A stretch of DNA of 64,000 nucleotides from Babesia bigemina (GCF_000981445.1 NC_027218.1:2356001-2420000), one strand, 5' to 3'; positions 1 through 64,000 are shown, counted from the stretch's first letter. The notes: a model not told the origin generated them from the letters alone. Made by a program: numbers and translations.

Positions 1-3000
1 CCCGTGGAGCTTAGTAGTGTGAAAGGGAGCGCTTTAGTTTTTGATCTAAAAAAAATTTTGCATAAAGAAGTCAATAGAAGTGGCAAAGCAGTGCATGATC
101 ATTTTCGAAATGTTGTATTGACGACTTTGGGAAAACCGTGGAATAACTTCAACACTGGGAACGCTGTCCTTCTGGTTTACGCATTTTGCCAGTTGGTGAT
201 GCAGGAAAGCCGTTATGATGGAGGTGCATTCAAAACAGCATTGGAGACAGGCCTAATAGAACACAAAATATGTTGGAAAGATCTAAAGGACCATTGTCAA
301 ATCCTACATGGGCACATTGATACACTGACAGCCGCGGGGTTTTCCGTTACCGGTAGAGGAATTAAGCCTACAAGAAAAGAAGATTTTGCAAAAGTGGCCG
401 CCAAGTGGTTCAGAGACAACTTGCCGACAGCTGCAAGCGTATTGAGTGAAATGATCCCTCACAGTGTTGACATATCTACACTTCGATCATACGCCAAGGA
501 TAAACTCTATCCCAATGGATTCATTTTTGACGGGAGCAATCATAGCGTGTGGCCCAGTCTTACTCAGCTAAATAAATGGGATCCTATATTTCAAAAGTTC
601 GGCCAGCTAGATGAAATGCTGGGAAGGCTTAAAGATATATTGGAAGGTAAGAATATAGTTGCATGTAAACCCATTGCCACTAAAACCGAGGCGGCGAAGC
701 CTACTGCCACTAAAACCGAAGCCACCAAAACTGAGGCTGCCAAGCCCGTTGTGACCAAAGCCGAGGCGGCGAAGCCGACTGCCACTAAAACGGAGGCAAC
801 TAAACCGACTGCCGGTAAAACTGAAGCGACGAAAACTGAGTCTACAAAGCCTGTGGTCACCAAAGCCGAGGTGACGAAAACCGACAGCCCGCAGCCTGAA
901 GCTCAAAATGTAGAAAATACACAGAGCCAGGCCAAGAAAGCGGAGGGAGCACAGAACCAGGGCAAGAAATCCGAGGGAGCGCAGAACCAGGGCAAGAAGG
1001 CGGAGGGGGGGCAAAGTCAAAAGGGCCAGAGTGGAGATAGGTCTTCAAGTTTACAAGCACCAAATCCTGTTGCAGCTCCGGCGTCTGACGCCAAAGGTTA
1101 TAAAGGAGACGCAGGCTCGGCAGGGGCTAAAGGTCAAATGCCAACGGAGCTGTCGCAGTCTCAAGATACGTCACATAAGCAAGTTGCTCAGCAGCAACAG
1201 ATTCAACAAACTCAATCTCCAGCCTCTCCCCCTAGTGCTCCCGCAGCCCCTAGCCCCGCTGGTCCGACAAGTGACGGGGGTACAATTCCAAAGGGCAGTG
1301 ATTCTCCGGGTAAACATCCTGTTTCTTCTACAGGTGTTGTATATTCTGCGGCACCAGGTGTTCCACCTCCCGACCCTCTCCCCAGTGCTGCTGGAGCCCC
1401 CGGTTCGCCGGGTGCCTCAGGTATGACTTCAAATAACGGTGATTCTCCAGCTTCACAATTTGTTACTACTACAACCGCTGTAATCACTCAGCCCCCAAGT
1501 ATTTCCAACCCAGGGACTCCGTCACATGGTGCCTCTGGTTCCAGTGGTGGTACGGGGCAAGTTGGGCAGGCGGGTGCTTCTGGCTCTGGTCAACCAAGGG
1601 GTCAAGAGGTACAGACCGGTAAAAGCGCCACACCTACGAAGTCCACTGGCCCGGGTGCTGGTACAGTTAGAGGTGGATCTGGAGGGGGTGCGGGGGCAGG
1701 TGATACAAGGATGGTGGATCCAGAACTCGAAGAGCGATTAAAGGTTTACGAAAAATTATTGAAAGAAAAAAAAGACCGAGATGACAAAAATATGCAAACC
1801 ATACTAAATAAATTTAATGAAAATTTAGAACAGATTGAACAACAGAAAATGCAACAACAGATGCAAAACGATCTACAAAGACAGTTGCTTGCAAATATAT
1901 CTTCTGCCAATATCCGTCTTAACGAAAACATCGCTGGTTCTACTGGAGGTCGTACTCTTAATTGGCACCACCCATACGATCCGAAAAACCTGACACGGCG
2001 CCTTCAAGCTGTTAATAGATTGCAATCTCATGCTCTCGATGGTAGAGAGGTTTGGAATAAATCGCCGAGTGATTTATATATGGAAAAACGACATGAGGAA
2101 TGGGAACGTCAATGTGAAGAGGAACAACGAAAAAAAGACCAAACGTATAACGATACAATATTGCATCTGAAAAATAGGCAAGACGTCGATAAGGAACGTA
2201 TACAACTATCACAAAAGCAACACGAACAGACTGTACTAGATTCCCTCCAATCCATGCAACAGATAGAGCATGAGAATGCTAAAATTACGTCAGTTGCAAC
2301 AGGTTTAGACGGTGAAACCGCCGATACTTTTGACGTCAAGGAAGTGTCAGATGCTGACAATGAAGTCGTTTTCGACGGTCAACGGGCCGTGGAGATTGAG
2401 GGCCAAGAAGTGCATGATGCTGAAGAGTTTTTAAAACAACAAAAACAAGATGCGGAGCAGATACGGTCAGAAGCGCAACTAGTAGCGTCATTGTATGATC
2501 GTCAGCAAAAAACGTTGCTCAATGGTAATGAAGTTTTGGAGCCCTTTAACGTCGAAGAGGAACTTTTTCAACCAGTAGCACAAAGCGATATGGATCTGTA
2601 CAAACCCAACGGCGACATTTCTACAGCAATTTCTAATATTCCAGACGTCGGTATGACGGGACATGCCATTACATCTCCACCCGAAGTTGACGTGAAAATA
2701 CAGTCTGTTCCCGTGAAGCCGGAGTATATGCCAGACCCCATTCTCCCCGATTTTGACATATCCATCGATATACCCGCACTTCTTGTGCCAGAATCTCTTG
2801 AAGATTATGATTACGGGCCTTCCTATAGGTTGCCTACGGCCATAGGGAGGGATAAACAAGATGCGAACACATTTGACCCGCCCCGATTGGCGTCGGAGCG
2901 TGGCATTCCACTCTTCGCTAATCCATACGTCTGCCGTGATCCCTGGTCCGTTACCCCCTACTCCCCTGACACACCCCCTCCACCTACCTCCCCTCCCCCA

Positions 3001-4536
3001 ACCTCAGACCATCTGCCCCCGCCGAAAACCGTCCGGGAAATGCTGTTCTGGTTCGTCGGATTGAATCAATCAGGGTATATTTGGATGATCACGGAGCATG
3101 TGAAAGACCTTTTGATGAGTAATAACACAGATGCCCTGGATGTCATCCGGGAACCATTCACTCTAGACGCTTCCCATGTCGCCGCCAAACTGACTGAGAC
3201 GTGTCTCTACTCGGCAAACGTACTTTACAGAATTAAGTATCGCGATGATTGCGCAGCCTATAAAGAGTTTAAGTTGGAATCAGTTTACAGTCAGCTTCGC
3301 TATTCCCCCGACCCCGCCTGTCTCCTCTGCCAGCTGCGTGACTACGTCTACGCCTGCCACTACCAGTTGCAGTTCCTCAAGTCGCAGTGTAAGAGGGACA
3401 AACTAAGTGGTGGATGGCAGGATTATAAATATGGCAGTGACATCACTTCTTCCAAGTCCCCCCTCCAGTCCTTCCTGACTGACGGCTGGGACTCCACCTT
3501 CAAGACTCACCCCTTCGACCCGTGCAACCTGTGCCACAAGAGCAGGATAAGGATGGGATTCAGAGACAAAGACTTGCCTAAGTCATCGCAACAAGGCAAT
3601 GTCATTTCCTCCATCCTCACCCCCAGCTGCGGCGGTAGTGATCCCCTGCTGACATTGGCGTCCTACCTCAACGGCCTGACCAGGCGGACGCCGCGCACCA
3701 CCGGGGAGCTTGTGTCGTTCTTCCACCATTTCGGTATCGAGTTGCACGATTATGGTCAAAAGGACCTGTCTCCGCTGGGCAAATCCCTCTCCACTCCACA
3801 CCCCGACTGCCCTGACTGGGACCATCTTGGTCGCCACGACCTCCAAGCTGTCAGTGGCATCCGAGGGTCCGAGATTCTCACCACCATCCACAACTCCAAA
3901 CATGACCATGCCGACACTCTGTCCACACTGGTTGGCTGCAGCAGTGACGCTACCATCTGCCATCCACATTGCTCGCCCATCACGTACCGGGCCTACGCCC
4001 TGTACTCTCATACCTTCGCCCACACCTACCTCAGCTGGACGGTGTACCTGCCGGACAGGCTGTGGGAGTCACTTGAAAAACTGTACTATGAACTCAAGAA
4101 GCATGATTACGCCAAGTGTTCATCCCTCTACCTGTGTTCCACTGCGCCGCCCCTCCTCTATTTACACGGGTTCACGCCGCCGGAGGTGGGATCGCAGCCT
4201 AAACTCACGTGTTCAGATGTCATCGCCAAGCTGCAGGAAATTGTCAACGGTGGCCCTATCGCATCACTCATGACCGCCATGGACAATTTCCTCTACGGCA
4301 TCCGGGAGCCGTTCATCTTCACTATCGTAGCACTCTGGTCTCTCGCATTCCTCATCTTCGCCAACACGATGCTGTACCGCCTGGACGTACTCCACATCCG
4401 ATCACACCTTATTCGCACCAAGGCTTCTCACCTCATCGATGTCAAGGCCTTACTCACTAAAGGCCGGAAGATGCTCTCACTCTACAAAGACGTCGACTAC
4501 TTCGACGAGGACCCTATTGGTCAGCTTGTTATTTAA
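1..4536 (+). CDS. VESA-like variant surface antigen (5' end outside window) with low-complexity repeats and RRBP1-like decapeptides
   Basis: Frame is open from base 1. C-terminal ~520 aa has typical ves-family blocks (TVREMLFW, CLLCQLRDY, SPLQSFLTD, RRTPRTTGELVSFF, YLSWTVYLPDRLW), a TM (IREPFIFTIVALWSLAFLIF) and a short tail (RLDVLHIRSHL...HLIDVKALL...DYFDED). Homologous to 54905-59044. Confidence 0.9.
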   Translation, partial: PVELSSVKGSALVFDLKKILHKEVNRSGKAVHDHFRNVVLTTLGKPWNNFNTGNAVLLVYAFCQLVMQESRYDGGAFKTALETGLIEHKICWKDLKDHCQILHGHIDTLTAAGFSVTGRGIKPTRKEDFAKVAAKWFRDNLPTAASVLSEMIPHSVDISTLRSYAKDKLYPNGFIFDGSNHSVWPSLTQLNKWDPIFQKFGQLDEMLGRLKDILEGKNIVACKPIATKTEAAKPTATKTEATKTEAAKPVVTKAEAAKPTATKTEATKPTAGKTEATKTESTKPVVTKAEVTKTDSPQPEAQNVENTQSQAKKAEGAQNQGKKSEGAQNQGKKAEGGQSQKGQSGDRSSSLQAPNPVAAPASDAKGYKGDAGSAGAKGQMPTELSQSQDTSHKQVAQQQQIQQTQSPASPPSAPAAPSPAGPTSDGGTIPKGSDSPGKHPVSSTGVVYSAAPGVPPPDPLPSAAGAPGSPGASGMTSNNGDSPASQFVTTTTAVITQPPSISNPGTPSHGASGSSGGTGQVGQAGASGSGQPRGQEVQTGKSATPTKSTGPGAGTVRGGSGGGAGAGDTRMVDPELEERLKVYEKLLKEKKDRDDKNMQTILNKFNENLEQIEQQKMQQQMQNDLQRQLLANISSANIRLNENIAGSTGGRTLNWHHPYDPKNLTRRLQAVNRLQSHALDGREVWNKSPSDLYMEKRHEEWERQCEEEQRKKDQTYNDTILHLKNRQDVDKERIQLSQKQHEQTVLDSLQSMQQIEHENAKITSVATGLDGETADTFDVKEVSDADNEVVFDGQRAVEIEGQEVHDAEEFLKQQKQDAEQIRSEAQLVASLYDRQQKTLLNGNEVLEPFNVEEELFQPVAQSDMDLYKPNGDISTAISNIPDVGMTGHAITSPPEVDVKIQSVPVKPEYMPDPILPDFDISIDIPALLVPESLEDYDYGPSYRLPTAIGRDKQDANTFDPPRLASERGIPLFANPYVCRDPWSVTPYSPDTPPPPTSPPPTSDHLPPPKTVREMLFWFVGLNQSGYIWMITEHVKDLLMSNNTDALDVIREPFTLDASHVAAKLTETCLYSANVLYRIKYRDDCAAYKEFKLESVYSQLRYSPDPACLLCQLRDYVYACHYQLQFLKSQCKRDKLSGGWQDYKYGSDITSSKSPLQSFLTDGWDSTFKTHPFDPCNLCHKSRIRMGFRDKDLPKSSQQGNVISSILTPSCGGSDPLLTLASYLNGLTRRTPRTTGELVSFFHHFGIELHDYGQKDLSPLGKSLSTPHPDCPDWDHLGRHDLQAVSGIRGSEILTTIHNSKHDHADTLSTLVGCSSDATICHPHCSPITYRAYALYSHTFAHTYLSWTVYLPDRLWESLEKLYYELKKHDYAKCSSLYLCSTAPPLLYLHGFTPPEVGSQPKLTCSDVIAKLQEIVNGGPIASLMTAMDNFLYGIREPFIFTIVALWSLAFLIFANTMLYRLDVLHIRSHLIRTKASHLIDVKALLTKGRKMLSLYKDVDYFDEDPIGQLVI
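670..885 (+). repeat. Coding Thr/Lys/Glu/Ala-rich repeats (PTATKTEAAK / TKTEA / PVVTKAE)
   Basis: Degenerate 15/30-nt units visible in DNA and translation. Confidence 0.85.
922..1014 (+). repeat. Three 30-nt units encoding QSQAKKAEGAQ-NQGKKSEGAQ-NQGKKAEGGQ
   Basis: Same unit as the 57481-57790 array (e.g. aagaaagcggagggagcacagaaccagggcaagaaa is shared). Confidence 0.9.
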
Positions 4537-4721
4537 TAATCATTACCTCATTCATCTAGTCATTACTTGCCTAGTGATGGATCGCACTACAGCACTAGTG
4601 GTTATTTGTGTTACTGCAGCATCTATGGCACCGTGGTGAGAGGAAAGCGTGACTGCTTCAAGGCATAACCAGGCTCATGTAGCCCACTTAAAATATGACT
4701 GAATCCGGTAAGCTGAGTTGT

Positions 4722-5260
4722 GAGTTACCTGTGAGAGATGTCTTCGGCATCTAACCTAGCAAGTGCTGTGAAGCCGGTTGATTGGCCATCAACGCAGGCA
4801 ATTGGCGATGGCCATAGTAGGTGAGTTGCTATGTTGTTGCCGAGCTAGGAGTTGTAGTGTAGGCAATGTGAGTCTTTAGGCAATGGAAGCTGCTGCGTCT
4901 TTTACGTGATGGACAGTGGACAGCGTGGCTGCGTTGCATGGATCGTAACGGCGAACATGAGGAACGTATTAACCAATAAATGTGCCTCACATAGGCACTC
5001 ATGTCACAAATGTGATGACATTCAGAAGCGGCTGCGCCAACGCTGTACGGCGCGTGATGGATGCAGTTGGCTGCCCATCTGGCACTGGTTAACCTGCATG
5101 CCACGGCCTGGATGGTATCGACATGCTTTAGCTTGGTTGTACTTCAGTTGTAATAGCTGCATAGTTGTGATGTGAGTGGCGGTGCACTGTATGGTCATCA
5201 TCTTGCTGCTACCGTAGCGCCGATGGGAGACGGTCAGTGCCCTTGCTGCGGTGCGTGTTG
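4722..5260 (+). repeat. Upstream/leader region duplicated at ~6321-6840
   Basis: Colinear shared blocks: gttac(c/t)tgtgagag, gcaatgtgagtc...ggcaatgga, cgtattaacca, cctgcatgc(c/t)acggc, ctgcatagttgtga...tggcggtgcac, agcgcc(g/a)atgg(g/a)agacg(g/c)tcagtg. Confidence 0.8.
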
Positions 5261-5271
5261 ATGAGTGGTTG

Positions 5272-5553
5272 GTGACTTCGTTGCTTAAGTGATTGATATG
5301 TTCGCAGGTTGAGGGGACTGGGAGTGGCAGTGGTACGTGTTGCAGTTGGTGAGTGCGTTGCTAGGTGATTGATATGGTTGCAGGTTGAGGGGACTGGGAG
5401 TGGCAGTGGTACGTGTTGCAGTTGGTGAGTGCGTTGCTAGGTGATTGATATGTTTGCAGGTTGAGGGGACTGGGAGCGGCAGTGGTACGTGTTGCAGTTG
5501 GTGAGTGCTGCTTGAGTGATTGACATGTTTGCAGGCTGAGGGGACTGGGAGTG
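5272..5553 (+). repeat. 76-bp tandem repeat (~3.5 copies), each unit an exon-like 41-mer plus a 34-36 nt GT...AG intron-like segment
   Basis: Units start at 5308, 5384, 5460 and 5535 (g(t/c)tgaggggactgggag), each preceded by gtga...gcag. Confidence 0.9.
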
Positions 5554-5563
5554 GGAGGGGAAG

Positions 5564-6103
5564 ATGAGTAGGGGGATGGATTGGATGAATTGTACATGTG
5601 GTACGAGTTGTAGGTATCCTAATTGTATCTGTTGTCCCTGGTGTTGTGACGGATGTACGACTGGCGTAGGTTGCAGTGGATGTTGGTTAAATCGCCATAA
5701 ACGCGAAACTAACAGTGATCCAACTTACAATTGCGCTACTTTCGGTTGTAAAACAAAATGTGCAGGCAAGGAGTATAAATGTAAATGTAACTGTTGTCAA
5801 CAGACATGTAAAAGTCAAGAGAAGCCTGGCACCTGCAGTCCCCCCGCTCCACCGCCCACCCTTTCTTCCCCCGGTGTTCAGGATCCTGAAGCCAGTCTAG
5901 CGCTGTCATCGCCTCCCGAAGATGAGCCCCAAGAAAACAATTCTCATTTCTCCCCTGACCCCCAAGTCATCGCCGCCGTCATCGTTGCCATCATCGTCGC
6001 CATCATCCTGCTCGACCTGTGCATCTTCCGCTTTCCCGTGGGCCGCAACATCCGCGATTTCCTCGTCCGCAAGATACCCTTCTGCATCGCGTTCTACAGC
6101 TGA
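5564..6103 (+). CDS. Small Cys-rich protein with Pro-rich linker and C-terminal TM (family member A)
   Basis: CICCPWCCDGC and CKCKCNCCQQTC motifs, TM VIAAVIVAIIVAIILLDLCIF, tail RKIPFCIAFYS; paralogous to 6886-7323. Confidence 0.85.
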   Translation: MSRGMDWMNCTCGTSCRYPNCICCPWCCDGCTTGVGCSGCWLNRHKRETNSDPTYNCATFGCKTKCAGKEYKCKCNCCQQTCKSQEKPGTCSPPAPPPTLSSPGVQDPEASLALSSPPEDEPQENNSHFSPDPQVIAAVIVAIIVAIILLDLCIFRFPVGRNIRDFLVRKIPFCIAFYS

Positions 6104-6226
6104 ACTCAGCAATTTGTTAGCGCAAACATCGTAATCCAAATTCCATTGATCACCTAACTGGCAACTCACATCTAATGTTGTAGACAGGGTGATGATTGCG
6201 TTGATGATCAATGTCATGAGCAGTGA

Positions 6227-6286
6227 GGTGACCTATCACCTGACCAAGGTGGTGACTTAACACCTGATCAAGGTGGTGACCATAAC
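6227..6286 (+). repeat. 24-bp tandem repeat, ~2.5 copies
   Basis: ggtgacctatcacctgaccaaggt / ggtgacttaacacctgatcaaggt / ggtgaccataac. Confidence 0.7.
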
Positions 6287-6320
6287 GCCAACCTTAATTT
6301 CGTCAATGCGTTGTCACGTT

Positions 6321-6840
6321 GGTTACTTGTGAGAGGTGGCTACGTCATATCACTGTGAAGCTAGGTAATTGGCCACCTAAGTAGGCAGCTGGTAAGTGCT
6401 GTGCCACATGAGTCATTATGTAGTTGACGTGATACTAGTTGCCACGACCGCAATGTGAGTCGCTGGGCAATGGATGGTTCCCGGACTCTGAAATGATGGC
6501 CAATGGACGGCGAAGTTATGTGACATTGATGGTAACGGTGTAGATGAGAAGCGTATTAACCATGTATGATAGCCCACTTAGACCGTTATTAGTGCATAAA
6601 CGTAACAGCAGTCAGGAGATGGCATCGTCGCATGGTTAGTGACGGGTGTAGTCGACTGCACAACTAGTGAAAGCTGCCCTGCATGCTACGGCATGGATAC
6701 CGTTCACATGCCTCACCTTGGTAGTAACTATGTTGTGATATCTGCATAGTTGTGACATCCATGGCGGTGCACAGGATGGCGGCTACCCGGTTGTTGGTGG
6801 AGCGCCAATGGAAGACGCTCAGTGTCCGGGGCTAACGTAA
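6321..6840 (+). repeat. Second copy of the duplicated upstream region
   Basis: See 4722-5260. Confidence 0.8.
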
Positions 6841-6885
6841 GTGGTTCATGTTTGTAGGTAGAGGAGGGAGAAAAATAGGGGGAAG

Positions 6886-7323
6886 ATGAGTGAAGAGACG
6901 CGCTGTCCGGATTGTAATAAGGACTGTATTACGACCAAGTCATGTAGTTGCTGTTTCTGGTGTTGTGTAAGGTGTCAGAGTGGAAATTGCACATACTGTA
7001 AACAATTTTACCATCTGCGCACAATAGGCGAATTGAGAGACCAATGTGATCCTCCAGTATGCAAGAAACAATGTAATAAATGCACCAACAAAAGCTGTGC
7101 ATGTCCATGTTGTAAGAGGGGACGTATACGCCGTGCTTACTTAGCTGCCCAGGCTTCTAGAGGTGCTACCACTGCCCCAGCTACCACAGTTCCCGTAATC
7201 ATGGCCACACTCTTCATCCTCATCCTGCTGTTCGATTTATGCATCCTTCGCATTCGAGCGTTCCAAGACGTCCGCGAATATATCGTAAGCAAATTGCCCT
7301 TTTGCATCGCATTTTACAATTAA
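6886..7323 (+). CDS. Small Cys-rich single-TM protein (member B)
   Basis: CSCCFWCCVRC motif, TM ...ILLFDLCILR, tail SKLPFCIAFYN; same ggggaagATGagt start context as member A. Confidence 0.85.
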   Translation: MSEETRCPDCNKDCITTKSCSCCFWCCVRCQSGNCTYCKQFYHLRTIGELRDQCDPPVCKKQCNKCTNKSCACPCCKRGRIRRAYLAAQASRGATTAPATTVPVIMATLFILILLFDLCILRIRAFQDVREYIVSKLPFCIAFYN

Positions 7324-8779
7324 CTCCAAGACTTTATGTTATCGCACTTAGCTGATGGCGTCAGACATTAATGGCCAAACGCTTGTCTAATGACGTATTG
7401 TAAAATGTCTCATGGTTGTGCATCTACGGGCAGCCAGTGAAATGTTCAGGAATAATGTCGACAGCGCATCTAGTAATAATCGGCAAATTGAATGGGGTTA
7501 ACCAATGCGGCCTCTTTGGCGTCTCCTTCAACCGATTATACAGACCACCAATTCCATCCAAATTTCCCACCTGAAATGCATTGGCTTGCATAACATACTA
7601 ACAGCTATGTAGCCATTATTATGACGTTTGATATAAGTTAATCGTGGTAACATTTTCACCTTTTGTTACCATACCTGGCAGCAATCCCTTGTCCACTTAC
7701 TGACATGTATAAGTCTCTAAAACGCTTAGAAAATAAACCCCAAAGCACCTCATCAGTCTTCGGTCTGTCCAAACTATTGATCCTATTTTACGAGTATCAC
7801 GCCCACCTCATGAATTTGTTGTCCCTGTAACTCGGTCGTGTTGTTAGCTTGTCCACCATGCCTTCCATCCCTGTTTCCATATCGATCTCAATAAACCCCT
7901 CCAAACCCAGAAACGTGGTATACACAACTCTTCTACTCCTTTTTTCATGCCAAATAAACGCCACCTGCAGAGCGCCCCGGAGCTTATTGAGAGCCAATTT
8001 CATCCCCTACTGGGGTTGGCTCTGAAGCTATGGCAGAGCGATTTTCGTAAAACTGCAACGCACCCACTAAGCACTATTCTACATTTTAGATGGTGAATTG
8101 GGAGTCGAGTTTTTGCTGTTGTCTACTTCATTGGTGAAGCGAGAAAAGCGTATCACTTATAACAGATGGTTGTGAACAACAGTTTGAGCATCGTAGCCCA
8201 AAATCAACCAAGGACCTATTGGGCCGACATAAATTGCTCCATGAATAGGTGACATCAGCAACATTTTACACTTCCCATTGTAAGCCTATTTTCATAAATA
8301 TTTAGGGGATCAAGACGATGTGGTTCTAAATGTTTAGGCCCCCAAAGCGACACAGGTGCTGGCAAATTCCAAAAATTAACTTAGAGATAGAACGATCTAT
8401 ATTAAGCCACAAAGTGTAATGGTGGACCATGGCGAGATTTCATTGGATCTGACGTTGCTACACTAAGGCCATGTGGGCCGGGTGTGGGTGAGAATGTCAG
8501 CGGAAGCAACAGGGCCAACCGATCACCATGACGGAAGCTGGGCGAGCATTGACATACATTGCGTATTTAGAAACACGTAGAGTGCCATGAATGTGGAGGG
8601 CATGAGAGCGGCTATAACGGCGCAACTTAGTACAACAGCAACAGTCGTTGGTCAATTTAGGTTAACATTGCGACTCACGCAAGTACCATTGGTGATACTA
8701 AGGCGGTACTAAGATAGCATTACCGTGTGTTGCTACTACATTAACATACATTTGTTGCGATATTAAAACACTACGTCTT

Positions 8780-9637
8780 CTACGCCAAGCCAGCGTATGC
8801 CCTTGGAGGGACGGCGGGGTAGCGGTCAGTGTTCATCTCGGGAATTTTGTCACCGACGAGATTACTGAGGGATCTGGCGGAGTGCCTAGGGGAGCTGGCA
8901 AATGTGGCACGTATTTTAGTCATAATCGCGTGGTACTTCTCGGGATACATAAACCGGAAAATAAGGAATAGCAACACAATGATAACTAAGGGTAGCGCTA
9001 TCGTGCAGCAGCGCGCAAATCTATCTTGGCCGCATACTGTGCCGCAGTATCTGCATTTGAGGATGCATAAACCATTTGCTCCTTTTTCTCCACGGGCCCA
9101 CTTATTGCAATTGCCGGGGCGACAGTCAATGTGCGATTCATCGCACTGGATGATGGGTTTTTGCTTACGATCACGAACGGCACCGTTTCCGTCGTATCTC
9201 ACATGGCCTTGGCACAATCCATCCGGACATCTGCCGAGTACATAGCCGTCACAATTACTTCCGGGGCATTTGCCAGGATTGCACCAACTACAACAACTAC
9301 AAATTACGCCGTTACATTGGAATCCACAGCTACAATAATGACATGCACACTGTCCCCCTTCTTTGCATCGTGTGAGGCAACGCTGGCAACCAGTTTTTAT
9401 TCCTTTGCAGCTTTCAGATTCCGGCTTGTCAAAACAATTAGTCGGACAACCACAGCAAGCATTAGAACATTTACACTTCCCATCCTTCTGGCACTGCTTC
9501 TTACACTCGTCACATCCAGGAAGACAACAAGAATAGCACTGCGGACATTGTGATTTATCGCAAGGCCCTTTATCGTGACCGTTTTCTTTTTTCCTATCAC
9601 ATCCACACGTGTTCGTCCCTTTCTCCGCCTCCCCCAT
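8780..9637 (-). CDS. Cys-rich single-TM protein, 285 aa (member C)
   Basis: About 40 Cys before the TM, CSCCSWC motif, TM IALPLVIIVLLFLIF followed by YPEK, tail EMNTDRY. Confidence 0.85.
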   Translation of the reverse strand: MGEAEKGTNTCGCDRKKENGHDKGPCDKSQCPQCYSCCLPGCDECKKQCQKDGKCKCSNACCGCPTNCFDKPESESCKGIKTGCQRCLTRCKEGGQCACHYCSCGFQCNGVICSCCSWCNPGKCPGSNCDGYVLGRCPDGLCQGHVRYDGNGAVRDRKQKPIIQCDESHIDCRPGNCNKWARGEKGANGLCILKCRYCGTVCGQDRFARCCTIALPLVIIVLLFLIFRFMYPEKYHAIMTKIRATFASSPRHSARSLSNLVGDKIPEMNTDRYPAVPPRAYAGLA

Positions 9638-11983
9638 CCTCCTCCGCCTTCACTCCCATGCCACCCACGGCAACAGACAATATGTTTCAAGGTTCCACCA
9701 TATTTAAAAAGGCATAGTTTAAGGAGCTTATATCCACACATGCAATGCGCTGTGCATCCAGATGAGCATGCAAACTTGGTCCGCAATCCCAGAGAACTGA
9801 CTGAGCATTCGTACCACTACATGCGTTGATGAGGCGACTAAACAATATGATGGCCATGGAATCGGGATCTATTATATTTTGTTTGATAATGTAGACCACA
9901 ACTCATCAGGTCACGCCACCCTACTACCGTATGCTGCGGCACAAACATGGTAGCATGATAACGCATCTAATTGTACCGACTGTCGAGTTCATTTAACTTG
10001 CCTCAACATCTTCATATTTATTGCCAACATAACTACACAGTCCCACATATTTTGTACAAAAGCTTCTTGTACTCCAAACGTGTGAAATCATGCGCAGAGT
10101 TCGTAGGTGCCAATTCAGCATCCCCTCTGAATGATGGCACTACAAACTTTCGACGTTGCTATGATGATTATTTAAAACAGGCGTTCACAGCCATCTATAA
10201 TCGGTCATACATATTCATCACTTGATTAATCCATGCTTACCTACATCATAGTATTCTTTCTCTAACTCACCAGAACAATAGCCGTAAACACTCACTAATA
10301 GACGCACTGAGGTGGGAACATACTTCCCATGTTCTACATACACCGTAGATGGCCTTGAAGGCCAACATGCTTTCCCAACTCGACTTGTCATGTACCCAAT
10401 GATCAATGCAGAACAAAGGGCAACGTTCTTGCATAATTCCTCACAACGTGTGGCACCTCCTTTACGTCCATTTACACAGCTATGCATACGGTGAAATTTT
10501 CCAGTCATCCAATGGTGACTTAAGTTTAAAGCCACTTAGTCCATAACCAATCTGCTTCACCTCAAGGAGGTGCTGACCTCGAATCTTAATAATGGCATCG
10601 TTATAAACTCGCTCATGCTGCTTTTAAGCATTTATCATGACAGAAAACCGACTACAGTTATAATCAATGGTATCATGCTACCCATGACGGCGGTGGTAGT
10701 TGGTAGACTGTATACGTCAACCGTTGCTGTGGGTAGATTAATACCAAGGGATATGGCATGTACAATATAAAAACTAAAGTCATTATAGTTCATATACTAG
10801 CATTTCGCCATAACAGTGTTCCCAAATGAACCCTCTCACCAAGTGTTTCGAAAAAGCCCAGAGATCGGCGCTTACATAGCGGCGGGGAATTCCACAACGT
10901 AAGATATAATGCGAAATTGTATAACAAATGGCCAATCTGTAGTAATGTAGCCATGTGCAAATTCGTATCCACGACCCGATATAAAACTTTAGTGTATAGA
11001 AATCCATGCTTTGCCACCATCACATCTCTGAATAATATGTATGAGTAGGTGTAATAGCAGGTTTATTGGTTGAATACAGTAAACAACAATAGTTTCATGA
11101 TGTATTACAGTGGCAAATGGCGATACTTTTGTAAAAAAGCGGCAAGAGTGATCTGTTTATTACCATCCCATATCAATTAAGGGTGATAATTACGGAGATT
11201 ACAAAAGCAACCGTTACTAATATGTCGGCATACTTACAATGCTGTTTTGATCGATACTTGTAACGATCGTCGATGTCTATGGTTGATCTTGTCTGTGGTG
11301 ATGGCAAGACGTAGTAGTTGGTGATGTTAGGAGACATTCGTGTTAGGAGTAAGTAGAGGATTTTAATCCAACGTGTATAGATGCGCAGCTACGAGCAGTG
11401 TTTCAACCCGAAGTCTAGTGTGATAAATATGTCGATATTGGCCGCAAAGGCATTACAACTGATTCGTAATGCCAATGCTAAGCTGGATAATATATCAGGA
11501 ACGCTATAGGACTAGAGGGGGTAGTAACGCATCAGTAGCCGTGGTTTACGATTAGATCGAGACTTCATGCTCTCAGCATTCTGGTCACAAATGTAACAAT
11601 GTACTGTCACATCAACTACCCACATCATTCACACTTCGCAGTAATAAGCGGAAATACTGAGGTACTCAGGAGCAGCGTAGAGCCCGCAATTTTAGTTAGA
11701 AATATACAGAAAGGAACCATCGTCTGAAAAACGCAACTTTGGCATGCACCGGGCATTGTAGAGTCTGGTGGACCTATTCTAAATACCCTGCCATGCATAT
11801 TCAACTCAAGATGCTGGGAGTCATTTTCCGGTCGTCCAGAGTGCTAGATAGCATTGGCAAGCGGAAGCTACATCGATACACACGCATGCTGCTGTCGCTA
11901 GGATAGTGCACCTACAATTGTCACCACCGTGTGGGTAGGCCGTTCATTGGTTTGCAGGTTCTTTGTTAAGTAATGTGTGGAAT

Positions 11984-12412
11984 ATGTCGACAGCTAAGCA
12001 GTGTGAATGTAAATACGAGAAATGTTAAGATACAAATGCTCAGTGCTGCAGGGATAAAGGCTGTACAGCGGAAGGTCCATGTAAATGTTGTACATGTGGA
12101 AATATATGTGACGACACATCCTGTTACTGCTGTTCCCAGTGCTGTAGAAAATGTACAAGCTGCATACGATGCAGAGACAAAGCCAAACATCGCAAACAAG
12201 GAGTATGTAATCATAAGGGTTCTGCGAGGTGTAAAAATTGGTTCACTTGTGGGTGTCGTTGGTGTATAGCCCGATTATGTTCGATGTTTAGCATTCCTGT
12301 ATTCTTAGTTTTATTAGTAATCGCCGAGTACACATACCCCGACAAAGCGAAGAATTTAAGGCGTCGAGTAATGAACGCATTTAGTCAGGATTCTAAGTTG
12401 CCCACCTCATAG
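11984..12412 (+). pseudogene. Cys-rich single-TM family member D with an in-frame TAA at codon 15 (not in ORF track)
   Basis: Manual translation: MSTAKQCECKYEKC*DTNAQCCRDKGC...CYCCSQCCRKC...ARLCSMFSIPVFLVLLVIAEYTYPDKAKNLRRRVMNAFSQDSKLPTS*. TM and YPDK align with member C. TAA at 12026-12028. Confidence 0.8.
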
Positions 12413-13086
12413 TTAGCTGCTGCATACAACAATTACTCCATCACCTAGATAGCAACCTAGGGAATAAAGAGCTCAACAAAGTCATTGCTGAATTGGTGTT
12501 ATGGCATGCTAGTAGGGGTGGAGCGGTGTAAGTCAATGGCATTATCCCATGCTCTAGATGGAATGCTGAGCAAAGAAACTGCTCTTTCACGTTAGCAGCC
12601 GAACATGGCAATCCTACCGAAGGGGTAAACTTATATGATGAATGCCAGGATATCACTTAATTGATTGTGTGTGCGTGTCTACATGATGTGTAGTGTCGTG
12701 ATTATGGGCTACACACTTTGTGATGCCAAGGGACAGTCCAACACGACGTGCCGTGGAAGACGTAATTAGCAGACATTTATGCGCAAAATTGTAGCCATGG
12801 CTAACATTGTAACGCCACACCTCAGGCAATGTAGACAGCCAGTAACGCACCCATGGCGCTGCACGAATTAAGTGATGCGTGGAGCGTATTTAGCGTTAGT
12901 GAATCCTACACAGTAGACTTTTACGTGAATCTCTCACTGCTAAAAACAAAACTCTTCAACACCGGTGCTTCTTGTGGATTTGCAATGTGTGCCAGCGTAG
13001 CGTATCATGGAACGCACGGTGGAAGCGCGTATGTCGCTACTTGAAGGAAACCTCAGAAGGTCTAGCTGCGTTTTCTCCGGTTCGAG

Positions 13087-13476
13087 ATGACGAATGGAAA
13101 GTTTTACCAGGAACCGGTTAACTCTACACCGGAAAAAAATTGTGAATGCAATGGAGATCCCCCCGTTGCTACCTATTGCAGCAATTGTGAGGATTGTAAA
13201 TATTTGGATTGTGTATGTTCATGTTGTGTACGTCGTAAAGTAAAAATAGTTGGTGGTGTAGTCGTAGGCATCGGTTTACCCATCATTATCTACTGCCTCG
13301 CTACGCATCCGCTTCCGGACTTCAGGAAATGGCACGACTACTTCTCGAATCTATTGGGTACCAGAAAACTTAGATTCATCCCCAGGTCGGAGTTGGACGC
13401 ACCCAAAATTACGCATATTACCGAGGAGATGGACATCAATCCCTACTCCTTCTTCCCTTCCAAGGACCTTATGTAG
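13087..13476 (+). CDS. Small Cys-rich single-TM protein (member E)
   Basis: CECNGD...CSNCEDC...CVCSCC, TM IVGGVVVGIGLPIIIYCL, tail TEEMDINPYSFFPSKDLM resembling member C tail. Confidence 0.75.
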   Translation: MTNGKFYQEPVNSTPEKNCECNGDPPVATYCSNCEDCKYLDCVCSCCVRRKVKIVGGVVVGIGLPIIIYCLATHPLPDFRKWHDYFSNLLGTRKLRFIPRSELDAPKITHITEEMDINPYSFFPSKDLM

Positions 13477-13614
13477 CTTAATTGGCTACGTGGAATATAA
13501 ATATCGCAAAAGCTGTTATTTCACGGGAGCAGCACCCAGCAGCATTCTATGTTCGTGCCACGGGATTATGGAAGCACCATCCACAACGGTGTCCAATATA
13601 TTCTGAAAATCGCA
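13420..13614 (+). repeat. 195-bp dispersed repeat (3' end of member E plus downstream DNA); inverted copy at 47772-47966
   Basis: Shared accgaggagatggacatc(a/g)atccctactcctt...tccaaggacct(t/c)atgtagctta and an exact cagcacccagcagcattctatgttcgtgccacgggattatggaag. Confidence 0.9.
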
Positions 13615-14851
13615 TGCCTTTACGTGTATGTCTAGTAACCTCATGCAGTCAACACATCACTGTAACCGTATTATCTCCATTGCCAATCTGTTTGCGTTCT
13701 TTAAACACGGCAAATGATACGTATGATGCGGTAAATTGTTTGACCATAGACAACTAGAAACGTATGTATGCTATAATTGTCGAGGTGGGTGGCACGGAAT
13801 TTCCTTGACGAACAACAGTATTGTGAGAATTGACTTTGCTGGCACCGCCCATAGCATGTTCGGCCAACCTGATTACTACGCCAGAAGCTATATCGAGCGT
13901 TGCATTCCAGCAGCGGATACAAAAAGTAAATGGGTGCTTAATTTATATTAAAGACAAAGCTCCCAAACCATGGCGACACAAATGACAGAATTTAAATGCA
14001 TCGCATTAGATGCGGATCCTATGAGCTAATTGGTGCTCCTCCACACGGTTGGTAATATAGAGGAATAAATTAAGTCTATATTACGACGGAGGGCAACATA
14101 ACGCCGGCCACACAGCCTTTATAGCGCAACTTGGCATTCTCTAGCAAAGAAAGCAGTTTTTGAACAGCATAGATACAATAATCCCACGAATTGATGGCGT
14201 AAACACAGAAAGACGGAAACGAAAAGACCATTTTATAACCTTACGGTAACACTGCCCCTAGGGTGTGTCTGATGACGGCAGAGCGTAAGACACCAATAAA
14301 CTTGGACAAACCAAAAACATTACGAATATAAATATCGACGCACAAGTGTACCACGAGACACTCGAAATGAACCAATACACCGCCGCACCTTGCACAGCTG
14401 TTGACCGCGCCAGCTGCGATAAGCCCTTATACGGAGCTGTGCAACTACGCCAAATAGGCAGTAGCAGTATTTCAACACATGACTAGACGAATATAACAGA
14501 TAGAAAAAATCGTGGCTGCCTGGAGACGGACGCCCACAGAGGCGGCTTGATGCCTCCGAGTGCACATCCCGACTCGCCGTAAAGGTACGAGTTGCAACAG
14601 CAGAAACATACACATCGGCCCTAATTACCTGCCAACGGATGTATAATAGCCGGGGCAACGAGGTTAAGGGGTCATATCGATCTGAAAAATATTGACATAG
14701 TGCCTACTCGGCCGACGACAAGGCGCCTGCGGAAGACGCGAATGCCCCGCGTCGACTGCTAGAACTGAACTTCAGCGGCAAAATAAGCGTTCGCTGACCG
14801 TTTGCAAGGAGACCCCAACAGCATCAGAGTCCGCCCAACGCCCTACTTCAA

Positions 14852-16076
14852 ATGCAGTATCGCGCTGAAGCGTACCCGTTCAAGACGGCGGTGCCGCCAT
14901 CAATGGCGGCGGGGCGTGCCACCATGCCACCGAGGAATGGCACGGGAACCGTGTTCCGCAGGCAAAACACAGTGTCACGCAGCATGGAGCCACCGCAAAA
15001 TACGCTGCGTTCCCCGTTCAAGCCCGACCCCGGGAGCAGGGCGCCCATGATGATGCCGCGGTGTGCCACTGCAAGCATGTTAAATGGCGCATCGAGTGTT
15101 AAACGTAACCCTGTGATGTCGCCGATGCAATATAAGCCTCATACAAAGCTGATGCCTGGGAGCGGGATGAAGACCGCGGTGCTGCCTCAGCCACGACTGC
15201 GTAGCAGCTCGTTAACAAGAAGTGCAGTTATGCCAGACAGGTCTCCGTCAGCAATGCCGAGACAGGGAACAGGAATGTCACGGAGAAATTTTACACCAAG
15301 CTCATATGTGACTGAAGTGTATCCTACCTACCATGCGGCACAACGATCATTCACCCCCTCCAGGGCTCCGACCACACCGATGCAGTATCGCTCCAGAGCT
15401 AACTCTTCGACTATTACGCAGCCAGGCCAGCGTATGCCGCACGGTAACGGCGTTCACATTGCTTTTAAGGGCAGGAATCAGATGAAGGCTTCTTCTGCGC
15501 AGCGGGTAAGTACACGGTTGGATTTAGACAATGATGTTGCAGAGCCAGTCTGTGTTTAAGGGTATGGTTGACAAGATAAAGGAGCACACAGCCGCGCTGC
15601 CAACGATCGACGCTAAGGATGCTGCGCAACTTGTAGGAGGGTTCGTGTCGGGCACGCTCAGCGTGCTTGCCCACATCGTCGGCGATATTCGTGGCGATAT
15701 CATCAACGGCCTATTCAAGCCGGAGGATCCCACGTATGATGCGGCTAAGGCGTACTACTACGCCGGAAACAACCACCCGACCATTCCAACTGGTATGACC
15801 CAGCGCATAGACTACATAGAGGAAATCGACAAGTGCACCCAGATGAGAGCGAACAAGACGCGTGGTGGAGGGCGCAACACAAACGCACAAAGGTCGATGC
15901 CTCCTATGCATTCCTACCATGAGCCGAGGCCGGAGCACGTGCGCAACCACTACCCACGACCCACCGCGTTCGGACATGATCCGCACATGTTCGCAGGGAT
16001 GTCGGAACGATCGCTAGAGGAGTTCCTGCTCAACGATTCGTACTTGGACTCTGCGCCGCCATCTATGCCTAGATGA
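14852..16076 (+). CDS. Hypothetical low-complexity Ser/Pro/Arg/Met-rich protein, 2 exons (~395 aa)
   Basis: Intron 15506-15542 (gtaagt...ttgcag) joins ORF 14852 in frame to ORF 15531-16076. Confidence 0.7.
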
Positions 16077-17016
16077 ACTCATGTGTCTGTCTGCCGAATG
16101 GCAGCGGGGAACTGGCACTTCCTACAATCGACGGACTACGCTAAAAACTGCTAGGAGCTTGGAAGGCCGCGCCTAACCTTTAAAATTTTAAGTGTAACAT
16201 CTGAAAACACATCTATGCAATAACATACAACACATGCTACCTGTGATTAATCATAGCTGCGGGATACGTTTCATCTGACGTGGCATACCCTTGAAACATA
16301 CGGGCGCCAGTGTATTGGGCAGTGCACGATAAAATGCAATACGGAAAACAATAAAAAGCAAACCTGTTTGGGGAACACTAGGCCAATACGCGCCTCAAAA
16401 GCATCAGACATTTTGTCTACCGTCCTATAGTCAGCACCTGATGGCGGTGGGATTATTCGTAAATGCGCAGGGCGCCAGAAAACTATAGTGTTCCAACCAC
16501 TAGACACGGCTTCTGCTACTCACAAACACCTATGTCTCTGCTTGCAAGACTCGGACTCATGGAAAGGTCGATGGCACGTCTTTATGCGCATACCTCTCAG
16601 CACGTGTCTAGAGAATTAACGGCTTCAACAGAAGACACATCGAGTCACATTTATTATACGCAGCATAACTCGAAGAATGTCGTTATTCGTGCCAAAACAA
16701 GCAGCAAAACGGCTTAGTAACGGCCCTGTACACCAACATAACATGTACTCGAGGGGAGCGAAGCATCGCAAGAAGGATGCTGCTCCAACCTAGGGCCACT
16801 GCACACCGAATATACCACACACAAGCCTTCTAACACTAGTGGAGATCACTCATGAGACCGACTAAGGTGCATCACCAGGAATGGCAGCGACAACGCTACG
16901 CTACTGTGGAGAGGCGCGCCTTACACACCCAAGCTGCCTGGAACGTTACAGCCATAGCATGCTATAACAGCAGCACGGCTACAATTGTGGCGGCGTAACT
17001 CTATCACCGGTCCGCC

Positions 17017-18107
17017 ATGTCGTCGCAAAAAGATGACCCTGCCTCGAGGCTGAAGGCGCTCGAGCGCATGGGAGTCGTCAAGGACTACAGCAGGGTGTAC
17101 CGGTCCACTGTGCTCGTCGTTGGAGTCGGCGGAGTGGGCGCCGTGGTTGCAGAAATGCTGACGCGGTGTGGAGTCGGCAAGCTCATCCTGTTCGACTACG
17201 ACGACGTTGAGCTGGCGAATATGAACAGGCTCTTCTACACCCCCAAGCAGGTTGGAATGTCCAAAGTGGAGGTAATGTTGACATCACACCAATGTGACAC
17301 AACGTGCTCTAGGCTGCCAAGCAGACACTCAATGCGATTAACCCGCAAGTTCAAGTGGACGCCGTCCATGCGAACATCTGCAAGGACTACTCCACCTTCT
17401 ACGAACGTATATGCAGCGGCGCCCTTGGCGGTGGACAGGTAGACCTCGTGCTGTCCTGCGTCGACAACTACGCTGCGAGGGTCACAATCAACAAGGCATG
17501 CTGCCAGGCGAACCAGATTTGGATGAATTCGGGAGTGGCAGAAAATGCAACCAGCGGGCAGATACAGACGTGCATACCGGGGATGACTGGATGCTTCCTG
17601 TGCGCGCCCCCGTACATTGTGGCTGTTAAAGGCGACGAAAGCACCATCAAAAGGCCAGATGTGTGCACGGCCAGCCTGCCCACCACCATGGGTGTGGTAG
17701 CCGGGCTGCTGGCGCACAACGCCCTCAAACACATCCTCCAGTTCGGCAACGTCACTAAACTGCTCACTTACAACTCCCTGCAGGACTACTTCCCGTCGTA
17801 CTCGATCGGTTGCAACCCTGAATGCAACGAGAACTACTGCCTGCAGAGGCAGGAGGAGAAGCGGGCAGAGCGTGAAAAGGCACTGGAGGAGGAAAGAGCA
17901 GCAGCGGAAGCAACCTCGAGCGCGTACGAACCAGTAGAACACGAGAGTAACGAGTACGAAATCGCTGTAGTCTCGGAGGACGAGCTCCAGGATGTCAAGG
18001 CAACTGGAACGGCTGCCGCAGAGGCCAAACCGAGCCAGGCTCCTGCGGAAAAGCTGTCACTCAAGGAACTCAGAGAACGCCTTAGAAACGTATCCACGAG
18101 CGGCTGA
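17017..18107 (+). CDS. UBA5: UFM1-activating enzyme UBA5 (ThiF family), 2 exons
   Basis: [62 protein letters not shown], catalytic [27 protein letters not shown]; intron 17272-17312. Confidence 0.92.
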
Positions 18108-18643
18108 GACCGTTACACAGGTTGCAACTACGGTGTCTAATGTCTTCGCCCCGTTTCTACTAAGCTGGACATCGGCACCGAAGTGGTTTACAGGCCATCC
18201 TTGTGCGGTAGAACCATAAAAATACTTTGTATATACCAATGATCTTCTCCTAACAGTAAATGTGTATGGCAGCCGCCGTGTTCTGTGGAGCTACGGGTCT
18301 GGTCACGCAGCCAGCAGGGCTACAACGATGCGCGTACTCCACCACGAAATAGAGCAGGCGTCACACATTGGCGCGCGAATTACCTGTTAACCGCGACGGT
18401 AATTAAACTTGACATATAGCCAACCATAAGAGGCATATCGAGGCCTCCAGCAGAAGGATGTGTAGACACTGAAGTGGCGCGAGCGAAGCTACCGTCATTT
18501 TAAGGCCTCAAGATAACCCTCCGGTTACAGCGGACTGCATCGTCATCAAAACACACCGTGCGCTTACGGTAAAGCCACGGTAACTGCCGCACATCGCAAC
18601 AAGTAGTCGCTGAATCTCGCGAACCGCCACTGTCTGAAACACA

Positions 18644-19504
18644 ATGCAGAGCTTATTGGCCTTCTATACACTGGCCACGGCGGCGATAACGCCGGCGATA
18701 AAGTGGTTCTCATACCTGAGTCTGAAGCCCGTCGAGTACAATAACATGGAGGCGGCCATCTACTCCAAAACCGACAGATACGTGCCGAACGAAAGGTTAG
18801 CAAGCGCACCACAGCCACCTTTAATGTTGCTACAGGGACGTCGACAGGTGCATTTCCAACGGATGGTGGGACCTCGCCAAGAAGATCGTGCTCCTCTCGC
18901 ACGAGGAAGGTGGGTCATAATAGGTGGACGACTAACACGTGCAGGCGTCGACCTCTCGTACCGCGTCAGGCAGAGCGTGGAAACCGTCCAGAAGCAGTCT
19001 GCCGAGCTGCTGCAGCTGTTGAACAAGCACTACGACGAAGTGGACGTCGTCAAGGTCGCCTTCCAGTGGGCGGAGTCACCGCATGAGGTGTTCCTGGCCG
19101 TGAAGTTTTCCAACAGGTGGAGCAGCCCAGGTGAGACTCAGTGCAGCCAAATCAAGTGACATACAACAGCAGGGGCGCTGGTGGTATCTGACGAGTCGCT
19201 GGAGGTAAAAGGCAACAAGTTGAAGTATGTCAGCATGGGCACCCAATCGGACAAAAAGAAGAAGTACATTTTGGAACTGGAGCTCTACGACGAGGTTATC
19301 AAAGACGAGACCAGGGTGTCTCCAGTTTCAATGGGGCGGTTCACCATCACGCTGAAAAAGGCCCGCCCGTCAGTCTGGAACACGCTCACGAAGGGCAACG
19401 AAAAGATCCCCAACCAACAGATTTGGTGGGACATGAAAGACAAACACCAGATTGCATGTGACACCTTCGTGGAGGAAAAACCCGAGGAGAAATCGGAACT
19501 TTAA
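18644..19504 (+). CDS. CS (p23/HSP20-like) domain protein with probable signal peptide, ~4 exons
   Basis: AFQWAESPHEVFLAVKF, YILELELYDEVI, FTITLKKARPSVWNTL; three short GT-AG introns; hydrophobic N-terminus. Confidence 0.75.
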
Positions 19505-19578
19505 TAATGTGACACCGTTTCCCAAGCACTGTAGCCGTGTACCTGGTGCGCTGAACAGCCCGTGATCACCCCGTAAAG

Positions 19579-21369
19579 TCAGGTCTTCTGTAGCTCCACA
19601 TGTTCCGCAACCTGACCCCGTATGTGGTCAACCACGCGCTCTAAGTCGTCACCGTCGAGTTTAACCTGCAACTCATTGAACTCAGTTCCAATAGCTTGTG
19701 TTACCTTTGACCTGTCAGCAAGGCGGTGCACCTGGTATGCCACGCCGCTGGTGCCAACGTCCGGGTGGACGAATATTGGGGCGCCGACGCGATCTGCGAA
19801 ATCCAGCGCCTTCTGCCACTTGCTGGACTTGTAGTAGTGGTACACCCGCAGGCCGCTCTGGCGTAGTCCGTCAATCACGTCATGCACGCGCTGCAAGTCG
19901 CCGCCGCTCGACGTAGATTGCTCGTCACCAGATGGCGGAGTGAACACAACCACGTCAGCGAGGCTCCACGGCGCAAACCGCCCTCTTACACACATGAAAG
20001 CATTATGGTAACTTAGACCCACCGTGACCGCAGGAGCTCCGCAATGGCCACATTGCCCATGCCGAAACCCACGGCATGCGACAGTTGCCGTTCATCGCCA
20101 CGCAGGTCTGGCAAGCAGTTGTCGTAGCGTCCGCCTCCGGCCAGTGCGCGACTCTGAGGGTGAGACCGGTCGAAACACTCGAAGACTGCTCCCGTGTAGT
20201 AGTCGCTCCCGCGCACAATGCTCGTGTCGAACGTAATCCAATCCGCACACTTGGCGCGCTCCAGTCCTTCTACTATCCTCCTGCACCATAAATAAGACCA
20301 AATGATGCGCCAAATACTCACCGTAACACTTTCACAAATGCTGCATCGGCGGGGAATACCCCCTCGATGCTGGACAGGGTGCGGCAATTGGCGATGAGGT
20401 CAAGCAGCGCGGCAGTTTCTGCCGGAGTGAATCCCAGCAATGCCAGCATGGCCTCAAACTCCGGTTGCGATACCTTGCGATATTTGTCGAGCACCTTGCG
20501 AAACTCGTGCAGCCACTGGCTGTCCGACGTGCTCTTTCCCAGAACACCCAGCATTGCCGGCACAATGTCCCGGTGGCTCAGGTGTATAGCCACATCTTCG
20601 CTCGTCAATCCAATCTGCCGCGTCGTTGGCTAAAACGCGACACGTTCAAACGCACCTTGCGGAAGAATGTCACCAGCATCGTCAGAAGCTCGATCTCAGC
20701 CTCGGGCCCGGGAACCCCGACGATGTCGCATGTCCACTGCAGGTGGTTGCGGCGTCGGCAGTGCCCCGGTCGCTCGTAGCGCCAACAATCGGCGAGGGTG
20801 AACCACTTGGAGAGTTGGCTGGGGGCAACAGCGCCGCACGGCGAAGCACCGCCTGCAGCTTCGCCCTGGTCTCGCAGCATCGCCATGAACTGCGGCGTGA
20901 CGTCACCTCGCAGCGCCAGCCGCCTCCCCTTGCGGTCGGTGAACTCGTATAGCTCGTTGCGATGCTCGTCGGTAGCGACTCCCCCGGCGGCGCCGGTGAA
21001 CAGCTCGGCATGCGCAAGCACTCCCAACGAATATTCCGCAAAACCGAAGATCCTGGACAACGCCAGCCACTGAACAGAAGTCAAGCGATGGTAAAGACGC
21101 TACGTAGCTCATGCAGCGTCGCCTACCTCGTCCTGCAGCTGCCTTTGCTCCAGCTGCTCCCGCGGTAGGAAGCACTGGCCGCCACGCACGGTGTAAAGAG
21201 CGACCTTCCCTGCCGACTTCGCACCCAGCGCGGATACCATACGCGCCTCAATGGCTCCATCGTGGACAAAGGGAGCCCCCGGAGCCACGAAGGCGCCGAG
21301 GTCGCGCGAACGCCGGAGGCATCTGCACCAAGCGACAACGAACCACCCTAGCGTGTACCACGCGAACAT
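19579..21369 (-). CDS. HisRS: Histidyl-tRNA synthetase, probably apicoplast-targeted, multi-exon
   Basis: ELYEFTDRKGRRLALRGDVTP, CWRYERP...RRRNHLQWTCDIVG, IVRGSDYYTGAVFE, AGGGRYD, AVGFGMG; N-terminal hydrophobic then basic leader (MFAWYTLGWFVVAWCRCLRRSR). Confidence 0.9.
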
Positions 21370-21635
21370 TGAGTGTGCTAGGCTGCGCGGAACGCGTGGA
21401 AGGCAGCTGCTAGGGTGCAGCCGCGCCGGAACCGCCACCGGGCCGCGTAGACACAGCGCGCTCCGCGCAAAAATTCAGCTATAAACCGGGAATTAGGCGC
21501 ACATCGATTAATGACGGCTGAAAATCGTAACTCGTCGACCGGGACCACGGCGTTGCCCGCGCCACCGCCACCGCGCGAATAGAAGGTTACACACCGTACA
21601 TGCGTTGAAAATTGAAATAGATGTTACATGTGTCG

Positions 21636-24110
21636 CTACTCAGCGCGAGCCCGATTCAGCGACCGGTTCTTGGCCTCCAGCAGCAGTTTTAGCAGCTGGA
21701 CCTCGTCAAGCACCGTCTGCTGCAGCGGCTTGGACTTCTCGCACTGCATCTGGCTCTTGATGCGCATCAACATGGCGAGTCTCCTGGATGCGTCATCTTG
21801 GTTGGAGCTGGCACTGCCAGAACCGCCTCGTGCTTGAGCCGTGCGCCTCCCCAAGGGCAAGTGTGGGTAGTCGCCGAGGCAGTCATGCGGGAATCGTGGC
21901 GCGTTCGCATTCTCGTAAGACGCCGGTTGAGGAGGCGGCCTGAATTGGGATAGCGAGAAAACGTTGCGGAACGCGTTCATCAGGTCGATAGTGGGGTCGT
22001 TTTTGTCTCCGTAGTCAGTAGAGAAGAGCGACCCGCGGTACGACCTGCTGCGGGCACTGCGTGGCATCGCCACCGAATTCGTCGGCTTGGAGTGCCCGTT
22101 GGTGGGCATCATCGAATTCCACATTGCGTATTGCCTGACCCCCTCAGCTGGTGCTGGCGCGCGAACGCCGTCCTGAGAAGGCGTCGGCATGGCGGTGGTC
22201 CTGCCATCCCTCGAGAATGCGTCGGATCCCAACAGCGATCGCGTGCCGTATCCCTCACTCGTTCGCCTCGATATTCCGCCTTTGTTCAGGATTTTGGGGC
22301 GGTAAACGGCCTTGCGCTGGGCGCTCTGTCGGACGTTGGGGCGCACGAATTCCCAATCGGAATCGGGGTGGTCCATCCAGCATACGCCGTAGCACTCGTC
22401 GAACTTCTGACTCTCCAAAAGGTCGCCCTCGTGGCTGAAAATCTTCAAAAAGTTATCCACTTTCATGCGCGGGAAAGTTGAGGCAGCCATGAAATAGCGG
22501 GAGTCGGACGACCACTCGGAGACGACTGTGCACGGTTCTTTTAAGTGCACAATCTGCTCGTAGTCGCAGGCGTCCTTGCGGTACCAGAAACAGATTTCCC
22601 CAGCCAGGTTACCAAAGCCACAGAGCGCGACCATGTTACCCAGGGGGTTCCACTTGATGGTGTTCCGGTACGACTTGGGAAAGGTGAACAACTGCACGCA
22701 ATCCGAGTCGTACAGCGTGATGTCGCACGGCATGTTTCCCTCCATGAGTATGAATTCGTCACGCGTAGGGCACCACCGCGCGTCGTGGGTGGTCTGCATG
22801 TTCACCTGGCAGACGAAGTCGCCTGAGGAGCGGAACAGGAAGCAGTTGGAGGTCGAACCGTACTTCTCACCGGCCAAGTCGACAATCGACTGCCCGAGCA
22901 CCAGCAGAGAGCGCCCAGAGGGCGACCAGAACATGTCGGCGGAGTCCTCTGACTTCAACTCGTGGTCAACGGACGAGAGCTCCGATAACTCATCACCCAC
23001 GCACCGCAGAGTGGTGATGCGCAAGTTGCCCGATATTTGGGAGCTAACATCCGCCTTGGTGTACGCAGCAATTGATATAGTGCAGTCTTGGGCACCTCGA
23101 CAGAAACGGGCAAGTGATTTGCTTTCTGACCCCGCGATGGAACGAGGGGACGTCGCACTGCTCTCCTTGGCGCTGGGAGTGTCAGCCCGTAAGTCGGCAG
23201 CAGAGCCCACCACATCTCCGGGTGCAACTGAAGATGCGTCATCACGATCAGAGGTCGCGGCGAAACTGCCTACGGTTGTTGCATCAGTTCCGCTGCGTTC
23301 ACCCAGTGACAACCCACTAGTGTGTTCCGCCTTGCCCCCAGGGACCGCACCACCTTTCCTATCAGTTCCCAACACTTCGCCCTTGCTTTGGTCGTTGGAG
23401 TCGGGGAGGCACTCGGGTGAAAACACCTCCACAGAAAACACGCGGGGGATCGGGATGGAGTGCAGCAAACGAGTACTCTTCAACGGGGTGTTCTCGGAAG
23501 ACGTGATTGCGTAGATCGACACCTGCTGGCCGTAACACAGGGCGAACTTGTCGCTGTGTCCCACCCACTTGATTATGGGCCACTGATCGGGGGACAAGCG
23601 GCGTGTGCTGAAGCTGCCCACGATGCATTTCTGCGAAATGTCCCAAATGTGCAAGTTGTCCTCCAGGAACAGGCCCGTCTCCCTGGAGCAGTTGGTAAGG
23701 TTGAAGTATATCACCAGGTATACGCCGTTGTTGGACCACTGCAGGTGTTTGATGTTCTTGCAGCCGATTGGGGTGTAGAGATTGCGGTACTTCCCCACGC
23801 CGCGAAGCGTGTCGAATGAAAAATCAGACGGCGATTCGCCCTTCACGTGCAGAATTGACAGCCCCAAGCGGTCATCCACGATGGCCACGTTGTTGTTCGG
23901 CGAGCGCGCGTAGTGCCTCGCGAAACGGTTCAACGACCACACCGTGACACTGGTGTACGGTGTGGTGGTATCCGATCTTGCGCTTTCATCGGCGTCCGCC
24001 GCGTATTCAGAGGGTGTCTCCGCTCGACGGCCCGGAACGCAACCGTTGACAAACAGCCCATTTTTCCCATGCACAAGGAACATGTTCGTATCCTTGGCCC
24101 TCGAACTCAT
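21636..24110 (-). CDS. EIF2A: eIF2A-like WD40 translation initiation factor
   Basis: YRNTIKWNPLGNMVALCGFGNLAGEI, WSSDSRYFMAASTFPRMKVDN; first ATG at 24110. Confidence 0.85.
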   Translation of the reverse strand: MSSRAKDTNMFLVHGKNGLFVNGCVPGRRAETPSEYAADADESARSDTTTPYTSVTVWSLNRFARHYARSPNNNVAIVDDRLGLSILHVKGESPSDFSFDTLRGVGKYRNLYTPIGCKNIKHLQWSNNGVYLVIYFNLTNCSRETGLFLEDNLHIWDISQKCIVGSFSTRRLSPDQWPIIKWVGHSDKFALCYGQQVSIYAITSSENTPLKSTRLLHSIPIPRVFSVEVFSPECLPDSNDQSKGEVLGTDRKGGAVPGGKAEHTSGLSLGERSGTDATTVGSFAATSDRDDASSVAPGDVVGSAADLRADTPSAKESSATSPRSIAGSESKSLARFCRGAQDCTISIAAYTKADVSSQISGNLRITTLRCVGDELSELSSVDHELKSEDSADMFWSPSGRSLLVLGQSIVDLAGEKYGSTSNCFLFRSSGDFVCQVNMQTTHDARWCPTRDEFILMEGNMPCDITLYDSDCVQLFTFPKSYRNTIKWNPLGNMVALCGFGNLAGEICFWYRKDACDYEQIVHLKEPCTVVSEWSSDSRYFMAASTFPRMKVDNFLKIFSHEGDLLESQKFDECYGVCWMDHPDSDWEFVRPNVRQSAQRKAVYRPKILNKGGISRRTSEGYGTRSLLGSDAFSRDGRTTAMPTPSQDGVRAPAPAEGVRQYAMWNSMMPTNGHSKPTNSVAMPRSARSRSYRGSLFSTDYGDKNDPTIDLMNAFRNVFSLSQFRPPPQPASYENANAPRFPHDCLGDYPHLPLGRRTAQARGGSGSASSNQDDASRRLAMLMRIKSQMQCEKSKPLQQTVLDEVQLLKLLLEAKNRSLNRARAE

Positions 24111-25728
24111 CGTCGGTGCGCTGCTCCTGCCAACCAAAACCAAGACCTTGAGCCGAACAAAATACACTGACCGACTCGAGCTCAGTTAACGGAAGAGCCA
24201 GTGAACCAATGGTAGTAGAACGACAAACGGTAGCCTCCACACAACTTCTAAACTGCATCCGAGCAACCGGTATTTCCCCTGCCTACTTCCTCCTCACACG
24301 CTGCATTCAAGGAGCCCCAAAGCCCCGCTAGCGCTTAACGCACGCACGGGGTCGTGCGCCAGGCACGGTGGTATCCTAGGGTCGCGCTCAGAGTGTAACG
24401 ACCGACGGGCATAGACAGAGACGAATAATCAGTGTGACGAACAACCTTTAATAACGTACACCACCAATAAACCGCAGCGTCGTCACCAATGGAGCATAGT
24501 TTAGCGTCGTGATAAGCCAACTGACTAGCGCTCGCACAGCCGAGTCCCAGACAGCCCGAGGCGATCCCAACCAACGCACCAGAGAACTCTTGAAATTGAA
24601 CCCACAACTGCGCTCGATGATTTTAATACCTGGAGTCGTTAGAGTGGCCGATTTTGGCACGCCGCGACACAGAAGCGGCCGAGATTCCAAATGTATAGAG
24701 CACGCACCGAGCGGTTACACCTTGAAGCACGCTGAATAGGCGCTCAAAACGCTCCGACAAAACGCCTCGCAGAGATAAGAATGTTACAAGATGGCAAAGC
24801 AATGTCCCAACCACGATCGCCGAAAGGAGCAGCGACAGGCGCAGCTACAATAAAAACTGACGTCACGAATACGCACTATTCAACAGTCAGGGTCAGCTAT
24901 CCCAAACTGAGCTGCGCGGCGCAGATTCGAACGAGCGCAGAGCACCAGGTGACCCAATATACCGTCACACAATCACGTCAGAAAAGACATAAAACACTCT
25001 GAATTCGCCAGCTCAAAAAACTGCCGGTGAACTGATAATGTATGACACGAAACGCGCCGAGCTTTTCCGTTGACAGACGCGCCGGAACGCCAAACGTGGA
25101 CAACGGAAGCACGCGCAGCGTACATCAAGAAGGTGGAAACCCCAGGACAGAATCGCCGTGCCGGCGCAGTTAGGTAGAGCAACGTCGCCAAATTATGCTT
25201 GTACACCATTATAGTGACTTGGTAGAAGCGTCGGAGACCTACATCTCGGCCGGTGGCTAGGGCGTGTCGCGGTCACCGACACCGGCGCACACCGTAGGTG
25301 AAGTTGCACGGCGCACACTTTGAACCCGTGCCGATATCGGCGTCCACGCGTTGCTAAAAGGGGTATAGAGTGGTCGAAGGCCCATGTCTGTGGCCATTAC
25401 TGGGCTCTTTGCGAAGCGTCCAATAGGCGCTGCACCGTCAACACGCCGAGTGGCAATAGCGGCCTCTAACGGGGACATGTACCAGTTAGATGCATCAGTA
25501 GCACATTTCTAGGTTGTAAGTGAGGCGCATAGCCCTCAAAGTCTGCGGGCTATGGGGAGCGAGACGCGTACGTCGGATGTGTGGATTCCCTTAATATAAT
25601 AGCCTTTACTGCACAGTTTGGAGGTATTTGGCGCATGAACTCAAATGGGTGAGCCCGCATAAAAACCCGGCAGTTTTCTTATCGTGTTTGAGCGGGCGAA
25701 TCCTCCGGTTGCAGGCCCTACGACAGCT

Positions 25729-26643
25729 ATGGACAAATACAACCTTGACTTCCTGCCCCCGGCAGCGAGGCCAATCGTCAAGCCATGTTTACCCTTCATT
25801 CTGGGAGGCGCGTCGGGATGCCTAGCGACCGTCTGCATACAGCCGATAGATATGGTCAAGGTCAGGATCCAGCTCGCGGCGTCTGCGGGGCAGACTAAGA
25901 TATCCCCCGTCGCGCTTTTCGGGCAAATCGTCAAGAACGAGGGTCTGAAGTCCATGTACAAGGGGTTGGATGCGGCCTGTGCGCGTCAGATACTCTACAC
26001 GACGACGAGGCTCGGGCTCTTCCGTACCATCAGCGACAAGCTCAAGGAAAAGCAGGGGAAGGACACCCTCCCCTTCTCCCAGAAGTGCGCCGTCGGCCTA
26101 TTTAGTGGCGCGGTGGGCGCCTTCATCGGGAACCCGGCCGACCTGGCGCTGGTCAGGATGCAGTCGAACCAATCGCTACCGCTGGCGCAGCGGAAAAACT
26201 ACAGCGGCATTTTGAGCACCGTATGCCACATCACCAAGAACGAGGGCGTCACCAGCTTGTGGAAGGGGTCAACGCCCACGATCGTCAGGGCGATGGCGCT
26301 CAACGTGGCCATGCTCGCAACCTACGACCAGGCGAAGGAGGGGCTCAGCCCGTACATAAAGAGCAAGTCGATGCTCAGCGTGGTCAGCAGCGGCATCAGC
26401 GCCTACTTCGCAGTCCTCGCGAGCTTGCCGTTCGACTACGTGAAGACGTGTCTGCAGAAGCAAAATAGCGGCGGCCCGCAGTACAAGGGCGTCACCGACT
26501 GCTTCATCAAAACGTACAAGCAGGGAGGGATCAGACTGTTTTACGCCTCATACAGCGCGTTCTACATGAGAATCGCACCCCACATCATCATCACGCTTCT
26601 TCTGAGGGAGTACTTCGAGCACCTGCTGCTGAGGAAACCGTGA
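25729..26643 (+). CDS. DTC: Mitochondrial dicarboxylate/tricarboxylate (2-oxoglutarate/malate) carrier
   Basis: Three carrier signatures PIDMVKVRIQ, PADLALVRMQ, PFDYVKTCLQ; RQILYTTTRLGLF; RIAPH. Confidence 0.9.
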   Translation: MDKYNLDFLPPAARPIVKPCLPFILGGASGCLATVCIQPIDMVKVRIQLAASAGQTKISPVALFGQIVKNEGLKSMYKGLDAACARQILYTTTRLGLFRTISDKLKEKQGKDTLPFSQKCAVGLFSGAVGAFIGNPADLALVRMQSNQSLPLAQRKNYSGILSTVCHITKNEGVTSLWKGSTPTIVRAMALNVAMLATYDQAKEGLSPYIKSKSMLSVVSSGISAYFAVLASLPFDYVKTCLQKQNSGGPQYKGVTDCFIKTYKQGGIRLFYASYSAFYMRIAPHIIITLLLREYFEHLLLRKP

Positions 26644-26998
26644 AAGCGTCGCCGGCCTGGGCAACGAGCGAAAATGCCGTTGAAACCACTGCGACGCACA
26701 AACGCGAAACGACGAAACTGTATCTAACATGAAACACACGTTAAATCATGTAAATACGACATTCACGAGCCACGAACGCCGTCGAGGCTGGGTTAGGCAT
26801 GGCCACCGCCACTACAACGTTGTTATTGGAGATTGTCATTGAAGGTGTGACTGCAATAAATGTAGCTCAAAGGAGCTCATAAATGCAGTATGTCATGTCA
26901 TGGGATGGAAAGGGGTGCTGGAGCGCCGCTGGAATTGGAGCAGGTCAAACGGCTTAATGTATTCGTCCAGAGGAATTCCGCCAAGTGCTGCAGTCGCC

Positions 26999-27787
26999 CT
27001 AATCGTCGAATGCGTAGTCGACGCTCAACTCCGCAGCTGCCCCCATGGCGATGCGCATCGCCTTACCTCTGGCCTCAATCACGTCCTCATCCTCCACCAC
27101 AGTGCCGGTTTTGGTGTCGAACCTGTGGGCCTCAGTCTCGTTGCAAGAAATCACACCGGCGACTATGCCACGGATGCTGCACGCGACCAAAAACGTGGAC
27201 ACTTCGCGGTCCTCCAGGTCGACGTCAGTCTGCAACACCTCGTCACGGAGGCTGTTGCCGCGATCGACCCTCGGCGGATAGACCGTGTCGCGAGTCAACG
27301 ACCGCGTCAAACGAGTTGCGATTCCCATCTTCTTGGCCGACTGACGCAGCGCGCGAACGGCATCGGGGTGCGCCACGGCTGGGTAGCTGATGTCGACCTC
27401 GATGGTCGACGTGTTTTCGCCACGGCAGGCGGCGTATGTCACGCAGAAAGCCTTGCGAGGCACGCGGCCAGGGGTCAAACTGACCGAATCCGTGACCAAA
27501 ATCACGCACCTAACGCCGAAAAGGCCCAACTCACACAGCAGACGGTGCAAGTTTGTAGCGCCGTACCCGTAACTCAACGCGAAGAACGTCTGCCCGTTGT
27601 ACTCCAACTCCATTGAACGAAGCGATTTGTACTGGCTGAAGACCTCATGGCGGGTTGCCAAGTGAGCCAAATGGTCCAACCAGGGAGGGTTGCCAACCAC
27701 AATAGCCACGGGGTGGATGCGGTCCAGTGGCACGCCGATCTTGTTCATGATCCCCGCAGGGCAAACCGCGGTCTTGGTATTTGGCAT
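26999..27787 (-). CDS. Divergent purine/uridine nucleoside phosphorylase-family protein, possibly a pseudoenzyme
   Basis: Colinear with 28754-29542 (ELEYNGQTF, YGYGA, EL..GVRCVI, CRGENTS...YPAVAHPDAVRALR) but active-site motifs altered. Confidence 0.8.
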   Translation of the reverse strand: MPNTKTAVCPAGIMNKIGVPLDRIHPVAIVVGNPPWLDHLAHLATRHEVFSQYKSLRSMELEYNGQTFFALSYGYGATNLHRLLCELGLFGVRCVILVTDSVSLTPGRVPRKAFCVTYAACRGENTSTIEVDISYPAVAHPDAVRALRQSAKKMGIATRLTRSLTRDTVYPPRVDRGNSLRDEVLQTDVDLEDREVSTFLVACSIRGIVAGVISCNETEAHRFDTKTGTVVEDEDVIEARGKAMRIAMGAAAELSVDYAFDD

Positions 27788-28753
27788 TGGGCTCAGTAAC
27801 ACGAAATTTAGCAGATACCGAACGAACTATACAGATAGACAAGTCCAAATTAACCTATGTGGATGCAGCGACGACCATGACGCGGTAATCCGAAGGCGTA
27901 ACCTGGACGCAAGGTGGAATCCTGCCCTGTTCACAGAAGAGCCTAGACAGCTTGAGAGAGCCACGACAACAGGGGCTACCCGAATGCAATGCTAGAGAAA
28001 AAACAGAATAACCAGATGTGGAAGTCGACTTTAACTGTGCCTCGCGCGGCGGTCGATGCTCGTGACTCCGGGATAGTGGGCATTAACAACACGGGCCGCG
28101 CGACGGCATCACACACATAAATTATGCCCGACGCGTGTTGAAACTGATTAAATGGTGTATAACAAACGCCATGAACGGAACAATAAAATTGATCCTTCGT
28201 GTTCATATGCGCCTAATTTGTGATCGTGTGTATCGGCTGCGCAGGCGGCCATTACAGTGGCTCAAGGAAAGGGGTGGCCACATTGCGCACGGGTGTTAGC
28301 TGTATTTCCTACTAGCTGTGGTACAAACCGTCAGGCAATGCCATAGGCGCACAGCGCGCGACATGGCACCTTTGTCCAGAGACGTCTAACACTTGGTAGT
28401 TTGCGCTCTTAAAATCAGACACAACCTTGGAATGCACAACGTTTTAACCAGCACACAACTAGACGTAGCCACAAGGCGTTGCAACATCTCTTAGCATAGC
28501 CGAATTTTGCCAAAGCGCCGCGAAGGGCATGGGGATTATGGAACCGCGAATGCTACGCCAGTGACACCTGGGACTTCACAAAAATGCCAGCAGTAACAGT
28601 TCACGTGAAATATATTCTGTTGTAGCGCGGAAGGTTTGAGAGGAGTGAACACAGAGTGCAATATATTGGCCGTGCACGATAACCGTAGAGGGCGGCGTAC
28701 AGCGGAAACAAAACAGAAACGTAGTCAAATTTGCGCCATCTTGCCGATTCACA

Positions 28754-29542
28754 ATGGAGCAGAATGGTGGCGTGATCCTGAATCGCACATCAATCCCAAA
28801 GGATAGGGTGCACAGGGTAGCTATCATATGCGGGGACCAGAAGCGATTTGAAATGTTCAAACGTGAGGTCACCAACTACAGGGAGTTTGGTTACTACTCG
28901 TGCTGGAAGGCGGCGGAGTTTGAATACGACGGGGAATACTTCCTGCTGGCTTGCCACGGAGTGGGCAGCCAGCCCACTGCGGTCTTGGTTAGGGAGCTCA
29001 TCGAACTTGGCGTGAAGTGCATCATTCGCAGTGGCACCAGCGGAACCTTCATGCCGCAGAAGCATGTCATAGGGGACATCTGCATCTGCTACGGCTGCAT
29101 CAGGGGCGACTCGACCACCAGGAACGATATCGACATCGCGTTCCCCGCCGCTGCGCACCCCGACGTCGTGGAGGCGCTCAGGAACGCCAGCGAGGAGCTC
29201 AATGTGCCCACCCACATGGGCCTGTGCTACACAACCGACCTCTTCTATCGCACCGGAATCCTCGGCGAGGACCCCAAGATGCCGTTTGTGAAGTGCGGCG
29301 TAGCCATCGAGGACACCGACAACTCAGCCATGTTCACGCTCTGCAACATATACGGCATCAGGTGCGGCGCCATTTGCACGATTGACGGGTGCCCGTTTGA
29401 ATGGGTGATTGGCAACTACGGGCCGCACACTCCGCAGATGGCCAAAGGCAAGGAGTTCATGATCAAGGTGACCGTCCGCGCGGCTGCGGAGGTGACGCGC
29501 CAAATCAAGGCGGAAGAGGCGCAGGTGGCAGCGGCCGCCTGA
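28754..29542 (+). CDS. PNP: Purine nucleoside phosphorylase (hexameric PNP/UP family)
   Basis: AIICGDQKR, HGVGS, ELIELGVKCIIRSGTSG, TDLFY, IDGCPFEW. Confidence 0.85.
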   Translation: MEQNGGVILNRTSIPKDRVHRVAIICGDQKRFEMFKREVTNYREFGYYSCWKAAEFEYDGEYFLLACHGVGSQPTAVLVRELIELGVKCIIRSGTSGTFMPQKHVIGDICICYGCIRGDSTTRNDIDIAFPAAAHPDVVEALRNASEELNVPTHMGLCYTTDLFYRTGILGEDPKMPFVKCGVAIEDTDNSAMFTLCNIYGIRCGAICTIDGCPFEWVIGNYGPHTPQMAKGKEFMIKVTVRAAAEVTRQIKAEEAQVAAAA

Positions 29543-29833
29543 TACTGGTCAGCACACTGCGTCACTCAATAACGCGATGTTGCCTTGCTGGGAATACCCA
29601 TGGCAGAGTGAGCTAAATGCGGCCGTGAGCAGTTGACAATCGGTACTAACGATCACGCCCGCCCACACGCCACACACATACACGAGTGCAGAATGGACAT
29701 CTCGATAATTCATAGCACTGACACTTCTCGTGAGACCCAGATATCCACAACGCATGTACTACGGTAGTAGGAAGGCCCGTCGTTGGGGTATGAAAATAAT
29801 TCAACTGCCCGTTTTATGCTGGTAGCGCTTTGT

Positions 29834-31060
29834 CTAGTCGCTGTCAGACTCTTCAGCTTCATCTGATTCCTCTTCCTGGGCGTCGCCCTTATCGTCACCC
29901 TCCGCCTTGCGCCGCTTGCGCTCCGCCTCCTCGGCTTCCATGCGTCGCTTCTCTGCGGAGAGCGCCTCGAGGCGTGCTATCTCCTCCGGCGTCTTGCTCA
30001 CGAACTTGTGGAAGCTAACTCCGCCAGAAAACACGCCGGCCTCTACTTTTATCAGGCGTAGGTTCAGACGGGGGCCCGCCTCCGTCAGCCTGCATAAGAT
30101 GTTAGCAACTGACGGCACTTAGCCTAACACGTGTGAATTTAGGTGTGCACAACACATATTTGGAACCCGAACTCACCTTACAGCTAATTTGTTGGCTTCG
30201 TCGTCTGCCTCCTCCAAGTCACTCCGCCCGGGAAGACCGTATTTGTGGCGCAGTATCGCATCACCGTGGTCCACGTTGTTGAGCTCCACGTAGTCGTCAT
30301 TGAGATTCGAGACGTCAAGCTTGCCTCCGGTGGCAGTGCGCAAGACATCTTTGAAGGACGCGCCCTTGTCCTGCATGAGCCGCTTTATGGAGCGCTTGTC
30401 GATCAGCTCCTGCACCGCGTTCGACGTGTTGCAGTCGACCAGGTTTATCAGGTAATGACGCATGACTATAACGTCGGATTTGCGATCCTTGTCGAACAGA
30501 ACAACGCGCTTGCAGTTCTGCATCTTGACGGTCGACACGTCAATAGGGCTGAACATGCCGTTCAACGTCGTCGCCACCGTTTTCATAGCCGTCGCGGTTT
30601 CGTCAACGGAAGAGCGGCCGCGGCCACCAGGCGCGCCTGAAAACCCGTTCAGAACCACCAACGGCGAAAAGTGGCAGGCTCCACCGATGGATTTCGGGTT
30701 TGAGCTGCTCTTTGCGATATCGGACACCAACGCCATAGCATCAATGGCGAAGGTCAATGTCGGGCCTTTGGGCAGGTTCGCCACCTTGAGGTAGCAGCCG
30801 CGCTCAGTCTCGCTCACTGCAAGCAGATGCGTGAGCCCCAACGCCTCACTGACTTCCGTGAAGTCCTTCATTTTTTGGTGAGAGCCCTCATTCAGCCGAC
30901 TCGCGCAATTCGGCGAGACCAGAACACGCAAGTCCCGTACCAGTTGCTTCAGTTCCGGGCGCAACGAGCCTCTGCGGATGATGACGATGCGAGGAGCGTC
31001 ATCGTCGACCTCCTGGGCCTTCGCAGCCTTCCGCTGTCGACGACGCGCAGACTTAACCAT
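29834..31060 (-). CDS. PPAN: Brix-domain ribosome biogenesis protein Ssf1/Peter Pan, 2 exons
   Basis: LVRDLRVLVSPNCASRLNE, LPKGPTLTF, PLVVLNGF, KRVVLF, MRHY, AVR|LTEAGPRLNLRLIKVE; intron ~30090-30176. Confidence 0.9.
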
Positions 31061-31453
31061 GGCCAATAACTATCAAAACCAACTACACAACTTCATTGAA
31101 ATATGTCGCCTACAAACTTGGGGCAAATGGAACGCGCAGGATGCCTTCCTGGTGCCCACCTGTCTGACGCAACACAGCCTACACATCCAATGCGGTGAAC
31201 GTTACAAAACCGCCTTCCATGGCGCGTAAGTCGCAACCAAACAAGTCTACGTGACGCAATAAGTATCGATGATCAATATCGAAGGGGAACGAAATCTGAG
31301 GGTCCCCTTCGCTCCCACCGGCGGCATTAGTCAAAACCAGTTAAGGACTGCCAGGGCGGCCGAAATCACATCCTCAACCACTCTACCGCGCTACCACTTA
31401 CTATGACAACAGATTAATTCGGGTTTCGCAATTTTAGCGCGATAACGGAGTTG

Positions 31454-32356
31454 CTACTCGGTCGGCCATCCCACACGCTTCACGTTGAGGTTGTCGGTGT
31501 CGATACCGTGCGTGTAGTTGTGCGTGCCACAGCGCGATTTCAGGGTGGCAATCGCCTGGCCATGGAAGGAGGCGCCAAACGACTCGATCTCCCGCTTCAC
31601 AGAAGTGTAGAATGCCTCGGGCAGAGTGCACTCAACCGACGACTGGCCGACGGTGCCGGATGAGGGCAACTCCCACTGAGGCACAGCCTGCCAGCCCGAA
31701 GGGTAGCCGTTGGTCTCCTGCACCAGGCGGCGGTATACGTCGCCGCCGAAGGAGAGAAGCGCGGCAGGGAACTGCTGCAGGTCAGCGTCGTACGCCGCGC
31801 GAGGAACCTGGTCGGCGTCGATCACCAAAAACTTGTTGCCAGGATACTCTCGCGCCAGCCTATCAACGCAGTCGAGCACCGATAGCGCCGCAGTGTTCTG
31901 CTGGCTCACGAACACAGAGACAACCAGGTCATCAGACTGGACGCGCTCACGATCTGCAAACAATGGACAACTGCCAGGAAAGGACATCGCACAGAACTAC
32001 GTCAAAGCCCGCATACAACACTTATAACAACCACCAATCATAGCTCATCACCACGAAAGTGACACTTTACGTTAACAACGAACGCGAAACCCACCAGGAA
32101 TTGAGTAAACGGCGCTGTAAAATTCGGCGTGGTCCTTGACCAGGCGCACGTTCGAACGCTCGGGCACTCTCAGAGGCGCTGAGGCCGTAGCAAGCCTGGA
32201 ACGGATGCTCTCAATAGTATGCAGGGCGCGGCGACCGCCCAAAGCGCTGCGTATCGCTGCGGGAACGCAGCCAGGAGCTCGAGCGCTCAACACACACGCC
32301 ACGTCGCTACCAGGGAAGCGAACGCGACCCGGTGCCACACGTCTCAAAATGCGCAT
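31454..32356 (-). CDS. Thioredoxin-fold protein without CxxC, with probable mitochondrial presequence, 2 exons
   Basis: Arg/Ala-rich N-terminus; LAREYPGNKFLVIDADQVP...LQQFPA thioredoxin-like pattern; in-frame splice IP|DRERV. Confidence 0.65.
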
Positions 32357-32805
32357 TGTGAGCGAATATAAATACGCAGTGCGGCGTGACAGCGCGCTCG
32401 ACGGTCAGGGAACACCGCCCACCAACGCGTCCGGTGCCGCTACGGCGGAAGGCAGGTGAACGGACGGCACACAATACGGGCAAACGCCGTACAGGTGCTC
32501 TCACAGGTGATTCTAATACCCATTTCACGCCCATTTTTACCACTAACCGGGTGGAAGGAGAGTGTAGAGTCACGAAGGTCGAGTGGCGAGAGCCTAGTTA
32601 CACAAGCTGCTGTACCACGCTAGAAGACACCTACCGGTCGTTACAGGGGCTGCAGGTGTATGGTTACGAGCGTGTGCGAACTCAGGGATCGGCAACGGCA
32701 TTGACCAACGTAGAAGCTGCCGGCGTGTACCTGCCACGACTGATGCGACAAATACAGCACAAGGCCGTTAACACACTTGATAACAAAGCCGCGTGATCCA
32801 CCAAG

Positions 32806-34299
32806 ATGGAGTTGGAGTATTTCCCGATCAAGAACCTCACCACTTACACCTCAAACTGGACCATTAAGGCCAGGATCCTGGAGAAGGCTCCCCTCAGACA
32901 GATAAAGGGCGACAACCACCTCATGCACATAGACGTCGTCGACAAGCATGTGAGTCAACCGGACGTAACCAGCTGTATAAATGTGCAGGGCGACAGCATC
33001 AGGGTGAAGTTCTGGGGCAAAGCTGCAACGAAATGGGACGAGGTATTGCAGAAGGGGAAGGTAAGGCAGACGACGGTGGCGTCACACGGTTCCGCAGGTG
33101 TACACCTTCTCAAAGGGAACGGTGGAGCTGTCTAACAAAAGGTTCAACACCACGCCGCACAACTACGAAATCACGTGCCACCAGGAGAGCATCATAGAAT
33201 CCGTGGAGGACGCGGGCGACATTAAGCTCCAGCGCGACCACAAGCTGCTCACCCTCCGAGACATCAAGACTATGCCCAACGTCACTCAGGCGCCAGTCGA
33301 CCTGCTCTGCATCGTCAACGCCGTGCAGCCGGCGGCGAACGTCACCACCAAGGCCGGGAAGGAAATCTCGAAACGCGTTGTGATGCTGGTTGACGACACC
33401 GGATACGAGATGGAGCTGACGCTCTGGGCCGAACACGCGAACAACGAGGCAGTCGAGCAGATGGAGGGGAAGGCCGTAATTGCGGAGAAGGTCATCATCA
33501 GGGAGTGGCAGGGCGCCAGAAGCTGTCAAACCTTGTCGTCGTCAGAGGTCCAACTGGCTACGCAGGACAACATCAGGGACCATACCAGATTATCGCAGCT
33601 GCAAAAATGGTTCGAGGACGCGAAGGCCAAAAACGAGACCTTCAAGACCATGCGGCCCCAAGCTGTCAGTGCCAGGGACCAGTACGAGCTGGCCGACATG
33701 GTAACGGTGGCCGATAAGACCAAGGGCGGGTACATTGTTAAGGGCAAATTGCGGAAAATATTCTGGAAGAACAAGGACGGCGTGGCCAAAATGTGGTACC
33801 AGGCGTGCCCCATGTGCACCAAAAAGGTCATCATGGACGGTGATGACAACAGGTACAAGTGTATATCCTGTGGAGACGCCACTGTGGTGCCTGTGCCCAG
33901 GTACATGTTCTACTGCAACTTCACGGACCACACCGGCAGGCTGACAGCGCAAATCGCGACCGACATCGGTAGGTTGCCGACCGACCGTTTCATACATTAT
34001 CAGGCGAGAAGCTGCTCGGCAAGACGGCGAAAGAGTTGGAGGAAATGGACCCCGACAAGCTGAAGCGATTCTGCGATTTTGAAGCGACGCACCGAGATTA
34101 CAAGGTCAGCGGGTACATCAAAACAAGGGTCTACAACGGCGAGACCAAGCACAACTTCACCGTCACACGCGTGGAACCGTTGGACTATGCGGCCGAGGCT
34201 GCGCTTATGCTGGAAAACATGCGCATCACTTATGACGACGTCCTCAAATTCCTGGATATCAAAACGGACGAAAGGGACTCCAAGAAGGCGAGAGTTTAA
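32806..34299 (+). CDS. RPA1: Replication protein A large subunit, short form, 4 exons
   Basis: FPIKNLTTYTSNWTIKARI, LVDDTGYEMELTLW, zinc finger YQACPMCTKK...CISC, FTDHTG; three short introns. Confidence 0.92.
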
Positions 34300-34814
34300 A
34301 CCGCCGAATAGAGTTGCTCATTGCAACTGTACAATCGCTCCGATTCGGCCCCATATGTGGCGATGCACGTTGTCTTGACGACAGGGAATCAGCGAGGCTC
34401 ATACACATCGCCAGAGCCTACCATTGCGTGTAATCGCAGGGAGCCGAAATGTCTTTAACTTCCGAGTTATATGTATTTCTTCTGATTGTGATGACACTCG
34501 TGGGTGGCATAACTGTGACTTTTGAACCAATGTGCACGTAGTCGTGCCCTGGCGTTACCGTGGAAGGCGGCGTTAGACATTGCGCGAAACAACATCTGCC
34601 GCCACTGCTAGAAGGCTGCATAGTTTCAACACGTAATTATAGATATACTTGTCGCCGACTGCGAACTCTAGACCTGAACGGCATAAAACGGAGTTTGTTG
34701 ACTCCGACACACTGAGGAAGGCTCCCTTCTTGGTATGTGCATAGCTCAATAACACGGGCAAACCATTAAAGGGCGCCAAGAACTCGGTAATAGTCACACG
34801 CCAATGTGGTCCCG

Positions 34815-35901
34815 ATGAAGCTCCTGGCCCTTATTTCCGGTGGCAAGGATGGAATCTACAGCATCATCGCAGCCCAAAGGGAGGGGCACGAGGTGGTGAT
34901 GCTAGGGCACCTTTCGCCAAAGGACGGCGACCAGGTTCACGAGCTCGACAGCTTCATGTACCAGACGATCGGGCACAATATAGTGCCGGCGATAGCTGAG
35001 TGCATGGAGCTCCCCCTGATAGAGCGCCAAATAACAGGTACGCATTGCGCCTAAAACGGTCACATAAGAATCCTGATATTGCCAGTTATCAAGCTACAGG
35101 CGCGCCAGTGGTCACTGAATCCCTCGAGTATGCGCCAAAAGAGGGCGACGAGGTCGAAGATCTCTACCGCCTTGTCGTCGACGCCATGGTCAGTGGTACC
35201 CGCAATGCGCGTAAATGAAAACAGAATGAGCGTAACGACATAGAAGCCATACTAACAGGCGCTATCGCATCTCAATACCAGCTTCAACGCGTTTCAAATG
35301 TGTAGGTTTTAAATTCGGTACACCGCATTAAAGTCATACCCCCGTAAAATAACGAATGACCGTCCGTCGATCTATAAATCGCCTTTAAAGTTTTTCATGG
35401 CAAGATTAGCACGTGTAAATCACGCAAACACTACTGTCTAACCTTTCTTCAGGGCTAATCGGCTGGGTCTTAAAACTGTGCAGCCCCTCTGGGGGCGCGA
35501 GCAGAGCGAACTGCTCGCCGAAATGATAGAAAACGACATGAACGCAATCATCATTAAGACCTGCTCCATGGGTAAGTCGCAACACTGTCACGATAGTCTA
35601 ACGGCAACACGATCTGTGTTGCGGGGCCGTGGACGAATAACATGCATTTGCAGGGCTCAACGAAAAACACCTCGGCAAGTCAATCCGTGAATTGTATCCG
35701 GAATTCCTCGAAATCAGGGACAAGTACGGATTCAATGTCTGCGGTGAGGGAGGCGAATTCGAGAGCCTCGTTATCGACTGTCCCATTTATAAAAAAAGAA
35801 TCGCAATCACGGAGCACAGACACATTCTGCACTCACCAGACCCATTTGCGCCTACTATGTTGTTCGTACCGGTTAAGTGGCAACTGCAGCCGAAGGTCTG
35901 A
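34815..35901 (+). CDS. DPH6: Diphthine-ammonia ligase, multi-exon
   Basis: ALISGGKDG, ELDSFMYQTIGH, GDEVEDLY, GAIASQYQ, PLWGREQ, NVCGEGGEFESLVIDCPIY. Confidence 0.92.
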
Positions 35902-36928
35902 ACCATCAGCTAAATGTAATGTGTTAGCAATATGCTGCCGTGCCTACGGATAGCTTATAAATGTGCATATACCATTGTCGAATTTGTTGCAATAGGCAAG
36001 CGCTGGGATGCCTAGGAGCTCACTTTGGCTACGCGTCCCCGAGTTCCGTAGAGGAAGGCGAAAATGTGTCACAGATTGGACGTGAAACAATGTATACGGG
36101 AATTATATGGTCTCCAACCATTTAGGTGTGTATCAGCACTGGTTTTCCGAAACTGGGCAACAGACACTTAGGGACGACGATAATAGGTCTGCCACGGGGG
36201 CGACGGCTAGCAGTAGCAGCCATTTTCGTCGCGTTCGAGCGCTATGGGGGAGAATAGAGGGCGGGCGGCGGCGCTTGCCCGAACCACGCAATTCAGTCTT
36301 TGTAACCCGAAGACTGCAACAAAATATACGTCTATTACCAGCGATGATGATACGGCAAACCGTCACTATGACATTACGCCTCAGATAACTGAGCTGGACC
36401 ACGAATCCAAACACAAATGGAACAAGTGGGATTCCGTATCAACGTTTTCACACACATTCCCACTGGCGAACGTATTCACCTAAGATGTGCCTAAGGCCTC
36501 GTTAAGTGGTGTCTAAAATATATTGCGGCAAAGTTGTTGCAAAAAACATAAAACCACCTTGCACTCACAAGTGTATACTCGCTGAGCTCACGCGCACTAT
36601 TAAAGCACTTATACAAGCTTGCCTTATAGATAAATTACAATTTCTTGCTCTTCGGAGTCACCAGTTACGGCCGCTGTCCGGGTGTCGGAGGTGTAGTTGT
36701 GACCTGCGTCGCGGACCGTGCTGACAGTTTGGGCACGTTTGCTGCACAAGGATTTTTAGACGGTATTTATAACCCGTTACTAAATTATTGTTGTCTGGCC
36801 GGTATCATCGACAGTTAAACGCCACGAGGTGTATTGGCGCGTCGATACGGCATCCGAAGTACCCGTCAACTGTGATCCGAGAGATCAAATCCGGCTTGAA
36901 GGACACACATTTCACACAAATCGCAACC

Positions 36929-37373
36929 ATGCACCGCCTCAAGGAGCTCACCGAGGCGAAAGTCTACATCATCGGCGATGAGGTAAGGCAAAGCAGACCG
37001 TGACGTAAACTTTTACGTAGGACACCGTGGTCGGATTTCTGATGGCTGGAATAGGCAGCAAGGATGGATTGGGGCGCACTAACTACAAAATCATCACAGC
37101 CAGTGAGTCCTAGCTGATTGAGATGCGACCTAACATCCCGTTGCAGAAGTGGGCAAGCAAGAGATTGAGCAGACCTTTAATGAATACAAGGATCGACGGG
37201 ACTGTGGCATCATCATCATCAACCAGCACATTGCGGAGCAGATCAGAACCGCGATAGACCTCCACTCTGGGCCAATCCCCGCCATCATAGAGATACCCAG
37301 CAAGGAGCAAGCGTATGACCCCAACAAGGACTCCGTCACGCAAAAGATCAAGGTCCTGTTCGGGGAAACATGA
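36929..37373 (+). CDS. ATP6V1F: V-type ATPase subunit F, 3 exons
   Basis: IIGDE|DTVVGFLMAGIG, GIIIINQHIAEQIR, IPAIIEIPSKEQAYDPNKDSV. Confidence 0.93.
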
Positions 37374-37563
37374 TTGCAACAACTTAACGCCACCACTATC
37401 GAAACAACACGGGGCTAAAGCGTTGAACATGTACAGTGCCGCCTTAACGGCGCAAAGTAACCTGCGGCGCAACAGTGCTGCAATGGCACAGACAAACGAT
37501 AAAACTTATATACATTAAATCTTAACATTCGTGACTGCAGAATCTTGTGGTAATATACGAAGC

Positions 37564-38852
37564 TCAAACGTCCAGAATAGGCTCAAACTGCTTGGTCTCT
37601 CGGGCCATCTTGATGAACGTCGAGTTCTCGTCGTACGACTCGTCAGTGTCATCTGACGTAATGTGCGGGGTGAAAGTCAGACCATCGCCTATGCGATCGT
37701 CGATTGGCAAGAGCCAGAAGAGCGGGTTTCTGCCCAGGACGCAGGAGATGTTCTCGTACAACGTGCCCGACCAGATGGAACGGTCCAGCCACATGCAACT
37801 GTACGTCCCCTTCTCGCAGATGTCGAGCGTAGTGTACGCCTCGCACATCAACCAGATATGGAAGATCAAAAAAATACTGCAAAGTACAAACGCCAAGATC
37901 GATATTGCCTCGCCAACGATCAGCGCAATGTACTGTTTTGTTGGAACCTGCACCGCATTGAAAGCATCACAACGCAACATATATAACACATTTCAATCTT
38001 TGCACTCAGCAGGAAATACATGTGACGCAGACAACACGAATTTATACGAACACAACCAAAACTAACCACTGGATTCCTCATCACATGGCGCACGGTGGGG
38101 TAAGAGAAGGTGGAGACCAGGCCAGAGAGGACAACAGCGTAGAAGACAGACAAGAAAAAGAACTTGTGGTTGGCCCAACCGATGCAGTTATTCACCCACA
38201 GGCAATGGTGGTCCATCTTCAGCACGCAGCGGCCACATGTTGAGCAGTGGTGGGCCCGGTCCGGCTTGTAAACGGAACACCACTTGCACGAACGACGATC
38301 TCCGGACTTCGTGGTCTCGCATACTGTCGGCGGAGCGCGCTTTTCACTGCCCGGGTACATGCACCAGTCCAACGTTTCAGGCACACGCCCAGGGTCGACA
38401 GTGGCGCACAGGATGTAGTTCAACAGGAACATTAGACAGGAGATGCTAGTGCTGAGCAAGATGGCGACCGTTTTGTTGCTCAGCACTCCCAAATGGCTTA
38501 CGTCATCCTCGATGGCTGGCTTGAGATGATAGAAGACGAAGATCGTGTAGGCAGTGGCTAAGCTCGCGACCACCACCACCACAGGTAGGCAGTGAATGAA
38601 TGAGGTACCCGACGAAGTCGGCTTCACAGCAGAAGCCGATTTCGCGCGAACACGCGCGGAACTCAAATTGCGATCTTGACTGCAAATAAGCGGGTCTGTG
38701 TCATTATCCGCTGGCACCGAAGTGGTCCGCCTCGGCAGGAACGATGTGTAGGTCGCCATCCGGCGGGGCGACGAGCGCTGAGAGCTCTGAGCGGGGGAGG
38801 GCGTCACAGACGCCTCCACGGCTTGTGAAATGTCTAAACTAAGCGCGTCCAT
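37564..38852 (-). CDS. DHHC palmitoyltransferase, 2 exons
   Basis: CKWCSVYKPDRAHHCSTCGRCVLKMDHHCLWVNNCIGWANHKFF; YTTLD and ENISCVLGRNPLFWLLP. Confidence 0.92.
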
Positions 38853-39052
38853 CAAGGCGTCACCAAGCTAGGCATCACTGCCACACCCCAAGGGAAACGT
38901 GACACACTGACACAGTGTATCCTCCCATCACAGACGGGAGATATTAGCGTCTCTGGTTGCGCTTCGGTGTCTTTCAAATGTTCGACGGTGCTTACACCCT
39001 CCGGGAACGCGTTGTCTATACGAAGCACCCGGATGCATACGCGCGCCGGCAG

Positions 39053-40626
39053 TCAGAGAAATACGGATTCTCGGAACAGCTCGCGAACGCTAAACACGTC
39101 CGCGTCAACGAGTTTGGAGTTCCAGTACTCGGTGTCACAGCCTAGAGCCTGCAAAACGTGAGACACGGGAGCACATCGCTCACCTTCTGGCAGCGAAAGC
39201 TTGAGAGGATGAAAAGAGTAAACAGACATTTCCAGTCGTCGGTGAACTTCAAAAATACGTAACACACCAACGGGCTGCACTTGTGTATGCTAAGAAGCAA
39301 TCCGTTTGTCGATTTGCCAGCCTCTTCCACCTACACATCTGTCGGTTGCGCCTCGGTGTACTCACCTCAAAGTCCGCAAATTCCAACGACGCAACGCCTC
39401 CATCACCTCCAAACACACGAGAATTGTACACCTTCCGCATGTTTGTTACAGAGCACGACTCTGTCTGTTGTGAATCTCGATCCTTCAACGTGACGCCGTT
39501 GAAGTCCACCGTCAATTCGATACGGCCACCATTCTCACCCGGTGACGACACAACGCCGCGTGAGAGGTCGTCGTCGAAATGCAGCTGCGCTTCCGTGCGA
39601 TAGGAGCCCTGAGCGAGGCTTTCGAGGATCTGCAGTGACCACTCGTCAGACATGGACACAGGTCCAGCTACGCACCAACTCGATACCTCCTGACCTCACA
39701 TGTGCACCTAACCGTACTGACTCACGTAGAACTGAGGGTGTGGGACGTAGCCGGCCTTGGTGGCAGCGGATACGTGCGGGTCGTACACGCCCACTTTGGG
39801 CTTGCTGAACTCGTCGACGGCCTGGTGCTCCACCCGGCGATGGGCTCGGCAGAATACATATTTCCCCACGGCATCGAATGGCAGCATAAACGTGGGACCT
39901 CTGCCGACGCAATCGGGGTCATACCGATCTGCGCAATTGTAGTCCAGACCTAGAAACCTGCAGCCTGTGACATGCAGAGATTGGCACTCACCACTCGTAG
40001 TCTAGAACCGCGAACTGTTCGCGATATGGGGACATATCCACGCATTCCACAGTGCCTCCGTGGATGGTTACCCCCTCGACGCATACAGGATGCGCCTCCG
40101 GGTCAAGCACGCCGGGTTTGACACGGATGTTGGGTAAATCGCCCAAATAAACGCCGCGTATATCGTTTTCCTCCACTTCCGACTCGGATAAACGACTGAA
40201 GTCGTCGGCATAAGATGACACCGTGACTTCACTCGTAATGGAAGAACGTTGGATGAAGCTCTCTAGGCTGTAGCGGTACTCCAGCGCGACATCGGCCGAA
40301 GCCCGATCCACCGACTCAGCCTCCTCCTGCGATACATGCTCCCACAGAGGAACTATGTGGTCTTCCACGTCGACTCGGGTCATATACTGCGTCCATGTAA
40401 TGGCAGTCAGGCCGACTTACCGAATCACCGTGCAACTGCGGGCGTACTGGCGCGACGGTATTACGAAAGCGAGGCTGCAGTATCATGAAGCGGTTGTCTA
40501 ACCATAGAAATGCGACGAATCAGTCGCAGACTGTACAAATAGGGTACAACTCACCTTTCGTGGCAGTTCGTCGTCTTTACCGCCGCCCAGCTGCAGACGA
40601 CGGAAGGCAGCAGGTAATCCAGACAT
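39053..40626 (-). CDS. Multi-exon hypothetical protein
   Basis: Chain of coding-like ORFs (39988-40383, ~39722-39955, 39360-39690, 39053-39150) separated by short GT-AG introns; putative first exon MSGLPAAFRRLQLGGGKDDELPRK; exon boundaries approximate. Confidence 0.6.
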
Positions 40627-41084
40627 CGTGCGGCAGTACTGACACACACTTCTGTGACGTATAATGATGCCGGAAATTGGCAGATAGCAGTCTACCGACG
40701 CCTAGGTAGACAGCGTCGCTCTACACATTCCACACACACGTAACACGTTTAACTGCGTTTCGATCCATAAAGAAGGTCCATCGGCACTCTTGGTAAACAA
40801 ATACGTTAATAACAACAGAATAGGGGGCGTGAACGCGCACAGATTACCGCTACAACAGGAATCCTACCTTACATGTGCACGCACAACAACGTCGCAGCCG
40901 GAAAAGTTGGCGCTGCAGGCATTCTTGCTTCATTAGTTGCAAAATGTTGAGTGGATTATTGTTGGCAAGATAAAATGATATAGGCAATAGCACAAAACCA
41001 TCCCACGGTGGCACAAATATTTGATATAAACTCATTTTACTTAACGCGGTTTGACGCCAAATAACTCGGTCACAGCAATAAATC

Positions 41085-42524
41085 TCATGGGCTTGTAACA
41101 GATAGCGATTTGATGAAATCGCGCTTTTCAGTCTTCGGAATCGTGTGCGCCATCACCCGGAGACACTCCAGACACTTGCTGATGGAAAAGTCCTAGTGAC
41201 AATGCAGAATTCATAACGGAGCTTAACCCACCTCCTTGTACTCCTTGCCGCTGTTGTTGTCCTTGGTGATGACCAGGAAACACTTCTTTTTGGAGCCCTC
41301 TTTGAACGCACCAACGGCTATCTCGAAGCCAACCAGCGATCTGTGGCTCTTACACAGCTTCTCGTAGGCACGTGGGTGGAAGTCCAGAACGAATTTCAAC
41401 TACAAACTTTGATATGGTAGGCAAAGAAACCCACCAGCACTCCGGCCTGTGAGTCAACAGCAATCGCAGTACCGTGGTCAGACGACTCGAGGACGCCGTT
41501 CAACAGAGGGCGGATAGACCCGAAGTTCCTGATCACCAGACCGTTGATTTCCAAAGGAGACGACATTATCTCCGAATGGATGCGCTGCAGTTCCTTGTTG
41601 CGAGAGCTCAATATGCTGGGTTTGAGGGTAGAAATGAACTCCTTGTACCTCTCTTCGCTGTCAACCAGCGAAACATGTAATACAGCTCCTTCCAATTCCG
41701 GCGCAAGCTCCTTCACAGCCGTCATGACTTCCGGAGATTTGTTCACCCAGGCGAAACAGGTCCCATTGTCGGAGACGGGGGAAATGAAGCGAACCCGCAC
41801 CTAAAACACTATATAGTACGGCTAACAACAAACAAACCTGCTTGTCCTTTTGCAGGGCTTCTTTCACCGGGGTCCATTCACGAACGCTCTCGGGAACGTT
41901 GGAAATGAACAGGATGGGTCCGGCCGCGTGATAGGTGTCGTGCGTTTCACCGAACTTCTTTTTCTTTTCAAACAACTTCCTGCCCTCGAAACGAGGTAGA
42001 CCGTCGTTCTTGCGCACGTACAGTGTGCCAGAAATCTCTTCCAAACTGATGCCAGGCAGTGGATTGGCGTCCAGTGCGGACTTCACATCTTCGGAGGTGG
42101 CCTTGATGTCTAGCATCCTTTTGGCGCTCAAAATGTACTTTAGCTCCAGCACATTCTGCAGTATTTCTCATTATAGTTAGATTATAAGCCCACCTCAACA
42201 CCCGCTTTCGAGCTGTCTTCGGTAAACTTTTGGTGGTAAAAGTTGTCACGGCTCAGGTTCTCATTGGACAAGTAGTGGCCAATCTGGCGCTGAATGAACC
42301 TCAGACGCTGTTCTGGAGTTGCGTGCGATAATACAACCTTGAACTCTTCATCTGTGACGCGGGATTTGCCCAAAAGAGTTTCAACGACTTCAACGCTCGA
42401 AGAGTCAGTCACCAAACGCTTCTTGGAAACACCACCCTCATCTGGAACAAACATAAACGATTGTAATTCACAACTAACCGCCATCAGCTTCGAGTGTTCG
42501 CTTCGACACCTCAGTGTCCGTCAT
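41085..42524 (-). CDS. La-motif protein with C-terminal DUF3223 (DCL-like) domain, multi-exon
   Basis: La motif IQRQIGHYLSNENLSRDNFY; RRM-like ILFISNVP...VRFI...TCFAWV; spliced C-terminus VLDFHPRAYEK...CFLVITKD...|DFSISKCL. Confidence 0.8.
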
Positions 42525-42881
42525 TGTAGCAGGAAAGGAGGATAAGAAGAACCGTCAATGGAATCACGCGGCACACAACCAATGTAGACTAGCAGTGTTA
42601 CTTAACGATGAAACTTCTATCCATACTAAGCAACTTATCTATATTGTTTGTGTATACGAAATGGAATTATAATAAGTAAATCATCCCGTTAGTGTAAAAG
42701 CCATACTGCACCTCGCCCGTGTGCCGATTGTGGGTGGTGGGCTACGGCGATGCACATTGAAGTAAGCACAGGTTCGAGTTTACATTTCTGGGCGTTTGTG
42801 GGTGTCAGGGTGCGCTGCTGGAGTGGCGCCTGCGGTCGCTGTCTGACGCCGTGCCGTGCCAGCGGACAACCACGCGGCAGG

Positions 42882-44867
42882 ATGAAGATCAACCTGTCGT
42901 CGGACGATATCAACCTTCTGGTCTACCGGTACCTCATAGAGAACGGGTGAGTTACGGGCGCAGCAGAACTCGGCCGCGCGGACCCGGCGTGACGGCCAAA
43001 TGCTCACACAGCAGACTAAGCGGTGCGCAGGTACAGCCACACGGCCTTCTCTTTCAGCAAGGAGGCGGAGATACAGCGGAATCCATACTACAACAACCAT
43101 GCGGACAAGCTGCCGCCGAACGCGCTAGTATCCTTCATGCAGAAGGCCATGATTTACATCTACCTCGAGTACCACACTGACGACCTCACCGGCGAACAAA
43201 TCGTGTGCGAGGAGCCCTTCTCGTTCTTTCGGAAACACGCGTGCTTCCGCAAACTGGGGCAACAGAATGGCCTGCCCATCAAGGAAACGATGCTCCTCGC
43301 TGCAGAGCAAAACGAGCTGGCACGCGAGGTTGCCCGTCATGGACACAAAAGCACCTGCAATGCGTCGCCAGGCAGACATTCAGGTACGTTCAGTTCACAA
43401 TACTTGCGTTATAACGGTTGTACGTACGTATGTGTCTATGTATGTGACAGTGGTCGACATGACTGGCACCGGGTGGTTGCAATCGGCAGCGTGCCTCATC
43501 ACGGCGTTCACAGATATCCTATGGAGTTTGTAAAATGCAGAACGATGGCATACCTGACACATGTACCGATTGTATATTTAGTCATATCAATGCAGACATG
43601 GCAAATGACCGTGGCGAGTCTCAGGATGGAAGCGCGCTGGCTCAGATCCCACCCATATACGTGGGACCGCCGCAGAGGAGACTGGCCGACAGGTGGCAGG
43701 TGTCCGGCTACATGTGTCTGATGGATTACGGGCCTTTGGGCGCAGCAGCGAGTGCGCAGTTTAACCCCGCCGTACCGGGATACATCGCAAAGAGGTGAGT
43801 GACGTTGATACGCGCCGACATGCGAGCGCAGAGTGGAGGGGGCGCCGCCGGCCCTGTACGACATTTCGAAGGTGGGGAAAATCAAGACTTGCGAGATCGT
43901 GCCAACCGTCGCTAAACTCACCGAAACGGACGGCGGTCCGGCGGGCGTAGGCACCTGCCTCAGGTGGCGGTACGACGGTCACGCGCTCTGCACGGGATAC
44001 GAAACAGGCGCAGTTGTCATCTGGGACAAAAAAGGCCGCCGGATGTGCGGAGGCAGGCTAGGCAGAGCACCGATAACGGCGGTGGCATTTTCAGGAAACC
44101 GGCGATTTTGGAACGACACTGATGATGTGAACACCGTATGCAAATTGGCTGCGGGAGACGCGGCGGGCAACATCCAAGTGTTCAAGATAGAAAATGGCAT
44201 CCACCACGTCACGGTGTACAACCAGGGCGCCGTGGTGACGGAGATAGACTGGAGGGACCACGACGTGTTCGCCGCAGCCAGCGCAGATGCGACAGTTCGC
44301 ATATATAACACTGCCACAAACGCGAGCGCAATCCTGCAGGATGCCGTGCAATCTAATCCGCAATTCATGGAGTGGGGACCTACAGGGAAGTGTCTGGCAA
44401 TGCTCGATAGCACGGAAACGCTCAAAATATACAAGCCAGACGGCCATGGCCTGCAGGGAGGCGTAACGTCGCTCAGGGCACACACCAAAAGCATCATCGC
44501 AGCGTCGTGGCAGTATGGACACCATGCGAAATCCGCGAACAAAATATGCACTGTCGCCATGGACAAGCAACTGCTAGTTTGGGACGTCGCCACTGAAACA
44601 GTGGTTTCTTCCATCCTCATCGACCAGGTCCCAACCACCATAACGGTGAACACATCAGACACATTCGTCGCCGTAGGTACGTATGGAAACCTTATCAAGG
44701 TCTTCAACCTTCCGTCGCTCACGCTCAGCTGCTCATTCTGCGACCAGAACCTACCAACCAGCATCACGTGGGCAGCCGATGACGAGCATATCGCATACAA
44801 CGTGTACAACCAGCAGAGAACACCGGTGCTGCCGGTAACCACATCGGCTTCCTTCGTCGCTGACTGA
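42882..44867 (+). CDS. TBL1: TBL1-like LisH + WD40 corepressor subunit, multi-exon
   Basis: NLSSDDINLLVYRYLIENG|YSHTAFSF...LPPNALVSFMQKA, then WD40 repeats (IDWRDHDVFAAASAD). Confidence 0.85.
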
Positions 44868-45312
44868 GGGGCTTGTCGCTTTAAGAATAGCTCGTCAACG
44901 AACTTTATTCTCGCTTAGGCGACACTTACACGGATAATTTTGCTCTGGTAATTCGACATTCGATAGCTGCAGCTGAAAGGCTCGAGTACGCGTGTCTAGT
45001 ACAGCGTGCCAACGGAGCTATGGGGACTCTGACGTTGTAATGTGCGGGAAGCTCGGCCGTTTTATATGGATTCCAACGCTAAATATTACACGTTATTCAA
45101 CTGATGAGGAGTAATGGTCTGTTAACTTGTTGGAAGGGCTCTGCCATACCGTCAGCCGAGCCGCCTGTACGTTGGCTGGATTCGCCTAACTAGACAGGCT
45201 CCTTCCGCTTCAAGACGTGCTGCGGGACAAAATAATTAGAGTGTGTGTCGTATTACGCGTTGTCTAAGGGCAACAAAGGTTGCACGTGCAGCGGTGTACC
45301 TGAGCGAGGACC

Positions 45313-47571
45313 ATGGAGTGTCTGTTGCCACCCAACGCGTTCCTCGCGGAGGGTCAAACCTCCTTTCACATCGAAGAAGACGCAACGAAGTGTGTGCGCG
45401 ACGCCGTGGACGAAGTTATCGCATCCACGGAGCAACTCGACCAACCTACAACGCCGCTGTGCGGACCCCGAGGTGAAGGCACATTTGAGGAATTTACGGC
45501 GGAAGATTTTATAATGCCGCCACATGCAGTTGACGTTAAACTGGGCACTCCTAAGTTGCGGAGCAAGTACGCTTCGCCATCTGTGCCGCTTCCTGGCATT
45601 GAGGAGGCGAGTAGTAGATCGCCTACAATGTCCATGAGAGAGCGCGTCCAGTGGAGGCAACAACTGTTGTCTAATTCATCCCGTTTGGATGTTTCCAACG
45701 CGGAATCCGATTCGGGAACGTTATTCGGCGAAGTAGCGAACAAAAACGAATGCATGTCCTCGGAGGTAACGCCATTTCGAGGCACATCGGTGAGGACACC
45801 GTCAAGGTGGAAGAAGCGGGAAACAGACTCGCGTCACTTGTTAATGCGTACTATAGGAAGGAATGACAACGACACGTATGTGAACGTGAGTGACGATTTG
45901 GTGAAGAACCCAATTCTGGCGAACTCGGTGCGGAGCGCCAAGATGCGCAAATATCCCGACGACGAAGAGGTGGAACGGTCATTGAAGGTACTCGGATCAT
46001 CACGCTGTTGGACTGACAGATTAGAAGATAGAGCAAATGGGTTTGTTGGCGGCGACCTGGACGACGACGACATGCTGGCGACCCAGACACCAATACGCAG
46101 CTTCAACACGATGCTGTCAACATCGCAATCTGACTGCGTATATGACTCGACGCAGCCCGCATCCTTATGCTCGTCATACACACAGTGGAACAACGCGAGT
46201 CCTATAAGCACACCGGGTCGCTCAACCGGGGTTCATGCGTCAAGCACACCCAACAGATACGTTCAGGCCATGTTTGGAACTGGGTATGCCACCGACCTCG
46301 ACGCCTTCGGAGGCGCAAGACTTGAAGACATGCGAAAGGAGGAGGTAAATCCCATGGCATACGCAAGGGTGCCGAAGGATATGTTCTCCGAAGCCAAAAT
46401 GGGGGCGCAAATGGGCACTCTCTACAAGCACTTCAAAAACATGTGCACATTTATCAGGAGGTCGTCAATGCGCAGTGATCGCCCCTACTTCAAGGTGGTG
46501 CAACTCATGGTGCAGCGGATGTCGAGGAAAGCCTTCACGATGGATCAACTTAGGCAGATGGCCTGGATGGCGCCAAACCTAGTAACGCTGAAGTGGGTCC
46601 GTATAAGTGAGTCGGTGCGAAGGCGGTATAAAAACGAATACGAGGAGTGTCGCGGGGATTTGGTCAGCGACGTACAAGTGAGAATCCACCGGCAGGACGG
46701 GAAAGTATGCTCGTCGAACAGCGACTTCGAAAGTACGTGCTTAGCATTCAAGAGCATCATGTGTGCGTGGTTGGCACGCTGTGAGGCGGAACACGTGCAG
46801 GGAAGGGGGTCGTGTGATGGGTTTGTTCCAGAAATGGCCCTGCCTATTCCGATGGCGGCCCTGCCAACGAAGCAGTGCGGAAGTCTCGTGACGGATAACG
46901 CTATGCTTGCTCCCATGTCAACACCTTCGCGATCCGCTTCAAGGATGTCACAATGCGCTGAAACTAACCCGACGCGATCGACGGCATTGCTCAGCACCAA
47001 TCGGCGGCCACATGAGAACGAGCACTTTACCACAAGTTGCATGCTCCGTTCACCCGACAGTGCGTCAAACAAGTCCTTCAACAGTCATTACGAGAGCGAC
47101 TCGACACGTTACGTGGGCCTCTCCACTAAGAGGATGCGAGAGACACCCATGTTGCCCATGGACACGGAGCTGCTCGACACACCAGGTATGCGCCGCATTA
47201 GGGAGAGCGCTAAGCGTCTCGCCACTGAGAGTGCCAACAGTGTCAAGCCAAAAGAGCATGATGTGTCATACTGGAAGGATGTTCGTCGTTTCGTGAACGC
47301 TCTTGTGGACCTCTCAATCGCGGACACATCGCCGCCGGTGTTGCGCATCGAGTGGCTGGCGGAGTTTATGACCAAGTACGGCACGAAAAGGGTTACCTAC
47401 GACGAAGTTGCGGAGTGGGCCAAGACTTTGACACATTTGGCGCCAGAAGCTATCCACGTTGGTGTGTCGAAGTTCGACGACTATAGCACAGTGCTCACCT
47501 TCGGCCCGCAACCGACTTTCGACGGGGTCATACGATACGTCAATCAACAGATAGACGCATGTAATAAATGA
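45313..47571 (+). CDS. CDT1: CDT1-like replication licensing factor
   Basis: Winged-helix-like LYKHFKNM...RPYFKVVQLMVQRMSRKAFTMDQLRQMAWMAP and C-terminal EVAEWAKTLTHLAPE; disordered N-terminus with many S/TP sites. Confidence 0.7.
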   Translation: MECLLPPNAFLAEGQTSFHIEEDATKCVRDAVDEVIASTEQLDQPTTPLCGPRGEGTFEEFTAEDFIMPPHAVDVKLGTPKLRSKYASPSVPLPGIEEASSRSPTMSMRERVQWRQQLLSNSSRLDVSNAESDSGTLFGEVANKNECMSSEVTPFRGTSVRTPSRWKKRETDSRHLLMRTIGRNDNDTYVNVSDDLVKNPILANSVRSAKMRKYPDDEEVERSLKVLGSSRCWTDRLEDRANGFVGGDLDDDDMLATQTPIRSFNTMLSTSQSDCVYDSTQPASLCSSYTQWNNASPISTPGRSTGVHASSTPNRYVQAMFGTGYATDLDAFGGARLEDMRKEEVNPMAYARVPKDMFSEAKMGAQMGTLYKHFKNMCTFIRRSSMRSDRPYFKVVQLMVQRMSRKAFTMDQLRQMAWMAPNLVTLKWVRISESVRRRYKNEYEECRGDLVSDVQVRIHRQDGKVCSSNSDFESTCLAFKSIMCAWLARCEAEHVQGRGSCDGFVPEMALPIPMAALPTKQCGSLVTDNAMLAPMSTPSRSASRMSQCAETNPTRSTALLSTNRRPHENEHFTTSCMLRSPDSASNKSFNSHYESDSTRYVGLSTKRMRETPMLPMDTELLDTPGMRRIRESAKRLATESANSVKPKEHDVSYWKDVRRFVNALVDLSIADTSPPVLRIEWLAEFMTKYGTKRVTYDEVAEWAKTLTHLAPEAIHVGVSKFDDYSTVLTFGPQPTFDGVIRYVNQQIDACNK

Positions 47572-47771
47572 AGCAACTGTGCGGTTGTTTTTAATATGTT
47601 TGTACTGCATTCAATGCTTGATATGTGTTTTTCCAACTGCTCTGCGCTGAGCCTGTGTATAGAATTGCTTGCTACTCGTTTCTGTGTAACGCTGGTAATT
47701 TGCTTTCGGCTACAGCACGAATACACTCTTGTATGGCCCGCGTGATGTTGCCATGCGTTGGAGTGACGGTT

Positions 47772-47966
47772 TGCGATTTCCGGAATATATTGGATAGCGT
47801 TGTGAATGGCACTTCCATAATCCCGTGGCACGAACATAGAATGCTGCTGGGTGCTGATCCCGTAAAATAACACCTTTTGCGATATTTACATTCCACGCAG
47901 CCCGCTAAGCTACATGAGGTCCTTGGACGGGGAAAAGGAGTAGGGATCGATGTCCATCTCCTCGGT
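47772..47966 (-). repeat. Inverted copy of 13420-13614
   Basis: Reverse complement aligns at equal length (195 nt). Confidence 0.9.
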
Positions 47967-48290
47967 GTTCCCTTGGCATTTTGCCATAGCCGTGTGTTGC
48001 AACAGCAATGGTGGTATACCGATGCTCCCTCATCCTACGAATGGTTCCGCATTTTGTCAGGAAGCTTTCCTGATAACTACATTTACATAGATGGGACATA
48101 AACTCCCTAAGTGGTGATCTACCAGCTACCCATAATTTACAGCAGATTTTACGGTCAACACCTTTGTTGCGGTTTCCGCCAAAAATGCATTCATTGTCCA
48201 TGCCCAAGTTCCCTTGGCAGTGGCACGATTTGACTTGGTTCCTCTGCGCATAACCGATGAGGTGCTGTCGCAGCGCTGTTCCATCTTTTG
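47910..48290 (-). pseudogene. Degenerate paralogue of Cys-rich member E
   Basis: One frame ends SIGIPPLLL...NTEEMDIDPYSFSPSKDLM* (cf. GIGLP...TEEMDINPYSFFPSKDLM); another has KSCHCQGN (cf. KNCECNGD); frames are discontinuous and the 5' limit is approximate. Confidence 0.65.
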
Positions 48291-49128
48291 GAGGACTATA
48301 ACTACAGCGGTCAAAGTGTACAACTACATTTACAGCTACAATTAAAACATATAGGTATTGTATAACTCTGCACGCATCGCGGCGCGGATATGCAGCCCTA
48401 CCAAATATCGTGTAGTATACAAAATGCATTTTGGCGTAACAGATAGAGCCTTCGTCTGATCTTGAAACGCTCGAGTGACGTCACGACTCTATGAACAATG
48501 TCGACCGGGTATCCACGTGAAGACGGGTGTTATAAAAAGCGGTCGCCATAAGCGTCGGTCAGGATTTCAACTGAAACCGACGTGACATACAAGCCTGTCA
48601 CAGCGTTAAATAACCGCCGTCGGTAAACTCACCGGCGCTAGTTAAAGCTCTGCTTCAACACCTTGAGCGCCTGCTACAGGTGGGCATGTGACGAGGCGTT
48701 CCGGTACTGGCCCAGTGAACGCGAAGTCACGCCCTTGAACTGCACGCTGATAGTGTAGATGTGCTGCGCCAATTGCGAGTTTAGCACAACTGGTTTGTAA
48801 AAGTTTAAGCGTAGACTCTCTTAGCAGCATCGTCCAAGACAGACTTCGTCTTAGTGTTGTAGTGAAGGGCGCCCTAGCCTTTCTTCTATTTATACACAGC
48901 GAGTGTGTCTGCTGTTATCCAACTTCGTTTGACAGGTATAAGGTAATAGCTATCCCCAGTAAATCAAATTAGAATTTGGCAGAGTAGTATTCCTCGTCGA
49001 TTGGCTTCGCTTACAGATGTCAAAAAACAAAAGCATGTAAAGCACATGGGGAGGTGAATATCAATAACCGTCGTATAACCCGTGTGATCAGCATAGTTGA
49101 GCAGCGATAGTGTGCCGAGGTATCATGC

Positions 49129-50902
49129 TCAACGCACCGAATAACGCGAAGATGTTTCTTCTAGCCAACTTGGTTGTGCGATTTTCAAATAATTTTTCCT
49201 CTCTTCCTCTGTCATTTCCGGCCCCCTGTCGCCTTGTAGTTGCGTTTGCTCTACCTGTTCCATTCGGTCTACTTCCGGTGGGGGTGCTGGAATTTCTACT
49301 TCAAGTTTGGCCCGCTCTGAGGCTTCCGTGTACCCTGATAAATCATCAGATCCTTCCACTGCCTCTTCTTGTTTTTTCGTCTTCTTCAATGCTTCACGCT
49401 TCTCTTGCCTTACCTTTCTTTCCACCCATACTTCCACATTCGCCTTTTCAACTTTTTCCTTATCTTCTTTATACGTGGCAAACAAGGCACCATAACAGGC
49501 AATGTTGAGCAGCGATCCAATTACGATCATGTACATGGTCGACTTCCTCAGAGCCTCGGTGTTGTTATCTTTAAGAGCGGCGTCCATGTCATCAATTGCC
49601 TGTGTTGACGGGGAGTAACCATGCAGCTTCTCTGACACGTATGCGAAGATCTCGACGAAACTGACGCTAATGGAGATACCCGATATGCACTGGATGATGG
49701 CTGATGCGCTAGCCTGGTACTTGTCCTCAATGACTTTTCTCATAATGGGTCTATCTACGCCACCAACCGTGACCAAAGTCGCTCCGAGAACCGCAAACTC
49801 TATGTAGTGGTACCACATCAGACGTCCATCTGGCGCCGGGGACACGAAAAACAAAACGCAAACGATTAATCGCACGCCCATCACGACAATTCCGGCTATT
49901 AGCTCACCATACTTTTTATGCATACCTGTAATTTTTTCTATGACTATACCACCAGCAGCTGTCCCTGCCGCGCCGCCAATCGTCGTGACCAAAATCGCAA
50001 TACCAACCTTCATGTCAGACACTCCCAAGTACTCCAAGTAGGTGATAATGTAAGGCAACGTGCACATCGGAGCCTCCGCGATCAACATCGTGAATATACA
50101 CAGGAATGCTGACCAATTCGTAAAAACCGCTTTAAAAGCGCCGGATATTTGGTTGATGAATTTGTCCATGGATCCATAGGGAGTGGTTAGTACGCTGTCA
50201 GTATGCATTGCAAATACAATCGCAATGCCAACCGAAATCCACAGGTAGCCCAACACAATGTACGACACGCGCCAGCCGATAAATCCCAGCAAAATGTTTT
50301 GAGCAGCCTCCGTGGTTATTGCGGCACACAGCATACGGCCGATGCAATTCAGCGCATGAATACGGGTGAACGTGCTGCTGTTACCGCTCTGCTCATCATC
50401 TTCATCCGAGATGATCTTTTGCTGCACTGGGTATATACAACCAAACGCGGCACCGTGTAAAAAGCGGAGGAATAGGATCTGCAGACGTATGACGCATTCA
50501 ACTCTTGCAACCTACCGACGAAAATCGTGACGTGGCGCTTAGCAGAATGGAGGCGATGCCCATGAATAACAACCCAGCAGACATCACCAGGTTAGTCTCA
50601 AACGCGTCCGCCAGCAACCCCCAAACGAGCGAGAAGCACAACCGTGACATGATGGACACGGTCATCAGCATCGTCAGTTGACTCTTGGTGAACCTCATAG
50701 TTGACTCGAAGATCCTCATGCACAAGTACAACACCTGCTGCTCGTAGCCCTCAGTGAATGACACCACGTGGTACAACACCTGACCAAACGTGCCATAGTC
50801 TGCCTTAATTCTATCTGCCTTAGTGTCGCCGTCTTTCCCGTCAGGCGCGTTTCGTGAAGATTCACCAACACCTCCAAGTTCACTGTCACCTCCTCCAACC
50901 AT
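49129..50902 (-). CDS. Major facilitator superfamily transporter, multi-exon
   Basis: Many TM segments, WGLLADAF motif-A-like segment, IGWRVSY, acidic/basic C-tail. Confidence 0.85.
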
Positions 50903-52834
50903 TGTGACAAAGCTACCCTTGTTATTCCCACTAAATCACAGTATTTGTCTAACACTTAGGTCGCGTACTAAGCTCAATACGAGCCACGCATGAAAACCAG
51001 CTACTCAATGTATGTTGACTCACTGGATCAGACATTACACAGGCGGCCGTGTAAGCGTGATTTATATGCCTCTTAACGTGCATATAGTGGTATGACCGCT
51101 AGACAACCACGTGTTTCGTTGCTCGGAAGCCACTCCAGCAAGGAAGGAAAGGCAAGGCGTCGCACCGCCCGCAAGTTCCCGGTACCACAGGCAACCTACG
51201 GCATCCAGATGGCAAATCGGCAGCGGAAATTGCCAATTCCAACACCGGACTCGGGACTCCGCCGACGCGGAAGGACGTTTTGACGCTACCGAATACGGGT
51301 GTGTAAGTGGGTGTGTGCCACCCTGTGCGGTCGGGAGATGTAGACACGAGTTTAGATATCTACACATCGGCGATGGTACTTCACAAACGATGTTGCCATA
51401 TGTGGAATATTCTATGGAACGTATTGATTGGGGTCTGTAAGCAGCGGTGGTGTTATAACCCGGAATGCAAAGAGGCAGCAACGGAAGTACCCTTGAGATT
51501 CTCATCACTGAGGCTGTTGAGATGACACTGGTACTCAGATAAAATGCTAAAAAATAGAACAACGCGGATCGATTTACCAATGTGACATAACGTGCCTTTC
51601 GAAGTGTTGAAACGCGTGAGCATTAGCGCTTCTGACGGGCATTACCGAATCGTCTCTACAATTGACAGCTAAGATCTCTATGACATACATGCTGAATTGC
51701 ACATGTATAGGCGCCGCATTTATTAAATGCTTTCCGTCAGACGACGATTGCCTGAGGATCTTCAGCGGAACGGAATCGCAGCAGACACTTGGTTGTATTA
51801 GCACGAAGTTATAACGACGTAAAACCGTTAAAATGCCAGTATTCTAGCTTAATTATTCACCGAAGAGGGGTTCTCCGTCATGTCTTTACTCTTGTGGCAA
51901 AACTAAAGGTTCGAGCAATGTCAACACTGGACCGTCCCGTTGGCAGGTTTCAAAACATCTCCACGTTAGGACTCTATTGACTTCATCTCATCTGTCATGC
52001 TATAATGGGTGTTGTTGAAATGCCCATCACTGATCCGATGATGCCTTTGATGCCTGCTCGGGTCGGTTAGTACCAGTACCAATTTTTGAATCTTTGCTTT
52101 ATTATTCTATGGTGTTTCATGTGGCTACGTTGGGCTTGGGTTGTTTTGCGTCTACCAGGCCAGAGCTTCACAGTGCTGGTACCTGCTGCGTGTTCCACGT
52201 CGTGCCTTTGACGGACATTATTGGAATAACTCATGATTCCCTTGTACGACCTTTTATAGCCGAATTACGGTGTATATCGAGAAAACGACTGACAGGGCCT
52301 ACGAATGCACAGGTTCAGCCACGTACCAGGGCCACCATGTTTCTTCGTGGGGATCAAATAATGACATTTGTTATCGAATGAATTGCCGCAATAAAAGATG
52401 GTCTCTTTATCTGGTACAATCTGCTCGGGCCACAAGGCCTTGGACTCAGCAGGCGTCCCGTATTCCTACAACAGCCGTGCTACCCAGTGCTGCACCTACC
52501 GCTCATCGGCCTTTTGAAGCGTGAAGTATTGCAAAGCGTGTCTCAAAATGTGGATCTCTGCAAAAAGCTTTCCGTGTATACGGATATTGGAACGTGTGAT
52601 GCTGGAAATCAACCTGTCACATTGACCCAAAGACTAGAATATACAGTTCAGAGTGGTATTCGCCTTTATTACGGCAGCATTATTTGGCATTGAAAGTGCG
52701 CACAATCTCATTGCTATAGCAGCAAGTCTAAATTTAAAATGTTTCGTGAAGATTCATATAATGGCTACTCACTACGTAGACAGCGTCAGTCTGTTTGTAT
52801 TTAGATATTTTTACAGCTTATATGCGATACGTGA

Positions 52835-53592
52835 TTAGTAGAATGCTCAGAATCCAGCGAAGTCCTAGATTATGTACAATAAACTCTCATCCACACCGCT
52901 TAACACCTTGAGGACATCTGAACCACGCATATCGGCGCGGAATTCCGACCCTTTGTAGCCAACAACCTTCAATATGTCGTCCAAACGTACCTTGCAATTT
53001 AGCATCTGCCACACTCTGGTTTTAGCACTGCGTGCAAACCGCAAATAACGTGGGCCTGCGTATAGCATTGGCGCAATTCCAACAAGGACTTTTGCGCAAC
53101 CTTCCGGATATTTCGAACATGATTCATCCCATGTTGCTTTTGAGCTGTACGTAGATGTATATTTATCAGTGCTCTTGATATTTGTAAAAAATTCTCACAG
53201 CCATTCACAATTCTACGCGGATCCTTTGTGATGTGGCTGCGACCACGGAGATAGATTCGCACTACGTTCTTATAATCGCTTTTGCGTGCCTGTTCCAAGG
53301 TCTTGGCAAATTGTTTGGGGTCTTCGGCCATACGAGTGTTAAATCTTTTCAGCAGTTCTTTAACCAACCACGGATACTTAAGCTCATCTTGCTCCAGGAA
53401 TCTTAGTAACAAATTTTGCATTCTCGATAGACGGGTACATTTTGAAGCCAACAGGATGCTCTGAGAGCACCTTGTGAACTGCGGTACCCATAGCAGCCAA
53501 GTTGCTTTTAGCATCATCCCCCTTCACGGCTACCAACCAGTCAATACCTCCTTGACGTTGCGAGAAGCTTCAGTCAACGAATGGTAGACCAT
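52835..53592 (-). pseudogene. Short ves-like (ves2-type) pseudogene
   Basis: Reconstruction across frameshifts: MVYHSLTEASRNVKE/IDWLVAVKGDDAKSNLAAMGTAVHKVLSEHPVG.../FLEQDELK...GSDVLKVLSGVDESLLYII*DFAGF*AFY*. The SLTE.P.NLKE.IDW-like start is the ves N-terminal signature. Confidence 0.8.
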
Positions 53593-53874
53593 TTTCGTAG
53601 AGGCTCCTAACCCTATATAGTTGCTATGCCTGTAAGGATTTTGTGTTTATCTATAGGCCGGTGTGCAAACAGCTTTGCCCTTATAGTGTTCTCTCATCGT
53701 ACAGTGTGCTATGTGGCTACGTGCCTTGGGCCGGTTTTCGATTTTGCAGGGCTAACGCCTCACGCTGAAACCGGTTGCGGGATCCACGTCGGTCCATTGC
53801 CGGACGTCACTGGTGCCATCCATGCGGGCATCCATCCAGTTTGGGCTTGAGGGTCTTCTACGGAATCGTACACT

Positions 53875-54280
53875 TACCTTGGTTTCACGTCCCTCATCGC
53901 TATTTTATGTGTGTCTTGGATCACTACTCTTGGTAAGTGGTTATTCATCTGATCCTATATGCCCAGGTCCCGTCTGTACTTGCTGTGCTCCTTTGTCACT
54001 ATTCCCTCCCACGTCATAACGTAGGGGATAACCCTGATCTTGGTTTGCTGGTTAAACTGTCGCGCCTTGAGGTCCTCGATAAGGTCTTCATACTTCTGCT
54101 TCTTGAACTTATCCGTATCCACTGGGTTGTATTGATTGGTGATTCCTATCTCCACGATGGTGATGGTGTTCTTTCGCCGATCCGCCAGGATGATGTCTGG
54201 CCTGTTGTATTCCTTAGTCTTCTGAGTCTTGACCGTCTTGTCGTACGCGATCGTTTCCTTTTCCCATAATATCGCCTTTT
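53875..54280 (-). mobile_element. Decayed non-LTR retrotransposon C-terminus (restriction-like endonuclease domain)
   Basis: IAYDKTVKTQKTKEYNRPDIILADRRKNTITIVEIGITN...KKQKYEDL...IRVIPYVMTWEGIVTKEHSKYRRDLGI*: PD...E and KxxKY RLE motifs; in-frame stops on both sides; no RT domain seen. Confidence 0.8.
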
Positions 54281-54904
54281 ATCATCTTCAACATTACCGT
54301 CTGCCCCAGTCTCCCAATTGGCGCCGCTCCCTGTCTCCTCCCACATGTCCTTACGTTGCCGACTCATCAGATCCTCTCGCTATGTTCGCCCATTCTCCCT
54401 CATCTTTTTACGCTACTGTAACTTCCTCTTACGAATATCCTCCTTGCCTCTCCCAACCCATTCTACCCCTTCACTTCATTCTCTTCCTTGCCTCCCTGCT
54501 CACCTCTCTCCATACATTGCCCCTTTCCCGTCTGATTCTTTTCGTTGGCCTACTTGTCACTCAACTTATCGCTCGGTCATCGTTGCCGCTCAGTCACCTT
54601 GCAATTCGCCTGCGTCTCTGGTCATACATTTAACATTGCTTATCGTCTGTAACATTGTGGTTGTCCACCGGAATAGGACGGATGGCGTCTAATTCGCAGC
54701 ATGCCACATCCGTGTACATCAATGTAGTTATGCACACGTTACTAACCGATGCTCTAAAAACTACATTTTTATTAATTTGTGCAATTACTTTTTCTATATG
54801 TTGTGTCTACACGACTGGGCACCTGTGGCCGCAACTAAGATCATGAAAATACTAAACTAATTTTTAGGCGATGTGAAACATTGTTATACGTGCTATATTC
54901 GTAG

Positions 54905-57900
54905 TTATTTAAGCTGGTCGATGAGATCATTGGGATCATCGTCGAAGTAATCGGCGTCGTAGAGTGAGAGCATCTTCCTGCTATTAGTGAGCAGCGCCTT
55001 GACGTCGATGAGGTGTGAAGCCTTGGACCTGATGAAGTGAGAACAGAGATACAGGACGTCCAGGCGGTACAGTATCGTGTAAGACATGAAGAGAATTGCG
55101 CCTGACCACAATGCCATGAGCGTGTAGATGAATGGCCCTCGGACTCTGTAAAGGAACTCATCCATGCAGGTGATGAGCATTGCAATAGGCTTGCCGTCGA
55201 CCACGGTCCTCAGCTTTACGATTATATCTGAACATGTGAGTGGCCACTGTAATTTACCCTCCGGTGGCATGAACCCGTGTGTGTAGAGGAGAGGCATGGC
55301 AGCGGAACACTGATGGAATGATTTAGGTTCGGAACATGTATGCGTCTTGAAATCATATCGCAGTCGTTCAAGTGACTCCCACAGTCTGTCCGGCAGGTAC
55401 ACCGCCCAGCTGAGGTAGGTGTGGGCGAAAGTCGGAGAGTACAGGGAGTACGCCCGGTAGGTAATGGGCGAGCAATATTGTGGGCAATTGGCCGAGTCAC
55501 TGCAGCAGCCAACAAGTGTGGACAGCGTATTGGAATGGTCATTTCCGTGATTGTGCTTGGAGTTGAGAGTCTCGTAGCCCCGGATGCCCTGAACTGCTTG
55601 GAGGTCGGAGTCACCAAGTTGGTCCCAGTTGGGGCAGTTGGCATGTGACTTGGTGATGGCAGTGCCTAGTGAAGAAAGTGCCTTTGAAGCATAATCGTGC
55701 AACTCGATACCGAAATGATGGAAGTACGACACAAGCTCCCCGGTGGTGCGCGGCGTCCGCCTGGTGAGGCAGTTGAGGTAGGAGGACAGGGTCAGCAAGG
55801 GGTCCTCACCGCCGCAGGTAGGAGACAGGATGGTTGAAATGACACTGCCCTGCTTCGATATCTTAGGCAAATCTCTCCTCTTGAATCCCATCCTGACCCT
55901 GCTCTTGAGGCACAGATTGCACGGGTCGAAGAGGTGCGTCTTGAAGTCGGAGTCCCAGCCGTCAGTCAGGAACGCCTGGAGGGGAGATGGCATCTTGGCC
56001 TCACTGCCGTACTCACAATTCTTCCAACCGCCTCGAGACTCATTTCTAGAACACTGCGACTTCAGGAATTGCAACTGGTAGTGGCAGGCATAGGCGTAGT
56101 CACGCAGCTGGCAGAGGAGACAGGAGGGGTCGGACGAATAATGCAGCTGACTATATACTGATTTGAAGTCGAAAGTAGAGAAGGCTTTAAAATCATTGTA
56201 GTACTTAATCCGTGTGATTATGTTTGCCGAGTAGAGGCACGCCTCTGCAAGGGTATTGGTGACACGGGAAGCAGTCAGCTGGTTGGGATACCCGGTGACA
56301 TCGATGGCAAATGAAGGCCACGAGGAGTCTTTATTAATATCATCCAAAACTCCACCAACATGCTTCTGAATAAAACCAATGTACCCTAATTCGACAACGC
56401 CGACCATCCAATAGAGCATTTCACGGACAGTATTGGGAGAAGGCATATTGTCAGAATCTGGGGGAGAAGTAGTTGAATGCCTGGTAGAGGTGGATGAAGG
56501 GTCAACATACCAGGGGTTGAGGCATTGGGGAATATACACTTCACCAGTACCTCCTTCGTTGGGTGATTCATGGAAATCAAAATGTTCAAACGGCATATCG
56601 ACATCACGAAGGTCTAATGAGTTCGACAAAACTGAAGCTTCTTGTAACTTATCCAGGTCAGAAGCTATATCCGATTGTGGAGATGCTTTGCCAAGTGTAT
56701 GGGAAACAGTCAAAGGATCTTTAGGAGGGTTAATGCCGTTGCGGTATCGTGATCTCTCAATATGATCACTGATTAGCGCATCGGCACTTGAATTATAAGC
56801 ATCCTCACTAGATATCAATTTAGGCTTCAAAATTTCCACTTCTAATTTAGGCAAATCCTGACCTTGACCACTACCGGGAGCAAGGCTACCAGATGCAGCA
56901 GATTGCCGGCTCGAATCCTTTGCTGCCTGAGTGAGCACAGCCTGGGAAGATACTGTATGCTGTGAACCCAAAGAAGCATTCTGTAAACCCCCACCTAGCA
57001 CCGCAGCTTGAGCAGTGAGCTTAGGGCTTCCAGTAGGACTGGCGGGAGGGGTTGGAAAAGACGCTGGCGACGATTGAAGTGTAGGCTGAGGCGATTGTAT
57101 CCCCTGTGCATCTGAACCTTGAGACGACGCAGAAGCAACCATACTAGTAGGCCCTGTCTGGCCTGGATCACCATTAGACCCCGGTGCGCCTGGAGCACCA
57201 CCTGCACCATGGCCACCAGGTGACGAGCTTGAAGGTTTAACACCTGGAGCTTGAGGTAAAGCAGGCGCTTGAGCTGGAGGATCACTGCCCTGCAAACTCT
57301 TACCTGCGTCATCTGGCGGACCAGCGTGGCCCTGGGGTCCTTTACCATCTTCAGGAGGAACGTTAGAACCAAGTGATGTATGCGACATTCCAGGCTGGTG
57401 TTCACTTTGACCATTGTTTTGATTTGAAGATCCCACTGACGCAGCATCCGCCAAATCGTCCTCCTCATCATCATCATCAGATGCTGCCTCCGCTTTCTTG
57501 CCCTGGTTCTGTGCTCCCTCTGCTTTCTTGCCCTGGTTCTGTGCTCCCTCCGCCTTCTTACCCTGGTTCTGTGCTCCCTCCGCTTTCTTGCCCTGGTTGG
57601 GAGATCCCTCTGCTTTCTTACCCTGGTTCTGTGCTCCCTCCGCTTTCTTGCCCTGGTTCTGTGCTCCCTCCGCTTTCTTGCCCTGGTTCTGTGCTCCCTC
57701 CGCTTTCTTGCCCTGGTTCTGTGCTCCCTCCGCCTTCTTACCCTGGTTCTGTGCTCCCTCCGCTTTCTTGCCCTGGTTGGGAGATCCCTCAACTCCAAGA
57801 TCATCACTCACACCTAACTCCTCTAACACCACAACCTCATCCTCCTCGTCATCTGCTTCAAGATCCGCCGTCTTGACATGGTTATGGTCTTTACATGACA

Positions 57901-59044
57901 CACCCTTCAAAATATTTACCGTCTTATCCAGTTCTCTACCGTATTCACTGAGAATCTCTACTACCCCTTTCCATTTCTGATCCAAAACCTGAGACCTGTA
58001 GCTCTCCGTACCGAAGTCGTGGCTATCAAATATAAAACCATATGGGAAAAAATGCTTGTTGAAATAATCACCAGCATTTGTATAGCGATTTGCCTTAATC
58101 TCTTTCAGACTTGACCCCACTCTATCCAAATTCTCTCTAAGCCACCTCGTCATCCTTTTAGCGAACTTTTCTTTGTTAAGATCATCAACTGCTGGCGAAT
58201 GACCAGTGTTGGAGAGGACACCAGCATTGAAAATTCTTTCGAGTGACACTCTAAGTTCGGCGCAATGCGTTTTCAATTTTTCCCACTCGATGCAGTTTCT
58301 GTACTCGTTGATATACCCATCCAGAGCATTTTCTACCTTTCTATCTTTGTCATCGTCCACAATCTCGCAAAATGTTTTGAGCAATGCAAGAGCGTTCGCC
58401 GTGTTGGAAGCCTGTGAGCCAGCGTTGGTCAAAGCCGATGTGACAAGTACGTCACTAAAGAAATTTGTATGTAACTCGCCCAGTAACTTTGGGAGGTCAT
58501 CAACCATCTCCGTACCGTAGGTATAGCCACCATCACTACCTTCTTTCAACCTGCCTTTTTCGAATCCACCAGAAATGACACCATACTTAACGAAGGACGT
58601 ATCAATAAGATATGTATCAATCTTACTGACACCAGATGTAGACATTGCAACCATTCCAATCGTTTGATCCGCCCAGTCCCCTCCGCCTACCGCAACGAAC
58701 CTCTTATCCACATGATATTGCAAGAAGTACACGACGGAGAGCAATTTGGGAATGCAAGCGAGTAGGGTAAATAATACCACACTAGGTGTGTTCGCCATAT
58801 AATTAGTAGGCTGCGCATTCTTGCACAATTTATCATAGAAGTGTGACACTTGAAAAAGCAATCGCGACAGTGCGGTTTTTATGTTCTGTGAATCTGAATT
58901 CTTAGAATAATAGATTCTAAGACGCCGAGCCAGTTCCTCGGCCACCTGACCTTGCATATGTTCGTCATTTTTCAACCACTCCAGGAACTGGAGACACTGC
59001 TTAAGATTGTTAAGCGCAGGAATCTTACTTGTTATCTTCGCCAT
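54905..59044 (-). CDS. VESA-like variant surface antigen with RRBP1-like decapeptide array
   Basis: N-terminal LNNLKQCLQFLEWL, conserved ves C-terminal region, TM (VRGPFIYTLMALWSGAILF), tail HLIDVKALL...DYFDDD; first ATG at 59044. Confidence 0.92.
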   Translation of the reverse strand: MAKITSKIPALNNLKQCLQFLEWLKNDEHMQGQVAEELARRLRIYYSKNSDSQNIKTALSRLLFQVSHFYDKLCKNAQPTNYMANTPSVVLFTLLACIPKLLSVVYFLQYHVDKRFVAVGGGDWADQTIGMVAMSTSGVSKIDTYLIDTSFVKYGVISGGFEKGRLKEGSDGGYTYGTEMVDDLPKLLGELHTNFFSDVLVTSALTNAGSQASNTANALALLKTFCEIVDDDKDRKVENALDGYINEYRNCIEWEKLKTHCAELRVSLERIFNAGVLSNTGHSPAVDDLNKEKFAKRMTRWLRENLDRVGSSLKEIKANRYTNAGDYFNKHFFPYGFIFDSHDFGTESYRSQVLDQKWKGVVEILSEYGRELDKTVNILKGVSCKDHNHVKTADLEADDEEDEVVVLEELGVSDDLGVEGSPNQGKKAEGAQNQGKKAEGAQNQGKKAEGAQNQGKKAEGAQNQGKKAEGAQNQGKKAEGSPNQGKKAEGAQNQGKKAEGAQNQGKKAEGAQNQGKKAEAASDDDDEEDDLADAASVGSSNQNNGQSEHQPGMSHTSLGSNVPPEDGKGPQGHAGPPDDAGKSLQGSDPPAQAPALPQAPGVKPSSSSPGGHGAGGAPGAPGSNGDPGQTGPTSMVASASSQGSDAQGIQSPQPTLQSSPASFPTPPASPTGSPKLTAQAAVLGGGLQNASLGSQHTVSSQAVLTQAAKDSSRQSAASGSLAPGSGQGQDLPKLEVEILKPKLISSEDAYNSSADALISDHIERSRYRNGINPPKDPLTVSHTLGKASPQSDIASDLDKLQEASVLSNSLDLRDVDMPFEHFDFHESPNEGGTGEVYIPQCLNPWYVDPSSTSTRHSTTSPPDSDNMPSPNTVREMLYWMVGVVELGYIGFIQKHVGGVLDDINKDSSWPSFAIDVTGYPNQLTASRVTNTLAEACLYSANIITRIKYYNDFKAFSTFDFKSVYSQLHYSSDPSCLLCQLRDYAYACHYQLQFLKSQCSRNESRGGWKNCEYGSEAKMPSPLQAFLTDGWDSDFKTHLFDPCNLCLKSRVRMGFKRRDLPKISKQGSVISTILSPTCGGEDPLLTLSSYLNCLTRRTPRTTGELVSYFHHFGIELHDYASKALSSLGTAITKSHANCPNWDQLGDSDLQAVQGIRGYETLNSKHNHGNDHSNTLSTLVGCCSDSANCPQYCSPITYRAYSLYSPTFAHTYLSWAVYLPDRLWESLERLRYDFKTHTCSEPKSFHQCSAAMPLLYTHGFMPPEGKLQWPLTCSDIIVKLRTVVDGKPIAMLITCMDEFLYRVRGPFIYTLMALWSGAILFMSYTILYRLDVLYLCSHFIRSKASHLIDVKALLTNSRKMLSLYDADYFDDDPNDLIDQLK
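57481..57790 (-). repeat. 30-bp tandem array, 10 units of EG(AQ/SP)NQGKKA followed by EAAS
   Basis: Directly visible; units 1-2 are identical to units 7-8 (180-bp higher-order period). Confidence 0.97.
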
Positions 59045-60255
59045 CTCGTCCACTTCCAATCATCCACCACTCTACTCTCACAAATCAGCGCAGCCAACTC
59101 CCATAATGTGTGAACCGAAAGCGACTAAACTCCTGACATCCCTACACTGAGCACTCACTACGTCCACTCATTGACAGTATAGCCAGACGGCAAAGTGGGA
59201 TGAGCAAAAATGCCACAACCAGCATCGTCAGACTAAAACCAACCACTACAAATGCCGTAAACGAAGACATTTATTTGTCTACTCAACCCTTCGAAACACG
59301 TGGACGAACGGTGAAATCAGGCGAACATCCCACCTACCCGGAGTGAGGCAGGCAGCCAATCCAGGTTTTCAGAACAACAGGAGTAAAATCGGCGTAGCAG
59401 CACGTATAACGAACGATAGCAGAAACCATATCTGGATGCAGAATCGAAGAAGGGGTAAGTCCCCTAACCTGGTATCACGACCCCGCCAAGCACCCTCCCC
59501 TCGGTGTTCCGTCACCTTTCGGTCGGCCGACAAAAAATCGTACCGGCAGTGACACGACATCCGCGCGCCTCGCACCACAGAAGAAACGCTTTTTGACGAA
59601 GAATTAAAATTTTATTTTGGTCGGAGTGTATTCGGTCAACTAGTATTAGAGTTGCCCGGCCACGACTCCACCCACCGTAAGCCACATCACCCAACCACGT
59701 TCCACCATGGGCCATGATGAAGGTGCGACATCAACTGTTCACGTGATATACAGCACATCATTGCGATGCTGTTCATTTCCAGAAAGGCGCCTGCGATGCC
59801 AGGCATATACGTCATCCCTCAGACGTCACGCCGGAAAATGTCACTGCTGTACCTAGCATAGAGCTTTCTACTATGCCAACACAATCCAAAGCATCACAAA
59901 CATTATACCCATCTATCTAAGCTGCGAACCAGAGCCTCAGCTGGAGCAGGCATTAACTGGATACATGGATGGTCACTCACGCAGCTGCGGTACACTAACA
60001 GATGAGATGACGCGGTAACATCTCACAAGTAATGCAAACTAAGTGCGGAACAAATACTGTAATGCACACACTAAACGCTGTGCCAATTCCCTGATTAGGT
60101 ATTACGCCAGACATTAAATTAGGCGGTGGGTTGTTGGTTAGGTGGCTGGGTGAGCTAGGCAGTGGTATAATGATAGTTGTGAGTAACATTAACGTGATGA
60201 CTGGTTAGAAGGTTGCGATATAAGGCATCTGTGAATATCACACGTGCAGATGCGA

Positions 60256-63200
60256 TTAGGCTTGCAGGTACGATATCTTGGCAAGTTTGCCGACACGTGC
60301 TGCAGCGAGTAGTGACTGGGCAGCAATTTTGTAAGAGGCTGGCGACCTGAGGTGTGATTTGATGTGGAGCGTGTCTAGGCGTCCGATCAAGACGTAGAAC
60401 AGGTAGAGAAGAGACAGCGACCAGAGGGCTACAACTGTCCAGATGAATGGCGTCCGAATAGTGAACATCAATGTGTCTATGGCATGCAAGAAATTTCCCA
60501 GCACCTGGGAATTCAAGATGTTTTTCAGCACATTAGAAAAATCTTGGCACTTAATCTGGCTTTTGTTTGCGGCATCGGCATACGTCAAGCCATATTTATA
60601 AAGTATTGAGGAAACCGGTTGGCAGTGGACGATGGAGCTACATCCACATGAAGTGGTGCCGTGTTTGCCTTTTGTGCAACTCTCACTGTGGAGGCATGGT
60701 GAGCAACGGGAGTCGGCACATGAGACATCACTAAATGCCTTCTGCAATTGTTTAAAGAAATCCACGAGTTGGGGGCAAACGTGGACTAACCATGACAAAT
60801 AACTTTTGGCATGCTTCGGAGCGAACGCGCCGTATGCAGCTGAGTTTATAGGTCGGATGATATAACCGCAATCCTGCTCACCACACCCAACTAAATAACT
60901 CATGTCGGAAATACGGGTTATATCATGCAGGAAGTGAGATGGAGATTCATACAGACTGCGGCATTGATTTATGAACTGCTTAGCGTCCTCGTATTTACAG
61001 GACACAGTCTTTTCGATAGTGTTGCTAAGTGCTTGTTCTATTGAATTTGACGGCTTTTTATATTCAGTCATCGGAGTCCACGGTTGTACAAGTTGGTAAT
61101 AGAAGGCGAATACATCAGGGAATGTCTGCGGAGGACGACCAACGAAGCATGCCAGTGAAGCGTAAAGTTTGGTGAGTACGCCTCGATCGCCGCATAGTTT
61201 GTCAAGCACGGAACATAGGTCCTTACCAGTACGCGTACTACAGGAGAATGTCCTAAAGCCTAGGGGTGTCAAGCAAGGCATCTTAGGTGAACTGGACGAG
61301 CACGTGGAACATTTGGAAGTGCAGCCAACAGACTGCAATTGGTGAGGCAAGTGTCCGAGGAGACAGTCGGTCAGGTAGGACATCAGAGGAGATGTACGTT
61401 GGCAATCAGGTGTCTGATCAGAATGTTCCTTACACTGCCAACTTGACGTACCGGCGTTTTTGCCGTAATGGCAGTCGCGCCAACCTAAGTTCTTAACACC
61501 GAGTTTACATTGCCAATATAAAAATTGCAAGACAGGGCACAATTTGCGGAGCACGTCTAATAGCATATCAAAGCACGCTGCAGCATCGGAAGGATAGTGC
61601 AACTCAAGAGAGTTCCCGAGATATTGGCACGCATAAAGGGTGTCTGCGTCGCCATATCCCACGATACTGGTAAGCATATCGTAGGCAGGAGTGTAAATTG
61701 ACGGTAGTTCAGATGTGAATATATCCGATAATATATTTCGCAGTATAACATCAGTTTCAGAGTCGAATTGTTTTTGGAGGTACTTCGTAAGTTTCTCCTT
61801 TACTGGGTTATGCTGCAGGCCACTGAGCCATGCAAGCATCTGGAATGCGTTAAGCGGATGTTTAGCGGAAGAGAAAGTCCCTAAGTGGGAAATGCGCAAG
61901 TAATATTTGATTATGTCGGCGAAGTCGTCCAGAGAGGCGAGAATATCATAACTGGGCTGTGACGTGACCTGAGTGTTAGACTTAAATAGATCAACGATGC
62001 TATTGCCATTAAAACCCTTCTTGTGATTTAACTCGCCGTATTCCGCATTGCTGGGAAGGCCAGGATCGTAACCGTTTTTGCTAAAGAAGAGGCTGCTAAG
62101 GCTATAATTGTAATTCGAACTATACATTTTGTAGTCTTTCCACGTACTTTTTGTTTTCTCAACTTCTCTTTTATATTTGAATAAACTCTTGAGCATTATG
62201 TCTATCGTGGTCAAGAATACCGTAGCACATTTCGTGCCTTGCAGAGATGTTTCAGTTGACTTTATATCGGACCAGTCGACATTGGGAACGCTGTCGTATG
62301 CCGACACGTATGCGTTTTTGAGCTCATTGTGAAACCCTTGCAGGCCGTTTTTCAGAATCTCAAGCAACTTATTTCTCTCATCGTTGTATGACTCAGGGCG
62401 TATGCTCTGCAGAAGAGTATTAACTGCTGCCAGGTCATCTACAAATTTCTTATTGTAATTAGAAAGGCCATTGAGGAGAGTGTTAAGCGTAGCATCTATC
62501 TCGGTGAGCTTATGAATAGGAATTATGTCACGCTTCGTTTTGAGACTGTGGAAAATACCATTGAAGAAGTTACCGACACCAGAGGCGAATGTCGCCAGTT
62601 TAGCGTGCTGTGGCAAGTCATTTTTCAAATTAGCAGAGCTCACATGCGTTTCCATCTCTTTCATGAACCCTTTGAACTCCGTCTTGAGGTCAATATCGAT
62701 TCTCTCTGGCAAATTCAACAGCTCACCTTGCACTTTAGTGGCAAACGCATCTAGCAAGCCTTTCATAGATGACACGTAGTTCTTTTGCGCCTGGGATGTG
62801 AGTTTTGCGATTGCGAAAGATATTTGTTCGTCAACTTGTTTTTGAAGTTGTTGTACGGTTGAGGTGCATAACGTGTCAGCTTCACCAGCAAATTCTTCGG
62901 ACAACTTTAGGGCACCATCTGCAAACCTCTTCTGCAGCTCGGTAAATCGATCACGAATCTTTTTAAGTTGCGTGTTTATAGTATCGTTTGCCAATGTTCC
63001 CAGATGCTGTTTGGAGTACTTCACTCCGTTCTTAATTGCCTCGCATAGCTCAGTAAGGTGGTGGTACACAAGGTTGCCCTGGGTTTCGAGTGCAGCTTTC
63101 GCCGCTTGGGCCTGTTGGGCAATGCTATCCTGTAGCTGGCTAATAGTATTCAGATCAGTATCAACGATTCTGTTGACAGCTTCTTGCATCTCTGAGATGC

Positions 63201-64000
63201 TCCCTGCGACGACGGCAATAATGAGGCCTAAGAGCTGCCGTTTGACACCGTCAATGGTTTCGTTGCTAAGTGTCTCTTTAATTACTTTGGGAATATTGGT
63301 GGTGATGTTGGATTGTAAAATGTTTTCCCATTCCTGCTGCGCATTGTGAAGATGGTTCAAGACCTTTTCTACTTTTGCGCCAGGACCGCTGTCGTCGTAG
63401 TCTAACGCTGCACTATCAAGCCATTTTCCCACGCCCTTTGCCGTCCACAGGTCAGTCTCTTGCAAAGCTTGAAGACCTTTCCAATTACCACTCCTGGGAG
63501 CACTTTCTGTAGCCGCATCCAACCCCTGCTTTAAATCTTTCCAAATACCATCAATCGCAATTCCCAACTGTCTATTTGTTTCCTGTCTGAGCTCTCGGAT
63601 TGACTGGCTGAAATCCCAATTACCACCGTTACCCGTATTAAAATTTTCAAAGTCTTCCGGCATCGTAGTCGTAACCTTCTCTTCAAGGCCTTGCAGTTTC
63701 TCGATAACGCATCCTTCTTCTTGTCCATCACCTGCTTTCCCCTTAATCTTGGCGACAACTACATCGAATTGCCTTTTCGCTGTTTCGAATTTCCCATGCA
63801 GCTCCCCGGCTTGTTTCTCAACCTCCTTGGCCGCTTTGGCAATTGCACTCTTATTATTATTTTTTTTATCTTCAGGATCACCAACCTCATTTTCAATAAC
63901 GGCAACTTGCCTGTTTGCCTCTTCTATAACTTCCAACGCCTTCTCCATCCAATCCTCCAAGGTTTTAATATACTTTCCCAAGGATTTATATACTTCAACA
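60256..64000 (-). CDS. ves1: Large VESA1-like antigen (5' end outside window)
   Basis: Helical N-terminal part; MLAWLSGL, GWRDCHYG, SPLMSYLTD, CLTPLGF, YLSWLVH, CGCSSIVHC, TM IRTPFIWTVVALWSLSLLYL, tail RLDTLHIKSHLRSP...IAAQSLLAAARV; frame open to the window edge. Confidence 0.9.
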   Translation of the reverse strand, partial: VEVYKSLGKYIKTLEDWMEKALEVIEEANRQVAVIENEVGDPEDKKNNNKSAIAKAAKEVEKQAGELHGKFETAKRQFDVVVAKIKGKAGDGQEEGCVIEKLQGLEEKVTTTMPEDFENFNTGNGGNWDFSQSIRELRQETNRQLGIAIDGIWKDLKQGLDAATESAPRSGNWKGLQALQETDLWTAKGVGKWLDSAALDYDDSGPGAKVEKVLNHLHNAQQEWENILQSNITTNIPKVIKETLSNETIDGVKRQLLGLIIAVVAGSISEMQEAVNRIVDTDLNTISQLQDSIAQQAQAAKAALETQGNLVYHHLTELCEAIKNGVKYSKQHLGTLANDTINTQLKKIRDRFTELQKRFADGALKLSEEFAGEADTLCTSTVQQLQKQVDEQISFAIAKLTSQAQKNYVSSMKGLLDAFATKVQGELLNLPERIDIDLKTEFKGFMKEMETHVSSANLKNDLPQHAKLATFASGVGNFFNGIFHSLKTKRDIIPIHKLTEIDATLNTLLNGLSNYNKKFVDDLAAVNTLLQSIRPESYNDERNKLLEILKNGLQGFHNELKNAYVSAYDSVPNVDWSDIKSTETSLQGTKCATVFLTTIDIMLKSLFKYKREVEKTKSTWKDYKMYSSNYNYSLSSLFFSKNGYDPGLPSNAEYGELNHKKGFNGNSIVDLFKSNTQVTSQPSYDILASLDDFADIIKYYLRISHLGTFSSAKHPLNAFQMLAWLSGLQHNPVKEKLTKYLQKQFDSETDVILRNILSDIFTSELPSIYTPAYDMLTSIVGYGDADTLYACQYLGNSLELHYPSDAAACFDMLLDVLRKLCPVLQFLYWQCKLGVKNLGWRDCHYGKNAGTSSWQCKEHSDQTPDCQRTSPLMSYLTDCLLGHLPHQLQSVGCTSKCSTCSSSSPKMPCLTPLGFRTFSCSTRTGKDLCSVLDKLCGDRGVLTKLYASLACFVGRPPQTFPDVFAFYYQLVQPWTPMTEYKKPSNSIEQALSNTIEKTVSCKYEDAKQFINQCRSLYESPSHFLHDITRISDMSYLVGCGEQDCGYIIRPINSAAYGAFAPKHAKSYLSWLVHVCPQLVDFFKQLQKAFSDVSCADSRCSPCLHSESCTKGKHGTTSCGCSSIVHCQPVSSILYKYGLTYADAANKSQIKCQDFSNVLKNILNSQVLGNFLHAIDTLMFTIRTPFIWTVVALWSLSLLYLFYVLIGRLDTLHIKSHLRSPASYKIAAQSLLAAARVGKLAKISYLQA

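What the first reader, a model, noticed from the sequence alone, without database searches (positions are those of the whole stretch)
57481..57790. Parasite variant antigen carries a near-perfect copy of the mammalian RRBP1/p180 ribosome-binding repeat
Seen: ten tandem NQGKKAEGAQ/NQGKKAEGSP units between two acidic patches of a ves-like protein. Established (from memory): NQGKKAEGA(P/Q) is the decapeptide repeat of mammalian ER ribosome receptor RRBP1, whose array also contains EGSP, KKSEGAQ and QAKK variants; these same variants occur in this window. Inference: matching minor variants is hard to explain by convergence, so this may be host sequence captured into an antigen family, serving as self-mimicry (the repeat is N-terminal to the TM, the predicted exposed side) or as an RNA/ribosome-binding module. 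I recall automated annotations naming such Babesia genes 'ribosome-binding protein 1', but I know of no functional or evolutionary explanation.
Basis: partly seen in the sequence, partly recalled or inferred. Interest (0 to 1): 0.88.

Follow-up and report, generated by a model that had tools for sequence, protein, structure and literature searches.

The report
Pathogens share host repeats as camouflage
A Babesia surface-antigen-type gene carries ten copies of a ten-residue repeat identical to a mammalian protein, the same repeat sits in membrane-protein-type genes of a cattle trypanosome and several mycoplasmas, and sister genes carry exact pieces of muscle titin, so these are likely host-like spacers that help hide the pathogens from antibodies.

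Summary
The array is real: ten NQGKKAEGAQ-type units, in frame, in the variable linker of a ves1a-like Babesia antigen. It matches mammalian RRBP1 exactly for up to 55 residues. It is not an assembly chimera: 59 of 120 family members from two Babesia species carry it at the same site, and close paralogues have 0, 0 and 4 units. It expanded in place, so it is not a copied ten-unit host block. The same decapeptide occurs in Trypanosoma vivax proteins with signal-peptide and GPI-like ends and in four mycoplasma protein types. Synonymous sites vary freely while the peptide is kept. The same Babesia linker also carries exact titin PEVK pieces (18 of 120, up to 19 residues) and a third module shared verbatim (21 residues) with a mycoplasma adhesin. 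Best reading (0.6): host-identical spacers kept because they draw little antibody. Main rival: glycan or matrix adhesion. Ribosome binding is unlikely. Capture versus convergence stays open, because no mammalian RRBP1 DNA and no ruminant RRBP1 protein could be obtained. The RRBP1 likeness of the mycoplasma repeat was noted in 2011; ten literature searches found no account of the Babesia, titin or trypanosome cases.

The parts
54905..59044 (-). ves1a-like variant antigen gene, single ORF of 1379 aa (P0001)
   Evidence: 189 homologues at E<=1e-10, the 120 listed all named B. bigemina or B. ovata except two window-encoded rows
57890..59044 (-). N-terminal family domain (residues 1-385), with a hydrophobic stretch at 89-107
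   Evidence: 28-62% identical to paralogues; hydropathy
57791..57868 (-). acidic patch before the array; shared with array-less paralogues P0125 and P0129
57482..57790 (-). RRBP1-type decapeptide array, 10 units, with an internal 180-base duplication
57437..57475 (-). acidic patch after the array
56513..57436 (-). S/P/G/Q-rich low-complexity linker with collagen-like G-X-Y runs
54908..56512 (-). conserved Cys-rich C-terminal domain (residues 845-1379)
   Evidence: 23.5% over 476 aa to the neighbouring ves-like gene
55073..55129 (-). predicted C-terminal transmembrane helix (residues 1306-1324)
   Evidence: Kyte-Doolittle 1.48; family median 1.76, 101 of 120 at 1.4 or more
1..4536 (+). second gene of the same family (5' end outside the window; P0003)
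664..885 (+). AAKP/TKTEA module; 21-aa exact match to a mycoplasma adhesin (L043)
925..1014 (+). three RRBP1-type units (QAKK, KKSEGAQ and EGGQ variants)
60256..63999 (-). neighbouring ves-like gene of the other, ves1b-like type (inferred); carries no repeat unit

Best explanation
The array is one of several interchangeable repeat modules in the variable linker of a Babesia ves1a-like antigen family, its peptide is identical to mammalian RRBP1 (other modules to titin), and it is likely kept as a flexible, exposed spacer that the host's immune system treats as self. Shown: identity to host peptides; a fixed site and order of modules; gain and loss among paralogues; peptide conserved while synonymous sites vary; recurrence in a trypanosome and in mycoplasmas. 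Inferred: export to the red-cell surface with the linker outside; shuffling between paralogues by recombination; selection by antibodies, since a repeat shared by half of a variant family would be a cross-reactive target unless it is self. Origin of the seed is open. My odds: about 55% short capture from host nucleic acid, 35% stepwise convergence under immune selection, 10% passage between pathogens. The array then expanded locally.
For: Family. 59 of 120 members carry the unit (20 of 41 B. bigemina, 39 of 79 B. ovata), with the first unit at residues 262-521 in 57 of 59. Presence is scattered on the C-terminal-domain tree: 35 changes against a shuffled mean of 36.0, while the species label needs 3 (107 of 123 rows). 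Second host protein. 18 of 120 members hold an exact match of 10 aa or more to titin PEVK, up to 19 aa, against none in 50 of 50 locally shuffled titin sets. Where two or three modules co-occur the order is titin, AAKP, RRBP1 in 29 of 30. Rare unit. B. ovata P0140 matches bat RRBP1 exactly over VDASANQGKKAE, five changes from the consensus (one case). Recurrence. Of 98 HMMER hits among 1.84e9 representatives, 36 have the unit: 3 mammalian RRBP1, 26 Babesia, 4 mycoplasma, 3 Trypanosoma vivax. In T. vivax it lies between a Cys-rich head behind a hydrophobic N-terminus and a hydrophobic C-terminus, a stalk position. Among Mycoplasmatales, 12 of 399 genomes scored have true units, in P97/P102-type adhesins, MG185/MG260 lipoproteins, DUF3713 proteins and one unassigned protein. 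Selection. Between units pN/pS is 0.063/0.33 in the window; in 12 mycoplasma genomes pN is 0-0.11 and pS 0.43-1.34 (units are not independent). One adhesin site holds the RRBP1 repeat, the AAKP module or KEPAPTT repeats (resembling lubricin; recalled, untested) in different genomes. A 17-unit paralogue (P0019) is expressed at 298-889 CPM in blood stages against 2.6-4.2 in tick kinetes (PMC9806345 supplement). Precedent: P. knowlesi KIR proteins match host CD99 over up to 36 aa (PMC4413850).
Against: There are no immunogenicity or localisation data for this linker. RRBP1 and titin are intracellular, and antibody tolerance to intracellular proteins is incomplete (own knowledge). SEGAQ, the second commonest Babesia unit tail (62 of 239), is in none of 48 mammalian sequences held, and ruminant RRBP1 was not seen. 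No host template was found for the AAKP module, and loose AAKPE-type repeats occur in many unrelated proteins. The mycoplasma R1 and R2 regions bind heparin, fibronectin and cilia (PMC13632039), a function that needs no camouflage. 61 of 120 members lack the unit. Jackson et al. saw little ves1a expression in the isolate they analysed. Five of six other family genes looked up were absent from the RNA-seq table.
Confidence: 0.6

Rival explanations
1. Adhesion module: the lysine-paired decapeptide is kept because it binds sulfated glycans or matrix proteins, and likeness to RRBP1 reflects a shared polyanion-binding chemistry or a convenient captured seed.
For: R1 and R2 of M. hyopneumoniae Mhp271 bind heparin, fibronectin and cilia (review passage). 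R2 is GTPNQGKKAE (PMC9542919). The array is net basic (20 K/R, 11 D/E). B. bovis VESA1 is implicated in cytoadherence.
Against: Does not explain exact titin pieces at the same site, the rare RRBP1 unit, or letter-perfect identity where a binding motif would allow substitutions. Acidic patches flank the array.
Confidence: 0.2
2. Pathogen-to-pathogen cassette: the modules passed between mycoplasmas, Babesia and trypanosomes sharing livestock hosts, with at most one original host capture.
For: Two modules (RRBP1-type and AAKP) are shared by Babesia ves1a-like genes and Mesomycoplasma adhesins, one with a 21-aa exact match. No host template was found for AAKP.
Against: No DNA affinity: synonymous sites are saturated between Babesia and mycoplasma units (pS about 1.2), and third positions agree at 6 of 21 in the longest AAKP match. 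Flanks are not shared. The titin module was not found in 401 Mycoplasmatales genomes (no positive control). This rival explains the route, not why the peptide is kept.
Confidence: 0.08
3. Neutral or purely physical spacer: a soluble disordered repeat that happens to resemble host proteins, with no immune role.
For: The array is dispensable (61 of 120 lack it) and copy number varies from 0 to 17. Generic low-complexity linkers arise repeatedly.
Against: The peptide is held while synonymous sites diverge. Exact matches to two unrelated host proteins have very low chance expectations. The unit was seen only in mammals and their pathogens among 98 hits.
Confidence: 0.07
4. Ribosome- or RNA-binding module, as in RRBP1.
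For: The basic region holding the repeat is needed for ribosome binding by p180 (PMC2120505 abstract). A second hydrophobic stretch (residues 89-107) leaves the topology of P0001 not fully fixed.
Against: RRBP1 has 54 units, whereas most Babesia members have 1-4. The predicted position is outside the cell in Babesia, T. vivax and mycoplasma lipoproteins. Mature red cells lack ribosomes (own knowledge).
Confidence: 0.04
5. Assembly chimera with host DNA.
For: The parasite is grown in host blood, and no reads could be laid.
Against: The units are in frame at one site in 59 of 120 genes of two species. Flanks align with array-less paralogues. Two genes in this window share codon choices. A repeat-bearing paralogue is transcribed.
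Confidence: 0.01

Closest known systems
Mammalian RRBP1/p180 ribosome receptor
   Same: Decapeptide repeat, with minor variants EGSP, EGTP, DGTP and VDASA.
   Different: No PF05104 region, no N-terminal anchor and no coiled coil in P0001. 10 units rather than 54. Predicted outside the cell rather than cytosolic.
Babesia bigemina ves1a (BbigVes1a; Jackson et al. 2014, PMC4066756)
   Same: Conserved C-terminal domain with one predicted helix. A low-complexity S/T/P region follows nucleotides 1250-1500, which the paper names as the dominant recombination breakpoint; the array lies at CDS bases 1255-1563.
   Different: The paper's main text has no occurrence of 'ribosom' or 'mimic'; host-identical modules are not described in the passages read.
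Mycoplasma hyopneumoniae P97/Mhp271 R1 and R2 repeats; R2-bearing CDS of M. suis
   Same: R2 is the same decapeptide. Its presence in pig RRBP1 (KIAA1398) was noted, with its relation to parasitism called unclear (PMC3091866).
   Different: Unrelated carrier proteins in bacteria; studied as adhesion motifs; no link to Babesia, trypanosomes or titin in what I read.
Plasmodium knowlesi KIR-CD99 mimicry
   Same: A variant antigen family with stretches letter-identical to a host protein (PMC4413850 passage).
   Different: CD99 is a host surface immune protein and seven genes carry it. Here the templates are intracellular repeats, half the family carries one, and the same template recurs in unrelated pathogens.
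Titin PEVK region (Pfam PPAK, PF02818)
   Same: Exact 16- and 19-aa matches in paralogues; PF02818 listed for P0173.
   Different: One or two motifs only; absent from the two window genes.

Membership tests
RRBP1/p180 | tandem NQGKKAEGA(P/Q) decapeptides | tested here: met
RRBP1/p180 | N-terminal membrane anchor followed by the K/P-rich region PF05104 | tested here: not met
   PF05104 in galago RRBP1, not in P0001
RRBP1/p180 | C-terminal coiled-coil half | tested here: not met
   exact 8-mers shared with the mammalian proteins held are confined to residues 419-521; all 120 listed C-terminal hits are Babesia family members
RRBP1/p180 | ribosome binding at the ER | not testable with these tools
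   needs a biochemical assay
Babesia ves1 (ves1a type) | conserved C-terminal domain with one transmembrane helix | tested here: met
   helix predicted by hydropathy only
Babesia ves1 (ves1a type) | S/T/P-rich low-complexity region after CDS bases 1250-1500 | tested here: met
   against the passage
Babesia ves1 (ves1a type) | direct match to genes labelled ves1a, or to Pfam VESA1_N | tested here: inconclusive
   no VESA1_N hit in P0001, a weak one in paralogue P0103 (E 0.023); locus tags not found in 3 supplements, one file not searchable
Babesia ves1 (ves1a type) | display on the infected red-cell surface and antigenic switching | not testable with these tools
   known for B. bovis VESA1; inferred here
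Host-sequence mimicry in variant antigens (KIR-CD99 kind) | stretches letter-identical to a host protein, beyond chance | tested here: met
   against non-ruminant mammals only
Host-sequence mimicry in variant antigens (KIR-CD99 kind) | identity to the protein of the parasite's own host species | not testable with these tools
   no bovine RRBP1 or titin was returned
Horizontal gene transfer from host | DNA similarity at synonymous sites to the host gene | not testable with these tools
   no mammalian RRBP1 DNA in the collections scanned
Pentapeptide-repeat beta-helix proteins | beta-helical fold | tested here: inconclusive
   Pfam Pentapeptide_2 is below cut-off in P0001 and above it for the array alone; the single-sequence model has pTM 0.28 and is uninformative

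The most novel reading that the evidence does not exclude
Unrelated pathogens of livestock (an apicomplexan, a trypanosome and several mycoplasma lineages) have repeatedly captured a small set of highly repeated host peptides (RRBP1, titin PEVK, a lubricin-like repeat and one unidentified repeat) from host nucleic acid. They use them as swappable, antibody-silent stalks in surface proteins, which marks out the strongest holes in the mammalian antibody repertoire.
Probability: 0.35. Interest if true: 0.93.

Novelty: new variant of a known kind. Interest (0 to 1): 0.82.

Why it matters
It would explain a misleading annotation on a large Babesia family and show how a variant antigen family can share an exposed linker without creating a cross-reactive target. 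The same host peptide in three unrelated pathogen groups makes a long-standing question testable with peptides and sera: whether sequence mimicry is kept by self-tolerance, and whether it comes by capture or convergence. In practice, P97/p113, ves1a and T. vivax antigens bearing these repeats may cross-react in serology or raise anti-host antibodies when used as vaccine antigens.

Tried and rejected
No whole genome was held for the window. A two-unit DNA pattern found nothing in viral or metagenome contigs and only 2 genomes in genome contigs; that scan is not exhaustive, since one search found more in another genome set. Sequencing runs: none was listed, so junctions and expression of this gene were not checked with reads. 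PDB: no match. Protein atlas: no usable hit for the array, and only hits under 0.9 for the AAKP module. The structure model of the array was uninformative; an alignment for a second fold failed. Plasmid collection: 3 records, one Mhp271 and two loose pentapeptide-like matches. The phylum-level sample (15 of 399) largely repeated the order-level one and is not an independent control. Third-position G+C of the units is above the local expectation in 13 of 13 genomes printed (the script stopped at the 14th). This could hint at a GC-rich donor but equally reflects synonymous diversification, and lineages are related, so I did not use it. Four look-ups of earlier scan findings returned nothing. Two papers were not held, so the lubricin likeness and the original P97 paper rest on recall. 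PMC11414289, PMC11732093 and PMC8106180 (passages) added nothing on RRBP1 mimicry. The beta-helix model in PMC12491259 is a computational proposal (passage), not tested here.

Full report
Observation. The window's - strand carries a 1379-aa ORF (P0001, 54905-59044). Residues 419-521 are EGSP plus ten decapeptide units: eight NQGKKAEGAQ, one NQGKKAEGSP and a last NQGKKAEAA (period 30, 9.9 copies), between two acidic patches. A second gene of the family (1-4536, +) has three units at 925-1014 behind an AAKP/TKTEA repeat. The RRBP1 consensus NQGKKAEGAP x54 is confirmed from PMC2120505 (abstract and reference list only) and PMC12491259 (passages). A search with residues 410-530 gave 197 hits among 6267 candidates of 758-2414 aa. 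The 120 listed are 12 mammalian RRBP1, 12 Babesia proteins and 96 mycoplasma P97-family proteins. The longest exact match is 55 aa to galago RRBP1 and 58 aa to M. ovipneumoniae adhesins.

The carrier gene. The C-terminal domain finds 189 homologues, and the 120 listed are B. bigemina and B. ovata proteins mostly labelled 'ribosome binding protein'; the organism is inferred from these relatives. There is a predicted helix near the C-terminus and none of RRBP1's other parts, so the label comes from the repeat alone. Jackson et al. (PMC4066756; passages, and 3 of 4 supplements searched) describe BbigVes1a with a dominant recombination breakpoint at 1250-1500 bp before an S/T/P-rich region, which is where the array lies. 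Assignment to ves1a is therefore inferred, not matched to a label; the supplement I could not search may bear on it.

Not a chimera, not a block copy. 59 of the 120 members carry at least one unit, in both species and at the same place. The three nearest paralogues have 4, 0 and 0 units between alignable flanks. On a FastTree tree of the C-terminal domain (107 of 123 rows; 16 lacking the anchor motif left out), presence of the repeat needs 35 changes against a shuffled mean of 36.0, whereas species needs 3. The module thus comes and goes independently of the rest of the gene, as expected from recombination among paralogues (inference). Within the window array, bases 180 apart agree at 127 of 129 positions against about 90% at other multiples of 30, so it grew by local duplication and the 55-aa match reflects homogenisation.

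Other modules. The same linker holds titin PEVK pieces. A search with P0173 residues 356-408 among proteins of 2703-5000 aa returned one hit of 29 candidates, elephant titin (78%). 18 of 120 members (3 of 41 B. bigemina) share an exact stretch of 10 aa or more with the titin sequences held, up to 19 aa, against none in 50 local shuffles (at 8 aa, 22 of 123 against 0-6 in 30 shuffles). 34 of 120 have the AAKP module, and the order titin, AAKP, RRBP1 holds in 29 of 30 members with two or more. One B. ovata gene matches a rare bat RRBP1 unit exactly over 12 aa, five changes from the consensus, and four more carry near versions. Against this, SEGAQ (62 of 239 Babesia unit tails) is in 0 of 48 mammalian sequences held, none ruminant, and many other Babesia tails have no mammalian counterpart in that set.

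Recurrence. In Mycoplasmatales, 21 of 399 genomes scored matched the array; by inspection 12 have true units, 1 a different repeat and 8 none (2 genomes not scored). Carriers are P97/P102-type adhesins, MG185/MG260 lipoproteins (G020, four places, two scanned with Pfam), DUF3713 proteins (G150, two places, one scanned) and an unassigned protein (G147). HMMER over 1.84e9 representatives with window 664-1035 gave 98 hits. The 36 with a unit are 3 mammalian RRBP1, 26 Babesia, 4 mycoplasma and 3 Trypanosoma vivax proteins; cases with one or two units can be missed. The three full-length T. vivax proteins examined have a hydrophobic N-terminus, 11-12 cysteines, 4-7 units and a hydrophobic C-terminus, the layout of a GPI-anchored head on a stalk (predicted). 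The AAKP module matched 11 of 398 Mycoplasmatales genomes, with a 21-aa exact match to the window's copy but only 6 of 21 third positions in agreement. Outside Babesia and one mycoplasma adhesin the longest exact AAKP match was 8 aa, and no host template appeared. One site near the end of a mycoplasma adhesin holds the RRBP1 repeat (P0299, P0308), the AAKP module (L043) or KEPAPTT repeats (P0349; a lubricin-like motif by recall, not tested).

Selection. Units differ at synonymous sites far more than at replacement sites: pS 0.33 and pN 0.063 in the window, pS 0.43-1.34 and pN 0-0.11 in 12 mycoplasma genomes. Between Babesia and mycoplasma units synonymous sites are saturated while pN is about 0.05. 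Units within arrays are not independent, so these figures are descriptive. The exact peptide, not the DNA, is what is shared.

Mechanism. Something common to cattle-blood protozoa and mycoplasmas of mammals holds these peptides letter-perfect, and two of the modules are host proteins. I take the host's immune tolerance to be the likeliest filter (0.6): a repeat shared by half of a variant family would otherwise be a cross-reactive target. A 17-unit paralogue is about 175-fold higher in blood stages than in tick kinetes (PMC9806345, passages and supplement rows), which fits a role in the mammal. However, five of six other genes looked up were not in that table, and ves1a expression was low in the isolate analysed by Jackson et al.. 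Adhesion to glycans or matrix, reported for the mycoplasma R1/R2 regions (PMC13632039 passages), is the main rival and could act alongside. Surface exposure, low immunogenicity and the route of origin are all untested.

What is known. PMC3091866 (passages) noted in 2011 that the P97 R2 motif occurs in an M. suis protein and in pig RRBP1, with its meaning left unclear. KIR-CD99 identity is the precedent for variant antigens (PMC4413850 passages). Ten searches of the open-access library found no paper linking Babesia ves genes to RRBP1 or titin mimicry. None of the searches targeted trypanosomes, though the search for the motif itself returned only two p180 papers. Subscription journals are not covered.

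Verdict. A real feature and a new variant of a known kind (host-sequence mimicry in surface antigens), unusual for its modular form and for the same host repeat recurring in three unrelated pathogen groups. Interest 0.82.

Noticed in passing
window 664-885 (+); L043, P0349: The AAKP/TKTEA repeat module is shared verbatim (14-21 aa) between Babesia ves1a-like genes and mycoplasma adhesins; no host template was found.
   Followed up: partly
P0173 356-408, P0182, P0091, P0229 and others: Titin PEVK-identical stretches in 18 of 120 family members, from two PEVK repeat types.
   Followed up: yes
P0287, P0288, P0307, P0359: A Trypanosoma vivax family with hydrophobic ends, a Cys-rich head and an RRBP1-type stalk; no informative Pfam family.
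   Followed up: partly
P0349 C-terminus; L039, L040, L049, L001, L003: KEPAPTT-type repeats in mycoplasma adhesins; in P0349 they sit where relatives carry the RRBP1 repeat. They resemble the lubricin mucin repeat (recalled).
   Followed up: partly
L016, L035, L036, L037 (G020): Four lipoprotein genes of one genome each carry two or three RRBP1-type units, with variants such as GDGAQ that also occur in rodent RRBP1.
   Followed up: partly
P0142, P0149, P0161, P0172 and about 15 more B. ovata members: An alternative linker type, PKPRPRPAPAPRPP followed by an R/G-rich stretch, replaces the repeat modules; any host likeness was not tested.
   Followed up: no
window 56513-57436 and many paralogues: Collagen-like G-X-Y runs (up to 15 triplets in P0154) follow the array; possibly another host-like module.
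   Followed up: no
window 5540-6103 (+), 6862-7323 (+), 8780-9649 (-): Three small Cys-rich ORFs with a C-terminal hydrophobic helix beside the first ves gene; a 76-base tandem repeat lies at 5268-5554.
   Followed up: no
window 53955-54278 (-): A short ORF with a RPDIILADRRKNTITIVEIG motif, resembling the endonuclease end of a non-LTR retroelement (recalled), next to the ves gene.
   Followed up: no
L021 (G387) 1033-2055: A mycoplasma membrane-protein-like ORF with about 13 QDPAKKVEGSE units, a looser relative or look-alike of the decapeptide.
   Followed up: no
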